A DNA stretch of 64,000 nt, from positions 52,840 through 116,839 of the forward strand of contig MU626311.1 of NCBI GenBank assembly GCA_025603075.1, given 5' to 3'. The stretch comes from Neoconidiobolus thromboides FSU 785 (Eukaryota > Fungi > Entomophthoromycota). Below, piece after piece: positions 1 through 64,000 of the stretch (position 1 is its first letter; every line of letters begins with the position of its first letter). The notes below the pieces were generated by a model. That model had not been told where the DNA came from and did no database searches. It was given only the letters and a program-made list of their open reading frames with translations. The position numbers were made by a program, and so were the translations under genes.

Positions 1-1335
1 TGAAATTGAAGATATGGGTGGGATGGCTAAAGCAGTGGATACAGGTATGCCAAAATTAAAAATTGAAGAATCAGCTGCTAAAAGACAAGCTAGAATCGAT
101 TCAGGACAAGGTAATATTTAATTTTAAAGAAAAAAGAATAATAAGTTAATATTAAAACTTTTAAATTTTAAATCTATTTTAGAAACTATTGTTGGAGTTA
201 ATAAATATCGATTGGAAAAAGAAGATGACATTGATATTTTAGCTATTGATAATACAATCGTTAGACAATCTCAAGTAGTTATTTTATTTTCTATTTTATT
301 AATCATACTAATTTTATATTATTATTTTTTAGATTAATAGAATTAACAAAGTCAAAAAGGAAAGAGATAACGATAAGGTAAAGAATTTCTTTATAAAATC
401 ATTAAGCTAACCTATTTTAAATTAGGCTAAATCATGTTTAGATGCATTAACTCAAGCAGCTAAAACTAATGAAGGTAATTTATTAGAATTAGCAGTAGAA
501 GTAAGTTTAATTTTAACTTTCATATTTTATAATTATAATCAATATATATTTATTGACTTTTCATTCAGGCAGCAAAAGCACGTTGTACAGTTGGTGAAAT
601 TTCTGATGCATTAGAAGTTGTAAGTTAAAATTAAATTAATAAATAAGCCATAGAGATATTAATTATCTATTTTAATCAAAAGGTTTATGGTCGTCATATG
701 CCTCAAAATAGGATGGTATCTGGAGCATATAAATCAGAATATGGTGAACGTGATGAAGTTAAAGATACTATGAATGCAATTGAAGTGAGATTGTTTATTT
801 TTAAAAAATTATTGTTATTTTATTTAACTTTTTTTATCTTGTTTAGGCTTTTACTTCAGCCCAAGGTCGTCGTCCACGTTTATTAGTAGCTAAAATGGGT
901 CAAGATGGTCATGATCGTGGTGCTAAAGTAATTGCATCTGGCTTTGCTGATCTTGGTTTTGATGTAGATGTTGGACCATTATTTCAAGTAAGTTAATAAT
1001 ATTTTGATATTAAACCAAATTAAATTGAAATAACTTTAAATTAGACACCAGCTGAAGTAGCCCGTCAAGCTATTGATGCTGATGTTCATGTAGTTGGTGT
1101 ATCTTCTCAAGCTGCTGGTCATAAAACATTAGTACCTGCTTTGATTGCTGAATTAAAAAAATTAGGTGCTAAGGATAAGATTGTTATTTGTGGAGGTGTT
1201 ATTCCTGCCCAAGATTATCAGTTTTTATTTGATGCTGGTGTAGCTGCTGTATTTGGCCCAGGTACTAAAATTCCCGTGGCTGCCAAAGATGTTGTGGAAA
1301 AAATAGCACAATCATTAAATGTTGAAAACAATTAA
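1..1335 (+). CDS. MUT: Methylmalonyl-CoA mutase (adenosylcobalamin-dependent), 3' part, multi-exon; 5' end outside the window
   Basis: Spliced exons read [92 protein letters not shown] (B12-binding DxHxxG) and [12 protein letters not shown]. Seven GT-AG introns; stop at 1333-1335. Confidence 0.97.
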
Positions 1336-1416
1336 ATGAATGGGAGAAAACACTAATAAATACTATTATTTTATATTTTATTATTTTATATATTATTATT
1401 TTCATGTATTATTATT

Positions 1417-2909
1417 TTAAAAATGATCTGTAATAAAATCCATTTTAAAATTATTACAATTTGTTGGTGGTAAATCTTTTTGATCTCCTTTGGCTAATAA
1501 TATAGTCCAATAATGGCCTTTTGGCACATACCAAATACCAATAGAACCAAATCCAAGTCCAAGTAATCTTTCTCGATGACCTAATTAAAACCAATAAATA
1601 AATAAAACACGAATATATTTTAATATTATTATATTATATTATATTATATTATATTATATTATATTATATTATATTATATTATATTATATTATATTAGCGT
1701 ACCTCTATCTCTTAACATTAAACTCAACAGTTGATTAACATCTTTTACACCTCTTGCAATATTTTGACCATAAGCTTTCCATTCTAATCCACCATCCACT
1801 ATTTTTTCACCAATAGTAAACCCTCCTTCATTTCCATTCACTAGTCTATTATTGAGAGCCATCCATTCGGTGTGATTTCTAGCAATTTCCATTAAAATTA
1901 AATTAGCACCAACAGGTGGTGAACTAGGTAAAGCTTGTTTTCTAGCAAAATTAATAGAACATAAAATTTCTTTTAAATTAAATTTATAATGTTTAGTATC
2001 AATAGAATTATAATCAAAAATGCCATTATATGTTCTCCCACTTCGTGATGTTTTCCATCGTACTATAGGATTGTTTCGTAATTTGTTTTTTAATCTCAAA
2101 CGTTTACTTTGTTTCGTTAGATTAAATAAAATTGGCGGATATATTTCTTGTTTTTTTATATTTGCTAATGTGGAATAAGTACTATTGATAGGGGTGTTAT
2201 TGATGAGTATAGTTGTATTATATATTGTTGTTGAGTTTTCCTTTTCTCTTTTTAGTATTTGTTGATTATGTTCTTTTTTTATAAAATTAGTACAATCTGG
2301 TAAGATAATTGGATAAGGTGATTTAGTTAATATTATATTTAATGATTTTAATTTGAAAGAATAACTTAAACCTATATGAGTATAACTGGGTTCTAATATT
2401 AAATTTTTGGCTTCTATCAAGATAATGTTAGTATTATTGCTTATTGCTTATTAATTATTAATTATTATTATTGAATTCATCTTACCTTGATCATTCCAAA
2501 TAGCTAATAATCCTTGTTCTGTATTATTAATATTTTTTACTAAAATAGTACCCGCTTTAAACCATAATATATTATTAACATTTAATTGATTTAAGTAAGT
2601 TTGATTAATTATACTATTATTTGAAGTTGTATTGAATGAGTTGTCTAAATTATATTCAGCTACTTTGTTTAAAGATCTAAAAAAGTTAATATTTATATTA
2701 AGTCTTGATTCTGTATTTATTAAAACTTACTTATAACTCCCTAAAGGTAACCTTAATTTTGGATCTAAAGTTCTTATTTCATTTAATAAACAATGATACC
2801 TTGATAATTCAAATTCTTCTTTTTTAAATAAAACATTACTAGGGATTGAAATGGAATGGATCGTTATGAACATTGACAACAGTATACTTAATTGATAAAA
2901 TAGTTGCAT
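1417..2909 (-). CDS. Secreted protein with two tandem CAP/SCP domains, 4 exons (2909-2731, 2676-2486, 2413-1703, 1580-1417), 414 aa
   Basis: Exons total 1245 nt in frame. Signal peptide MQLFYQLSILLSMFITIHSIS. Domain 1: CLLNEIR...SLNKVAE...WNDQEAKNLILEPSYTHIGLSY. Domain 2: CSINFARK...IARNHTEWM...GQNIARG...GHRERLLGLGFGSIGIWY...YWTILL. Confidence 0.75.
1622..1696. repeat. (ATATT)n microsatellite inside the last intron of the CAP gene
   Basis: About 14 tandem ATATT units within intron 1581-1702. Confidence 0.95.
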
Positions 2910-3362
2910 TGTATTTTTACTTTGGATATTAACATAATAAAGTAATAACAATTCTTATTTCTTATTTCTTATTTTTTTTCAAAAGTTCCTCAATTGCTTA
3001 TCTTACTTTGATAACATTTATTGGCTATTTATTAAATTAGAAAATTATTTCTATTTTTTGCCAAATGGAGTAACTCGATTCAATTTGAGTCAATTCATTT
3101 AAAATTGAAAATTAAGACGGACTAATTTGAAAATTGTACTGCAACAAGATTTCAATTTACATCTGTAGTCTTCAACTAATATTCTAAAGGCTTAAATACA
3201 TTGCATATATAAACTGGTATTCACTTTAAATAATTATGTCTAACCCTAGATTTTCGATCCAAAAAATAGATTTTATTGTATATAGTAAGTTAAATTAAAT
3301 TACTAGTTTAATGTGTTAAAAAACTCTAGTAATTTAACAGTTAGCTAGGAATTTGAATTATA

Positions 3363-3469
3363 ATATAGGGATGTTTTTTTTGACTTCATTACTTTTTATA
3401 TCTTTTAAGCATTATTTGAATGGAAAAATTATTAGCAAAATTCTTAAATACAAAAATACATCCCCATAT
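3363..3469 (+). mobile_element. ~98-bp MITE family copy (TSD ATAT/ATAT)
   Basis: atat|AGGGATGTTTTTTTTGACTTCATTAC...AAAAATACATCCCC|atat; matches the family consensus along its length. Confidence 0.85.
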
Positions 3470-3748
3470 CAATCCCAAAAAAAGCGTAATAATTTTAAAT
3501 TATTTGGTGCTTTTTTAATGTGAGGGTTGAAATTCAGGAATTGATAAGCAATAGTTTTTTTAAATAATAAAGTAGAAAAACATTTTATTTATTTTTATTG
3601 TTTTTATATAACAAATTATAAAATAATCTGACTTTTAAATAAAGATATAAAATTATTAAAATTGAATTTTTCTATTTAAAAATTATTTTACTTCCAAATA
3701 TTTATTATAATCAACTATTTGTTTTATCATGTTTAAATTGAAAGCTTT

Positions 3749-3800
3749 GCTTATTAAAAAATGGAAAAAATAATGAAATAAAAAAAACACTCCCATGTAT
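3749..3800 (-). mobile_element. Half copy of the ~98-bp MITE
   Basis: ttaaaaaatggaaaaaataatgaaataaaaaaaacactcccatgtat is the reverse complement of the left half of the consensus. Confidence 0.65.
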
Positions 3801-4118
3801 TATTTAATTAATTTTTTTATGTTTATTCTAATTATACTATCATTATGATTTTATTTTGATTATATAATTTATTAACTATTAGCTTTATCTAAGCCTGTAG
3901 TATTATATATTATAATTATTTTTACTTAAAAAAATAATATTTTAGTTCTGATAATAAATTGTTAACTATACATGCTCTTAATAAATCACCAGAAAAGCAT
4001 TTGAACAAACTAAAATCAAATTTAATTTTGAAATTGATTTGTTTTTTCCCAACTAGTAAAATTGGCTTTAGTAAAAAAATTATTGGTATATAAATTTTTA
4101 AATTTCCAAGGCCACTAA

Positions 4119-4200
4119 GGCACCTTGGCGGAGTGGTTAACGCGGAGCCCTGCTAAGGCTTTTCCCTTTGGGAGCGCAGGTTCGAATCCTGTGGGTGTCG
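4119..4200 (+). tRNA. tRNA-Ser (anticodon GCT)
   Basis: Acceptor stem GGCACCT/GGGTGTC, anticodon arm GAGCC-CTGCTAA-GGCTT, long variable arm TCCC-TTT-GGGA, T-arm GCAGG-TTCGAAT-CCTGT. Confidence 0.96.
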
Positions 4201-4598
4201 GTCGATTGGGTAACCTTTTCTTAAGGTTATGGCCATTGTGTATAAAAATATGGTTTTTCTATTTTTTTTCAAAAGAGTGACTATTTTGAACAGGTTTCAT
4301 TTAGCATAATTTACATAATTAAATGTTTATCCTATTGCGTTATGTACATTAAATATCCAATGTAAATATCGTTAACTAACTACTAATTAAGAAAGCAACG
4401 TTTACATTGTTTTGGAATTCTTTAAACTTGGTTGTATGTAAAAAGGCTTAAAACTATTTAACTACTGAATATACCTTTTAGCATAAAGATTGGAATTGTT
4501 GTATTTTAATATCTTGTATTTATATTATTATTAGAAAAGCAAATTTATTGTTTGAAATTTAAACACTTAAAATCTTAACTTTATTAAATAACATACTT

Positions 4599-7143
4599 TT
4601 AATCAACTTGTTTCAAATTTTCTTTCTCTTTTTCCATTTCTCTTTTTTTCCTTTCAGCTTCCTCTTTCTTATCATAATAGCGGTTCATATTATCTATCAA
4701 CTCTTTTTTTTTGAGCTCCTGCTCCTTATTATAATAAAAGATGGGTTGACTTGGGGGTAAAGGTTCTAATATAATAGGTTTAGTTATAATTTTGATTGGC
4801 TCAACTATAGGGCTAGCTTTCATATTCCGCCTCCTTTCTTCTTCAGCCTCTCGAGCCTCCTGAGCCTCAAAAATTGCCCTTTTTTTATGTGATTCTTTAA
4901 AGTGAAATTCAATGTTATCAATGAAATCTTGCACCTTTGGTGGTAATTTAACTATTCCACTCATTTCATTTTTTTCTTTGCTTAGTTCTTGTATTGGTTT
5001 ATCTGAATTAATAGTAACTTGATTTTGATTCTGGTTTTCTATGCTTGATGGTAATGCTTCTAAATTAACATCTTGGTTTAAAATATTCGAGCTAGCTGAT
5101 TGATCGTTTTGAGATACAACTGAATCAGTTCGGGTTTTTACTGTTCCCTGTCCGTCAAACTTTAATAGAGAAGAAGTTTTACGATAAAACTCGGTAGTAT
5201 GCGGAAATTGAGTTTCATCTAAATGATCACCCTGTTGGTAACATTCAAAGATCCAAGCATGAGAAACAATCTTCACACCATTTTCTTTGGCTTTTAAAAA
5301 ATCGCCGAATTTTTCCTGCCTGCATCTACTAGAGTGAATAAAGTGGGTACATTTTTCTGGTTCAAAGTTAACAACATATTTCGCTCCCATCAACCGTGCC
5401 AATGGCCCATACTCTGGTATTAAGTGACTGATCCTAGGACTAAAAAATAAGGTACAACCTTTCAAATAATCTCCTTTCGATTTTAGTCTGGATAAATTTT
5501 TTATTTTTCCAGATGGATCCAAGATTATACTTTGCATTTCATCAACAAGCCCACTAACTATCAAATATTAATATTGTTTTACCTATTTATTATAGCCTTA
5601 CTTTCAGTACTACCATTCGACTTCAAAACATCTTGTTTTGAACCTAATTTCGATGGTTTGTTGGCTGGTTTAGCTAATTCAACTCTAATTTCATCAATAA
5701 TTTCGTCGTCTATTAAATGTTAATATAATATCACTTTGGGTACTTTATAGTTCACCTCCAATACTATTAGGAATCCCAGAAACTTCCCGATTTAAACTTG
5801 TTCTTTCTGGTTTTTTAGCTATCCTAAATCTTTCTAATTTGTGGGGTGATGAAGCAGCCCTAGGGAGCATACGCTTGACACGAGATGAATTTTCTGGATC
5901 AATAGATTCGGGGGGTGGAACCCTTTTTTGAACTCTATTGTATGCCCCTTTATTTACGATAGCTTCTAAAACGTATGGGTGGTTAAGATCTCTCTATGAA
6001 AAAACAATCAATTTCCATAAAATATATAGTAGATGATAATACTGTTTCAGTTACTCTATAAAGCCACTCTTCAGCTATAATGAACATATTTGATTTCAAG
6101 GCAGCATTATATTTATCGCCTGTAAACTTTGCGCAAATCAAATGAGTATTTCTAGTTGAAAACCCATGCGTGAATTTTCCACCTAAACAATGTTAATATC
6201 GTTAATTAACATTGAAAAATCAAACTACCTAAATACATTATAATAGTACATAGTTGCCTCTTTTTGATGGTCGTAAATCCAGTGCAAGCAAAGATATAGT
6301 TCTCGAATTCTAAGATTTATTAGCGAATGTTTAGATGGTATTTTAAAAATACCTTTAATAGCGTCGATTTTTTTCCTTGGTAAAAACAAAAAATTTTGTT
6401 GTGGATGATGAATAACAAATTCCTGATAATAATTAGTTAATCTTTACAATCTTAAATTAAGCTTACATCATAGCAACATTCCAACCAAGCATAAGTAACA
6501 GTAGCCACATTTTCATCGTTTTGAAAGTTGAAATCTGAGTCTTCGGATAAACTAAAAACATTAATAAAATCGAAATATCAATAACTACTGCTAACCTTGT
6601 TGTAGGAAGTACAATAAACTTAGGGAAGATACAATATTCCTTTTTTACTATTGTGCCTCCCATAAAATTAATTAAAGATATGACTTCAGCTTTCTAAATA
6701 ACAATTATTAACGTTATTTCTAAAATACAAACTATATACTTTAGCTCTTGAATTTTCCACTCCTTCATACCCATGAAGTGAAAAATTACAACCTTTGAAC
6801 ATAATAGAACGGATCTCTCTATAAAAATATACATTAATCAATTTGGCTCTCTAAAATTAAAACGATGGGTTACTTATTCGTTTTATTGGTATTTTTTGTT
6901 TTAAATTTTATTGGGAATTGTAACATGAACCGCTTCCAAAACTGAGAACTAATACCATCCATTGAAGTATTAATATTATTGTTTTTTTTATAAGGAACGG
7001 AGCCATTTCGTTTGATCCCTTCTCTGTTGATTTCGATACTGTTGAGCCATTCCATCTTGTAAATTTGAAATTAAAACTGAGTTTCATATTTTTAGTAAAT
7101 TTCAAAAATATTAGCAAACTGTTCTTTTTGGTTTGATTAGCAT
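4599..7143 (-). CDS. TopBP1/Rad4(Cut5)/Dpb11-like protein with three BRCT domains, multi-exon; start codon uncertain (7143 or 7055)
   Basis: BRCT-A: MFKGCNFSLHGY...SLINFMGG...VTYAWLECCY. BRCT-B: FACTGFTTIKKRQL...LGGKFTHGFSTRNTHLICAKFTGDKYNAA...EEWL. BRCT-C: LKGCTLFFS...LARLMGAKY...THFIH...KIVSHAWIFECYQQGDHLDETQFPHT. Confidence 0.8.
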
Positions 7144-7507
7144 TTTTAAAATCAGTACTAATTCAATATAGTTTTTAAATCAGTTAAAAGGATAAACACT
7201 ATGAGACTAATAATTGTTGTTAATATAAAGCAATATATTCAGATTTATTTATACAAAAATAGGAAATAACTTTTATCTTTGGTACTTATAAACGTTAAAA
7301 AGGAGCATTAGTATTTCATTAATCAAAGCATAATAATGTATATAAAATAAACTAAAGCTCAACTTTAAATAGTTTAGAAACTGTAGCATTTTAAAAAAAA
7401 CCTACAAAACTTTATGTCCAAAATTTAAATGGAATTTAATTGGATTACTTTGAATATTATATCTATTTTTAATTTTCAACTTTATCTTTTAAAAGTTATT
7501 AAGAAAA

Positions 7508-8401
7508 ATGAGATTAACAGTTGATATAATCAATGAAAGTGAATGTCGAATTAACCCATTAAAAGATCGTGAGCTTTACTTAAGAGGTAAATTAAACAAA
7601 CTGAGTAGTAATGGTAGTAGACATTAATTCATCTTTTCAGGTTTAAAAATCCCTGAGATTGAAAATTTTGGTTCTACAAAAGTAAGTGTATTATTCTAGG
7701 CTACAAGTAGAAATATAACATCTATCTTCCAGGACTTAAACGATAGTATTGACTTAAGCGATAATGATTTATTACAATTGGGCAACTTTCCTTTATTACC
7801 TCGGTTGAAAAAATTATACTTAAGCAACAATCGTATCAGTATCATAGATCCCTTAATTGCTAAGCAGTTGCCGAATCTAAATACATTAATATTAACAAAT
7901 AATCAAGTGAGTGGTTTGGAGTACCTACTACCATTGAAAGAAATGAGCAAATTAGAGCATTTAAGTTTAATTGGGAATCCAGTAGTGAATTTAAATTATT
8001 ATCGATTGTTTTGTATCTTTTTATGTAAGAAAATTAGGTTTGTTGACTTCCAAAGAGTCAAGGATGAGGTAAGTCTAAAAATAATTATTTTTTGATATTG
8101 ATATTAATTTTAATTTTAACTTATAGGAAAGAAAACAAGCAAATAGCTTATTTTTAAATGAAAAAGGAGAGTTTAGTTCTATTGCCTTAGGTATCATTAA
8201 CAAAGTACCTGCTAAAACCTTTGAAGCTAACACAATCGCCACACAAAATAGTAAGTTTTTTTAATGTCTATTAATTATTTTATCTTAATTTATTGATTAT
8301 TTTTAGATGAAGTTAAAAATACAAGTGCCCTTCAATCTTTAACTGAAGAGGAACAAAAAAGAATTCAAGCTTCTTTAAATAAAGTTTCTAATTTGGTTTA
8401 A
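7508..8401 (+). CDS. LEA1: U2 snRNP protein A' (Lea1/SNRPA1), multi-exon
   Basis: MRLTVDII...NPLKDRELYLRGLKIPEIENFG...DSIDLSDNDL..LGNFPLLPRLKKLYLSNNRI; LRR cap GNPV...YYRLF...RFVDFQRVK. Confidence 0.95.
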
Positions 8402-8490
8402 GATAAATAAAAATAATAAAATAAAATAAAAATAGCCATGTTAAAGTTTTTCTTTTATTTAAATAATGATAAATCAGCCAAATAAAAGTT

Positions 8491-11469
8491 TTATTCCAAA
8501 GATCGAACGCCATCTGTACTTGATCTATTTTCATCAGTTTGGTCATTATCTACATCTAATAACAACTCATCTTCATCTTCAGCAATGTATAATACATCAG
8601 TGCTAACATTAGCATCCTCCTCCTTTATGTCACCCCCCTCATCATCATGATAATGTTCATCATTATCATCATCTTCATCATCTAATTCTTGTAACTGATA
8701 ATCATGTTCTTCATCATTTAATAAAGACATTTCTCTCATCTGTTGATCTCTAAAAGGTTGATTTTTATATCTATAAAATAGCATAATACTTAACACAATC
8801 AGTACAATAAAACACAGCAATAAAATAACATAGATCATAAAACTATTCTGGCCTTGACCTAAAGAGTTAAGCTGAGATAATAATTGACTATTATATTGCT
8901 CTTTGTTTTTTTGTTCTTCTTCTTTAAGTTTTCCATTGCCTTGATTTATTACTTTCTCTGTGTTCACTGGTGCTTGTTTACCATCTTCAGTAGCCGTTGG
9001 AACCACATTACTCTCTATGCTCTCCTTTGTCAAAGCAGTCTCAGCTTTATCAAGTGTTATCGTCTTTGTTAAAAAAACATCTTTCATAGACTCAACACTC
9101 GAAGTAATATTACTAGGTAAAACATAACTAGTTACCTTTGATGGTATTTCACCATTTACTTCGGATATAATTACCTTTTCTTCCTCTTTTTTATTATCTT
9201 GATGTATAATTGTAGGTCTATCATTATTATCATTTTCTAAAGGTATAGTACTATCTCCATACAATGTCATATGCCAACTTATAAAATCCCCAATAGCAAA
9301 TGGGTCTTTGATATCTTTAACTCTTAATTTCCACTCTCCCTCAGCTGGTTCATCCCTAAAAACAATAGCTTAAATTTAACATTTTATTATATTATTATAA
9401 ATTATTACCAATGTTTCACGGTCATAAAAGTCCAATTTGGGAATCCTTGATCGCTATTATCCTTTAATCTAGGTACACAAATCTCTGAAACAATACCATT
9501 AGGAGATATTAAATCAATAGCAATGTCTGATCTTCTGTTATGAATAATATTCACAGTAACAGTTACATGTTCCAAAGACTTAAACTTCCCATTGTTTAAA
9601 TCCTCTTTTTTAATGACTGTTGAAGACAGGATACCTTCATGATCTTGAGGTATTCTTTGTTGTACCATAACAGTAGGTGTAGTTAATTTCGTTTGTTGAT
9701 TTTTGCTAGTAAAGTTCATAGCATGATGAACATATTTATAACCGTCTACTTTGCCATATCCATATTTTGGACTATACCATCTTCCCATCCATGTTTTACT
9801 CCAGCTTTCATCTTGTAGATTTACTGGGACTGCTGCTTGTACTGAAATATGTTGAAAATCGCGCCAGGTAAGATCAGGTCTTTTTTGAAGTGCCAACGCT
9901 ATAATACCTGCCATCATTGGTGCTGCTGCGGATGTACCACCATGCGAATCCGTACATTGGCTATGCCAAGAGGAGGAAGTATACTAAAATATTAAAATAA
10001 ATTAATGTCAGATATAATAAAAAAGGCAGAACTCATTACAATTCTAGCTCCAAAATTACCCGAAGAATAGGCGGTAATCATCATTGCAGTACAAGCTTCT
10101 GAATAAGCTGGATGTTGGTTTTTAGCATCTACAGAGCCGACAGTAATGGAATAGATAGAATTAGTATACCCATCGAAGTTACAGTTATCTCCATTGATAC
10201 CACCATTACCACTAGCAAATACAAAAATGCTACCTTTTTTTTGCCTGCCGTTTTCAGCTCCATTTTTAATTGCTTCTTCCACTATCTTCGGTGGTCGATC
10301 CATAGCTAAACCATCATCTGGTGGTCCCCAAGAACAGGAATAGATCTGATTAATCTGATATTTATAATTGATTGCAATAGCCTCTGCATCATCCGTTATT
10401 TCTTTGGATAATACACGTATCCCTTTATAATAAATTAAACATTATAAGATAAATTAAATACTATTATGCTTGTTTTTACCTGATACTTTTGACTCATAAG
10501 CAATTCCAACTCCACAATCATTATTACGTATACCAGCAATTTGACCGGCACAACGAGTGCCATGAGTATCTTCGTCTAACATTGGCATTGGTAATGGTCG
10601 TTCATCATTAAAATCATATGAACCTTCAGCAAACTAATGAATGAAATTTTTAAGCTTTAAATTAAAAAATTTTAATGTTTTTAATTACAAAATTTTCTTT
10701 AATATCCCGATGTTCATAATCAATACCTAGTAGAAAAACAAATTTAATTCTAGTTTTTGACGTAATTGAATCATTTATTTACCGTCATCTACAATAGCAA
10801 CAATAACTCCTTTACCAGTGATACCTTTAATAATTTTAAAATATTAAACATTTTATTAATAAAAATTAATCAAACTACTATCTACCTTCCTCCCACAACT
10901 TCGTAATGTTTAAATCATTTCCTTCATCCTCTTGGTTATGCTAAAAAAAGCATAAATACTAATTTCAAGAACAAGTTTAATCTCTAACTTACAAAATGCC
11001 ACTGTTTAGGGAACCCTGGGTCTCTTATACCCAATAAAGCATATCTCGTCATATTCAATTCTTTTACCTTACTCGGTCTACCTTTTCCTACCGGCCCTCT
11101 TTTCACTCTTAGCTTAGGCACTTGTAAATTAAACTCTGAGATACCATTATTTTCTAGTTGGCTCCTTTTGGATTTATTGGTCTTGTATAGCAGTGAATGT
11201 AATGGATCCTTATTCAAATTGATCTGCTTGTTTCGCAAAAATAAATGATAATCTTTTAGTTCTCCTACAGGACCCACATAACTTAGATTGTAACGTTTAG
11301 CAAGTTCTAATGGGGTTTGGGTTGAATCTAGTTTTAATGTGTAGTAATTGTTTGACTTGTGGTTGTAATGATATTGGCGAGTGCTTGTTTCAGTACAGAC
11401 AATCGATATAAAGAGTAAGAATAATAGTAAATAAAAATGCCATTTTAACGGGTTTAATGGGGTTAACAT
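8491..11469 (-). CDS. KEX2: Kexin/furin-type proprotein convertase, multi-exon
   Basis: Signal peptide and prodomain (LRVKR). Catalytic [23 protein letters not shown] and [10 protein letters not shown]-domain ([10 protein letters not shown]...LISPNG...WTFMTVKHW), TM helix and acidic cytosolic tail. Confidence 0.96.
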
Positions 11470-12195
11470 TAGATACAAGGATATAATAAATAGAATGTTT
11501 TTTTAATAAAAAGTAAATAATTAATTGATTTTATAGAATAGTTAAAATAATTTATTTAGTTTAAGCTTATTGGTAGATTTATAATTTAACATGCTTTTTG
11601 AACCTTCAACTCCAACTTGATTTTTCATAATAAGCAAATGATAAATTTGTAAATTTCTAATTTTTTTGATTGTTAATTTACCGAGGTTTATATTGTGAAT
11701 TTAAAAAAGCACATTAAAGTCAAAAGAAATAGCTTTGAACAGATAAAAACAGTCAAAAAAATTTAATTAATCATTAATAAGTTTAATGACTTTATTAGAT
11801 TAAAATAATTAATATCAAATACTTGATAAATCCTGATTTATTTTAAAAAACAAAATAGTTGAATATAATGAATGATATGTTGACGAATGATTAGTCGAAC
11901 AAAAAATAAAGAAAAAAGTGACCAAACACGCCAGCAATTTAGAACAAAAAACTCTTACATAAAGATTAAGCTAATAAAAGACAACAACGGTCAACATAAA
12001 AAGTGCAAAAAGAATAAAAGTGCAAAAAGAGTCAAAAGTTCTATAATTTACTTAATAATATTGCACCAATTAATAAATTCAAAATTCAATAGAAGATTTA
12101 GAAATTTTATAAAAACAAGTAATTATTGAAAAGTTGATTTATATAAATTTTTAAGTTTGAATTTTTTTAAAAAAAATAGAAAAAAAGAAAGTAAT

Positions 12196-13061
12196 ATGGC
12201 AATCCAAGGCGTCATACCATCAACGGGAAGTAAATTAGTACAATTAGAAAAGAATGCATCAAATTCGAATGGTAACTTGGTGACAAACTCTAATTCTAAC
12301 AATAGTGTAGCATCTACTACAGCTACAGTAAACTCAGAAATTCATCCATTACATTATACTTGGACCTTTTGGTTTATGCACCGTCCCCCAGGTCAAAAGA
12401 TTACTAACTATGAGGAGTCGATGAAAAGGATCGCTTCTTTTTCTTCTGTAAGTTTATAATAATTTCGTTAGATTAGTGATCATAGTATTAATATTGATAA
12501 TAATATTACAGATTGAAGATTTTTGGGCCGTATATTCCCACTTACGTCGTCCAAGTGATTTACCTACCATCTCCGATTATCATCTATTTAAACATGGGGT
12601 AAGACCAGTTTGGGAGGTAAGAGATTAATGATTTTTATAGAAGAGATAGAAGCGTATTTATTAAAAACCATAAATTCATAGGACCCAGAAAACATAACTG
12701 GAGGTAAATGGTTAATCCGAATAAAGAAAGGTTTAGCTTCACGTTATTGGGAAAGTTTAGTGCTAGCTATTATCAGTGATCAATTCGAAGTTGGTAATGA
12801 AGTTTGTGGAGCTGTGCTTTCAATAAGATTAAATGAAGATATTATTTCCGTTTGGAATAAAACGGCTAAAGACCAAGAGATTACTGGGAAGATTAGGTAG
12901 TTCTTATGTTTTACTTTAATTAAAGTTGTTTAATGTATGCTTTTTTATTTAGAGACACTTTGAAAAAGGTACTTGAACTTCCAGCAGAAACAGTCATTGG
13001 CTATAAAACCCATGATGATGCTCTTAAAGATAATTCTAGTTTTCGTAATACCACTTTATAA
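12196..13061 (+). CDS. EIF4E2: eIF4E family cap-binding protein, class II (4EHP/eIF4E2-like), 4 exons
   Basis: HPLHYTWTFWF...NYEESMK (Tyr at the W56-equivalent site), DYHLFKHGVRPVWED..N..GGKWLIRIKKGLASRYWESL, DIISVWNKTA, YKTHDD. Confidence 0.88.
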
Positions 13062-13195
13062 ATAAAAACTAAAATTTTAACTAGCTTAAATTGTTACTAA
13101 AAAAGATAGAAAACACTGCTTATTTTATGTTTGAAATTCAAATTTTATAATACAACAATTTAAAATTAATGGTTTATATTTTATTATTATGATTT

Positions 13196-14468
13196 TTAAT
13201 CTGAAAAATATTGTAATTGAATACCCATAGATTTCAACATAGTATGAGAATTCAATTGATTAGTATTATTAGAATTAGTAGGGGAGGCAATATTCAATCC
13301 CAAAGTATAATGTAATTGTCGATATTTCCCACTAAAAAGTACTGAAAAGCCCTAAAGAATAATATTAAGGCGTTGAAACAATCTATTATAAAGAATAATT
13401 TCCATAAACTCTCTTACCTTACTTAAACTATACTTTGTTTTAATCATTCCTTCCTCTTTATTTCTCCATTCTAATCCTAAAGCATAATCTGATTCTAAAG
13501 AATGAGTATTGAAATAATACCTTGTACTACCAATCAATTGTGGATTTATCATATTTGTATAAGCTAAAGTTAAATGGCCCATAACTGGATTTATTGTTAA
13601 TGTCATATCGGCTGGACTAGGAAATAGACCAAATCTACGTAAACCAAAAGACACTAAAATAATAATGGAGATAAATAAAATGGTTAATGAAATAGAGAGA
13701 TCCTTACCACCACCAATTTTTTTAGCAGCTGAAAAATAAATCTCTCCACCTAAAGACCAAAATGGGTTATGGTTTGTTCGACTGCTTCCTTCTGTAATTT
13801 TATAAAGGGTGCGTATGCCTAATAGTTTATCATCAGAAGTAAAAGAATATTCAGTACACCATTTTTTAACCTCATGTTGTATTAAGAAATATGACTAAAA
13901 TAAAATAAAAAAATGAATCATTACTATTCAAAATAAACTTACATGTGATTTCCCACTCTCATATGGTGTCATGATACCAGATAAAATAAATTGTAGGTTA
14001 TTGTTGATTTTTTTAGTAAACAAAGCTTCTAGTCTGGGTGTAGGTAGATATAAATGTGAATAAAATAAATAATTGATATCATTAAGTTTATCTTCTTTTG
14101 TTTCGTTGATTCTATTTAATTTATCAAAAAAAGTATTATAATAAATTAGTTGATTTTTTGGTAAGTTTAAACTTTGATTGGTATAAATGTATCCTAACGA
14201 ACTTTTTAATTTACTCATATCATTGTTACCACTTAAACTCAATTTATTTTTTTCACCTCGTCTGCCACTTATATAGCCATTGATACCTATTGGAATCTTA
14301 AAGTCTAAAATATCTAAATCGAAAATTATAAATAATGTGAACAAAGAATAAAAAACAAAACATCAAATTACCATTAGAAGATTTACACAAATTGGAATAT
14401 AAATTTTCTTGATTGAAATCATTTAATTCAAAGTATTTGTATAAACAATATTGCATATAATCATACAT
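13196..14468 (-). CDS. MDM10: Mitochondrial outer-membrane beta-barrel Mdm10 (ERMES/SAM), multi-exon
   Basis: MYDYMQYCLYKYF...NLYSNL...ILDFKIPIG, HLYLPTPRLEALF, KWCTEYSFTSDDKLLGIR, SLGGEIYFSA, TLTINPVMGHL, RYYFNTHSLESDYALGLEW, GIQLQYFS. Confidence 0.92.
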
Positions 14469-14723
14469 AATACTACTATTTTTACTCGATTTTTTTTCTA
14501 TTTCTATGTTTTTTTTAAAAATGATAAAAAGTATTTGTTTAATTGGTCAGCTATTTAGTTAAATTTAGTTGCTTCACTTGAGTTTTATTCTCAATGTTAC
14601 ATTCAATAAGGTATTAGTAGCAGTGTTATTTTCATTTACTATTATAATTATAATAAATAATTTAATAATACTGAATAATACCAATAGCTAAAATAATATC
14701 TATTCACTTAGACTAAGTAAAGC

Positions 14724-14823
14724 TATACTGTTTTTTGGTTTCATTACTTTTCCATTTTTTAAGTACTATTTGAGTGGAAAAATTGTTAGTAAAATTCTTA
14801 AACAAAAAAATATATCCCCATAT
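14724..14823 (+). mobile_element. ~98-bp MITE copy, left terminus eroded
   Basis: ...tgttttttggtttcattacttttccattttttaagtactatttgagtggaaaaattgttagtaaaattcttaaac...tatatcccc|atat. Confidence 0.82.
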
Positions 14824-15403
14824 TTGTTTAAATTAAATAAAGCAGTTTTTCATTATTTTGATATTTTAGTATATTAATGTTTAATTTTTTAAATTTTTAG
14901 TGCTTTTTAAGGGTCTCCTTACATTTGTAATTGTTTTGTAAAAACTGCTGACCCAGTAGTCATTTTGAAACTTTTCAAGCAATATACTACATCCTCACAT
15001 ATTACGCTTGGAAAAAATCAGCCCTCTAGCATTTTTCTAACCCCATTATTATTTGGACTTTTTGACCTACTCTCATAACTGTGGAGTATTGTTGTATTAA
15101 AAAAGTTAAGTTAATACAAAAGGAGTCATATAAATAGTTTTGATGCTTGATATCTCCTCCTTCTTTTGACTATTTATCTCTTGTTATTTTCTTTTATAAT
15201 TTACTTTTTTAAGTAAGCCATATAGTCCCCCTGAATGAGTAAATATATAAAAAAGAGTTGCAAATGAATTTAATGCGAGTTGTATCCATTTTCAGTCATC
15301 ATCAAAAATTCTAATACTAGTGAATGAAAATTAACATCAAACAGGATTTAATATTATTATGTTTATTATTACTATTAATAAAAAAGAAACTATTATACTA
15401 TAT

Positions 15404-18400
15404 TTAAATAAAAACGTCCACTGGGATAATATTTTCTGCTGAGAATGCACCTGCTTCAAGCGACACCTGTTCTAGAAACTTGGTAGGAAAGTCGACTAAA
15501 TGGCCTCGAACATTAGACAACACCTTCTTAACTTGATTAGGTTGAACAAGCCTAAAATCAGGATGACCTGTCTGAACCACATTAGAATTAGGAATAAACA
15601 ATTTATATTCATCCCAATTAGTTACTGTATCATCTGGCACACATCGGAATACTTTTCTAAAAGCTTTCGTATTATATTCTGACACATTAAACCAATAATG
15701 GTTGAAGGATTCTGATAATGGGTCTTTCACTACCTCATCTTTATGGTAGGATACGTCAGAGCCTGAGTGATGGGATGGTACTGGAGAAGTTGGTGACAGT
15801 ACTTCATTTAAATCCTCTCCTGCTTCAAAGTTGATAAGATTTACCATCTCAGTACCTGTTAATAAACCTAAATGTTCCTTAAAGAGCGTACATCTTAATG
15901 TATGGGCAAATTTGGCTACTTGGAACTAAGTAAAAAATAGGATTAAATAACCAATAATTAAAATATGTTTTTAATTACCTCTTTCCCAGCCATGGTAGAA
16001 GGAATCATTTCTTGATCTTCAACAATGATAGCCACTTCTGAATCCCTAAAACCAAGCATAGAACGATCATTGATATTAGCTGAACCGCAAATAACTACAC
16101 GATCATCCACAATCATTAATTTAGAATGAATATAAACCAATTCAGTTACATATTGAGAAGCTGCCTCATGGTTTTCTGCTTCAATAGGCTTATTGCCTTC
16201 CGCTTCTAACGGTGTATTGCTATGACTTTCTTCTGGCTTGTTGATATTTAATTTCAATTTCATTTCTTTTAACTTTATTTCAGTTTTATTCGAATGATCT
16301 ATTCCAGCTGGTATAACTGTAGTTGGTTCATTTTTGTTTAAATTCAAATTGTTTCTCTTTTCAACATAGGAAGGCAAGTCTTCCTTTTCTTCCATTTCCA
16401 ACGCTTCACTATTGTTCTCCTGATCTTTACTATAGCTACGCTTATTCTTATCTTTCTTTTTACCTTTTGTTTTGGGCTGAGCCACCCTACTCTCAGACTC
16501 TTCTTCATCAGAGGATCTGGAATCTGCATCAACGCCTTTAAAAGCATCCAAGATGTTCTTAAATGAACTTTCATTTCTTTTGATACTTTGTTGCAAATGT
16601 TTGGGAAGTGGGCTTTTAACATTACCCTGACTATTACTTCTAGTTTTTGGTAAATCAAAGTACCCTTCCGCCTGCTTCTCTGCTGGCGAATTAACGGTAA
16701 ACCTATCATAAACTGCAGGAGTTTGATTCCCTTCCTCGTCTGTCTCAACGTCTGGTTTATATTGATGAGATTGTGGTATAAAATCATAGTTTCTAAGGCC
16801 ATGGAAGTGAACGTATTTTGTTGGCTCAATGCCTTCTTTACGTAATTGCCCCATCACTGATTCATCCCCTCGACATATCGATTGGTATTGCCATTGCATT
16901 ACTAACCGAATTGTATTTGCACTAGCTTCATGTACGTCACTTTGAAAAGCTGGCATCAGTGGCATTATAATTATCACTTTAAATGGAGAATTTTCTTTAT
17001 GTGCTTTGATGATTCTTTTTACTAAGGCCTATTAAAGTGAATAAATAAATAAATAAATAAATAAATAAATATAGTAAACTTACTTTAGCAATTTGATTTT
17101 TAACCGAATAATTACTTTCCCCTTTAGCAGCAGAGACAAAAAATTGATTTTCAATATAAATAAAATGTTTGGCAGCTGCAATGTTTTGTATATAAGCAGT
17201 ATAAATAGAATTCTCCAATTCGATACCAGAAGACCACTCAGCACTAGATCTTAATACCTGTACCCTACAGCTACCTTTTAGACTTTCTTCATCATAATCC
17301 TTGGAAAACTCAGCTTGTGGTAAAAGGTAAGGTACTTTAAGTTTTTGTTTTGCTTTAGAAGTCTTTATGAAATTCCAACGTTCAATAAAATGTCTAGCAA
17401 CATCTCTAGCCCCTACACCAGTTAACGAAAGATGGATATCATGCCATGGCATTCTACCATGTTTCATACGGTCAATTAATTCTTTATTATAATCTTCTAC
17501 ATTTTCGAAATCTCTAATTCGCGCATTGGAATAATCCTGACCAGGAAAAATAATATCATTACCATCTGATAATGGGTTATAATCTGCTACACGATGCGAA
17601 TTATCATCATATCTACCAAAACAAAGATCCAAACCGCCAACAAACGCCAACTTGTTATCTATGATACAAATTTTCTCATGATGTGCCCAAAACCAGGTAC
17701 CATTGGCTTGTACACGATCTGGGTGACGCAACACCTTAATCCGTGGATGCAATTTCTTCAATGTTTGCTTGGTATGTGCCGAATTATTAGGAAGAGAAAC
17801 AGCAATCTCTTTATAAACGATGACAAATATATCAACACCCTGTAAAGCTTTCTTTTTCAATAAACGATCTAACCGAAAGGAAGGATATTGTGAAGGCGGT
17901 CTTCTTAAATATAGTTCTGGACTAAGCCACCAATCAGCAATATAAATGGTATCTTTAGCATGTAAAATAGCTTCAGAAACATCATAAAAATAACCAGCTG
18001 CATCTACATACCATTTCAAATTACAATTTTCTCTTATTGGAGCAAAGGAGTTGTAGCGATGTTCTTTTGTCCACATAGATTTTTTAATAGCTAAATTGAT
18101 ATGAGTACTCCAATGTTTGATGTCATTATAGGATTCCCCTTTTAAATCAATCTGTCTGTTGTGATCTATAATACTGATCTTACGATGATTTAAGGGATTC
18201 ATAGACTCAAAAGATGATAAGTTTAAGCTTGTAAATTGATTGAAAAGGTATACATCAATAGGGGAGGTATCATACACTGATTTACACATAGCGATATAAG
18301 AATCTCTTACAATAACCCATCTAGAAGACCATCTATGAAACATAATAGGAAAGCATCCCTTATTTGTTTTTGTGTTTCTTAAACTTAAAAACCCTTCTTT

Positions 18401-19428
18401 CCCTTTCCAACCCATCAGCTTTTTAAATGAGCATCCACTCATTTCCAAAAACTCAAATAATTCCTTAACCATCTGCATATTCAATAGCTTACACGCTGAT
18501 TTTAAATAGGCTTCTAATGCTTTTCTGCGCTCCAAGGACAACTGTGCCGAATGTTCTACATTTCTTGAAAATGCTCTTTGAAATGTATACGAAAAAATTG
18601 ACGGAAAGCTGGGGATTGCCTTCACTTTCCCTTGAAATTTGCGCTTGTGCATATTTGCTCTCAGCTCTAAAAAATCAATTAAGCGTCGATAGATCACCCA
18701 TCGAATAGGTCCATATTGTAGTTCAATACGAAATATATGACCATTGTCTTTAACACCATCCCCATCCATATCGGCAGAGGAATCCGTGATCTCAAGCTAA
18801 AAGTCAATAAATACAATGGTTTTCTTTTCATATTAGGGTTATAACTCAAAACTTACCTTTAGAGCTTCAAGTATAATAGCTGGGGGCTCTCTTCCATGAT
18901 CATAGTTGAAATGATAAGAAGGGATAGCTAAAGCACTAGTCAAAAGAGGAAAGATGCTTTGTTCTGAGATGTAGTTTTTCTTTTTCTGTCTTAAGACAGA
19001 GTTGGCTAACCTGATGTTAAATACCGCTTTCTTTAGTTTTTTAGTACCTTCTCTCTCTAATCCTAAATTATTATCATGTGGTATCATAGCAGTATTAGAG
19101 TTGATTGTTACTGCATTGCTTTTTGTGTTCTGGGCCGAGGCAGTTTCTTTGACGATACTATCCCCATCTAGATCCTGGTTTTTTGGTTCTTTCATAAAAC
19201 TATTTTCGTTTACCTCTCCTTCATTTAATGATATTTCTCCATTAATATCTTCTTTTATTGGTGACTTTATACTAGGTTCCATAGAGCTCTAAGAATATGG
19301 AGGGTATAATTATAAATTTAAAGTTGCATATAAAGGATACTACTTACCAAGTAAATGTTAGGGGGGTATTGCGTTGGATTTAATGGTGAGACAGGAATTG
19401 TTGTGTCTTCAGGTTCATTATGCGTCAT
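15404..19428 (-). CDS. PLD1: Phospholipase D1 (Spo14-type; PX-PH plus two HKD motifs), multi-exon
   Basis: PX ([10 protein letters not shown]) and PH regions; [41 protein letters not shown]...[28 protein letters not shown]...[26 protein letters not shown]. Confidence 0.97.
17040..17070. repeat. (AAAT)n microsatellite in a PLD intron
   Basis: About 8 tandem AAAT units within the intron at ~17031-17083. Confidence 0.9.
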
Positions 19429-20302
19429 TGAAGATTAATAAGTAAATTTGGTAAGCAAGTGAGATTAAGCTAATCAGCAAAAAAAAGCAAATAGTTAAAG
19501 AAGAGTAAAACTCATTTATTAATGGAAATTTTGTTCTTATCCTCTTTTTTTTAGCAAGCCATTATGTTTGAGATATAGTTTTTAATTTATTGTTAGGCTT
19601 AAAATTCTGATCTTAGACTTTTTTGGGAATTTTTAGCTAATAAAGTGATTTTTATGCGTTGAGTTTCTGGAAGTTAGCTCACTATGAGCTAAGATTAAAT
19701 TTCCTAGGTTCTTTTTTTTTGCTCTAGGCATGTGTTCTTTATTCTTAGAAATTAATATTCACCCTATATGAAAGTCTAAAATTGGGTAGTGTTATTATAA
19801 TAGTAAAAATACAATTTATATAATAACTATATTAATATCTATATTTTTATTTTTCGAAACTTTCACTATCAAAAAATCAAAGCACCTCTATAAAAAATCA
19901 CTATAATACCAAGCTCGAGTATTATTCAAACCTCTAATCATTCTTAAATTTAATACTATCAAACTTTTAGATCAATAAATCAATAAAGCTGTTGATAAAT
20001 TGTGATAAAATTAGGTAAACTATTATTATAAATTTAATTTTTTATCTCACATTTGTAAGATATTGGTGATTAATGATTGTTTTTTTGAAAGAATAGTAAG
20101 AACTAATGGCTGGCTTGAGCTTGATGTTACTGTTGTTGTTACTGTTACAGTAATAGAAAGCATAAAAATTGTTGAGATTATAAATTCTATTGATCTCAGT
20201 TTTTTTACATATGACCTAAAGCTTTAAATTGAAACAATCTAAATGTTTGATTCACTTATATTTTGAATAAAAAAATAAATCAAAAATAAATAAACACAAA
20301 CT

Positions 20303-20407
20303 ATATGGGGCTGTTTTTTTTGGTTTCATTATTTTTCCATTTTTTAAGCACTATTTAAGTGGAAAGGTTGTAGTAAAATTCTTAAACAAAAAAATACATC
20401 CCCATAT
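20303..20407 (+). mobile_element. ~98-bp MITE copy (TSD ATAT/ATAT)
   Basis: atat|GGGGCTGTTTTTTTTGG...AAAAAAATACATCCCC|atat. Confidence 0.9.
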
Positions 20408-20835
20408 TCTAAAAAATAGTGTTATCCCTTAAGATAGTTTAGTTCTATTAATTTAGATTTTAGTTAAGTTATTATATATAAGTTTTAAATATGTTTATAA
20501 ACGGCCATTACATAAAATCATAGTTATATTCAAATAATTTAAAATTAAATCGCCGAATATTTGTTAAATAGTGAAGTTTAAAGTTTAAAGTATAACTTTA
20601 TTTTTAAATGTCAATGTTCTGAAGACTTTCAGCTTAGTTTTGTTTATTTTATCTCACAATGATATAAAACATTTGAGAAATAAAATACTTAAGGACAATA
20701 GGAGTAATATTTATTAAAACAAAACAAAATTTAGTACAAAATAAAATTATTAAAGAACTTTTATTATGCCAGAAACCAAAAAATTGAAAATCGTTTTTAT
20801 TTTTTATTATCAATGTAACTCCTAATAACTTTTAA

Positions 20836-20940
20836 TAATGGGAGTGTTTTTTTTGACTTCATTATTTTTTCCATTTTTAAGCGCTATTTAAGCGGAAAGT
20901 TTGTTAGTAAAACTTTTAAACAAAAAAATACAGCCCCAAT
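20836..20940 (+). mobile_element. ~98-bp MITE copy
   Basis: taat|GGGAGTGTTTTTTTTGACTTCATT...AAAAATACAGCCCC|aatg. Confidence 0.88.
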
Positions 20941-21742
20941 GCTCATTATGTTTTAATTTGGATATTTTGGTTTAATTATAAACTCAGCTGTATCAGCTAA
21001 CATTCTAAAATGTAGTGAAAATATCATAAAAAGTATATAGCATTTTCAACCCATCATTGTATCTCATAAAAAAATCTAAACAAACTGATCGAAAAAATTC
21101 GATAATAATTTTAGACAAAAGTGAACAGAAGTGAGGAAAATCGTGAACTTCAGTTATTGTATCCTGTACTTTGCTCTTTTTTCCAAAAGACTTTATCAGA
21201 ACTCCATCAATTTGTCTAGATTTTTTCACAAGACAACCGTGATTAGTTAAGTACTGTATTAGCTTTAATTTGTTATAAGCAATTTTCATTTTTTAATGCT
21301 TTAGTAAAATGCTCACAAAATCAAATAATTTAGTAAAAGCGAGACTTCTTAGAACTTAAACTAATCATTTTTAAATATGAGATTCGAATGTTAATTAAAA
21401 AACTATAATTCTCATACAATAGATGACAATATAATAGTATTAATATTGTAAACTTGTTTCTATTTTTTCTATCAAGTAGCCTTTTTACATTTTAATAATC
21501 CACTTAGTCATATTTAAACTGCTAACTGTAGCCTCTTTTAAATAGGAAAAGCAATAGTGACAAATCAAGATATAATTGGATTTAGCAATCAAAAAAAGGT
21601 GAGGTGGTCCATGAATAAAACACGAAACGCCCATTTTATTGGTTAAAGTCGAGATGAAACATTCTAAATGGCAAGCAATGATTAGCTAATTTGAATCACG
21701 AGGAAAAAGAAATGCAATAGATTCAACCGATTGGCTTTAATC

Positions 21743-21757
21743 TTTCTGGAAGCTTCG
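21743..21757. promoter_or_regulatory. Candidate heat-shock element upstream of calreticulin
   Basis: tTTCtgGAAgcTTCg: three alternating nGAAn units, ~75 bp upstream of the ATG. Several CCAAT/ATTGG boxes lie nearby. Confidence 0.5.
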
Positions 21758-21832
21758 ATAGCAGTAGCTAAAAAACAAATATAAAAAGCAATTTTATAAC
21801 TTAACAACCTTCAAGTTTTATTTAAGTAAAAA

Positions 21833-23180
21833 ATGAGAGCTTATAATTATATATTAACCAGTTTAGCTATATCCGCAATTAGCGGTAAGGTATACTTTGA
21901 AGAGACATTCGATGGGGAGCTCGGAAAAGAATGGGTCAATTCAGAAGCTAAGAAAGATCTCGGAAAGTTTGTAGTAAGCCCAGGTCAATTTTATGCTGAT
22001 GAAAAGGCTAGCCGTGGTTTACAAACCTCAGAAGACGCCAGATTTTATGCTATCTCTGCTCCTCTTAAAGAAACTATCGATAACAAAGATAAAGACCTCG
22101 TTATTCAATTCTCTGTCAAATTTGAACAAGATATTGATTGTGGTGGAGGTTATATTAAGGTACGTTGCTAATTTTTTTTATTTTTTTTAACTAAGATGTT
22201 TTAGCTTGCTCCAAAATTTGATCCTAAGAAATTAGATGGAGAAACCCCCTATAATGTCATGTTCGGAGTAAGTTTGTTCCGTTTGATTATATTAAACTTT
22301 ATTAATTGTAAATTTATAGCCTGATGTATGTGGCTCTGACCGTAAAGTCCATGCCATCCTTAACTACAAAGGGGAAAACAAACTTACCAAGCGCTACGTA
22401 AGTGTACCAAGTGACCTTTTAACCCATCAATACACCTTTGCCATTCATCCAGATAAAACTTATGAGATTTTAGTCGACAACGAGCAAAAGGTGAACGGAA
22501 CCTTACTCGAAGATTGGGATTTATTACCACCAAAAGAAATTGAAGACCCAGAAGATAAAAAACCTGAAGATTGGGTTGAGGAACCAACAATCGATGATCC
22601 TGAAGATAAAAAACCTGAAGATTGGGTTGATGGACCAGAAACTATCCCAGATTCAGAAGCTGTTAAGCCAGAGGATTGGAATGATGAGGATGACGGTGAA
22701 TGGGAACGCCCTTCCATCCCAAATCCAGAATATAAAGGAGAATTTAAACCAAAAACAATCCCTAACCCAGAGTACAAAGGAGAATGGGCCCCTAAGAAGA
22801 TTCCTAATCCAGAATATAAGGAAGATGATACCATTGGTCAATATACTTCAGAGTATATTGCTTTTGATTTATGGCAAGTTAAATCTGGAACCATCTTTGA
22901 TAACATCTTAATCACAGATGACTTGGAGTATGCCAAAAAGTTTTCAGAGAAACATTACGTTGCTCACAAAGAAGCTGAAGAAAAGGCACTTGAAGTTGAA
23001 GAAAAGAGAAAGGCTGCCGAACAAGAAAAACTTGATAAAGAAAAGGAAGAAGAAGAAAAAGCTAAGAAAGTAACTGATGAAGCCGAAGCTAAAGCTGAAG
23101 AAGAAGAAGAGAAGGAAAAAGAAAAGGAGTCTGAAGAAGATTTAGATTTGGATTTGGAAGATGAAAAGGATGAGCTTTAA
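21833..23180 (+). CDS. CALR: Calreticulin, 3 exons, C-terminal KDEL
   Basis: Signal peptide; VYFEETF, GLQTSEDARFYAISA, QFSVKFEQDIDCGGGYIK, MFGPDVCG; P-domain repeats (DPEDKKPEDW, IPNPEYKGEW); DLWQVKSGTIFDN; acidic tail ending KDEL; no TM segment, so not calnexin. Confidence 0.97.
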
Positions 23181-23520
23181 GCTGTTTGAAGTTTTACTAT
23201 TTTTTAAATTAAAAAATAGATCATAAAAATCTATAAATAAAATACCAGTATCTAATTTATATTTACTTTTTATTATAATTTTATTAATTTTCAATATATG
23301 ATAAATAAATACTAAACACCAATAAGAGGCAAAAAAACACAAACAGTAATGAACTATAATAACAAAAAATAATAGTTAGATATAAATAATGAATAAAAGA
23401 TAACGGGATTCAAATAATAATGATGAATAGCAATTAAAAAAAGGGCTTCTATCAACTACTTTATTAAAGCGATAACACATGTAAATAGTATAGTAGTTCT
23501 ATATATCATTTTTGTTTAAA

Positions 23521-24483
23521 TCATAATTCAGCAGTAGGCCTTTGAAACTCTACAATACCATTATAAATATATTTGGACTCTATGTTCTCAAGGTGTAAAA
23601 GTTGACTTCGAACATAGCGAACCATATAAGCTATTTGTTTTTCTTTAATTGAGCCTTCACAAGTGGTGAAAAAATTTCTATTTAAAAAGTTAAACTAAAA
23701 TGTGTGAAAAAAAGTTTAGGATTACCTCCAAAGTGCAGCTGCAAGCACAAGGTCTGATTTACACATACCCTCGTCATAAGCTAAGTTAGATCCACGGAAA
23801 GACTGAATCATTTCCTTTACTGTTTTAACTACTATTCTTTCTGATTTGATCTAGATATGAAGTTACATTAAAAACTATTGATATTGATTCAATTAATAAT
23901 TTACTCCATAATCCCTAATCTTATGCTCTACGCCATTAAAAAACCTATTGACTAACATCTGGTTGGTAGCTCTACCATTAGGTTCTGCACGAATCCTAAC
24001 CATAACCATCCATAAATGTAATTGAGTGATAGAAAACCAAGTTTGAAAGTTATCAGGAAGTCCACAAACTATAAAGGTTAAAATCCCATTACTATTGTTA
24101 TTAAATAAAAATAATATATTCCTTTACCTTCCACAAAGAACTCTTTGTTATCATCCAACATTTCTTCACATGAAGTATAAATCCCTTGTACCTGTCGAGT
24201 TAATACTACTTGAGGGATCTTGTGTAGGTTTAATTTAACAACTAGCTTTTCATACCATGTTTTTGGGTTCTCAAAACCAATGATGGGGTGTTCCTCCTTT
24301 TTAGCAGTCAAGAGGGAAGTATTATGAAACGCTCTTGTTGAAACTACCATTGTAGTTACTGGTTTTATACTTGGGGTTAATGCCATGAGAAGACACTATT
24401 TTTGATACTATTAGTTTATGAATTTTTTACTTTTTATCTTTGCTTACTTTGGATGTGGGCTTGTTGATTAAATTCGATTTCAT
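23521..24483 (-). CDS. CBP3: Ubiquinol-cytochrome c chaperone Cbp3 (UQCC1), multi-exon
   Basis: CGLPDNFQTWFSITQLHLWMVMVRIR, FRGSNLAYDEGM..SDLVLAAALWRNFF, YVRSQL..L. Confidence 0.92.
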
Positions 24484-24757
24484 TTTTTAAATTTAAATAA
24501 ACAAGTATTTTTTTTTTGAAAAATTATGAAGATTGTTTTTGATTTTTAACTATTAAGGTTTTTTTTCGCTTGAAAATGATTGGCTTTTGGTTTTATGCAA
24601 GTATGATTTTCGATGAATAAAAATGGGAAATTTTACGATTTTATTTAAATATCTTTCCAAGCAATAATATAACATTTCTAACTTATAACAAAATTTTGTT
24701 TTATATAATAATAGCAACAAATAGTTTCATATTCATAATTTTTATTCAAAATATAAA

Positions 24758-27700
24758 TTAATTGAAAATTTTAATAGCTTTTTCTCCAAACCTTTGGAAC
24801 CTAGAACTTTTATCCAAATGGTCCAACCCAAGTTGGTGTTCTAAATTGAATTCAATTCCTTGCCATTCTTCATCTAATAAAATTGAAACAATAATTAATA
24901 TTTATCGTCCTTATTAAATAGTTAAATAAACTAATTACCACTTTCAATATAACTAGATTGTAAACTATATAAGCTATCTCCTACGACTGATGCTAACTTA
25001 TATTTAGAAAATTCTTTTTCAGATACTCCTAATCGATTACTTAATCGTACTTTAAAGTCTTCAAATGGCTCATCCTAAACAATTATTGAGAACTAAACAA
25101 TCTAAATAAGACAAACTCATTTACCTTCGATTTTTTAATTAGGAAAGGAGTACCATGGGTGCGAATTTCTTCTTTAGAAAAGTGAAATACAGGCACCAAA
25201 ACATCTGATTCTTGGGTCTTACTATTTTCTGGTGTTATAGTCTAATAAAAAACATAAGTATACATCCAACAAAGCCAAGACTTTAGTTTACTTCTGCATA
25301 AATCACTGCATGCTTACTAAGCTCTGAAACTAAAAGGTCCTCCTCAACAAAACCAGCAAACCTTGCTTGGTCCGCTTCATAGCATTGTATATTTTCCACT
25401 TTAATATTGACCTCTTCAAGTTTCTCATAAAGCAATTCTAATACTTCTTTCATGCTTCCATCTTTTGGTACCAAAAGATCAAATGTGGTCTCATCTTTAA
25501 TGCTATCACCTAAATAGATAACCTGTACATTTCTTTTAGATTCCAATTCAACTATAGTAACTTCAAGTAGCTCATAGTATACTATACATGGTTGATTATA
25601 CATGTAATTATAGCGTAATATATTTTCTAACAGAGTTTGTGGAGCATAAGATACTGGAGTAGATAAAAGGCTGCGTGCACCATTTGGTGTATAAAGTCGA
25701 AGCTTAAGAGGATCTACTTTTAATTTACTAGCTAAAATACCAACAAACTGAGATATAACATTAGTAAAAAAATTGAATCATTAACATAATTAACTTACTT
25801 CTTCGTAAGTCAATTTTCTATTTAAACTTAAAATTATATCTGTTTTTGTATCTACTTGATTAACATTGGAAGTAACAGCTTTGTCTTTGAATGCAATTAC
25901 TACTTGATTGCTTAAATTCTCAAAGTAACCTAAAATTCCTCCATTTTCATTATCGCTTAATTTACTAAACAAGAATAAAGATAATGAATAAAATCATATA
26001 ATAATAATAATAATATACTTTTCAATTGCTTTTTGGAAACAGATGATATCCCCAGTAGTAATATCGGCATTAGCTAAAGTAAGATCTAAAGGAATTGGTT
26101 CTACATAATTTTGTTTAACCTCCTAATAAATTAAATTGATTTAACAGCATTATTAATTGTATATTATTAATTTACATCAAACAAATCTAATGGTGTATCG
26201 GTGGGGAAATTCATATAGGTGTTTAAACAAGCAACAATCTCACTAAATGGAGTTGCTTTATTTGCATAAAATTTCCCAACATAACTAAACTTTTTAATAT
26301 TATTCATATATTTAATAAAGTAATCTATTTACCTTAAATTTTTTTCTTCGTGATCGTAGTATTTAACCATTACTAGAATAATTTGTTCATTTTCAACATC
26401 AGGAAACACCTAGACAAAATTTTAAATAAATACATGACGAACCAAATTAATACTTACTGGATCTCTAGGGATGATGAAATTTGAAGTTTCAATATAGATT
26501 ATTCCTGGTGAATATTCCCCAAAATATTTTTCTTTAAATTTCCCAACACCTACAAATTGGTATTTATACTTAATTGAAAAATAGGAATCAACTTACTTAA
26601 TTCTTCAACATGGTCTATCAAAGAAGCAACCCTAAAAGTCTGATTTTCTCTTAAAACAATTGACCATAAACGGAAAGTTCCTTCTTGAAGAACAGCAGTA
26701 CCAGCAATATATTTTATAAGCTCATTTAAGCTAGATGCTTTGGGAAAAGATAAATTATAAAAGGAGGGTGGTATATTGTAACTATCTGGTGATTCTAAAA
26801 TTCCAAATCCGTGATGACTTCTAATTTCTTCATCTGTCAGCACCTAAACAATATTAACTAAACTATCCAATAATAACTAATAGGGTTTACTCTAAAATTA
26901 GCTTGAAGACCAAGTTCAGTTCTCTTCTTAGTAGCTGCAATAGCTGCTGCCTTTTCTTTATCAATCCTTTCGACTATCAAAGTTTAAATATTTATATATA
27001 TACAAATGTTATAATTAATTACGCAAGTGGTGAGGCACATCATCAATAGTAACCTCACTAAGTATCTCTTTTAATTTAGATTTACGAACATAAACTAACA
27101 TATAAGCATTGCTAAACTTTTTCAAAAGTCGGTGATTTGGTCTCATTCCAGGAGTTAATGTCATGCCTCCGGTATCTGACCCAAAACTTTCTTCAAATAC
27201 TTCATTATCTGTTGCAAAGGTGACTCTGTCATCATCAAATTTATACCTGGATAAATAAATAAATATTCATGTTGTCAAAAATTTTATAATTAAAACATAC
27301 CATTTGCCGCCTGGAGTTGGTTTAAGAAGAGCAAAATAATGGCCCCCATGTAAATCACCACTATGTACTAGCACGCCATGGAGTTGATATTCCCAGGATT
27401 CTGAACGATCTGCTTCTTCTGAAAGGAAATCACCTAAATCAATGGAATCTGGGAACTCATAACGGTCATTGATTTTAACCATCATATCACGCATAAAATC
27501 ATAATCAAATCGTTTTAATTGAAGGTGTAAAACCGGAGGAAAGCTTTCAAATATAACTCCTTTTTTAGCATCTTGGAGCCCATAACCTTCTGCCATATAT
27601 TTGTTTTCTCCTTCTAATACTTCTACCTCAACGTAATTCTCAAATGATTCTCGTACGTTTTTGCACCCTTTTACATTCAATTGTATATCATAAAAATCTT

Positions 27701-28846
27701 CAGTTCTTGAAGATTCATATTTGACTTCTGTGCATGTAATATAGCTCTTCATTTTACCAACAAATAATCTTTGAATAGCTCCCTCCGCTGCTGTTTTTTT
27801 CATCTTACCCTCAAGATTATCTTGTAAAACTCTATTAAATTCTTGTACATCATGCTGCATAAACGAGTCCATCGTATCCCATCCAAAAGACTTGGTAAGC
27901 TCATTAGTACCAACTGATATAGATGAATTTTGCAATTGATAAAACACTCTTTGAAGTGCCAAAGCCACACTGTTATTTGGGTCATCGTTTTCGGTTGGTA
28001 TTTTAAACACCGCTTTTCGAAAGTAGTTTGTAAAATAAAGAGACTGTAACAAAGAATTCATATAACAAGTAGCACCTTGATTCAATAACCCAACATATCC
28101 AGTAGCTTTCTTTGAATCGTAATTATTGTAGTTGCTCCAAAGATAACCTGTAGGATCCTTAACTACTCTCACGTAAAGCGCAATGACTAAACAATCGTTT
28201 TCCATAAGTGGTTTTGACTTTCCGTTCATCTTGGTATTTAAAGCTCTTTTATCAAATAACTTCCCATATCCCCAATCTGCTTCCTGCTTTGTAAAACGAT
28301 GATGAGCCTCATGTTTTGTATATACACTGTTGTCCTCTTTATTGGCTATAATTAATAAAAATTGGGCGCAAATAGACCATTGATCATCAGCGTCTTCCGG
28401 TGGTATTACTTCGGCAAATAAAGACATGGGTCCGATTCCTCCTTGATTACCATTAGGAAACAATAAGGCTCGCCTTTTGATGTTAGTTAATAAACCTTTT
28501 TATCAAATTAAATTTATTCAATACCATTTAAGCCCCCCACATTCTACCTCTGGTCCCCCTATTTTAGTTGGTAATGCTGAAAAGTTATCAATAGTCCAGA
28601 TCGTGTAGGCAGACTGAATCACATCATAACCTGACTGGGGTAGGTTTTTGTCAAAAAAATGCTCTAAATAAAGTTAATATTTTACATGGAACTAATTGGA
28701 ATTTAACTACCATCAAGCATAACTTGCTCTTGTTCCGGTTCAGGTATCAAAGAATTGAACTCTCTAGAGTTATCAGATATATCTGGTGAAGAGTCCTAAA
28801 AGTCTATTAATACTTATAGCTCAATATTCTTTTTAAATATTACCAT
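24758..28846 (-). CDS. UBP15: Ubiquitin-specific protease Ubp15/USP7 (MATH, UCH and UBL domains), many exons
   Basis: MATH domain (HRFTKQEADWGY); YDSKKATGYVGLLNQGATCYMNSLLQSLY, MQHDVQEFNRVL, LHGVLVHSGDLHGGHYFA, NAYMLVYVR; C-terminal LGLDHLDKS...EKAIKIFN. Confidence 0.97.
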
Positions 28847-29399
28847 TATTTATAACTATCTTTTTTAATTATCTAAAAAACTAAAGTTGGATTAAATAAG
28901 TTTTAGTACAAGTTTTGAACTGGTTGGTTATTAATAGCGTCATAAGCTGAAGTTAACTTTATCTCTATTGGTTAATTTAATTTTTTGTTCTAAGCTTTTC
29001 TTAGTTACAGTTTTATTTAATTTGGTATATTGACTGTACAGAAATATAAACTTTTATATGGCTATAACAAATTGTTATTTAACTATTATAGAAGTTAAAA
29101 AACAGCTTACAGCTTGTTTTGATATTTTAGTATAGCTTGTAAAACTAAAAAATAACTTTGTACTTTGTGTTATGTTCAGTTAAACTATTTTATTATTGAT
29201 TTTTATGATTAATTTTAAACTTAGATATAATTTGTAAAATTATATAACAAATCAATGATAAAAAACAATAATAGAAAAACAGAATGATAACAGAAATAGA
29301 ATGTAACCATAGTATTTTATTGCTCAACTAGTTTCAGTAATTTGATACTTATCCAATTTTTCTGGATCTTTTAAAATTTTCTGTATTCGATTTTTTAAT

Positions 29400-29501
29400 A
29401 TTAGGGTATGTTTTTTTTGATTTCATTACTTTTTCCATTTTTAAGGGCTATTTGGATAGAAAAATTGCTAGTAGAATTTAAATAAAAATACATTTACATT
29501 A
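29400..29501 (+). mobile_element. ~98-bp MITE copy, decayed (TSD ATTA/ATTA)
   Basis: atta|GGGTATGTTTTTTTTGATTTCATTACTTTTTCC...AAAAATACATTTAC|atta. Confidence 0.8.
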
Positions 29502-29665
29502 TTTTGATTTATTTGCTTGATAGTTTCAAAATTTTATATTAAAATCGCAAACTAATCTATGTTTTTGACTTAACTATTTTATAAATTCTAATAGTTTTTT
29601 TATTAAGCATAAAAATCATTACTAAAATAAATGTCTTTTAAAGAAACAGATTATCGGACAAATCA

Positions 29666-29736
29666 TGCGTAAACTGGGAATCGAACCCAGGCCACTTCTT
29701 TGGAAGAGAAGTATTCTACCTCTATACTATTTACGC
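29666..29736 (-). tRNA. tRNA-Gly (anticodon TCC)
   Basis: Minus strand: acceptor GCGTAAA/TTTACGC+A, D-arm GTAT...ATAC, anticodon arm CTTCT-CTTCCAA-AGAAG, T-arm CTGGG-TTCGATT-CCCAG. Confidence 0.95.
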
Positions 29737-29812
29737 CATCACGCATTATGTGTTTTTGTTAAACAATTTTATTGCAATAAAATTACAGGCTAGCAGCTAG
29801 CTACGTCAATGG

Positions 29813-29918
29813 ATATGAGGATGTATTTGTGTGTTTAAGAACTTTGCTAATAATTTTCTCACTCAAATAGCGCTTAAAAAATGGAAAAAATAATGAACCC
29901 AAAAAAACATTACTATAT
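29813..29918 (-). mobile_element. ~98-bp MITE copy (TSD ATAT/ATAT)
   Basis: Reverse-complement match to the consensus: atat|GAGGATGTATTTGTGTG...AAAAAAACATTACT|atat. Confidence 0.85.
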
Positions 29919-29982
29919 CTTACCAGAAATAATAGTAGCACTATATAAGATTTATAAGTAATCTTACCTTTTTTGTGACATA

Positions 29983-30350
29983 ATGGCAAAAGTAATCAAT
30001 TGCAACTATGAAGTCGATTTTTGCAAAATTTGGTCTACTTATCAAAAAAATTATTACTTATCAATCAAATAACATTCTCTACTATAACATTGGTCTTTAA
30101 TCTTTTGAGGAGCTATTTTGAGCTAATAACAAGTATCCAACCTTATATTATTCACAATTATGAAATAGAGATAATACTTTTATTTATAGAAGTAAAATCA
30201 AAGTTTTTTAGGCAAAAATAATCCTTTATTAGAAATTTTAGTAGATGAAATGATTGCAGTAGCTTATGGCCTATTTTTTCCATAGAGCAAAAAAGTCAGT
30301 TATTTTAAATTGTCCTATACATCTACAAAATCTAAAACCTCTAAGAAATT
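29983..30350 (+). pseudogene. Possible highly decayed Tc1-type transposase fragment
   Basis: Stop-riddled frames give SLIF*GAIL (cf. VMVWGxF/I) and, ~205 nt downstream after a frameshift, ILNCPIHLQNLKPLRN (cf. VLxWPSQSPDLNPIEN). The spacing fits Tc1. Confidence 0.35.
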
Positions 30351-30471
30351 AAAAAACGATTTTTATTTATACAATAATTGACATATGATAGCGTGGCTAA
30401 ATCATAGTAGATATTTCAAATATGTGCGAAAAAGTGGATAAGATAAAGACTATGAAAACATTTTAAATGAA

Positions 30472-33400
30472 TTAGGAAATTGAGTTTTTCCTTGAGATAG
30501 GGGAGGGGAAGGCATTAGTATCAAAGGGATTGAAGTAATTGGACCAATTAAACCAAGATTGAAAATTATTATTATTTGTGGTCGAATGCAATACCTTGCT
30601 GATATTAGATTGAAATAACTTGATCAAATTTTGAGATAATATGCTATTGTCAATAACTGCTATAGTGGGATTGATAACATCCTCAGCAATAGTACCATTT
30701 TCGTTAATAATATCCAACTTGACCTTAGGTTTTGGTAACTGATGACGTTGATTCGTTAAATTACACAACTTTTCTACAAAGGCGGTAATCTCTATTAATT
30801 GGTTCTCAAATTGATTGTTTGCATTGAGGATGTTAATATGCTTGTCTTTAATTTCGATTAACTTTAAAGATTCACAATTTTTTATGGCCAAATGAATGAA
30901 TTCTTTACTGATGGATTCCTTATAATGTAAATAATTGTTATGGATTCCGTTATAGATAACATGCTGTATCATAGTATAAAACTGATCATAACTCATGCTT
31001 TGATCCTGTTTCAAACTTGATAGGCCTGCTAATACGATCCAGAAAGTGTCGAGCTTAGAATGTAATAAGGTCAATAAGATATGGAAGTAATCCATGGTAT
31101 TTGGAGAGATGTTCATGATGATAAATTGATCCAATAATTGAATATAATTGCATTTGATGAATTTATTAAATAGCATTTCAATAGTGTATTGTTTTAAATA
31201 AATGATAATTTCAGGATATAAATTGAGGATTAATTTAATGATTTTGCTGAATTCTATTTCTACCTGTTGTTTGGTTATAAATCCTTGATATTCTGGCTGA
31301 CTTGAATATTTTTTGTGAGTGTAATAATAGCTCAATATAAAGATAGACTCAAATAAAAAGATGGGAATAATTGGCTTCGTTAATAAATTCAAGTACAATA
31401 TGGAATCAATGTCATCATTTAAATAAACCCGATTCACTTTGTAATTTAATAAGCCATCAACTTCCTCGTTATCTTCATTATCTTCCTCCCCTAACTTGAT
31501 TGTAAGGCGCTGCTCTCCAATTAAATTTAAAGCATAATTTAGCACAGCACTACTATCTTCATTCTCATTAAAATCCAAATTAAACCCCAAGTTGAATAGC
31601 TCTTTTTTAAATAAAATCAAATAATTCTGGATTTTATTTGAGGAAATTCCATCTTTGTTATTGCGATAACTTAATAACACTAATGATATTAAATTGATTG
31701 GTGATATCAATTGATTTTGACATTGCCAGGATTGGATCATATAACTAGAATGAGTCAAACTTAGGTCATTGTTATCCATCATTTTCAGTTGCTCTATTTT
31801 CATCTTTAGGTTGTTACGTTCTATGGGGTTCCCTATTGTTACCATAATCTTGCTATTCTTTTGATCCTTAAACAATTGAATTGAATTACTATTATTGTTT
31901 GTTTCCTTGTTACTTATATTACTATTCTTATCATTATTTCTGAATATAGCTTTGTTCTCATCATTAAGGTTATTATTATTAATATTATTGTATAGCTCAT
32001 TTATTAAATAATTATTATCATAATACATTTCATAATTGATAGAAATAGGGACTAACAAAATGTTTTGATTATTTAATTGTTCATTATTAATAATGTCATT
32101 AAACAAATCATCATATTGTTTCAAATCGACCATATCTTCTAATAACTTTGTATAGTCTTTAATTTGCTCGTTGCTACTATAAATTAAATCATTTAAAAAT
32201 AAGCAGATGGAATTGCTATTGTTCGTGCTATTATTATTATCATTTAATAATTTAACTAAATAAGTTTGTATTAATAATTGTACTAACTGCTCATCATTAT
32301 TGAATTGTTTGAATAATAACTTATTGTATATGATCCCCTGTTTGACTTTATAATATAATAGTTTATAACTCTGCTCAATACTTAAGATTGGCAATGGCAA
32401 ATTATAATAATAGCAGATATAAGTTAATAAATTAAAATCCAAAGAAGAAGTATGATTTGGGAGATAAATTACTTTGACTGAGTTTTGATTATTTTGATTG
32501 TTATATGAATAAATCATTTGCTTTAATTTCACTATATTATTCTTGTTGATAAGAATTGTTTGGTATTTCAAAAAGGAGGTTATATTATTAATTAATTTTT
32601 CTGGTTCAATACTATTTTCAATGACTAATAGCTCCTTTAAAATTCGATTTTGATATTTCTTACTATCCTCAGTATAATTTTGTTTCAAATAGTTCACTAC
32701 TGCTGAATCGTGGATCACTTTGCTCCTTAAGTTAACTAAACTGGATTTATCGTATAATGTTAAATTATTGTTATCAAAGATTAAATCTAAATCTTCCTTA
32801 TCATCGCTACTATTATTGTTGTTTAAATATTTGATATCTTCCCATCCCTCAATTAAGTAATCCTTCCTTAGCGTGGGATCTTCATTGAGTACAAAGTAAG
32901 ACATACCATAACAAAAATTCATAATATAATCTTTCCAATTCAAATTGATAATATCATCTGTTGAAATATCTCTGCTTAGAATACTATTTAATTGGTTTTT
33001 CTGATTCTTTTGTAGTTGTAATAAACTAAAATTTTGAAAGTACCAAGTATTGATCATAAAATGTTTAAAGCAATGATACAGGAAATCCAACTTTGGTTTT
33101 GCTTTCTTTAAATTCTCTGCTTTTTGTTTATCTTTGACCGTATTGATCATTGATAACGCCTTGAACTTGTAGTTTTGTTTTATTAGAAGCATCGCGTCAT
33201 GCTCCATATCATTTGAATATTTATGGAACGTTGGCGTAAATAAGCGCTTCTTTAGCGCCGGTAATTTGAGCCAAGAGTTGACCACATAGTTTCCGAAATC
33301 TAACCAAGTGATTGGATTGAGGCCTGATGATGAAGCATGATAAATTTTAGGGTAAACAACTTCCTCAGTGTCAATCTTTATCTTACTATCTAAATCCTTA

Positions 33401-34413
33401 ATCTGTCTTGTTTTATCTGCATAACTGATATTGAATTCAGTTCCTGGTTTACTATTGAACTCATAGCACGCTTTCAATACTATTTTTGCCAGGTAATCCA
33501 CTGGTACCAAATCTAATACCGAATCCCTTGGACCAGGGGTAGAGTCCAAGATTCCTAATCCGATATACATAGCTATAGCGTTGGCAGCTGCCACACCATC
33601 AACCCAGCCTGGAACGGGGTCATAAGCGGTGGAAGTGACTACTGTTGGTCTGACAATAGCTAAATTAAACGCTTTTCTACCATTAGCTATCTCTCTTTGC
33701 TTCATTTCTTCAGCCTTAATCAAGATCATATTCTCCGCCAATGATTTGGTAAATGTATAAGTATTTGGATAGCACGTTAAGATTTTGTCTGTGAATTGCT
33801 TGATCTGTTCCAAATCCATATTTTGTATCTGCTCGACGAGTTCTTTTACATCACCAAAGATCATAGGATAAATACGCTCATAAATTTCCTTCTCTTTACG
33901 ATTAGAATTGACATATGCTGTGGACACATGGACGAAGCCATCAAAGTTATGACATTGATCCGCTATTTCGACAAGCTGTAAGGTACCTAAAGTGTTTAGT
34001 TTTAATGAGCGATCCAAGCGCTCATTGAAGTCCACCGTGGCTGCGCAATGTATGATAATATTCAAATCATTTTTTAACATCTCTAGATCATTATCTTGAA
34101 TCCCCAAACCAGGCAAAGAAATATCACCTTGAATTGGTATAAGCTTTGGAAGGATTAAATGATAGAATTGTTTAATTGATAGATGGTCTTTTAATACATT
34201 AAATAATTTGTTGCTTAAGATCTCATCCACAATACGCTGCTTAATACTCTTGCCTTTTTTTTCTCGAATTAATAAGTAGACCTTTTCGATATGTACATAA
34301 TGGTCACGTAGTATCAATTCTAATATACACTTGCCTACAAACCCAGTACCGCCTGTTAGTAGTATGCTCTTGCCGTGTAAGAAGGAAGAGTCCAAAGGGA
34401 ATTTATTCACCAT
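30472..34413 (-). CDS. Fatty acyl-CoA reductase fused to a GPAT/DHAPAT-type acyltransferase-like domain (FARAT-like), intronless, 1313 aa
   Basis: N-half: TGGTGFVGK, IIHCAATVDFNE, HVSTAYVN, PNTYTFTKSLAE (Y219xxxK223), IVRP, PGWVD, DLVPVD, NWKDY. C-half: YLPNHTSSLDFNLLTYI (H654-X4-D), VPISINYE, KLDTFWIVL, ESISKEFIHLA. Confidence 0.9.
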   Translation of the reverse strand: MVNKFPLDSSFLHGKSILLTGGTGFVGKCILELILRDHYVHIEKVYLLIREKKGKSIKQRIVDEILSNKLFNVLKDHLSIKQFYHLILPKLIPIQGDISLPGLGIQDNDLEMLKNDLNIIIHCAATVDFNERLDRSLKLNTLGTLQLVEIADQCHNFDGFVHVSTAYVNSNRKEKEIYERIYPMIFGDVKELVEQIQNMDLEQIKQFTDKILTCYPNTYTFTKSLAENMILIKAEEMKQREIANGRKAFNLAIVRPTVVTSTAYDPVPGWVDGVAAANAIAMYIGLGILDSTPGPRDSVLDLVPVDYLAKIVLKACYEFNSKPGTEFNISYADKTRQIKDLDSKIKIDTEEVVYPKIYHASSSGLNPITWLDFGNYVVNSWLKLPALKKRLFTPTFHKYSNDMEHDAMLLIKQNYKFKALSMINTVKDKQKAENLKKAKPKLDFLYHCFKHFMINTWYFQNFSLLQLQKNQKNQLNSILSRDISTDDIINLNWKDYIMNFCYGMSYFVLNEDPTLRKDYLIEGWEDIKYLNNNNSSDDKEDLDLIFDNNNLTLYDKSSLVNLRSKVIHDSAVVNYLKQNYTEDSKKYQNRILKELLVIENSIEPEKLINNITSFLKYQTILINKNNIVKLKQMIYSYNNQNNQNSVKVIYLPNHTSSLDFNLLTYICYYYNLPLPILSIEQSYKLLYYKVKQGIIYNKLLFKQFNNDEQLVQLLIQTYLVKLLNDNNNSTNNSNSICLFLNDLIYSSNEQIKDYTKLLEDMVDLKQYDDLFNDIINNEQLNNQNILLVPISINYEMYYDNNYLINELYNNINNNNLNDENKAIFRNNDKNSNISNKETNNNSNSIQLFKDQKNSKIMVTIGNPIERNNLKMKIEQLKMMDNNDLSLTHSSYMIQSWQCQNQLISPINLISLVLLSYRNNKDGISSNKIQNYLILFKKELFNLGFNLDFNENEDSSAVLNYALNLIGEQRLTIKLGEEDNEDNEEVDGLLNYKVNRVYLNDDIDSILYLNLLTKPIIPIFLFESIFILSYYYTHKKYSSQPEYQGFITKQQVEIEFSKIIKLILNLYPEIIIYLKQYTIEMLFNKFIKCNYIQLLDQFIIMNISPNTMDYFHILLTLLHSKLDTFWIVLAGLSSLKQDQSMSYDQFYTMIQHVIYNGIHNNYLHYKESISKEFIHLAIKNCESLKLIEIKDKHINILNANNQFENQLIEITAFVEKLCNLTNQRHQLPKPKVKLDIINENGTIAEDVINPTIAVIDNSILSQNLIKLFQSNISKVLHSTTNNNNFQSWFNWSNYFNPFDTNAFPSPISRKNSIS

Positions 34414-35150
34414 ATTTTTGGTTAATTATAAGTTATGGCTAATAAATATTTCAAGTTATTTATAAAATAGAAAGAATTAAAGTTAAAAGTTTATCTTTTT
34501 GGCATCATTATATTATCTTTTACTGTTTTATTATTCTTAAACTTTAGCGGCTCTTAATCAATTTCTATTACAATTATTGTGATAAAAATTGTTGGTAATA
34601 TTTTAATTCTATTAATTTTAGTTTTACCCGCCAGAAATTCCCTCTCTTTTTAATTGATTTCACACCTCCCATTCTTTTATTTCCAAATACCAGTTTGCTT
34701 ATTAAATTATCCTAGAATATTAGCATTAGTTATTGTAAAGAGGGCCTTATGATTTTTAATTGTATGCTAATTGATGAAGATAAAAATAGATTAAACTGGA
34801 CTATTATTTTATAAAAGTAAAAATGCTCTTTAGGTAGTTATTAATTGTTTGAAAATTTTAATTAAGGAAATTTTACTATCGCTTTAATTTAATATTTCTT
34901 TTTAAGGATTTCTCTGCCTTCTTTTTTCTAAAAATTAATAGTTTAAAACCCAAGTCTTTTCAAGACTCAAAAAAAGCTAACTTTACTTATTGTTACTTGT
35001 TATTGTCTAAGCTTGAATATAATAATTTTTTACCTGGAACTAACATAAACTACAATTTCGTTTACATACTGCTTAATTCTATTTCATTAACTTTTTTGTT
35101 CCAATTACTATTTTAGTAGCCTTGAAATTTAATGTATATGGTTAAGTCTA

Positions 35151-35222
35151 AAATAAAAGTTGCTTATTGCATAAAAGTTTAAAATGATAAACATTTTTTT
35201 ATGTAAAAAGCAACTTTTATTT
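35151..35222. repeat. 26-bp inverted repeat (24/26 match, 20-nt loop)
   Basis: aaataaaagttgcttattgcataaaa (35151-35176) versus ttttatgtaaaaagcaacttttattt (35197-35222). Confidence 0.75.
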
Positions 35223-35717
35223 CGAACTTGGTTGTTGCAGCGTTTTTTCGACTTTTCCAATTTTAAGCTTAAAAATAGTTTAAGTTTGTCAACTAGACAA
35301 TTTTTCAAAAATAGAATTGCAAAAAGAAAAATAATTAAGTTTTTGAGACTGTAGATAAGTTCATAAAACTCATTTTATAAAATAATTGATAATAAATTTA
35401 TGTATTTTAACAATTAATAGTCTTTAAAATAACATTTGTATAATTTTTATAAGCATTATCCATAATACAGTAATTTCCAAACTTAATATAAATAGCCACT
35501 TAGTTTATTAAAATCATAACAATAAAAATTCATAAAGATAAAAGAGATAAAATAATATATTATAGAATTACTTCGTTCCGACTATAAATGAGTATTATAC
35601 ATTTTTTGCAGTTTTACTTAATCTATAGAATAATGTCTTCGATCAAATATCATAAATTTCTTGAAATGAATACAACATACTAATTTATAAATGTTTATAT
35701 AATAAATAACTTTCAGA

Positions 35718-35823
35718 ATATGGGGGTGTTTTTTTTGACTTCATTATTTTTTCCATTTTTAAGCGCTATTTGGGTGGAAAAATTGTTAGTAAAATTCTTA
35801 AACATAAAAATACATCCCCGTAT
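35718..35823 (+). mobile_element. ~98-bp MITE copy, close to consensus
   Basis: atat|GGGGGTGTTTTTTTTGACTTCATTATTTTTTCCATTTTTAAGCGCTATTTGGGTGGAAAAATTGTTAGTAAAATTCTTAAACATAAAAATACATCCCC|gtat. Confidence 0.92.
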
Positions 35824-36062
35824 GTTATATAAAGTTTCATAAAAGGTAGAATTCGTCACTTTTTCGAAAATTTTAAGCTTATTTACCAATAACCAGATAG
35901 CATCTTGAAAATTATTGGAAAACTAAAACTCAAACTTAAAATTCAAACTATAATTGGTCAAACTCCAAAAACTGTTTTCCCATAATGATCCAAAGTATAA
36001 AACATGCTTGTAAAAATAGTTAAAAATTTGTCAAATTATTTAGTCTATTTCATTATTTAACT

Positions 36063-37821
36063 ATGTCTTCTGTCACTGCTCAAACTGTCGCCACCAATCC
36101 TACCGCTAACAGTAAGTGCACTCTTTGCCATATTCAAAATTTATTTACAAATGAAATTAGCCCTCAAAAACCCATCAAGCACTATTAAAGAGATAGGTAA
36201 TCCTCATGCATTTGGTGATGTTACAGTTGATAATTCAAGTGTTACTACAGCAGAGCTCAATGACACAGGTTCTGAGTTAACAAAGGCTACTGAAATAAAT
36301 GGAGTTGTAGATCCAACCTTTGAATTCCTTAATCTGAAAGGACCAAAACCTGCTACTTTTGAAAAAGTAGCTTACTTTTTCATCAAAAGGTATTACTATA
36401 CCCTTTCTAAAGTTCCACATAAATCATATTTGTTCTATCATTCGAAAGCACTTTTGATCCACGGTGATGAAGCTCAGGATGTTCTTCCTGTTAAAGGTTT
36501 AAAGAATATTCATGAACATTTGATTAAATTAGATTTCAGCAAATGTAATATTGTGCTTACCAATGTTGACTGTACTCCTTCGGTTAATGGCTCTATATTT
36601 ATTGTGGTTATAGGCGAGGTTGCTTATTTTAGCGGGCTTCAAAAGAAGTTTATTCAATCCTTTTTATTAAAAGAAAAGTCCAATGGGTTTACCATAGTTA
36701 ATGACATTTTTAGATATATTGTTGATACTGCAGATGAATATCCATCAGGTGACTATGTAAAGTTAAAAGTTAAGGAGGATACAATCAAGTTAGATGTGGA
36801 ACCAACTGGATCTGTTCCAACATCTCCTACCTCTGAAAGCACTGTTTCTCCATCAGCTTCCGATGAAGCTCCGATCGCTGAAGATTTACCGCCAGTTGAA
36901 AACCTTCCACCATCAGTTGAAGAAATCTTGCCATCAGCTGAGGAAAAAAGCTCAGGGGCTCCAAAAACCGATGAAGTTACCCCTGAGACAACCCAATCTG
37001 GGAGCATCACTGACTTGACACTGGAGCCAACTACCACACTTACCAAAGCTGCAAAGAAGAAAAGAGCTAAAGCTCTTAAGAAAAAAGCTGTTGAAGCTGA
37101 GCAAGAAACCGGTGTAGCTGAAGTCGAAGTTAACACTAATAATAAAGCTGAGGTCGAGACTAAGATTGATGAAGTCAAGTCTGAGACCAATACCAAAGTT
37201 GAGGAAGTTAAGACTGAAGAGAAGCCTAAAACTAATGGCAACCCTGCTACGAACCCCTGTTTGCCTTCCACTCCAGCCCCAACTAAGATTCAAGAAAAAC
37301 CCAAAGCCTGGGCCAAGCTGCCACCAATTGAGTCTGCCCCTGTAGTATCTGCCACGACAAAACAGCCAATAAAACCAATTGCTCCAGCCGTTGAGAAGCC
37401 AATCGTTAGTACCCCAGTTGCTCATGATGAAAACAATGATATTTTTAAGTCGCATGTTTGTCTTCGATTTGTTAGAGAAAATACTCCAAAACCAGTTGTC
37501 ATTAAAGCACTCTCTAAGTTTGGTACTGTACAAAACGTTGAATTCAATCAAAGGATTACTTTTGCCGAGTTTACGACAGTTGAGTCAGCTTCTAAAGCTA
37601 TCACTGCTGGCCAAGTTGATATTAATGGTAATAGGGTACAAATTGAACAACGCCGTCATCGTCAAAATCACCATGGGTTTTATAACCGTAAAAATGGTAA
37701 TTACAACCGTTATAGTAAATATGGTAATAACACTTCACCTACTGGGTCTAACGAATCTGGAGATTGGTCTACTCCAAGGCCGGTTGGTAGATATTCTGGA
37801 AACAGAGGAGTAAATCATTAA
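36063..37821 (+). CDS. G3BP/Bre5/Nxt3-like protein (NTF2-like domain, low-complexity linker, RRM), 2 exons
   Basis: Intron 36112-36160 joins in frame. NTF2: FIKRYY..L...LFY...VDC..S..GSIFIVVIGE...KFIQSFLL...GFTIVNDIFRY. RRM: FGTVQNVE...TFAEFTT. Followed by an R/G/N-rich tail. Confidence 0.88.
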
Positions 37822-38406
37822 TTTGAGATAATATTAGATTCAATGTTTTAGTTCTTTTTAAATTAATAATGATGATTGCTGTCAAGATTGTATAGATGGT
37901 TTATTTTAACTTTTTGCCTTCTCCTTTGAGCTTTTCATCTAATACTCTTACGTCCCTACTACACTTTGTTTATGCTTTAAAAAATCCTCACTTATCCCTT
38001 TCAAAAATAAAAGTACATTTATATTTATTTTTATGTGTATGTGGACCAGTTTAAACTTAATAAATAAATAAAATTTCCTAAATTTCTTAAAATTTCAAAA
38101 TTAAGAAATACACTACTATCTAAATCTAATGTTTTATTTAGGTTTGATAAGATTTAACAAAGTTAAATTTTAACCCATATACCACTTTTAAAGATTAATA
38201 GCTATAAACTTTATATAATTATACAGTTTAATAGCTAGCTTAACTTAGTTTAAGATACATGTTTTAGTAAAATTGAAAAAAAGTTGTTAGTTTTTATAAT
38301 AAAACATTTTACACAGCACAAAAAAGCCATTGTATTTTTTATAAATTCTATTGTCTTTATAACACTATGTTAGTACTGGAAAAATAGTAACATTAATACC
38401 TATAGG

Positions 38407-38511
38407 ATATGGGGCTGTTTTTTGGCTTCATTATTTTTTCCATCTTTTAAGCGCTATTTGGGTGGAAAAATTGTTAGTAAAATTCTCAAATACAGAAATA
38501 CATCCCCATAT
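38407..38511 (+). mobile_element. ~98-bp MITE copy (TSD ATAT/ATAT)
   Basis: atat|GGGGCTGTTTTTTGGCTTCATT...AGAAATACATCCCC|atat. Confidence 0.92.
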
Positions 38512-38756
38512 ATTAAAATTACTTTAAAATACAAATATTATTAAATCATATATTACCAGCAATATTTTATAGAATGAATATACATGTCATTTTTTATGAT
38601 TTCATTATATTTTACTCATAATCACTCATTGCTCATATCAATTATCGCAGTAAATTAAAAATTACAAAACCAACTCATTGATTGGCTGGTTAACAATCCA
38701 AAAAAAAATCCTATAATATATAAAAGAGTACTTTTTAAAGTGTAGTACTTAAAAAA

Positions 38757-40844
38757 ATGGAAAAAGAAATCGAAAACATAGCCAAACAAGTAGAACAGAT
38801 TGTAGTAGAGTAAGCCAAGATTACATAATTAATAATATCATATTTAAAATGATGAACATTAGTGAAAATGGGGAGCCATTATCAAAAAAAGGGTTAAAAA
38901 AATTAGAAAAAGAGCGTGAAAAGCAGAAGAGAAAGGAGGAGGTAGCAGCCCGTTTAGCCGCTGAAAAAGCCGAAAGAGAGGCTAAAGATGTTGATTTTGC
39001 TACAGAAAATTATGGCAAGAGAGCACTTAATCAATCTCAAGAACGTACTAACGAACAAAGAATCGATATTCGTAAAATTGATGAGAGTTTGGTTGGAAGC
39101 TCTATTATTTTAAGAGCTCGTGTTCAAACTTCTCGTCTTGCAGGTAATACAGATATAAATACAAATATAAATATGAATTAAAAAATTTAAGGTGCTAAAA
39201 ATTGCTTCTTTGTCTTACGTCAATCTTTTTACACTGTACAAGGTGTTGTAACTATTGATTCAAGTAGTGTTAGCAAACAATTCCTTAAGTTTGCTGGAAA
39301 GTAAAATAGTTTATTACTTTAATTTATTTTCACTAATCATATTTTTATTTAGCATTCCACCTGAAAGTATTATTTTAGTTCATGGTGAAGTAGTAAAAGC
39401 TCCAGAACCAATCAAAAGTTGCACAGTTCAGTCAGTTGAGCTTAAAATTTTCAAAGTAATCAATGGTTATTATTCTTTTATTTTATTTTAATCATATATT
39501 ATAGCTTTTTACTCTTTCTGAATCTGTTGATCGTTTACCTTTTAGTATCGAAGATGCTTCACGTCCTGAGAAATATTTTAAAGATGTAAATATTTTATTT
39601 TTCATGTAACCTAATAATAAATAACTTAAATTTAGGCTGAAGCTTCAAATGCTGAAAATGAAGTTGAAGGTAGTGAGGTAAAAGTAAAATATAACTTAAA
39701 ATACATTAACTAAATAAAGTTCAAATAGAAACCTAAATATGTCAAAGTCAATTTAGATACTCGTCTTAATAACCGAGTAATGGATCTAAGAGTAAGAGAA
39801 TAATAAATAAATAACAATGGTAATAATAATAATCATGATTTAATTAGACGACAACAAATCAAGCTATCTTCCGTCTTCAATCTGGAATATCTAAAATATT
39901 CCGTGATTTCTTAACTGAGAGAGAATTTGTTGAAATTCATACCCCTAAAATTATGGGTGCAGCTAGTGAAGGGGGAGCTAATGTTTTTAAGTTAAATTAC
40001 TTTAAAACTAACGCCTTCTTAGCTCAATCCCCACAATTACACAAACAAATGTCCGTTTGTGCAGGATTTGAAAAAGTATTTGAAATTGGACCAGTATTTA
40101 GAGCAGAAGATTCTAATACCCATCGTCATATGACTGAATTTATTGGTATGGATTTAGAGATGGCGTTTGAAGAGCATTACCATGAAGTATTAGACTTATT
40201 TGATGATTTATTTGTTACTTTGTTTACCAAATTAAGTGAAACTTATAGTAAAGAACTTGAAGCAGTAAATCAACAATATCCATTTGAGCCATTTAAGTTT
40301 TTACCAAAAACATTAAGATTGAAGTTCCCAGAGGGAATTGCACTCTTAAAAGAAAATGGTATTGAGGTGGGTGAGTTGGATGATCTCAGGTAATTAAAAT
40401 TGAATACCTTTAGAGAAAAGGAAATCTAATTTTTTATTTTTTAGCACTGAAAACGAAAGAATATTAGGTAGATTAGTGCGTGAAAAATATGATACTGATT
40501 TCTTTATTTTGGATAAGTTCCCACTTAATATTAGACCATTTTACACTATGCCAGATCCAAATAATAAAGATTATTCAAACTCTTATGATTTCTTCATGAG
40601 GGGAGAAGAAATTATGTCAGGTGCTCAACGTATTCATGATTCTGAGTTTTTAATTCAAAGAGCTAAGGAATGTGGTGTTGATCCGATAACTATTCAACCT
40701 TACATTGATGCTTTTAAACTTGGCGCTCCTCCACATGCTGGTGGTGGTATTGGTTTAGAAAGAGTAGTAATGTTGTATCTTGGTTTAGGTAATATTCGTC
40801 GTACTTCGTTATTCCCTCGTGATCCACGTCGACTTGCACCTTAA
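38757..40844 (+). CDS. DPS1: Cytosolic aspartyl-tRNA synthetase, multi-exon
   Basis: [129 protein letters not shown]. Confidence 0.98.
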
Positions 40845-40894
40845 ATTTTTTATAAAAAAATAAAATACTAAGATTTATAAATGTATATAATTTA

Positions 40895-41575
40895 TTAAAA
40901 TTCAGAAAAGGGTGGGAAACTAGTTTTAATCATAGGAGGAGGGGAAGCCATGGAAATTAAAGAGCTATGGTTAGGCCCACTCCAATCTTGAATTAAAAAT
41001 TTAGGTTGTGAAGCTTCAAACTTAATTTCGATATCTTCGTTTGAGTTGATGGCATTGTTCTGTAGGTTTAATTTATTCAACTTATTAATTAAATCACTAG
41101 AAAAAGTCAATGTATTAGGGGCGTCTTCAGAACTAGAGAGCCAACCAGAAGGAGGTGAATTAGGCGGAGAAATTAAAAACAAACGTTCACTATTCATTAC
41201 GTTTAAATAGTTTTTTCGAAGGCTTTTGTTTAAAATGGGTTCTAATAAATAAACTTTAATTAAATAACTATCAAATTTTTGAAGATGATATTTTCTCTTG
41301 ATCTCTTTAGCTATGTCCCCATAGATCCTCTCTTCCTCCATCTCTTCCTCATCTTCCATTTCTTCAAATATTATTATTATCCTTCGTAACTTTTTTATTG
41401 GACAATAACTTTTAATTCTACCTTCTCTTTCAAGAATGATTTTTAGTTGGTCTAAATTTTCTTGCTGAAATAAGTTACTATCATCGCACGAAATAACAAT
41501 ACAATTTGTATTGATTGATTCTTCTTTTTTTTCTTGGTTGATAATTATCTTCGTTTCTGGATTCATTGTATTCAT
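40895..41575 (-). CDS. RCN1: Calcipressin (RCAN/Rcn1 calcineurin regulator), intronless
   Basis: Signature FLISPPNSPPSGW, N-terminal RRM-like region (PIKKLRRIIIIF), PxIxIT-like PKFLIQD and C-terminal KTSFPP. Confidence 0.9.
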   Translation of the reverse strand: MNTMNPETKIIINQEKKEESINTNCIVISCDDSNLFQQENLDQLKIILEREGRIKSYCPIKKLRRIIIIFEEMEDEEEMEEERIYGDIAKEIKRKYHLQKFDSYLIKVYLLEPILNKSLRKNYLNVMNSERLFLISPPNSPPSGWLSSSEDAPNTLTFSSDLINKLNKLNLQNNAINSNEDIEIKFEASQPKFLIQDWSGPNHSSLISMASPPPMIKTSFPPFSEF

Positions 41576-41747
41576 TGTTATTATATTGATAGTAAACTAT
41601 TTAAAAATTAATTTTTAGTTTATTTAAACCTATTTATACTTAAATTGCTTAGAAATTATGCTTATTATTTATTCAATAAAATGACTTATAAGTGAACAAA
41701 TTCATTTTTATTAGCTAAATCAAAGTTTATCATATCATCTAAAATAT

Positions 41748-42272
41748 CTACATATCACTACTGTGGCCAAACTTCCTACGGGTAAAACAAGTTTATCTTT
41801 GCTTTAGATTTGGCTTTTTATATGGATGAAGTTTACAGTTTTTATCCATCATGGTAAGAGCTTTCAAGTTTCACGAACTATCATCAACAGCTAATAGTCT
41901 TTGCATCTTATAGGTCACAGTATCATAACTAAGATTATCAAAAGATAGTAAAAGCTGTTTGAATTTGTCAGGTAAACAATGGAGATGACAACGTAAATCT
42001 ATATCTTTGGTTACTTTATAATCAAAGCATAGCCCATAAAATTTGAATAAAATAACCCAAAATTCTTTTTAGTTGTTCTTATAAATCTCAATTCATATAA
42101 CTTGATTTTTCATTATATAATGAAGTTTAAGGCCAGCTTTGTTTAAAAACCTTCGTTTAAAATCTTCAAAGGCATCAACTGGTATTTTGTTACGTTCGTT
42201 GATGTATTTTTCAAGCACCATTTCTTCGAGGTTTTGACGTGCAAGCAAGAGCTGATCGTTACTTTTTCTAGT
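41748..42272 (-). pseudogene. Decayed LTR-retrotransposon gag-like relic with broken CCHC zinc knuckle
   Basis: One frame with several stops: ...AFEDFKRRFL...LPDKFKQL...TCFTRRKFGHSSDM*. Exact C-X2-[C>R]-X4-H-X4-[C>stop] spacing at 41748-41789. Confidence 0.55.
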
Positions 42273-42591
42273 TTAATATTTTAAAAAATGATTCTAGTGC
42301 CATAAAATAAAATTTGACTTCTCAGATATTAATTGTGTTCAAAACCCTTTCCTCTCAGCTAACATTTCTTGTAAGTCGAACAGATAATTTTTCAGAGATG
42401 TACATAGCTATTGAAATTTTTTTAGGAAAAAAGGGTCTAAATGAAGTTTCAATAAGTTTTTTGACACTGAGATTAAAAAGTTTTAGAATTGGTAAATTAA
42501 AGAATTTAATCATAGTTACATAAATATTAAGGTTTAAAAGTGATATTAAAAAATGGAAATAAAAGGTTAATATTTCAATATGTCTTCCTTT

Positions 42592-42728
42592 CACTGGGAG
42601 AGGTCTCAGTCGTTACTCCCGAAATTTGATTTAGTAAAACACGAAAATTTAGTTTATTTAAAAAAATCGTGTTTTACTAAAACAAATCAAATTTTGAGAG
42701 TAGTTCTACCTGAAATCTCTCTCTAGTA
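42592..42728. mobile_element. Imperfect ~137-bp foldback element (second putative MITE family)
   Basis: Arms of ~55-60 bp include ttagtaaaacacga/tcgtgttttactaa and aaatttgattt/aaatcaaattt; termini CACTG... and ...TAGTA. Confidence 0.55.
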
Positions 42729-44109
42729 TTATTATTAACTTGAAAGTAAAACTTCAAATGTCGAGATCAAGCTATAATATTAAACAGTTCATAAATGTTC
42801 CTTATTTATGTTTAATAAATTCTTAAATTTACTTTAGGGAAGACTAATAATCAAGATTTTATAGTTTTAAAAATTGTTGTTTCTATCATTAATAAAACAT
42901 TATAGGGATTTATACTCTTTCAAGATTTAAAGAAACTTGGCAATTTAAATTAAGAAATGTAGCCTCCCTTTCCATACATTGTAAACAAACCGTGAAATTA
43001 AACCCTTAAGAAGTGTATAGCGTAGAAAGTATTAAGCTACATAATTTCAGTTAAAAGGAAGCAAAAAGGTAATATAGTTTCAATGATATTCTACAAAAAT
43101 ATATAGAGTAGAAAATTTCTGACGAAAATATTATAGTTTTATCTGAAATCATTTTAGTTCTCATCACTATTTAACAATTCGTTTACTTGTGTTAACTATT
43201 GGTACAAATTTTTGCAATGCTATTTAAATTAGTCACTTTTTTGCCAGTAATTTAAAACCGAAAATGCTGTGCTTACTAACAAATATAAACAATGGTAAAA
43301 TTTTATTCATTGTGTAATTAAATTTAAAAGCAGTAACTTGATAAATCGTAGAAGCTAGAATTGCTATAATAATTTTATAAATTTATCAGGCTTTTCATAC
43401 TTAACAGCTTTCTGAGAACATTGTGTGTTGAAACTTTAAGGTGGCATTTATAAACAATCTCTGATATCAATCATTGGGTTTTCAAAACGATATAACAACT
43501 TTTAGTATAAATATCCCAAATTTTAGTCTATCAAATTTATATTTATGTGAAAAGTATTTAAAAGTCTATAGTCTATACTAAATGTTAATTTTTTTCACTT
43601 TTGATCTATTTTAGTAAATGAAATTGAAATGAATTTTGCTATAGTAACTTTATTTAATAAGATAACGTTCGAAAGTTGTCTATGGGACACCAAAATAGTT
43701 TAATCTTACTTGTATCAACTAGGTTAGTAGGACAACAACAAACCAATATTTATGGTTTGTATCTTAAAAAGACTAAAAGCTCTTGATGAAGGTATTCATG
43801 ATAACATAGCTAATACTAGAAGACAAATATGATCACAATGCTTTCATATTTTTGATTCAGATAGTTCCACAAGCTTAATTCACAAAATTATAAAATAAAC
43901 AAGCAATATCAATATTAAATTGAGTCTATTTCATTTCTCAAGTAATAGCTTTTCGCTACCCATCTGAAAATGGTCTTATATTAATATCTTTAAGCTATTG
44001 TTGATTGATTGGTATACAATAAATGTTTGGGTCTATACTAAATAATTTTAAATACATAAACTAAAATAAAAAAAATTAAATGAAGAACAACATTTATTGT
44101 AAAATAACA

Positions 44110-45534
44110 TTATTTGGCGTTATGAATCCAATTAGTAACCTTATTTTTTATGAATTGTTTAGTACTCTGGACACTTTCTGAATCATAAAAATGGATTTGA
44201 TCCATATCCGAAACGTGGGAAGCCCCTTTAATTTCGATTATATAGGAATCACTATTTACTTGTTGCATTAAGTTATTTCGAACGTTCATTAATTTCGTGA
44301 CATCAGGTAATAAAGATAGTTTATTCCATGGGTCTAACTCACCGTTTGTTAAGATTATATTTGTAAAATTAGCATTCTTGCTTAACTCATTTATATTTTT
44401 ATTGTTTATAAATGAATATTGTTGATTATAAGCGTTAATATTACCAAATAAATCAAAAGGTTTATCCTTAAATACATTTTTACAATAAAATTCATTAAAC
44501 CATTCTTTAGTTAAGTAGATTGAACGTAATGAAGTTTGATTTGAGGGTGCTGTTTGCCAGTAACCAAATTCATTACAAGATTGATATATCCACTGTCTAA
44601 AATACGATTTGGGATTTATAGTAGTGTTTGTCAAATCCTGGTAATTGCTAAAGTCATAACACGATTGATTTTGATCTTCTAAAAATAAATTCAACTGTCT
44701 AATGTATTCCATTAGTAATAACTGAATATCATTTATAGGTGCCTTATTTAAACTACTACAAAAGGAATCAATACTTGGTAAATGGTCGTTTGAGTTATAT
44801 TGTATAATTGTAGCTAATATATCTGAAATTGTATATAAAAACAATAAGTTGTCTTTTATTGGACTACAATTTAGTTTCGTTTTAATATTTTCTAATTCAT
44901 CACTATTCTTTTGGTATAATTCATCTAAATGTTGTCTTATTTTTATTAGTTTATCATTACATCCTTGATTGTTTAATGCCTTTGAAATGCCCTGATCATA
45001 TTCATAAAAATCCTCTTTTAAAGTTAATGGTGGGCTTGAAGCAAATATAGCCAAGTAATCTTGATCAAAGTTGAGTTTAGACCAGACAGCCAAATTAGCA
45101 GAATAACTACCTCCAGTCAAAATAAAATGGTTTATATTATATTTGTTTTTCAAATAATTTTTAAAATCTAATATATCATATAACATTTGCTTGCTCGATA
45201 AATAAGCTAAATTTTTGGTTTCAAATGTTGGATAAGGTTGACTTTTTCCATAATACCGATGCTCTAAAGCTGCTAATAAACCCCCAGTCTCTTTAATAAT
45301 TGAATAAAATAACCCATTTTTAACTCGACTTTCTTTTAATTCATTTTCACCACCAATGTAAATAACCCCAACATTGTTTTCCTTGTTCTTATTAAAATAA
45401 TCTTTATTGATAAAATACCTTTGTTGAAAAGTTAAGCTAGTTAAATTAAAGTGATCAATTTTTTGTTCAAAATAGCTTTCTTTACATTGTATTAAACTGA
45501 TTATAGACAATAGTATTAATATTATTAATCTCAT
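44110..45534 (-). CDS. Secreted serine peptidase, family S28 (prolyl carboxypeptidase-like), intronless
   Basis: Signal peptide; YFEQKIDHFN, FQQRYFIN, GGENE, LEHRYYGKSQP, GGSYSANLAVW (Ser), WIYQSCNEFGYWQT, NGELDPW (Asp), ASHVSDM (His). Confidence 0.93.
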   Translation of the reverse strand: MRLIILILLSIISLIQCKESYFEQKIDHFNLTSLTFQQRYFINKDYFNKNKENNVGVIYIGGENELKESRVKNGLFYSIIKETGGLLAALEHRYYGKSQPYPTFETKNLAYLSSKQMLYDILDFKNYLKNKYNINHFILTGGSYSANLAVWSKLNFDQDYLAIFASSPPLTLKEDFYEYDQGISKALNNQGCNDKLIKIRQHLDELYQKNSDELENIKTKLNCSPIKDNLLFLYTISDILATIIQYNSNDHLPSIDSFCSSLNKAPINDIQLLLMEYIRQLNLFLEDQNQSCYDFSNYQDLTNTTINPKSYFRQWIYQSCNEFGYWQTAPSNQTSLRSIYLTKEWFNEFYCKNVFKDKPFDLFGNINAYNQQYSFINNKNINELSKNANFTNIILTNGELDPWNKLSLLPDVTKLMNVRNNLMQQVNSDSYIIEIKGASHVSDMDQIHFYDSESVQSTKQFIKNKVTNWIHNAK

Positions 45535-46501
45535 TTCTTACTATCGTTATTGTAATTATATTGGAATGTTATCAACTATAAAACTATATTTCAATCGTTA
45601 TTGAATAGGACTAAACTTGGTTTTATTACTACTTTTTACTTTAATAATCTTCGAAATTTTATTTGATATACCAATAAGTGATTATATTCTAAAGTTTATC
45701 TGCGTGAGATTCTCGCCACAAAGTCAATCTTACTTTTTTACTTATATAGAAATAAAGCAAAGTAAAATAGAAAGGAGGTATTGATAATTCTTCTTCTCGT
45801 TTGTCTGTTGTTTATATAGCATAGCTATTTTATACAATCAATTGATTATTATTGTAATATTAAATATTTATTAAAAGAGTATTGAAATTAATTATTTTTT
45901 ATTGCTTTTAATAACTTTATTTCTAATTTTTATATACTTTAAATTAAAATTCCAATTTTTAATCAAAACAAATTCAAATTTAATACTTTTAAATCAAACA
46001 GATCAATTTGAATGAGAAAATAAATTAAAACTTTAATCAGACTAATCTAGAATTTAAATGAATGTAAATTATTATCAATTCAAATCAAATTATTGATATT
46101 ATTGTAAGATAATATTGACACTTAATTACATTTTAAATCTTAACTATGCTAGCATGTCTACTTAAAAATTTGTTTATATATTATAAGTATAGTTTATTTT
46201 CCTAAAATTATCAGCAGCACAATTTCGTATATTTAATTGGCTGGTAATTACTTATATTAATTTATAGACGTTAGCATAAATATGCCTCATATTTAATATA
46301 CGAAAATAACACATTTAAGTTATCATTTTTTATCCTAGATTCTATAGGAGCTACAATTTTTTAAAATATAGCACAGAATAGGAGATAAATATAAAGCTCT
46401 TAGATATTAATGAATCTAATAAATAAAAGTTGATCTATATTTAACATCATAACCATAAAAGTTCGAAAATCCTTACATTGAAATGTAAATAGGAATAATG
46501 T

Positions 46502-46734
46502 CTTTTGAATCCGTGAAGATAGTTGATAAAAGGGAGAATCTGCCCAAAGTTACTGGTAAATTTAAACGTGAGGATGTTTTTTTTACTTCATTACTTTTTC
46601 CATCTTTTAAGCACTATTTGAGCAGAAAAATCGTTAGCAAAATTCCTAGACACAAGAATATATCACCACACATTAAATTAGAATAATTTTGGGCAGATTC
46701 TCCCTTTTATCAACTATCTTCACGGATTCAAAAG
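46502..46734. repeat. Perfect 47-bp inverted repeat enclosing a decayed MITE copy
   Basis: 46502-46548 cttttgaatccgtgaagatagttgataaaagggagaatctgcccaaa is the exact reverse complement of 46688-46734. Confidence 0.95.
46566..46671 (+). mobile_element. ~98-bp MITE copy, decayed, in the loop of the 47-bp inverted repeat
   Basis: acgt|GAGGATGTTTTTTTTACTTCATTACTTTTTCCATCTTTTAAGCACTATTTGAGCAG...AGAATATATCACC|acac. Confidence 0.85.
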
Positions 46735-46944
46735 CAAATTAAAAGGAAAATAAAATTGGAATTCTTAAGGTTTCAATCTTGTATATTATGCATTTGCTTC
46801 AACTTTCACTTTCAATGAATAAAATTGGAAACTTTCAGTTGACCAATAATATGCTTACCACAAAGTGACTTTAGAATTTTAAATTGATAGAAACAATAGC
46901 AAATTCAATCAACTTTTTGTTTAATAAAAAATAAAAAAAGAGAG

Positions 46945-47452
46945 ATGGAAAACTTTGAAGAGTTTGGTAATCGAGTATATGAATTATTTCAATTATCAGG
47001 AGATAAGGTAAGTTAATTTCAAAGCAAAAAGCGATTTTAATAGTTGATTTTTGATTAGTTTCGATTTACTTATAAATATCGTCATTGTGATGGTAAAATG
47101 GTTATGAAAGCAACAGACGATACAATAGTAAGAATTTAAAACAGTTTGAAAAATCTTTATATTAATTGAATTAAAATAGACTATGTTATATGAAACAGAT
47201 CAATTACAAGATATTAAAAAAATGGAAAAGTTAAACCGTAATTTAATATTTAATATATTAGACGCTCCTATACCTGAATTGCCGGAAATAAGTAAGTATT
47301 TTTTAGTTCTTTGAGATTAATTTTTATATTTGTTTTTATTAGCACCTCCTATAGCTACTACTGTTAATACTAATACAGCAACAAGCAACAATAAAAATAA
47401 TAAAGAAAAAGAAACAAGTAAAAAGAAAAATAAAAAGAAAGGAAAGAAATAA
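46945..47452 (+). CDS. SRP9: Signal recognition particle SRP9/SRP21, 4 exons (46945-47007, 47059-47127, 47180-47291, 47343-47452), 117 aa; not in the ORF track
   Basis: Spliced product MENFEEF...LF...KFRFTYKYRHCDGKMVMKATDD...YETDQLQDIKKMEKLN, with a basic KKKNKKKGKK tail. Exons total 354 nt. Confidence 0.93.
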
Positions 47453-47535
47453 GTCATATAAATAAAGATTTCATTTATAACAGATAGATTTAAATTTTAT
47501 TATTACTATTATTATTTTTTATTGTAAATAATAAA

Positions 47536-48554
47536 TTAAATACGTATTTGATTAGGATTCAATTGCTGAATAAAGTGAATGAAATCAAAGTTCATAGCAC
47601 AAGTTTGACTACAAAATTTTAAAGAAAAAGGATACGATAAACCTGGTTTACAAAAAGATAGAAATAAAATAGCTTCATAATTACAAAAATAAATGGAATT
47701 TAAACAAAAGGAACAAGTATATACAATTAAATTATCAAACCAAGATTGTAATTTTTCGGGTATTTTTTTGTTCATTGTTTTGAACTTGTTGTTCTGTAAT
47801 AGATTTGACTGTCTTAATATAATTTCTTGGAATTTTAGCCCATTTTCGCCATATCTTTTCCAGTACCATTTTTTATCTTTAGTTTTTTTAGTCTCAAATA
47901 ACGGATTTGGTACCCCAATAAATATCTCCAATTTCTTTAATTCTAATAATGAGATTGGGAAGGATTGCTAAAATAAATATATTAATATATAAACAAATGA
48001 AACAAACACTCAATAAAATAAATTTACTTACAATCATATTTGAACTCAAAGACAATTCTACTAAATTAGTCAATTGACTTAATTGTGGTGGAACAAAGCG
48101 AATGAAATTGCCTTCTGAAATAAAATCAATAACCATTTTCAATAAAAATTAGTTCCATCCTTACTTAATATTAAAACTGTTAAATTATCTAAATTCAATA
48201 CACTTTTTGGAAATTGTAATAATTGGTTATTAATTAAAAATAGTTTAATCTCTCTTATTATACCACAAGTGGGACTATACCAAACAATATGTTTTAAATC
48301 ACTCATTTCTTTAGGTAAATGAAAGAGGAAAAGATTACTAAGAAAAATCATATTTATTTTTTATAATATTATGAGTTTCAAATAGAAATTACCTCAATTC
48401 AATTATTCCATCAGTCGTATTAATTGCTTCTGCTATTATATCTCGTGCAGTTTGCTGATCTTGTGCTTTTTTGACTCTATTTTTTTGAAATTTTAATTCA
48501 ATTTTTTTTATTAAATTATAAAACTTACCTAGTTCGACTTAAAAATAAACTCAT
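47536..48554 (-). CDS. Small LRR protein with Cys-rich C-terminus (LRRC58-like), 5 exons
   Basis: LRRs: LFLINNQLLQFPKSVLNLDNL, GNFIRFVPPQLSQLTNLVELSLSSNMI, FPISLLELKKL...NPL. C-terminus: CSFC..IYF...ILFLSFC...P....FCSQTC. All splice phases are consistent. Confidence 0.7.
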
Positions 48555-48791
48555 TTTCTCTCTTTTTTGGTTAATAAATAATAATAAAAAATAATATATA
48601 ATAAATAAATAAAAACAATCAAACTCAAATTCAAAAAATTCAAAATTATCTTTTCATGTTTACTTTTTTTATATGATTCAAATCTTATATTTAATTTGTT
48701 TAAAATGTTAAATATCCTAAATTTCCTTTTTTGAATTCTAAAATCTTTAAATCAATTTGAAATTCAAAGATTTCTTCTTTTTTAATTGAAA

Positions 48792-50624
48792 ATGTTACGA
48801 AGTTTACTGTCCAAAAATAAAACAACAATATTTCATTTTACAAATAAAAGATATTTATCCACAAATGAAGGTAATATTGAAATAATATTAATTATAGGAT
48901 GTTAATGTATTTTGTTTTTAGCTAATACAAGTTTAAAGCAAATCTTTTATTCCAATAAAGTACAGAATCATTTAAAAAAAATGGAAGCAAAGTATGTTCA
49001 TTTAGTTGATCTATTTAATAACAAGGTAAATTCGTTTTTTCGATTCGTTTAATATTCGTAGAATCTATTTTAATAAAGTAAAAATATTAATAATTTAGGT
49101 CCAAGAATTAGATTCGACTTCTTTAGCTAAGTTATCAAGTGATATATCGCATTTAGAAACAATAGTAGAAAGTTATCAAACTTTAAAAGAACAACAAAAG
49201 GTAAATTTATACTCAATTAATAATGACTAATAAACAATCATTCAAGGAATATGAAGCATTAGAAGAAATGAATTTAAATGAAATGAAAGAAGAAGAAAAA
49301 GAAATGAAATTATTAATTTTAGAAGAAAAAAAAACAATATTAGAAAATATTCAACAAAATGAAAATTTATTATTAAACTTATTAATACCAAAAGATAATA
49401 GTGATGCTTGTTCAGCTATCTTAGAAATTCGTGCTGGTAAGTTGGAGTTTGTTTTTTAATATATTGAATTTATTGATTGGCTTTATATATAGGCACTGGT
49501 GGTGATGAAGCTGCCTTATTTTCAGAAAATTTATTAACTATGTATCAAAAATACTGTCAATTAAAACGTTGGAAATTTGAAATATTAAATTGTACTAAAT
49601 TAGAAAATAAATCCGGTTATAAAGTAATCAACTGTTAATTAATTATTTAAATAATAGATTGTTAATATAAATTGTTTTTCTAGGAAGTCTTAGCTGAAAT
49701 AAAAGGTAAATTTATTGTTTTATTGTTATTACTATTATTATAGAATTGTAATTTATAATTATATAAAATAGGTTTAGATGTATTTGGTCAATTAAAATAT
49801 GAATCTGGAGTCCATAGGTAATTATGATAATAAAAGCGATTATCAATAAAAAATTTAAAAAATGAAAAAAAAAGAGTACAAAGAATACCAGTTACTGAAA
49901 GTCAAGGGAGAGTACATACAAGTACAGCAACAGTAGCTATTATGCCTCAAGTCACTGAAGTAGAAGTAGATATTAAAGAGAAAGATTTGAAAATTGAATT
50001 ATATAGAGCCTCAGGAGCAGGTGGACAACATGTTAATACAACAGATAGTGCTGTGAGAATGACGCATATTCCTACTGGTGTTGTGGTTGCTATGCAAGAT
50101 GAAAGATCTCAACATAAAGTAAGTTTTTTTAAATTGAATTTTTTTAATGAGTTTTAATATTTTTATTAAATTTAAATTAGAATAAAGCTAAAGCATTAAA
50201 AGTATTAAGAGCAAGAATCTTTGAAATTGAGAGAGAGAAGAAAGAACAAGATAGAAGAAAACAAAGGAATTTACAAGTAATTTTTTATAGATATTAATAT
50301 TAGTTAAAAATATTCAATATAATTCAATTTGTTTATTATTATTTAGATTGGTTCAGGTACTCGATCTGAAAAAATACGAACTTATAATTTCCCACAAGTA
50401 AATTAATTAATTATTAAATTTATAATATTGTATATTAATTAATATATTAACAATCATTTAAAAATATATAGAATAGAGTAACAGATCATCGCATTCAATT
50501 TACAATTCATGATTTAGAATCCGTATTAAATGATGCACAAGGTTTAAATTTAATATTGAATCAACTAACATTTTATAATAATTTAAATCAATTATCATTA
50601 TTAAATGATTTAGATGAAAAATAA
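48792..50624 (+). CDS. MRF1: Mitochondrial peptide chain release factor 1, many short exons
   Basis: [47 protein letters not shown] (PxT motif), [18 protein letters not shown] (GGQ), [19 protein letters not shown]. Confidence 0.95.
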
Positions 50625-50667
50625 AAATAAAATAAATAATAAAAATAAAATAGAATTAAATAAATTA

Positions 50668-50710
50668 TTATATTATATATTATATATTATATATTATATA
50701 TTATATATTA
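50668..50710. repeat. (TTATATA)n tandem repeat between the convergent MRF1 and metallopeptidase 3' ends
   Basis: About 6 tandem heptamer units. Confidence 0.85.
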
Positions 50711-50716
50711 CATTAT

Positions 50717-52636
50717 TTATTTTCTAATATAAATTAAACCTAAGCCATGTAATACATTACTTGAGTAACCATAAAAACCACGAATTATACAATTAGGAGG
50801 TAAATATAAAGAACTTGATTTACCACCATGGCCACCAAACCATTGATTTTGATTCTGATTATTAATATTAAATTGAAAACCATCTACAAAATAACCAGCA
50901 TTTACTTTCATACTAATAACTTGATTTAAATTTAGATTATTTAAATTATATTGATTTCCACCATTACCACCACATTCAAATATTAATTCATTATTATTAT
51001 TATTATAAAATTTAATACCGTCAATATAAATACCTGCATGAATTAATAAATTAATAGAATTAATAGAATTATCAAATATAACTTCAAAATATTGAATATT
51101 AGGATGATTATTATTAGTTGTACCAATTACTTCCCCTTTATAATAACATTGATTATGTTTAATAATTTTTGAATTTAATATAAATGATTTAAAATCATTA
51201 ATTATTTTTAATTGATATAATCCATTAATTTCCATACGTAAGTTATTATATTTTTCATTTTGAATTAAATTAATTATTTCTTGATTAATTGAAATTTCAA
51301 CTTTCTTAGGTAATTGATTTAAATGTTGTTTCATATGATTTTGAATATATAATATTTCATCTCCATTTAAAATAAGAATTTGACCAATCCCATTATTAAA
51401 TTCAATATGAATCTTTTCATCTATAAAATATAACTTAAACTGTTCTAAATTATTATTATAAAACATATATTCATTAGGTATTGAACAACATCTATGCAAT
51501 CTCATTCGATTTAAATTAGTGATATGAAAATGAGCCATATTATGTTCTAAAATAGGAATAAATCTATTACTCTTTGGACAAACTAATAAAAATGGTTTAT
51601 AAAATTCTTCATAACCTCGATTCATAATTCCAGTAGGCGTATGAGGACAACCTAAAGCATGTACGACTTCATGTAAAAATGCACCAATACCAATACAATA
51701 AGCGTCCATATGAAGACCTGTACCTTTACGTTCATCTGCTAAATAATTACGATCAACTTTAGTTAAGTCCATAAAACATGGTATTATTTCTGAGATTGTT
51801 TCTGGCCATGCAAAAGTGGTATGAGATCCCATTATAGACATTAATTCTTTATCATTAATGCCTTGAACAGCTGCATGACCTCGAATTAAATCTATTTCTC
51901 GATCATATTTTGTATCTAATATTAAACAGGCTACTCGAAATTCATCTTTAATTCCATATTTATTTAAGGTTTCTTTTAATATATTTAATAAGCCTGGTTT
52001 ACTTTTATCTACTGGTAAATCACCCTCTTTAAATTTATATTGTTGTGCAATATCTTTATCTCGTATTTGTTCCATTGTATATTCACTTTTTAATATCATT
52101 ACATCTGCTGTATTATTAAATATGTTTTCATTAGTATAAATCGTATCTTGTTGATATTTTTCAACAAAATTAATCGTACTATTATTATAACCATTAATAA
52201 TCATTTGTTCCCTAATATAAGCTTGCCAAATATAAGCTGCCATTCTTAGTCTTCTAATTGCACTATCAAGGTCATTTCTTTTATTAGGTAAATTTTCAAA
52301 AGTTAAATCACTATCTTTAGCAACTAAAATAGCTAATTGATACGCTGGTTTTGTATTATCTCGTTGGTAATTTAAATTCAAATGATATTCTATTTGATTA
52401 AAATAAAATTGAATTAGATTATTACCTTCAATTAATGGTACTAAACATTTAAATATATTATTAACTACCGAATAATGATATATTTGTTTTAAAGTGTCGA
52501 TAACAACTAAAGCACCTTCTTTATCAGTGTTGTTATTCTTAATTTCTCCAGTTATTAAAATTAACTTTTGATAAACTATTTCTTCATTTTTTACATTTAA
52601 TAAATTAATAAATCCGCAATTATTAACTTCACTCAT
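50717..52636 (-). CDS. YIL108W-like putative zinc metallopeptidase with C-terminal jacalin-like domain, intronless
   Basis: ILVAKDS..TFE, AIRRLRMAAYIWQAY, GHAA, GAFLHEVVHALGCPHTPTGIMNRGY (HExxH plus Met-turn). Jacalin-type AGIYIDGIKF...GGNGG...AGYFVDGFQF...FGGHGG...IRGFYG. Confidence 0.85.
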   Translation of the reverse strand: MSEVNNCGFINLLNVKNEEIVYQKLILITGEIKNNNTDKEGALVVIDTLKQIYHYSVVNNIFKCLVPLIEGNNLIQFYFNQIEYHLNLNYQRDNTKPAYQLAILVAKDSDLTFENLPNKRNDLDSAIRRLRMAAYIWQAYIREQMIINGYNNSTINFVEKYQQDTIYTNENIFNNTADVMILKSEYTMEQIRDKDIAQQYKFKEGDLPVDKSKPGLLNILKETLNKYGIKDEFRVACLILDTKYDREIDLIRGHAAVQGINDKELMSIMGSHTTFAWPETISEIIPCFMDLTKVDRNYLADERKGTGLHMDAYCIGIGAFLHEVVHALGCPHTPTGIMNRGYEEFYKPFLLVCPKSNRFIPILEHNMAHFHITNLNRMRLHRCCSIPNEYMFYNNNLEQFKLYFIDEKIHIEFNNGIGQILILNGDEILYIQNHMKQHLNQLPKKVEISINQEIINLIQNEKYNNLRMEINGLYQLKIINDFKSFILNSKIIKHNQCYYKGEVIGTTNNNHPNIQYFEVIFDNSINSINLLIHAGIYIDGIKFYNNNNNELIFECGGNGGNQYNLNNLNLNQVISMKVNAGYFVDGFQFNINNQNQNQWFGGHGGKSSSLYLPPNCIIRGFYGYSSNVLHGLGLIYIRK

Positions 52637-54207
52637 ATTTACTACAATTGTATATTATTTTATCTTTCTAATTGAAATTTGATATAAATTTTTTTAAAAT
52701 GAATATAGTAAATACAAATACTATTAAAACTACTTATTTACTCAATTCAATGTGATTGGTCAGAATAGAATGATTCAATAGCTTACTAAATTTAGTAGTT
52801 TCCAGCTTGTTAAATGGGTTGGCTATTTATTTGTTAAAGAATAAATTAATTAAAAAAAACCCAAGTGGGATAAAATTTTTGGTAAAATAAAGGCTGTTTA
52901 AGGGTCAATTGAGTTCAATAGTATAGAAATATTTAAATATTATAATATTAATTATTAATATAAAAATAAGTATTATGTTTATATTTATTTAAATAAAGAT
53001 GAAACTTTATTATTGAATTAATATATTAGCATTTATTGAAGCTTAGTAAGTTGTAAAGTGGTGGTTATTACAATTATTTGTTTTAAAAGTTGGTTGATTT
53101 TTAGCCACAAGATCTATATTTAAATGTTCTATAAATTTCAAATATGCCCTTAAATAATAAAACATTGAAAAATTTAAGAATTTTATAGTCACCGGTAAAA
53201 AATGAGGTATAAAAACAATTTAATACTTTGATTTTTTTTTTAACTTTTTGTCAACATGAGTTTATCAATTAATAATTCCAATACTCAAGTGAATCATCTT
53301 GGCACTTTATTTTTATTTATATATTCGATAATTGGTACTTATTTAATAGCAATGATGATATTACAGAATCTATGGTTGAAAGCGGAACCAATCCCATTAA
53401 ATTCACTTAATTTACCAACTTTTTTATTTTTATTTACATTGAAAGTAGTAAGAAAAGAAAGAGATAATTAAATTTTAATATTAGTTTATAACAGATAATA
53501 TCACTGGTTGAAATTATTGGCTAGTTTAGTTTAATAATAGTAGCAACATGAAATGAGCTTTATAGATGTTATTATTATCAATTACCTTTTCTATTAAAAA
53601 AGGGATAAAATTTAGTATTCCTTTGTTAAGCTTATCCCTATCTCTATTCTTGTTTTGAGCCTTTGTCAACAAAATCAAAATTCATTCTATTCAGTTTTTT
53701 CTAAATTTTAAAATCGTTTAACCTAAGCTTTACTTCATTCTTTTAATTCCTTCATATTATTCTTACTAACTCTTCTGCTTTTTCTTACTATTTTCTATTG
53801 CTTTTTCTTATTCATTTAAAACTCCCTTTTTTAAATAAAAAGACTTAAAAGTTAAATTTTGTACTTTTACTTTATATCTTTTATTTTATATTAGAATGTT
53901 CTATCTAGTTTATATATTTTCAGTTTCAGCCTATTTTAAATTTTATAATATTTTAATTTTAATTTTATCACTACAATACTGCTTTAGTCGTTGATCAGAT
54001 AAGCAATAGGCACTAATGATACCTACTTTTTAATTATAATAAGATGTAAATCAATTTGAATATTTTAATCAATGTTTAATTACAATTACATTATAAAATC
54101 AAATTTACTTCAAGACAATTAACAATTTAAAACTTTTCATCAAACAATAACATATGTATCAATCAGAAGCTAATAATCGAATTTATTAAAAAAACTAATA
54201 ATTAACT

Positions 54208-54578
54208 TTAAGGTTTGCTAAGTTGCCAGATGCAAGCTAAATTTAAAAAAATGATTAAAATCCATTTTTAATTAATTACAAATCCATAAAAAACTTACAC
54301 AAGACAGGAAGGGAAGCAGCGAAAGTACAAGCAGCGGTAAATTTGATAGCAAAAGCAGTTTTGTTTTTAACACTGAAAGGAAGATGCTAAAAGGAGTGAT
54401 CATTAATTTTCTAATATAATACAAATATTTGAAATTTATGGTTGATTTTTTTTGAATATGTTATTATAGAAAACCAAAAACTTACACTTCCATCTTTATT
54501 TTCAAAATGATAAAGGTCACTACGACGTACTTGACGAAGGGCCAAGCTGGAACGTGATAAGGCTTTACGGGCAATCAT
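54208..54578 (-). CDS. COX7C: Cytochrome c oxidase subunit VIIc (yeast Cox8), 3 exons (54578-54486, 54386-54299, 54236-54208), 69 aa; not in the ORF track
   Basis: Spliced product MIARKALSRSSLALRQVRRS DLYHFENKDGSHLPFSVKNKTAFAIKFTAACTFAASLPVLSCIWQLSKP*: Arg-rich presequence, H..LPF.V.NK motif, one TM helix, QL.K end. GTAAG donors, in-frame acceptors. Confidence 0.88.
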
Positions 54579-55496
54579 AATTTTGGATTGATTTAAAGAA
54601 ATTGAAGCAATATTAACTCATCGAATGCTTTTTAGAAATAGACTATTAGAGAATTTGATTGGCTCAAAATAGATACCAATTTTTTTGGTGGCTATAGTAA
54701 TTTTTAAAAATTTGGAATTTCCAACCATTTTTAACAATTTTTGAATCTTTTAATTGCTTCTTTTTTGAAGTGTACGAATCAAATAAGCGTAATCGCAGCT
54801 TGTATTATTTGATTGGTACAGTTAAAATGTATCAAAATAAAGTAAATTATTATGGGAGTAAAAATCTAATTATCAAAATTTATATAAGAATCAATTTCAA
54901 ATATTACAGTATTGTTTAAATTTATTAAATTGATTTCAACTTTAATAGTTAACGAATTACTTATATTCTAATATTTTCTTATTTATTTATAGTATTATTT
55001 CTTATAAGGCTAGAAGCGTTTCAATCTATTTACTACAAATTATGATTAGCTTTTGATGCAAATTTTTGATTTGAAATATTACTAAAAGCAATTCATCTGT
55101 AACTAATATTACACTTTTGTTAAATAGCCTTTTAATAGTATATATTAGTTATAAAGTCAAATACAACTGTAATTGATGCAATATACAATATTTTATAAAT
55201 AAATAAAATCTCTTATTTGAATTATTTTGTCCACTTTTTATACAAAATAAAATATCGAAAAAAACACTTCTAACAACACTTGTAAAATAAAAGTAAAATT
55301 TATTGTCTAAGATATCAACTTTGTTTCCTATATTTTAAAACAGGAATATTATTAATTGTTTTGCTTCCTGGTATCATTCTATTTTTACAATATCGAATCG
55401 AAGATAAAGTAGATTTCCTAAGCAAATAAATTTATTAAATGAAATGTCATTTTGAAAAAAATAGAATTTAAAAGTTAGTTTTAGTTGATGTATAAG

Positions 55497-55598
55497 AAAT
55501 GGGGATGTATTTCTGTTTAAGAATTTTACTAACAATTTTTCTACTCAAATAGTGCTTAAAATAGAAAAAGCAATAAAGCCAAAAAAACATCCTCAAAT
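55497..55598 (-). mobile_element. ~98-bp MITE copy (TSD AAAT/AAAT)
   Basis: aaat|GGGGATGTATTTCTG...AAAAAAACATCCTC|aaat. Confidence 0.87.
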
Positions 55599-55891
55599 GG
55601 TCCAATTGTTAGAAAAAATCTATCCCTGATAATTAATCTTAAAATTATACTTGCTAATTGAAGACAGTTAATAGTTTTACTGATAACTTTTTAAATTGTT
55701 TTAAGCAATAAGTTAATAGAAAGGAGTTTAAATAATAGTAATATGGAGAATTCAAATTCATTATTGTTCAATAATATATAATATAACTTTGATGATTAGA
55801 ATTAGTGAATAGCTTGTAAAATAAATTTATTATTATATTTTAATAACTAAAAGGAAATAATACAAAGTAATAAATAATTTATTTTTCAAAA

Positions 55892-57602
55892 TTAACAAAA
55901 TTGATTAAAGTTAAATTCCAATTTGGCTTCATTTAAATCTTCAATAACGGATTTATATTCTTCAAAGGTAGTATTATATCGATTCAATAATTTTTCTAAA
56001 TAAATTACACGATTTTTGGAGACTATAGCAGTTGTTGGTGATATGGTATAAGTATGATACATATGATTTAAAAAAGTGATTGCTGTCATTAATACTGTTC
56101 TCATTGAAAATGGTAATTCTTTTGGGTTTGGTGTTAAATTGTATTCGGTATGAATTGTATCCCAATTTTGAATTAAATTAAATAATTCCATTGCTGAGCT
56201 TAATATAGTACAGAAATGAACATAATCTTTAGGCAATGGATATTTGTAACATAATATAGTTGGCCAATATAATAATATAGTAAAGAAATGTAAAAAATAA
56301 TAATTGAAACAATACGTTTTTTCTTTAATCGTACTATTCTCAAATATGATTTTTTTAATCCCATTATAAGTGTTGGGCTCATACGTATCTACTGATATTT
56401 GTTTATACCAATCATATATCAATCTCTCAATTTCTTGTGATTCTTTATTAACGTTGTTTTGTATGATTTGGAGAAATTCTTTACTTTTAGGCTTAAAACG
56501 TGAAATGTAAATTTGAGAATTAATTGAAAACGTAAATTCAATCATTGTTGAAACTAAACCAGAGTAGGTAATATTTTTAGGATTGGGTAAGATTTGATTT
56601 GAAAAAAAATCAGATTGATCAATAAATTTACTTGTTAATGTATTAATATCATTAATCACAAATGGTTTTCCAGATAATATTGCTATATATCTTTTGGCTA
56701 ATAATAGTATTGGCCATACCTGACTTAATAAAGGTACTATCTCATTATTCTCACTTATACTCATTTTATTTTTAATAAGTTCTGGAAAATCATCATTTAT
56801 TTTAACTAAACCATTTTCACTTGCAATAGTTTGGAACATACTAGACAATAAAATTAGATAAACAAAAATCGGATAAAAATACTTACTTAAAAGATGAATC
56901 TAAATTTATAAAGATAAGTATGCCTTATTTAATATAAAATTTGAATATTACCTATATATTTTTCAGCAGAGTAAATCTTTCTTAATTTAAAAAAATAAAA
57001 CCCATAAAGCATCAAAGCTTTCATATTTGAAAGAGTTGGTTTGAGATATGCTTTAGGCAATTGGGTAGCTATTAATCCTAAACAATAATTCTCAGTTTGA
57101 TTTAAATTGTAGCCACAATCCTCGGTTAATGTAGTACAACTAAGAATAATCAAAACGGACTTTAATAATAGGTTTTCCTCCATTTCTAATATTAAATCTT
57201 GTTCGCTATTAAATAAAATTGAATGAGCTGATGAATTCATAAAGGAATTAGCTACTGCTTCTATAAAGACTTCATCTTTTAATGCATTATTCACTGGTTT
57301 AAGTTGAGTTTGCACACTGTAAGAAGGGTTTATACCATTACTTGATGGTGGTGATACCATGCCCTTTTCATTCAACTTATTTTCAAGAAATTCTACTCGT
57401 TTTACAAACTGAGCTATTGGTTTTGTTAATTTCAGCATGGATTCTAATTGTCGAGCTCTTTTATCAATAGAGGCCAACACAAATTTACTACCCTTTATGT
57501 TGTTCAGTTAAATACTTGGTTTTTTGCTTTATAACATTAACTTACTTTTCGTTTAGTTCCATTCTCTTTATCGTTCTTTTCTTTATCCGATTTGTTTGAC
57601 AT
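55892..57602 (-). CDS. Fungal transcription-factor (middle homology/Fungal_trans-like) domain protein with no visible Zn2Cys6 cluster, 4 exons
   Basis: Basic KRK stretch and coiled coil (IDKRARQLESML...RVEFLENKL). LKPTLSNMKALMLYG...AEKYIG...ASENGL...QVWPILL...IAILSGKPFVIND resembles the conserved MHR pattern. Confidence 0.6.
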
Positions 57603-58839
57603 TTTAATAAACTACACTAAATTTAAATTTTTGAAACTTTAAAAGAATGAGTAAAAATTAGTTGAATGATTTAATTAAATTAGCTACGCCAAGAATAAAC
57701 CACTTAAGCCGATAACTATTTCCAATTGTTGCATTTTTTTATTAAAATCATGAAGTTTCGCAGTATAAGAAGTATCATTTTATTGCGACTTTTAATCATT
57801 TTAATTTTTATGTTGCATGAAAAATAAACATAATAAAAAAACTACTTCTCAACTAAGTATTAAATTTTCAATAAATCCTTGATTAAAAATTAATTTTCAA
57901 AAGGAGTTTATACTAGAAAATTTTTAATAGTAATGTAAAGATTGATATTACAAAGATACTTAGAAGTTATAAACAATATTATTACTAAAATACATACTGT
58001 GCGAATAAAACAAGCTTTGATTTTTTTATCATGCGCTTTTTGATTCATCAATAGAAATTAACTTAATATTGATTAATTTGAATAATAATAATCAATTTTA
58101 ATTTGAAATTTATGTGCTAAATATAAAAGGTCTTTATAAACTATAAAATTATATGTATATGCATTTACAATTTATAACAACTATATAGCGTAAAGTATTT
58201 TAATCAAATTTCTATTAAATTTCTTTGCATAAGTTTAAGCTGCTGTTAGATAGTATCCCGTAATATTTCCCAAGCCATTAACCGGTTTTGTTTTAATATT
58301 ATTGTATTGAAGAAAATGATTTCAAAGACAATAACCTGTTTTGTTTTACTTTGATCACTATACTTAATAAATTACACTGCTCTATTTTTTATTTTATGTT
58401 TATTTTCCTTGATAAATAATCATAAAAGAGGTCTCTGAGTTATTCATAAATTATTTACTATTACTATAGGTTAATAAACTACACTTTATTTAGAAAGGTA
58501 TTTATAATAAATAATCTCTCTGATAACAGAGCCATAAATTTACTAATATGATTACTATCACGATTTAGTATATAAATCAAGGAGGAATATTTTGTTTACC
58601 GTATAGGATTATATAAAAATATTAAAAAAAAGATGTATAGTTTAAAAGCAGCAGTATAATATTATTGGTATAATAAAGTGTTATTAAATAAATTGTTTCA
58701 TTTATTGATTATATTCTGCATTAAAAGCTTAATGTCTAATATCTAAGTTAAATGAAAAAGTACTTCAGATAATTAATAATGGGATACTATTAAACAAAAT
58801 CCTAGACTAGGGTATTTTTCATTCAAAATAGCAGTCTAA

Positions 58840-58940
58840 ATATGGTGGTGTTTTTTGGCTTCGTTGGTTTTTTCATCTTTTAAGTACTATTAAGCGGAAA
58901 AGATGAAAAAACCAATGAAGCTAAAAAAACATCCCCATAT
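58840..58940. mobile_element. Palindromic (fold-back) derivative of the ~98-bp MITE
   Basis: The left arm 58840-58881 and right arm 58898-58940 are both the left half of the family, in inverted orientation, around a 16-nt loop. Confidence 0.9.
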
Positions 58941-59088
58941 ATTCTATTATGTTATAAAGGAATAAAAATAACAGATATAGACACAAGTCAATGACCAAAA
59001 ATAATACCCGTAGTAATAATAGTGAAATTGATGTTTTTAACAATAGAAGAAAAGTGCTTATAATATATAGCTAATAAAATTATTAAGC

Positions 59089-59195
59089 ATATGGGGATGT
59101 TTTTTTTTATTTCATTATTTTTTCCATTTTTTAAGCGCTATTTGAGTGGAAAGATTGTTAGTAAGATTCTCAAACACAAAAAAATATCTCCATAT
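59089..59195 (+). mobile_element. ~98-bp MITE copy (TSD ATAT/ATAT)
   Basis: atat|GGGGATGTTTTTTTTAT...GAAAGATTGTTAGTAAGATTCTCAAACACAAAAAAATATCTCC|atat. Confidence 0.9.
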
Positions 59196-59277
59196 GAAAA
59201 ACTTAGGTAAAAGATAAAATTATATACTTTTTCCGATTTGATAAATGACACCTTACTAGAGTGTTCATTTGATATAC

Positions 59278-59383
59278 ATAAGGGGATGTTTTTTTGGTTT
59301 CATTACTTTTTTCATTTTTTGAGCCCTATCTGAGCGGAAAAATTGTTGGTAAAATTCTTAAACACGAAAATACATTTCCATGA
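59278..59383 (+). mobile_element. ~98-bp MITE copy (flanks ATAA/ATGA)
   Basis: ataa|GGGGATGTTTTTTTGGTTTC...GAAAATACATTTCC|atga. Confidence 0.87.
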
Positions 59384-60088
59384 TGAATATAGAAATGTAA
59401 TAAAATTAAACAAATACTAAACTTTGTATTTAAGTATTATAATTGTAATAAAAACAAAATTAAATTAGGATAAGATATTATTTTTTTAAAGCAGTATTAA
59501 AATAATAAATTCATGGTTATATGAAAAATAAAGCTTATAACGTTTTTCAAATAGCAAGGGAAATTGTTTTTATTTCAAGTGTGAAATATCGCTTTGTCAG
59601 TCCCATGGTTAATTATACCATAATAATCGCCTAAGCTGTTGTGTTCTCGAGTTCAGAGAAAATCAATCCCACGTTCTTAGTTTGATTTGATATGAGAATT
59701 TCTATCTTCGTCTCAAAGAATATTCTCCCCTCGTTTTGATATTTATACCTATCCGAGTATAAAAGAGATTCTAAAACATAATAGCTTGAGGCTTTTTGAC
59801 TGAATTATTCCCTGATATCTCGAACATTTGATAAAGCCACTAAGTTTTCTTAATAGTATTTTACATAGATTTTACATTAGTATTGTCTATTCTATTTGTC
59901 TTACATAGTCTGTAGCCTATTACGTGCTATTCTTTATAATTAAAGTCTATCTTAGTCACATAAACTAAGACATTTCGATTTACAGCATAGTCAACCAAGC
60001 AATGACTGCTTTTGACTCTAATTACTGGATATCAGATTCCACAGTTATTAATAATATGGTTTGCTGATCTAATTTAAGGCCATTTATT

Positions 60089-60194
60089 ATATGGTGATGT
60101 TTTTTTGTGTTTGAGAATCTTACTAACAATCTTTCCACTCAAATAGCGCTTAAATATGGAAAAAGTAATGAAATCAAAAAGAACATCCCCATAT
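60089..60194 (-). mobile_element. ~98-bp MITE copy (TSD ATAT/ATAT)
   Basis: Reverse-complement match to the consensus; shares diagnostic variants with the 59089 copy. Confidence 0.9.
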
Positions 60195-60359
60195 TCTTAG
60201 TTTATTTAAATAATCTAAATAATCTAAGTGATATAAATGATCTAAATGATATAAATAATGGTTGTAGCTCAAATAATGATAAATAAAATGATTTAGCTAA
60301 CAAAATTATAAAAACTATTTAAAATAAAATTAAATAAAATTAAATAAAATTAAAAAAGC

Positions 60360-60464
60360 AAATGGAAGTGTTTTTTTTGGCTTCATTATTTTTTCCATCT
60401 TTTAAACGCTATTTGAGTGGAAAATTTAAGCAAAATTCTTAAACACAAAAATACATCCTCAAAT
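60360..60464 (+). mobile_element. ~98-bp MITE copy (TSD AAAT/AAAT)
   Basis: aaat|GGAAGTGTTTTTTTTGGCTTC...AAAAATACATCCTC|aaat. Confidence 0.88.
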
Positions 60465-60673
60465 GAAAAAAGATTTATAAAAATTCATTAATTATATATT
60501 TAATAAAAATGCTTATAAGATAAAAACAGATATTAAGAATAAATTAATAGCTAGGAACCAAGTATTCATGAGCTATAATATCAGTATTTATGCTTATAGG
60601 CTTAATTTTAAATTTATACACTCTTTAATTAGTCTTGAAGTTTACAAAAATAAATGGAACAAAAAGTATGGAA

Positions 60674-60920
60674 GCCCTAGCATATAGTCCAGACCTATCT
60701 TTCTATGATTTCTAGTTATTTTAGAAATTAAAAAGCTTACTGCTAGTATAATTAAAAAAAGTTATTAAAAACTTCTGAGCAACGATTTAAGAATCGTTTT
60801 ATATTGTGGAAGAAAAGAATGGAAATATGTATTGCATTGAGTTGTGATTGTATTTAGTGCTTTTGCTAATTTTTAAACAAAGATTATAAAAGCTTTTTAT
60901 GGCTTTTATAACCCCTTGGG
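60674..60920 (+). pseudogene. Decayed mariner-type transposase C-terminus plus TIR-like end
   Basis: ALAYSPDLSFYDF*LF*KLKS (cf. PPYSPDLAPxDFWLFPKLK), then WKKRMEICIALSCDCI* (cf. WxxRxxKCIxxxGxY), followed by ggcttttataacccctt, which resembles a mariner right TIR. Confidence 0.65.
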
Positions 60921-62405
60921 CACTAAATGCTTGAAAAAATTCTGTCTCATCAGGTTATAATCCAATCAATTTTATGCGAATTGGACGAGTTTCTTTTGAA
61001 GCCCAGTGTTTGTAAGATTAATTTGATCTAACTGTATGAGTGATGTTATGATTATTGATCTACAAAAATTTGGCAGGCATTGTTTGTCTACTGTACTCAA
61101 GTGATTAAATTTAAAAAGGTATTTACGTATATTTATTATTTATAATTATTATTCAACGTTATTCCTAGTAACATCATATGTATTTAATAAAATGAAAGGG
61201 AATACAGCTTTTAATTATCATTTGATTGATATAACGCTGTAATAATTCATCAAAATTTTTACGTTAAACTAAAGTTATACTACTGTCAAAAAATAAACAA
61301 AACACTTGGCATTTATGCTTTGAGATACAAAATAAATAAGTTAAAATAAAAATAAGAATATTTCAAAAGATCTTGAATCCTAACGTCTACATATTATCAT
61401 TTATTTAAATATAAAAGAAAATAAAGGAATGGACAGTATATAAAGGGGTACCTAAAATAGAACTTGATGAGAATTCTTTTAAACCCTATCAAAAAACATC
61501 AATCAAAAGGTTCAATTTTATTCTTTATTTTCATCAAATGGTTTTTTCTTCTTCAGTAGACTTTTTAGTAATTTTATATTTTAGGCAAATAACTTTTTTA
61601 AAGTCAATAAATTGTTTTACAGCTGTTGCAGCTCTATTGCGACCTAATTAGCGATAACTTCTAGAACCTATTGTTTATTTGAATTTTACTGAGGTCAAGT
61701 TTAACTATAGTTTGATTTTATTAAAATTTATTCTTATATGAGTAGTAAATTAAGTTGTAATAGAGCTATAATAGTGGAATCCTAACAGCGAATTCAAAGC
61801 TACTTTGTGAGAAACTCCGCCATGTAAAGTAGTATGGTGGTTATTTTTAATTGCAATAAACTATTTGTAATATGTTCTATTACATATATAACACTTCAAT
61901 TTAATTATTAATAATTAGTTACTAAAAGCAAGCGATTTGTTATTTAACCAAATTATATTTATGAGCATAAAACTAAAGCATACAAACCATTTCTTAATTT
62001 CATAACAGCAAGTCATTAAATAATTGTAATGTAGAGCTTTGGGTATACTTTGAAATAAGGAAATAATAACTTTATTGAATAAAAGGAATTAGAATGTAAA
62101 CTTAAGTTTAAGTTTTGTAAATTTACAAAAGGTTAACTAGAATTCCAGATTTTAACTCGGCAAAATTTTCAGTAAGAATTGACTAATAACGACTTCATTT
62201 TAATACATTTACTATAAAAGGCTACTTTACAAACAAAATTTTGTGGAACAATAACAAAATGAGGTAACTAGTAATTTAAATATTTAATGGCATTGGAAAA
62301 AAGTAATATAAAATCAATTAGTTACAAATTTTATCCTGCACTTTTTTTAATTATTTATTTATTCATTATACATATTATATTCATATTCCAAAATTTACAA
62401 ATCAA

Positions 62406-63254
62406 ATGCTACAAGCCACTAACACCTTAAATATGAATGAATTATTAAATGATATTTATGAAGACACAATCGCTATCCCACCACCGCCATATACCCCAAT
62501 TGCAAACCCTGAATTTGAAGCAGCAGTCGAGTTCGGACCCAATAGAATAGAAAGTATTGCGAGGCGGTGTGAGGTACGGGAATTAAGAAGAAGATATCTA
62601 TTACATATATCGCCACCATTGATATCCGATTTTATATTACCCAACTTTCATGCAATCAATCACTACAAACTAAATTTCAAAAAGAACAGCCATTTATTAT
62701 ACTGCTTAATAAGCTTAGGGGAGAGTGATAATAAAGAGCTAAGAGTGCGATATTCCCACTTAAATGTCAGTTTAGAACATATTCAATCCCATCGCACTTT
62801 AGGAGAAATTAATACCAATAATGGGGCTTCTACTTCAACTACGGTGTTATCCCACGATATCCAATTTACTATTCCTTCTTACCCCAGTGACGTCAAAAGT
62901 AGAGCCCAGTTTACTTCATATCAAGATCAGTTTCTATTAACGATTGAAGAAGAGCTACAGTTTATAAGGTATAAATGGAAAAGAAATAACGATGGGTATA
63001 GGTTGTATAGAAAAACACCATTGATACCTTCAAACGCTTTACCAACTAACCCTTTGAGCAGGAGTAGTTCGAAATATGATCGTTTGATTGCTACATTGTC
63101 CTTTTCAAGTAATGGTGAAGAAAACCAGGCCACCTTGCATTTCCCTACGTTGCAGTCTAATGTTAATACCCTCAATTTTATCATTACGGCAGCTTATCTG
63201 TTGAGATATGTTAAAAATCTCAATGGTAATAATATTAGTAGTAATAATAATTGA
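62406..63254 (+). CDS. Uncharacterised intronless 282-aa protein with N-terminal PPxY motif
   Basis: 849-nt ORF with higher GC than its flanks; PPPPY motif; the C-half pattern (YKWK...LY...LIATLSF...ATLHF...NFIITAAYL) suggests a tubby-C/scramblase-like barrel. Confidence 0.7.
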   Translation: MLQATNTLNMNELLNDIYEDTIAIPPPPYTPIANPEFEAAVEFGPNRIESIARRCEVRELRRRYLLHISPPLISDFILPNFHAINHYKLNFKKNSHLLYCLISLGESDNKELRVRYSHLNVSLEHIQSHRTLGEINTNNGASTSTTVLSHDIQFTIPSYPSDVKSRAQFTSYQDQFLLTIEEELQFIRYKWKRNNDGYRLYRKTPLIPSNALPTNPLSRSSSKYDRLIATLSFSSNGEENQATLHFPTLQSNVNTLNFIITAAYLLRYVKNLNGNNISSNNN

Positions 63255-63510
63255 AAACAAAATTGTGATTTTATGTTAAATAAAAAGACTTCATATTTAA
63301 CCATTTGCCTTTATATCTATTATTTCGATTTTAACAAAAAATAAACCAAAACTTATGTTAAAGTAATAAACAAAAAACTTGAGCAAATAAAAACTAAGGA
63401 GTGAAATCAATAAACAAAAAATGGAGAAACTAAAAGCTAAACTATTTTTTTAAGCCACTTTTAATTAAACTCTTCTTAAGATATAACTCAACTAAAAGAA
63501 AATAAGGAAA

Positions 63511-64000
63511 ATGGAAGGCTGCATGTTCAATATTAATGATGGTTATTTAGAAGCCATAATACGCGGTTATCGTTCCAATATAATTACCAATTCCAACTAT
63601 ATGAATTTAACTCAATGTGAGAATTTAGAAGGTAAGCTAGTAAATTTGAAACAAAAATTAAATTAAAATTAAAATACTGAATTTAAAAGATCTCAAAGTC
63701 CAGTTAGGAGCCACAGATTATGGTACTTTAATTCAAAATGAAGCTTCACCCATAGCCACATCCACCATCTCTGAAAAATGTACTGAAAAACTAGTAGAAG
63801 AATACAAATATATTCGTTCTCAAGCTAGTGGCGACTTGTTGCAGTTCTTAGATTATATTAGGTAATTTTAGTAGCTATTGTTATTAGTTTACTCTAACTT
63901 TGCTTGTTTTTTAGTTACGGTTACATGATTGACAACGTCATCTTATTAATCACTGGTACTTTACATGAACGTGATACCAACGAGCTGATTGAGCGCTGTC
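63511..64000 (+). CDS. VMA6: V-type ATPase V0 subunit d, 5' part; continues past the window
   Basis: [17 protein letters not shown]...[23 protein letters not shown]...[34 protein letters not shown]. Confidence 0.97.

What the first reader, a model, noticed from the sequence alone, without database searches (positions are those of the whole stretch)
30472..34413. FARAT-like fusion (fatty acyl-CoA reductase plus DHAP/glycerol-3-P acyltransferase fold) in a fungus
Seen: one intronless 1313-aa ORF. The N-half is a complete FAR (TGxTGFxG Rossmann motif, YxxxK, Sterile-type C-domain). The C-half shows GPAT/DHAPAT-family features (HX4D at H654, VPISINYE, GPAT_C-like ESISKE). Established: FAR-DHAPAT fusions (FARAT) in Tetrahymena and amoebozoans make both precursors of ether lipids, and fungi are generally regarded as lacking ether-lipid synthesis. 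Inference: this lineage may have a hidden ether-lipid or fatty-alcohol/wax module. It could be ancestral or horizontally acquired; a 3.9-kb intronless gene is unusual among neighbours with many introns.
Basis: partly seen in the sequence, partly recalled or inferred. Interest (0 to 1): 0.85.

Follow-up and report, generated by a model that had tools for sequence, protein, structure and literature searches.

The report
Fungal FARAT relic with remodelled acyltransferase
This fungal gene fuses an intact fatty-alcohol-forming reductase to a fast-evolving copy of the ether-lipid acyltransferase that has lost its substrate-binding motifs and peroxisome signal, so it is an inherited relic of the protist "FARAT" enzyme and not evidence of ether-lipid synthesis.

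Summary
Positions 30472-34413 (minus strand) carry one 1313-codon ORF, transcribed colinearly without introns. The public annotation wrongly splits it into two genes.

- **N-half:** an intact fatty acyl-CoA reductase under strong purifying selection.
- **C-half:** homologous to GNPAT/GPAT1 (profile E 1e-20; model matches human GPAT1). It keeps motif I (HX4D) and motif IV. It lacks motif II's critical Arg, all of motif III (no Arg in 128 residues) and a PTS1. It evolves 3.4-5 times faster than the FAR half.

All 27 non-fungal FARATs compared keep all four motifs, and 26 keep a PTS1.

The fusion is not rare or horizontally acquired. Relatives occur in Entomophthoromycotina, about 30 genera of Mucoromycota, and a chytrid. 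In trees of both halves the fungal proteins form one well-supported group, and every one has a non-canonical motif set. Orthologues in two relatives are also intronless.

Best reading: a vertically inherited FARAT relic that makes fatty alcohols, whose C-half is no longer a DHAP acyltransferase. The ether-lipid inference is not supported.

I found no paper describing the fungal fusion; one 2026 survey reports the pathway absent from 53 fungal genomes. Another first-stage note on this same stretch (s1-062984) also proposed a pseudo-enzyme.

The parts
30327..34615 (-). Transcribed span (mRNA with about 200 nt of 5' UTR and about 145 nt of 3' UTR)
   Evidence: RNA run X2 contigs cover 30327-32846, 32821-33005, 33027-33408, 33396-34122 and 34098-34615. 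They are colinear with the genome and show no joints. Depth is zero at 29984-30167 and 34768-35300.
30472..34413 (-). Single 1313-aa ORF including the stop codon: FAR plus GNPAT-like fusion
   Evidence: The public annotation (GCA_025603075.1, contig MU626311.1) splits it into a 693-aa model (32335-34413) and a 518-aa model (30472-32028). It leaves 32029-32334 uncalled although that stretch contains no stop codon.
33481..34359 (-). FAR catalytic Rossmann domain (residues 19-311), with TGGTGFVGK (20-28), the STAY serine (164) and YTFTK (219-223)
   Evidence: Pfam NAD_binding_4, E 1e-63. It matches the solved FAR structure 7eoz at E 9e-38. These residues are invariant in alignments A1, A2 and A5. 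Of the 33 listed differences from related transcripts that fall at residues 200-454, 32 are synonymous.
32881..33117 (-). FAR C-terminal ('Sterile') domain, residues 433-511
   Evidence: Pfam PF03015, 31.4 bits against a cut-off of 35.4. W493, Y496, Y502, G503 and V508-L509-x-E511 are invariant across homologues.
32506..32880 (-). Linker and N-terminal helices of the GPAT-like half, residues 512-636
   Evidence: This stretch aligns to residues 67-160 of human GPAT1 in the clade-only profile search. The model predicts it as helical with high confidence.
32017..32505 (-). Acyltransferase core, residues 637-799. Motif I HTSSLD (32437-32454) and motif IV VPISINYE (32029-32052) are kept. Motif II is vestigial (QGIIYNK, 32320-32340). 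Motif III is lost (LFLNDLIYSSNE, 32167-32202).
   Evidence: Motif table, hhalign register and PF01553 at 16.7 bits against a cut-off of 23. There is no Arg in residues 660-787. Clade-invariant residues cluster at motif I (p 2e-5) and motif IV (p 0.007) but not at II or III. The motif II and III loops have pLDDT below 50 in the model.
31864..32016 (-). Asn-rich low-complexity insert, residues 800-850
   Evidence: 19 Asn in residues 801-850. It has no counterpart in the relatives and pLDDT is below 50.
30853..31785 (-). GPAT_C-type helical domain, residues 877-1187, including YKESISKE
   Evidence: Pfam PF19277, E 5e-11, 42.8 bits against a cut-off of 25. pLDDT is mostly 85-96. It aligns to GPAT1 residues 406-744.
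30475..30852 (-). Poorly conserved C-terminal tail, residues 1188-1313, ending -NSIS (no PTS1)
   Evidence: It is 19% identical to Massospora and pLDDT is about 35.

Best explanation
The gene encodes one polypeptide descended from the ancestral eukaryotic FARAT (fatty acyl-CoA reductase fused to DHAP acyltransferase).

- **N-half (inferred active).** It should reduce acyl-CoA to fatty alcohol using NADPH. This is inferred from intact catalytic motifs and strong purifying selection.
- **C-half (fold shown, function inferred).** It still has the GNPAT/GPAT1 fold. It has lost the motif II and III arginines and the EG pair that hold the phosphate of DHAP or G3P. It has lost the peroxisomal signal and evolves several times faster than the FAR half. 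It is therefore no longer a DHAP acyltransferase.
- **Most likely present role of the C-half (inferred).** It acts as a non-catalytic or acyl-CoA-binding module attached to the reductase.
- **Origin.** The gene was inherited vertically within Fungi, not acquired recently.
- **Consequence.** On its own it does not indicate ether-lipid synthesis. Its expected product is free fatty alcohol, and a fatty alcohol has been reported from a relative, Conidiobolus coronatus.
For: **One gene.**
- The ORF is uninterrupted.
- An RNA contig covering 30327-32846 bridges the split in the public annotation, with no joints.
- Orthologues are single uninterrupted ORFs of 1228 aa in C. coronatus and 1265 aa in E. 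muscae.

**FAR half intact.**
- Pfam E 1e-63, and a match to FAR structure 7eoz at 9e-38.
- The Rossmann, Ser and YxxxK residues are invariant.
- Of the 33 listed differences from related transcripts that fall in the FAR half, 32 are synonymous.

**C-half homology.**
- A profile built only from the Entomophthoromycotina C-halves hits human GPAT1 (8e4y) at E 1.3e-20 over residues 67-744.
- hhalign against active FARAT C-halves gives 99.94% probability, E 4e-37.
- The AF2 model (pTM 0.79) has GPAT1 as its only significant PDB match, E 1.4e-20, TM 0.59/0.68.

**Loss of DHAPAT features.**
- All 27 non-fungal FARATs compared have PxHRSYxDF, GAFFx[RK]R, F/YxxEGxRSRxxx (GK in 25 of 27) and a motif IV that fits xPxxxxY[EDQ] (most often VPIxIxYE). 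26 of the 27 end in a PTS1.
- The window has PNHTSSLDF, QGIIYNK, LFLNDLIYSSNE and VPISINYE, and ends -SIS.
- There is no Arg in residues 660-787.
- PF01553 scores 16.7 bits here, against 85-88 bits in active FARATs.
- Motifs II and III bind the acyl acceptor, and the motif III Arg cannot even be replaced by Lys (PMC4280512). The two motif III Arg residues are proposed to bind the G3P phosphate in PlsB.

**Relaxed constraint.** The ratio of C-half to FAR-half path length is 3.4-5.0 in this clade, against 1.07-1.32 in Amoebozoa, oomycetes and Mucorales.

**Vertical descent.** Fungi separate from non-fungi on one branch with support 100/99 (FAR half) and 100/100 (C-half). The window lies inside the Entomophthoromycotina clade with support 100/99 and 97/93.

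**Fatty alcohol in a relative.** C. coronatus secretes dodecanol, and no enzyme has been assigned to it (PMC8342708).
Against: - Among the four full-length proteins of the clade, the invariant residues of the C-half cluster at motif I (9 of 32 positions, p 2e-5, including His654 and Asp659) and at motif IV (4 of 15, p 0.007). That pattern suggests the catalytic dyad and the acyl-CoA site are still used. The review read notes acyltransferases that work with HX4D alone.
- The 754-codon C-half stays open in a genome of about 27% GC and is conserved across the clade, so it is certainly not junk.
- No enzyme activity, localisation or lipid data exist for this protein.
- Whether AGPS is present in this genome could not be tested.
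- The AF2 model was built from an alignment that includes active GPAT-family members, so its agreement in fold is not independent evidence.
- RNA evidence comes from assembled contigs, not reads. Depth is about twice as high over the C-half, and a 21-nt gap (33006-33026) is uncovered, so a second, shorter transcript is not excluded.
Confidence: 0.6

Rival explanations
1. Acceptor-switched acyltransferase. The C-half keeps a working His-Asp dyad and acyl-CoA site but has dropped the phosphate-binding motifs. It would then acylate a non-phosphorylated acceptor. The most economical candidate is the fatty alcohol made by its own N-half, giving wax esters from a single polypeptide.
For: Motifs I and IV are the most conserved parts of the C-half in this clade. 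His and Asp are kept in 4 of 6 clade members despite about 3.9 substitutions per site between the window and Massospora. Motif I is catalytic, motif IV binds acyl-CoA, and motifs II and III bind the acceptor; some enzymes work with HX4D alone (PMC4280512). The FAR half would supply an alcohol at the same site.
Against: No wax-synthase activity is known to me for the GPAT1/GNPAT family. The motif III Gly and Glu, which are also implicated in catalysis, are gone. The short paralogue in C. coronatus and its near-copy P0131 have lost the His. Fourfold rate acceleration fits relaxation better than a new, tuned active site. No wax-ester data exist for these fungi in the papers I searched.
Confidence: 0.22
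2. One reading: a bona fide bifunctional FARAT that supplies both acyl-DHAP and fatty alcohol for a hidden ether-lipid pathway.
For: The domain order and homology match FARAT. HX4D and motif IV are present. A BLAST-based paper suggested that fungi may make plasmanyl lipids (PMC11225845).
Against: Motif II's critical Arg and the EGxRSR of motif III are missing, and the motif III Arg is essential in GPAT1. There is no PTS1 or PTS2, whereas 26 of 27 intact FARATs have a PTS1. PF01553 scores below threshold. The C-half evolves fast. Reviews and a 2026 survey report that fungi lack ether lipids and nearly always lack AGPS.
Confidence: 0.07
3. Two separate genes, as in the public annotation: a 693-aa FAR and a 518-aa GPAT_C protein.
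For: The NCBI record carries two models, P0087 and P0010. RNA contig depth differs about twofold between the halves.
Against: The reading frame has no stop between the two models. An RNA contig spans the gap. Orthologues in other genomes are single ORFs.
Confidence: 0.04
4. Recent horizontal acquisition, from an amoebozoan, ciliate or bacterium, explaining the absence of introns.
For: The gene is intronless while some neighbours, such as USP7 and the aaRS gene, have introns.
Against: Both halves nest inside a fungal group and broadly follow fungal taxonomy. Orthologues in the clade are intronless too. GC content of 25-37% matches the flanks. Asn-rich inserts are typical of the host genome.
Confidence: 0.02

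Closest known systems
Dictyostelium discoideum FARAT (fatA, DDB0305750) and Tetrahymena TtFARAT
   Same: The domain order is the same: FAR, then FAR_C, then the GNPAT-type acyltransferase, then GPAT_C. Length is similar (1279 aa in Dictyostelium). Homology is clear across both halves. Both proteins carry Asn-rich inserts.
   Different: The protist enzymes have intact motifs I-IV, and the Dictyostelium enzyme ends in the PTS1 tripeptide SKL; they are luminal peroxisomal enzymes required for ether lipids (PMC7375469). The window protein lacks motif II's key Arg, all of motif III, and a PTS1. Its C-half is only 16-21% identical.
Human GNPAT (DHAPAT) plus FAR1, and human GPAT1 (PDB 8e4y)
   Same: The C-half has the GPAT1/GNPAT fold. 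The protein language-model search puts GPAT1 and DHAPAT clusters first, at 0.95. The N-half is a FAR1-type reductase.
   Different: In animals these are separate proteins. GNPAT has a PTS1 and intact motifs, and mutations in motif II have been linked to rhizomelic chondrodysplasia punctata type 2 (RCDP2) (PMC4280512).
Mucoromycota 'male sterility protein-domain-containing proteins' (for example Phycomyces, Rhizopus, Absidia; about 1450-1690 aa) and the Geranomyces (chytrid) homologue
   Same: They have the same fusion architecture, belong to the same fungal group in both half-trees, and also have non-canonical acyltransferase motifs. The Mucoromycota proteins also lack a PTS1.
   Different: Their decay pattern is different. 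Motif I His is replaced by Ser (SK[TS]xxD), motif II is intact, and motif III is E[KR]ARSRTG. Their C-half evolves about as slowly as the FAR half (ratio about 1.1-1.2), and PF01553 still passes at 27-28 bits. The chytrid protein keeps a PTS1 (AKL).
Orthologues in Entomophthoromycotina: Massospora cicadina L0F63_002402, Entomophthora muscae KAJ9071370, Conidiobolus coronatus CONCODRAFT_70608
   Same: These are the nearest relatives. The FAR domain is 43-66% identical and the acyltransferase core 27-29%. They show the same pattern: HX4D and motif IV kept, motifs II and III lost, no PTS1. The C. coronatus and E. muscae genes are also intronless.
   Different: None of these is characterised. C. 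coronatus has an extra short paralogue (CONCODRAFT_9909, 905 aa) that has also lost the His and most of GPAT_C.

Membership tests
FARAT (bifunctional fatty acyl-CoA reductase / DHAP acyltransferase) | N-terminal FAR domain with the NADPH Rossmann motif and the Ser/YxxxK catalytic residues | tested here: met
   NAD_binding_4 at E 1e-63. TGGTGFVGK, S164 and Y219/K223 are invariant. Matches FAR structure 7eoz at 9e-38.
FARAT (bifunctional fatty acyl-CoA reductase / DHAP acyltransferase) | C-terminal half homologous to GNPAT/GPAT1 on the same polypeptide, sharing ancestry with known FARATs | tested here: met
   hhalign 99.94%. PDB profile hit to GPAT1 at E 1.3e-20. Fold match to 8e4y. The two half-trees are congruent.
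FARAT (bifunctional fatty acyl-CoA reductase / DHAP acyltransferase) | Acyltransferase motif I (HX4D) | tested here: met
   H654-T-S-S-L-D659.
FARAT (bifunctional fatty acyl-CoA reductase / DHAP acyltransferase) | Acyltransferase motif II (GAFFxRR, acceptor binding) | tested here: not met
   The window has QGIIYNK. One basic residue is kept and the last Arg is replaced by Leu. There is no Arg in residues 660-787.
FARAT (bifunctional fatty acyl-CoA reductase / DHAP acyltransferase) | Acyltransferase motif III (FxEGxRSRxGK, phosphate binding and catalysis) | tested here: not met
   The window has LFLNDLIYSSNE at the aligned position in MAFFT, hmmsearch and hhalign.
FARAT (bifunctional fatty acyl-CoA reductase / DHAP acyltransferase) | Acyltransferase motif IV (VPIxIxYE) | tested here: met
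   VPISINYE at 788-795.
FARAT (bifunctional fatty acyl-CoA reductase / DHAP acyltransferase) | Peroxisomal targeting (C-terminal PTS1) | tested here: not met
   The protein ends -NSIS and has no PTS2-like motif. 26 of 27 intact FARATs end in [SA][KR][LMIF].
FARAT (bifunctional fatty acyl-CoA reductase / DHAP acyltransferase) | DHAP acyltransferase activity, and co-occurrence with AGPS and ether lipids | not testable with these tools
No lipid data exist.
Fatty acyl-CoA reductase (alcohol-forming FAR; Pfam NAD_binding_4 plus Sterile) | Both Pfam domains in order, with catalytic residues conserved under purifying selection | tested here: met
   The Sterile domain is marginal by score (31.4 against 35.4), but its conserved W/Y/G/E positions are invariant.
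GPAT/GNPAT acyltransferase family (Pfam PF01553 plus PF19277) | PF01553 above its gathering score | tested here: not met
   16.7 bits against 23. Clade relatives score 15-19 bits, Mucorales 27-28 and active FARATs 85-88.
GPAT/GNPAT acyltransferase family (Pfam PF01553 plus PF19277) | GPAT_C domain above its gathering score | tested here: met
   42.8 bits against 25, residues 877-1187.

The most novel reading that the evidence does not exclude
The remodelled C-half is not dead. It would be a repurposed acyltransferase that keeps the His-Asp dyad and the acyl-CoA site but has lost phosphate binding, and it would esterify the fatty alcohol made by its own N-half. The protein would then be a single-polypeptide wax-ester (or other alcohol-ester) synthase of a type not known in the GPAT family, and possibly linked to the insect-active lipids of entomophthoralean fungi.
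Probability: 0.12. Interest if true: 0.8.

Novelty: new variant of a known kind. Interest (0 to 1): 0.52.

Why it matters
FARAT has recently been proposed as the ancestral eukaryotic entry enzyme for ether lipids. Fungi were reported to lack the pathway, apart from a few ascomycetes that acquired it by gene transfer (PMC13012113).

The window gene and its many relatives show something different. Early-diverging fungi kept the FARAT gene by descent. Each lineage dismantled a different part of the acyltransferase active site:
- Mucoromycota and a chytrid lost the motif I His.
- Entomophthoromycotina lost motifs II and III.
- All kept the reductase.

This dates the loss of ether-lipid synthesis to after the origin of Fungi. 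It gives a natural series of half-decayed enzymes for studying how a bifunctional enzyme becomes monofunctional or is repurposed. It nominates a candidate enzyme for fungal fatty alcohols such as the dodecanol of Conidiobolus. It also warns that BLAST-level calls of 'GNPAT present' in fungi overstate pathway capacity.

Tried and rejected
- **Exact look-up of the 1313-aa product:** not on record. The reason turned out to be the split public annotation.
- **Species name:** the assembly accession GCA_025603075 appears in no paper, so I give only the clade.
- **AGPS in this genome:** no tool searches the rest of the genome. First-stage notes for this genome contain no mention of AGPS or ether lipids. 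The supplements of the 2026 survey are not held.
- **Single-sequence searches with the C-half:** weak. Only 17 hits in 1.84 billion representatives, and GPAT1 at E 0.01 in the PDB. Clade profiles were needed.
- **Horizontal transfer:** rejected on the trees, the intronless orthologues and the composition.
- **Pseudogene or junk C-half:** rejected, because the frame stays open for 754 codons in AT-rich DNA and is conserved across the clade.
- **Membrane anchor or PTS2:** none found.
- **Lipid gene cluster around the gene:** none. The neighbours are USP7, an NTF2/G3BP-like gene, an aaRS, calcipressin and calreticulin.
- **dN/dS for the C-half:** not possible. Only three variants were visible there, and read laying is capped at one call.
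- **NCBIfam:** added nothing beyond thioester-reductase hits.

Full report
**Observation.**
The stretch 30472-34413 holds a single minus-strand ORF of 1313 codons. It is the only ORF of 100 aa or more in 7 kb of DNA with 24-37% GC. At this composition about 8% of random codons are stops, so a frame this long has a chance probability of about 1e-48 (my estimate).

Pfam finds four domains:
- NAD_binding_4 at residues 19-311, E 1e-63.
- Sterile at 433-511, 31 bits against a cut-off of 35.
- GPAT_C at 877-1187, 42.8 bits against a cut-off of 25.
- A sub-threshold Acyltransferase hit, 16.7 bits against 23, limited to motif I.

**One gene, expressed, mis-annotated.**
The DNA is contig MU626311.1 of assembly GCA_025603075.1. 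The public annotation has two models, residues 1-693 and 796-1313. It leaves 32029-32334 uncalled although there is no stop codon, and the second model starts right after motif IV.

RNA contigs of the same organism (run X2) tile 30327-34615 colinearly, with no joints and silent flanks. One 2520-nt contig bridges the annotated split.

Caveats on the RNA evidence: these are assembled contigs, 21 nt are uncovered, and depth is about twice as high over the C-half.

Orthologues in C. coronatus (3687 nt) and E. muscae (3798 nt) are single uninterrupted ORFs.

**The FAR half.**
It matches a solved FAR (7eoz, E 9e-38). It keeps the Rossmann motif, the catalytic Ser and YxxxK as invariant positions. 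Of the 33 listed differences from related transcripts in runs X6 and X7 that fall at residues 200-454, 32 are synonymous. I infer an active alcohol-forming reductase.

**The C-half: homologous to GNPAT/GPAT1 but not canonical.**
Alone, the C-half finds only 17 proteins among 1.84 billion representatives. Profiles give a much clearer answer:
- A profile of the six Entomophthoromycotina C-halves hits human GPAT1 at E 1.3e-20 over nearly its whole length.
- hhalign against active FARAT C-halves gives 99.94% probability.
- An AF2 model (pTM 0.79, mean pLDDT 74.8) has GPAT1 (8e4y) as its only significant PDB match. The alignment used for the model contained GPAT-family members, so this is supporting evidence only.

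In register, all 27 non-fungal FARATs compared have PxHRSYxDF, GAFFx[RK]R, F/YxxEGxRSRxxx (GK in 25 of 27) and a motif IV fitting xPxxxxY[EDQ] (most often VPIxIxYE). 26 of them end in a PTS1. The window has PNHTSSLDF, QGIIYNK, LFLNDLIYSSNE and VPISINYE, and ends -NSIS.

There is not one arginine between motifs I and IV. According to the family review, motif I is catalytic, motifs II and III bind the acyl acceptor, and motif IV binds acyl-CoA. The motif III Arg cannot be replaced even by Lys (PMC4280512). In PlsB the two motif III arginines are proposed to bind the G3P phosphate.

The predicted motif II and III loops have pLDDT below 50. No PTS2 or transmembrane segment is evident.

**Distribution and descent.**
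Profile searches recover the same fusion in several fungal groups:
- Massospora, Entomophthora and Conidiobolus (two paralogues in Conidiobolus).
- About 30 genera of Mucoromycota. These are annotated as 'male sterility protein-domain-containing protein', and several are misnamed 'cyclin-dependent kinase inhibitor far1'.
- Podila and the chytrid Geranomyces.

Careful ML trees of the two halves agree:
- The 22 fungal rows (21 in the C-half tree) are separated from the 27 non-fungal FARATs by one branch, with support 100/99 and 100/100.
- The window sits in the Entomophthoromycotina clade (100/99 and 97/93), sister to Massospora plus Entomophthora (92/92).

The fusion is therefore old and vertically inherited. 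Horizontal transfer is not needed to explain the lack of introns.

The trees contain no Holozoa, no ascomycete FARAT and no named bacteria. Six metagenome rows of unknown origin are included. The root and the position of fungi within Amorphea are therefore not established.

**Pattern of decay.**
Every fungal member deviates from the canonical motif set, but in lineage-specific ways:
- Mucoromycota replace the motif I His with Ser, keep motif II, and change the EG of motif III.
- The chytrid replaces the His, loses motif II, and keeps a PTS1 (AKL).
- Entomophthoromycotina keep HX4D in 4 of 6 proteins but lose motifs II and III and the PTS1.

PF01553 scores fall in step: 85-88 bits in active FARATs, 27-28 in Mucorales, 24 in the chytrid, and 15-19 in this clade.

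The C-half evolves 3.4-5.0 times faster than the FAR half in this clade, against 1.07-1.32 times elsewhere. Against Massospora the window is 66% identical in the FAR domain and 27-28% in the acyltransferase core and GPAT_C.

**What the C-half does now.**
It is not junk: 754 codons stay open and are conserved across the clade. It cannot be a standard DHAP or G3P acyltransferase.

Within the clade, invariant residues cluster at motif I (9 of 32, p 2e-5) and motif IV (4 of 15, p 0.007), but not at motifs II or III. This leaves two options:
- A non-catalytic or acyl-CoA-binding appendage of the reductase. I favour this because of the rate acceleration, the loss of the motif III Glu and Gly, and the loss of His in the paralogue.
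- An acyltransferase with a new, non-phosphorylated acceptor, for example the fatty alcohol itself.

No tool available here can decide between them.

**Literature.**
- FARAT is characterised in Tetrahymena and Dictyostelium. The Dictyostelium enzyme is peroxisomal via SKL and required for ether lipids (PMC7375469).
- A 2026 survey reports all four pathway enzymes absent from 53 fungal genomes, with FARAT present only in Trichoderma and Thozetella through gene transfer (PMC13012113).
- A 2024 paper lists BLAST hits for FAR (including one in E. muscae) and GNPAT in fungi and suggests plasmanyl capacity. It does not note the fusion or the motif state (PMC11225845).
- Searches for FAR together with Mucor or Mucoromycota found no description of the fusion.
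- C. coronatus secretes dodecanol, and no enzyme has been proposed for it (PMC8342708).

**Verdict.**

It is a new variant of a known kind, and one member of a widespread but apparently undescribed fungal family of FARAT relics.

Another first-stage note on this same stretch (s1-062984) proposed a pseudo-enzyme. I had reached the same idea from alignment A1 before seeing it, and I tested it here.

Noticed in passing
window 30472-34413 and 36151-37821: The public annotation truncates or splits genes at Asn-rich low-complexity stretches. The FARAT-like ORF is split into 693-aa and 518-aa models. The NTF2/G3BP-like gene is annotated as 262 aa, although a 556-aa ORF is open at 36151-37821.
   Followed up: partly
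L001:8001-12031 (Massospora cicadina JAKSZP010010638.1): The Massospora orthologue's gene model joins two overlapping reading frames with a 20-nt 'intron' at residue 520. The first frame continues with the conserved GWEC motif. This is a frameshift in the assembly or the gene, not a real intron.
   Followed up: partly
L002:1-18718 (Conidiobolus coronatus KQ964604.1): The short FAR paralogue CONCODRAFT_9909 (905 aa, motif I His lost, GPAT_C truncated) is flanked by four Methyltransf_7 (SABATH-type carboxyl methyltransferase) genes. This may be a small lipid-modifying gene cluster.
   Followed up: no
proteins P0111, P0126, P0147, P0149, P0122 (oomycetes, Hondaea, Spongospora): FARATs with all four motifs intact and a PTS1 occur in oomycetes, a labyrinthulomycete and a plasmodiophorid. 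The 2026 survey states that, within Diaphoretickes, only ciliates have FARAT. The Durusdinium entry groups with Hondaea and may be a contaminant.
   Followed up: partly
proteins P0014, P0060, P0065, P0070 and others (Mucoromycota): In Mucorales fusions the catalytic His of motif I is replaced by Ser (PVSKTxxDQ). Even so, their C-half evolves as slowly as the FAR half and shares a conserved C-terminal ...NL[KR]S ending. This suggests a maintained but unknown function that differs from this window's clade. Several are misnamed 'cyclin-dependent kinase inhibitor far1'.
   Followed up: partly
window 29666-29983: A tRNA-Gly(TCC) gene lies at 29666-29736 on the minus strand. Next to it, a short stretch at about 29800-29910 has very high summed depth in the DNA-run contigs and many divergent loose ends, so it is a high-copy repeat (probably a MITE).
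   Followed up: partly
window 30327-34615: The RNA contig covering the C-half has about twice the depth of the contigs covering the FAR half, and the contig break falls at the domain boundary (about 32821-32846). This could be 3' bias or an additional internal transcript.
   Followed up: no
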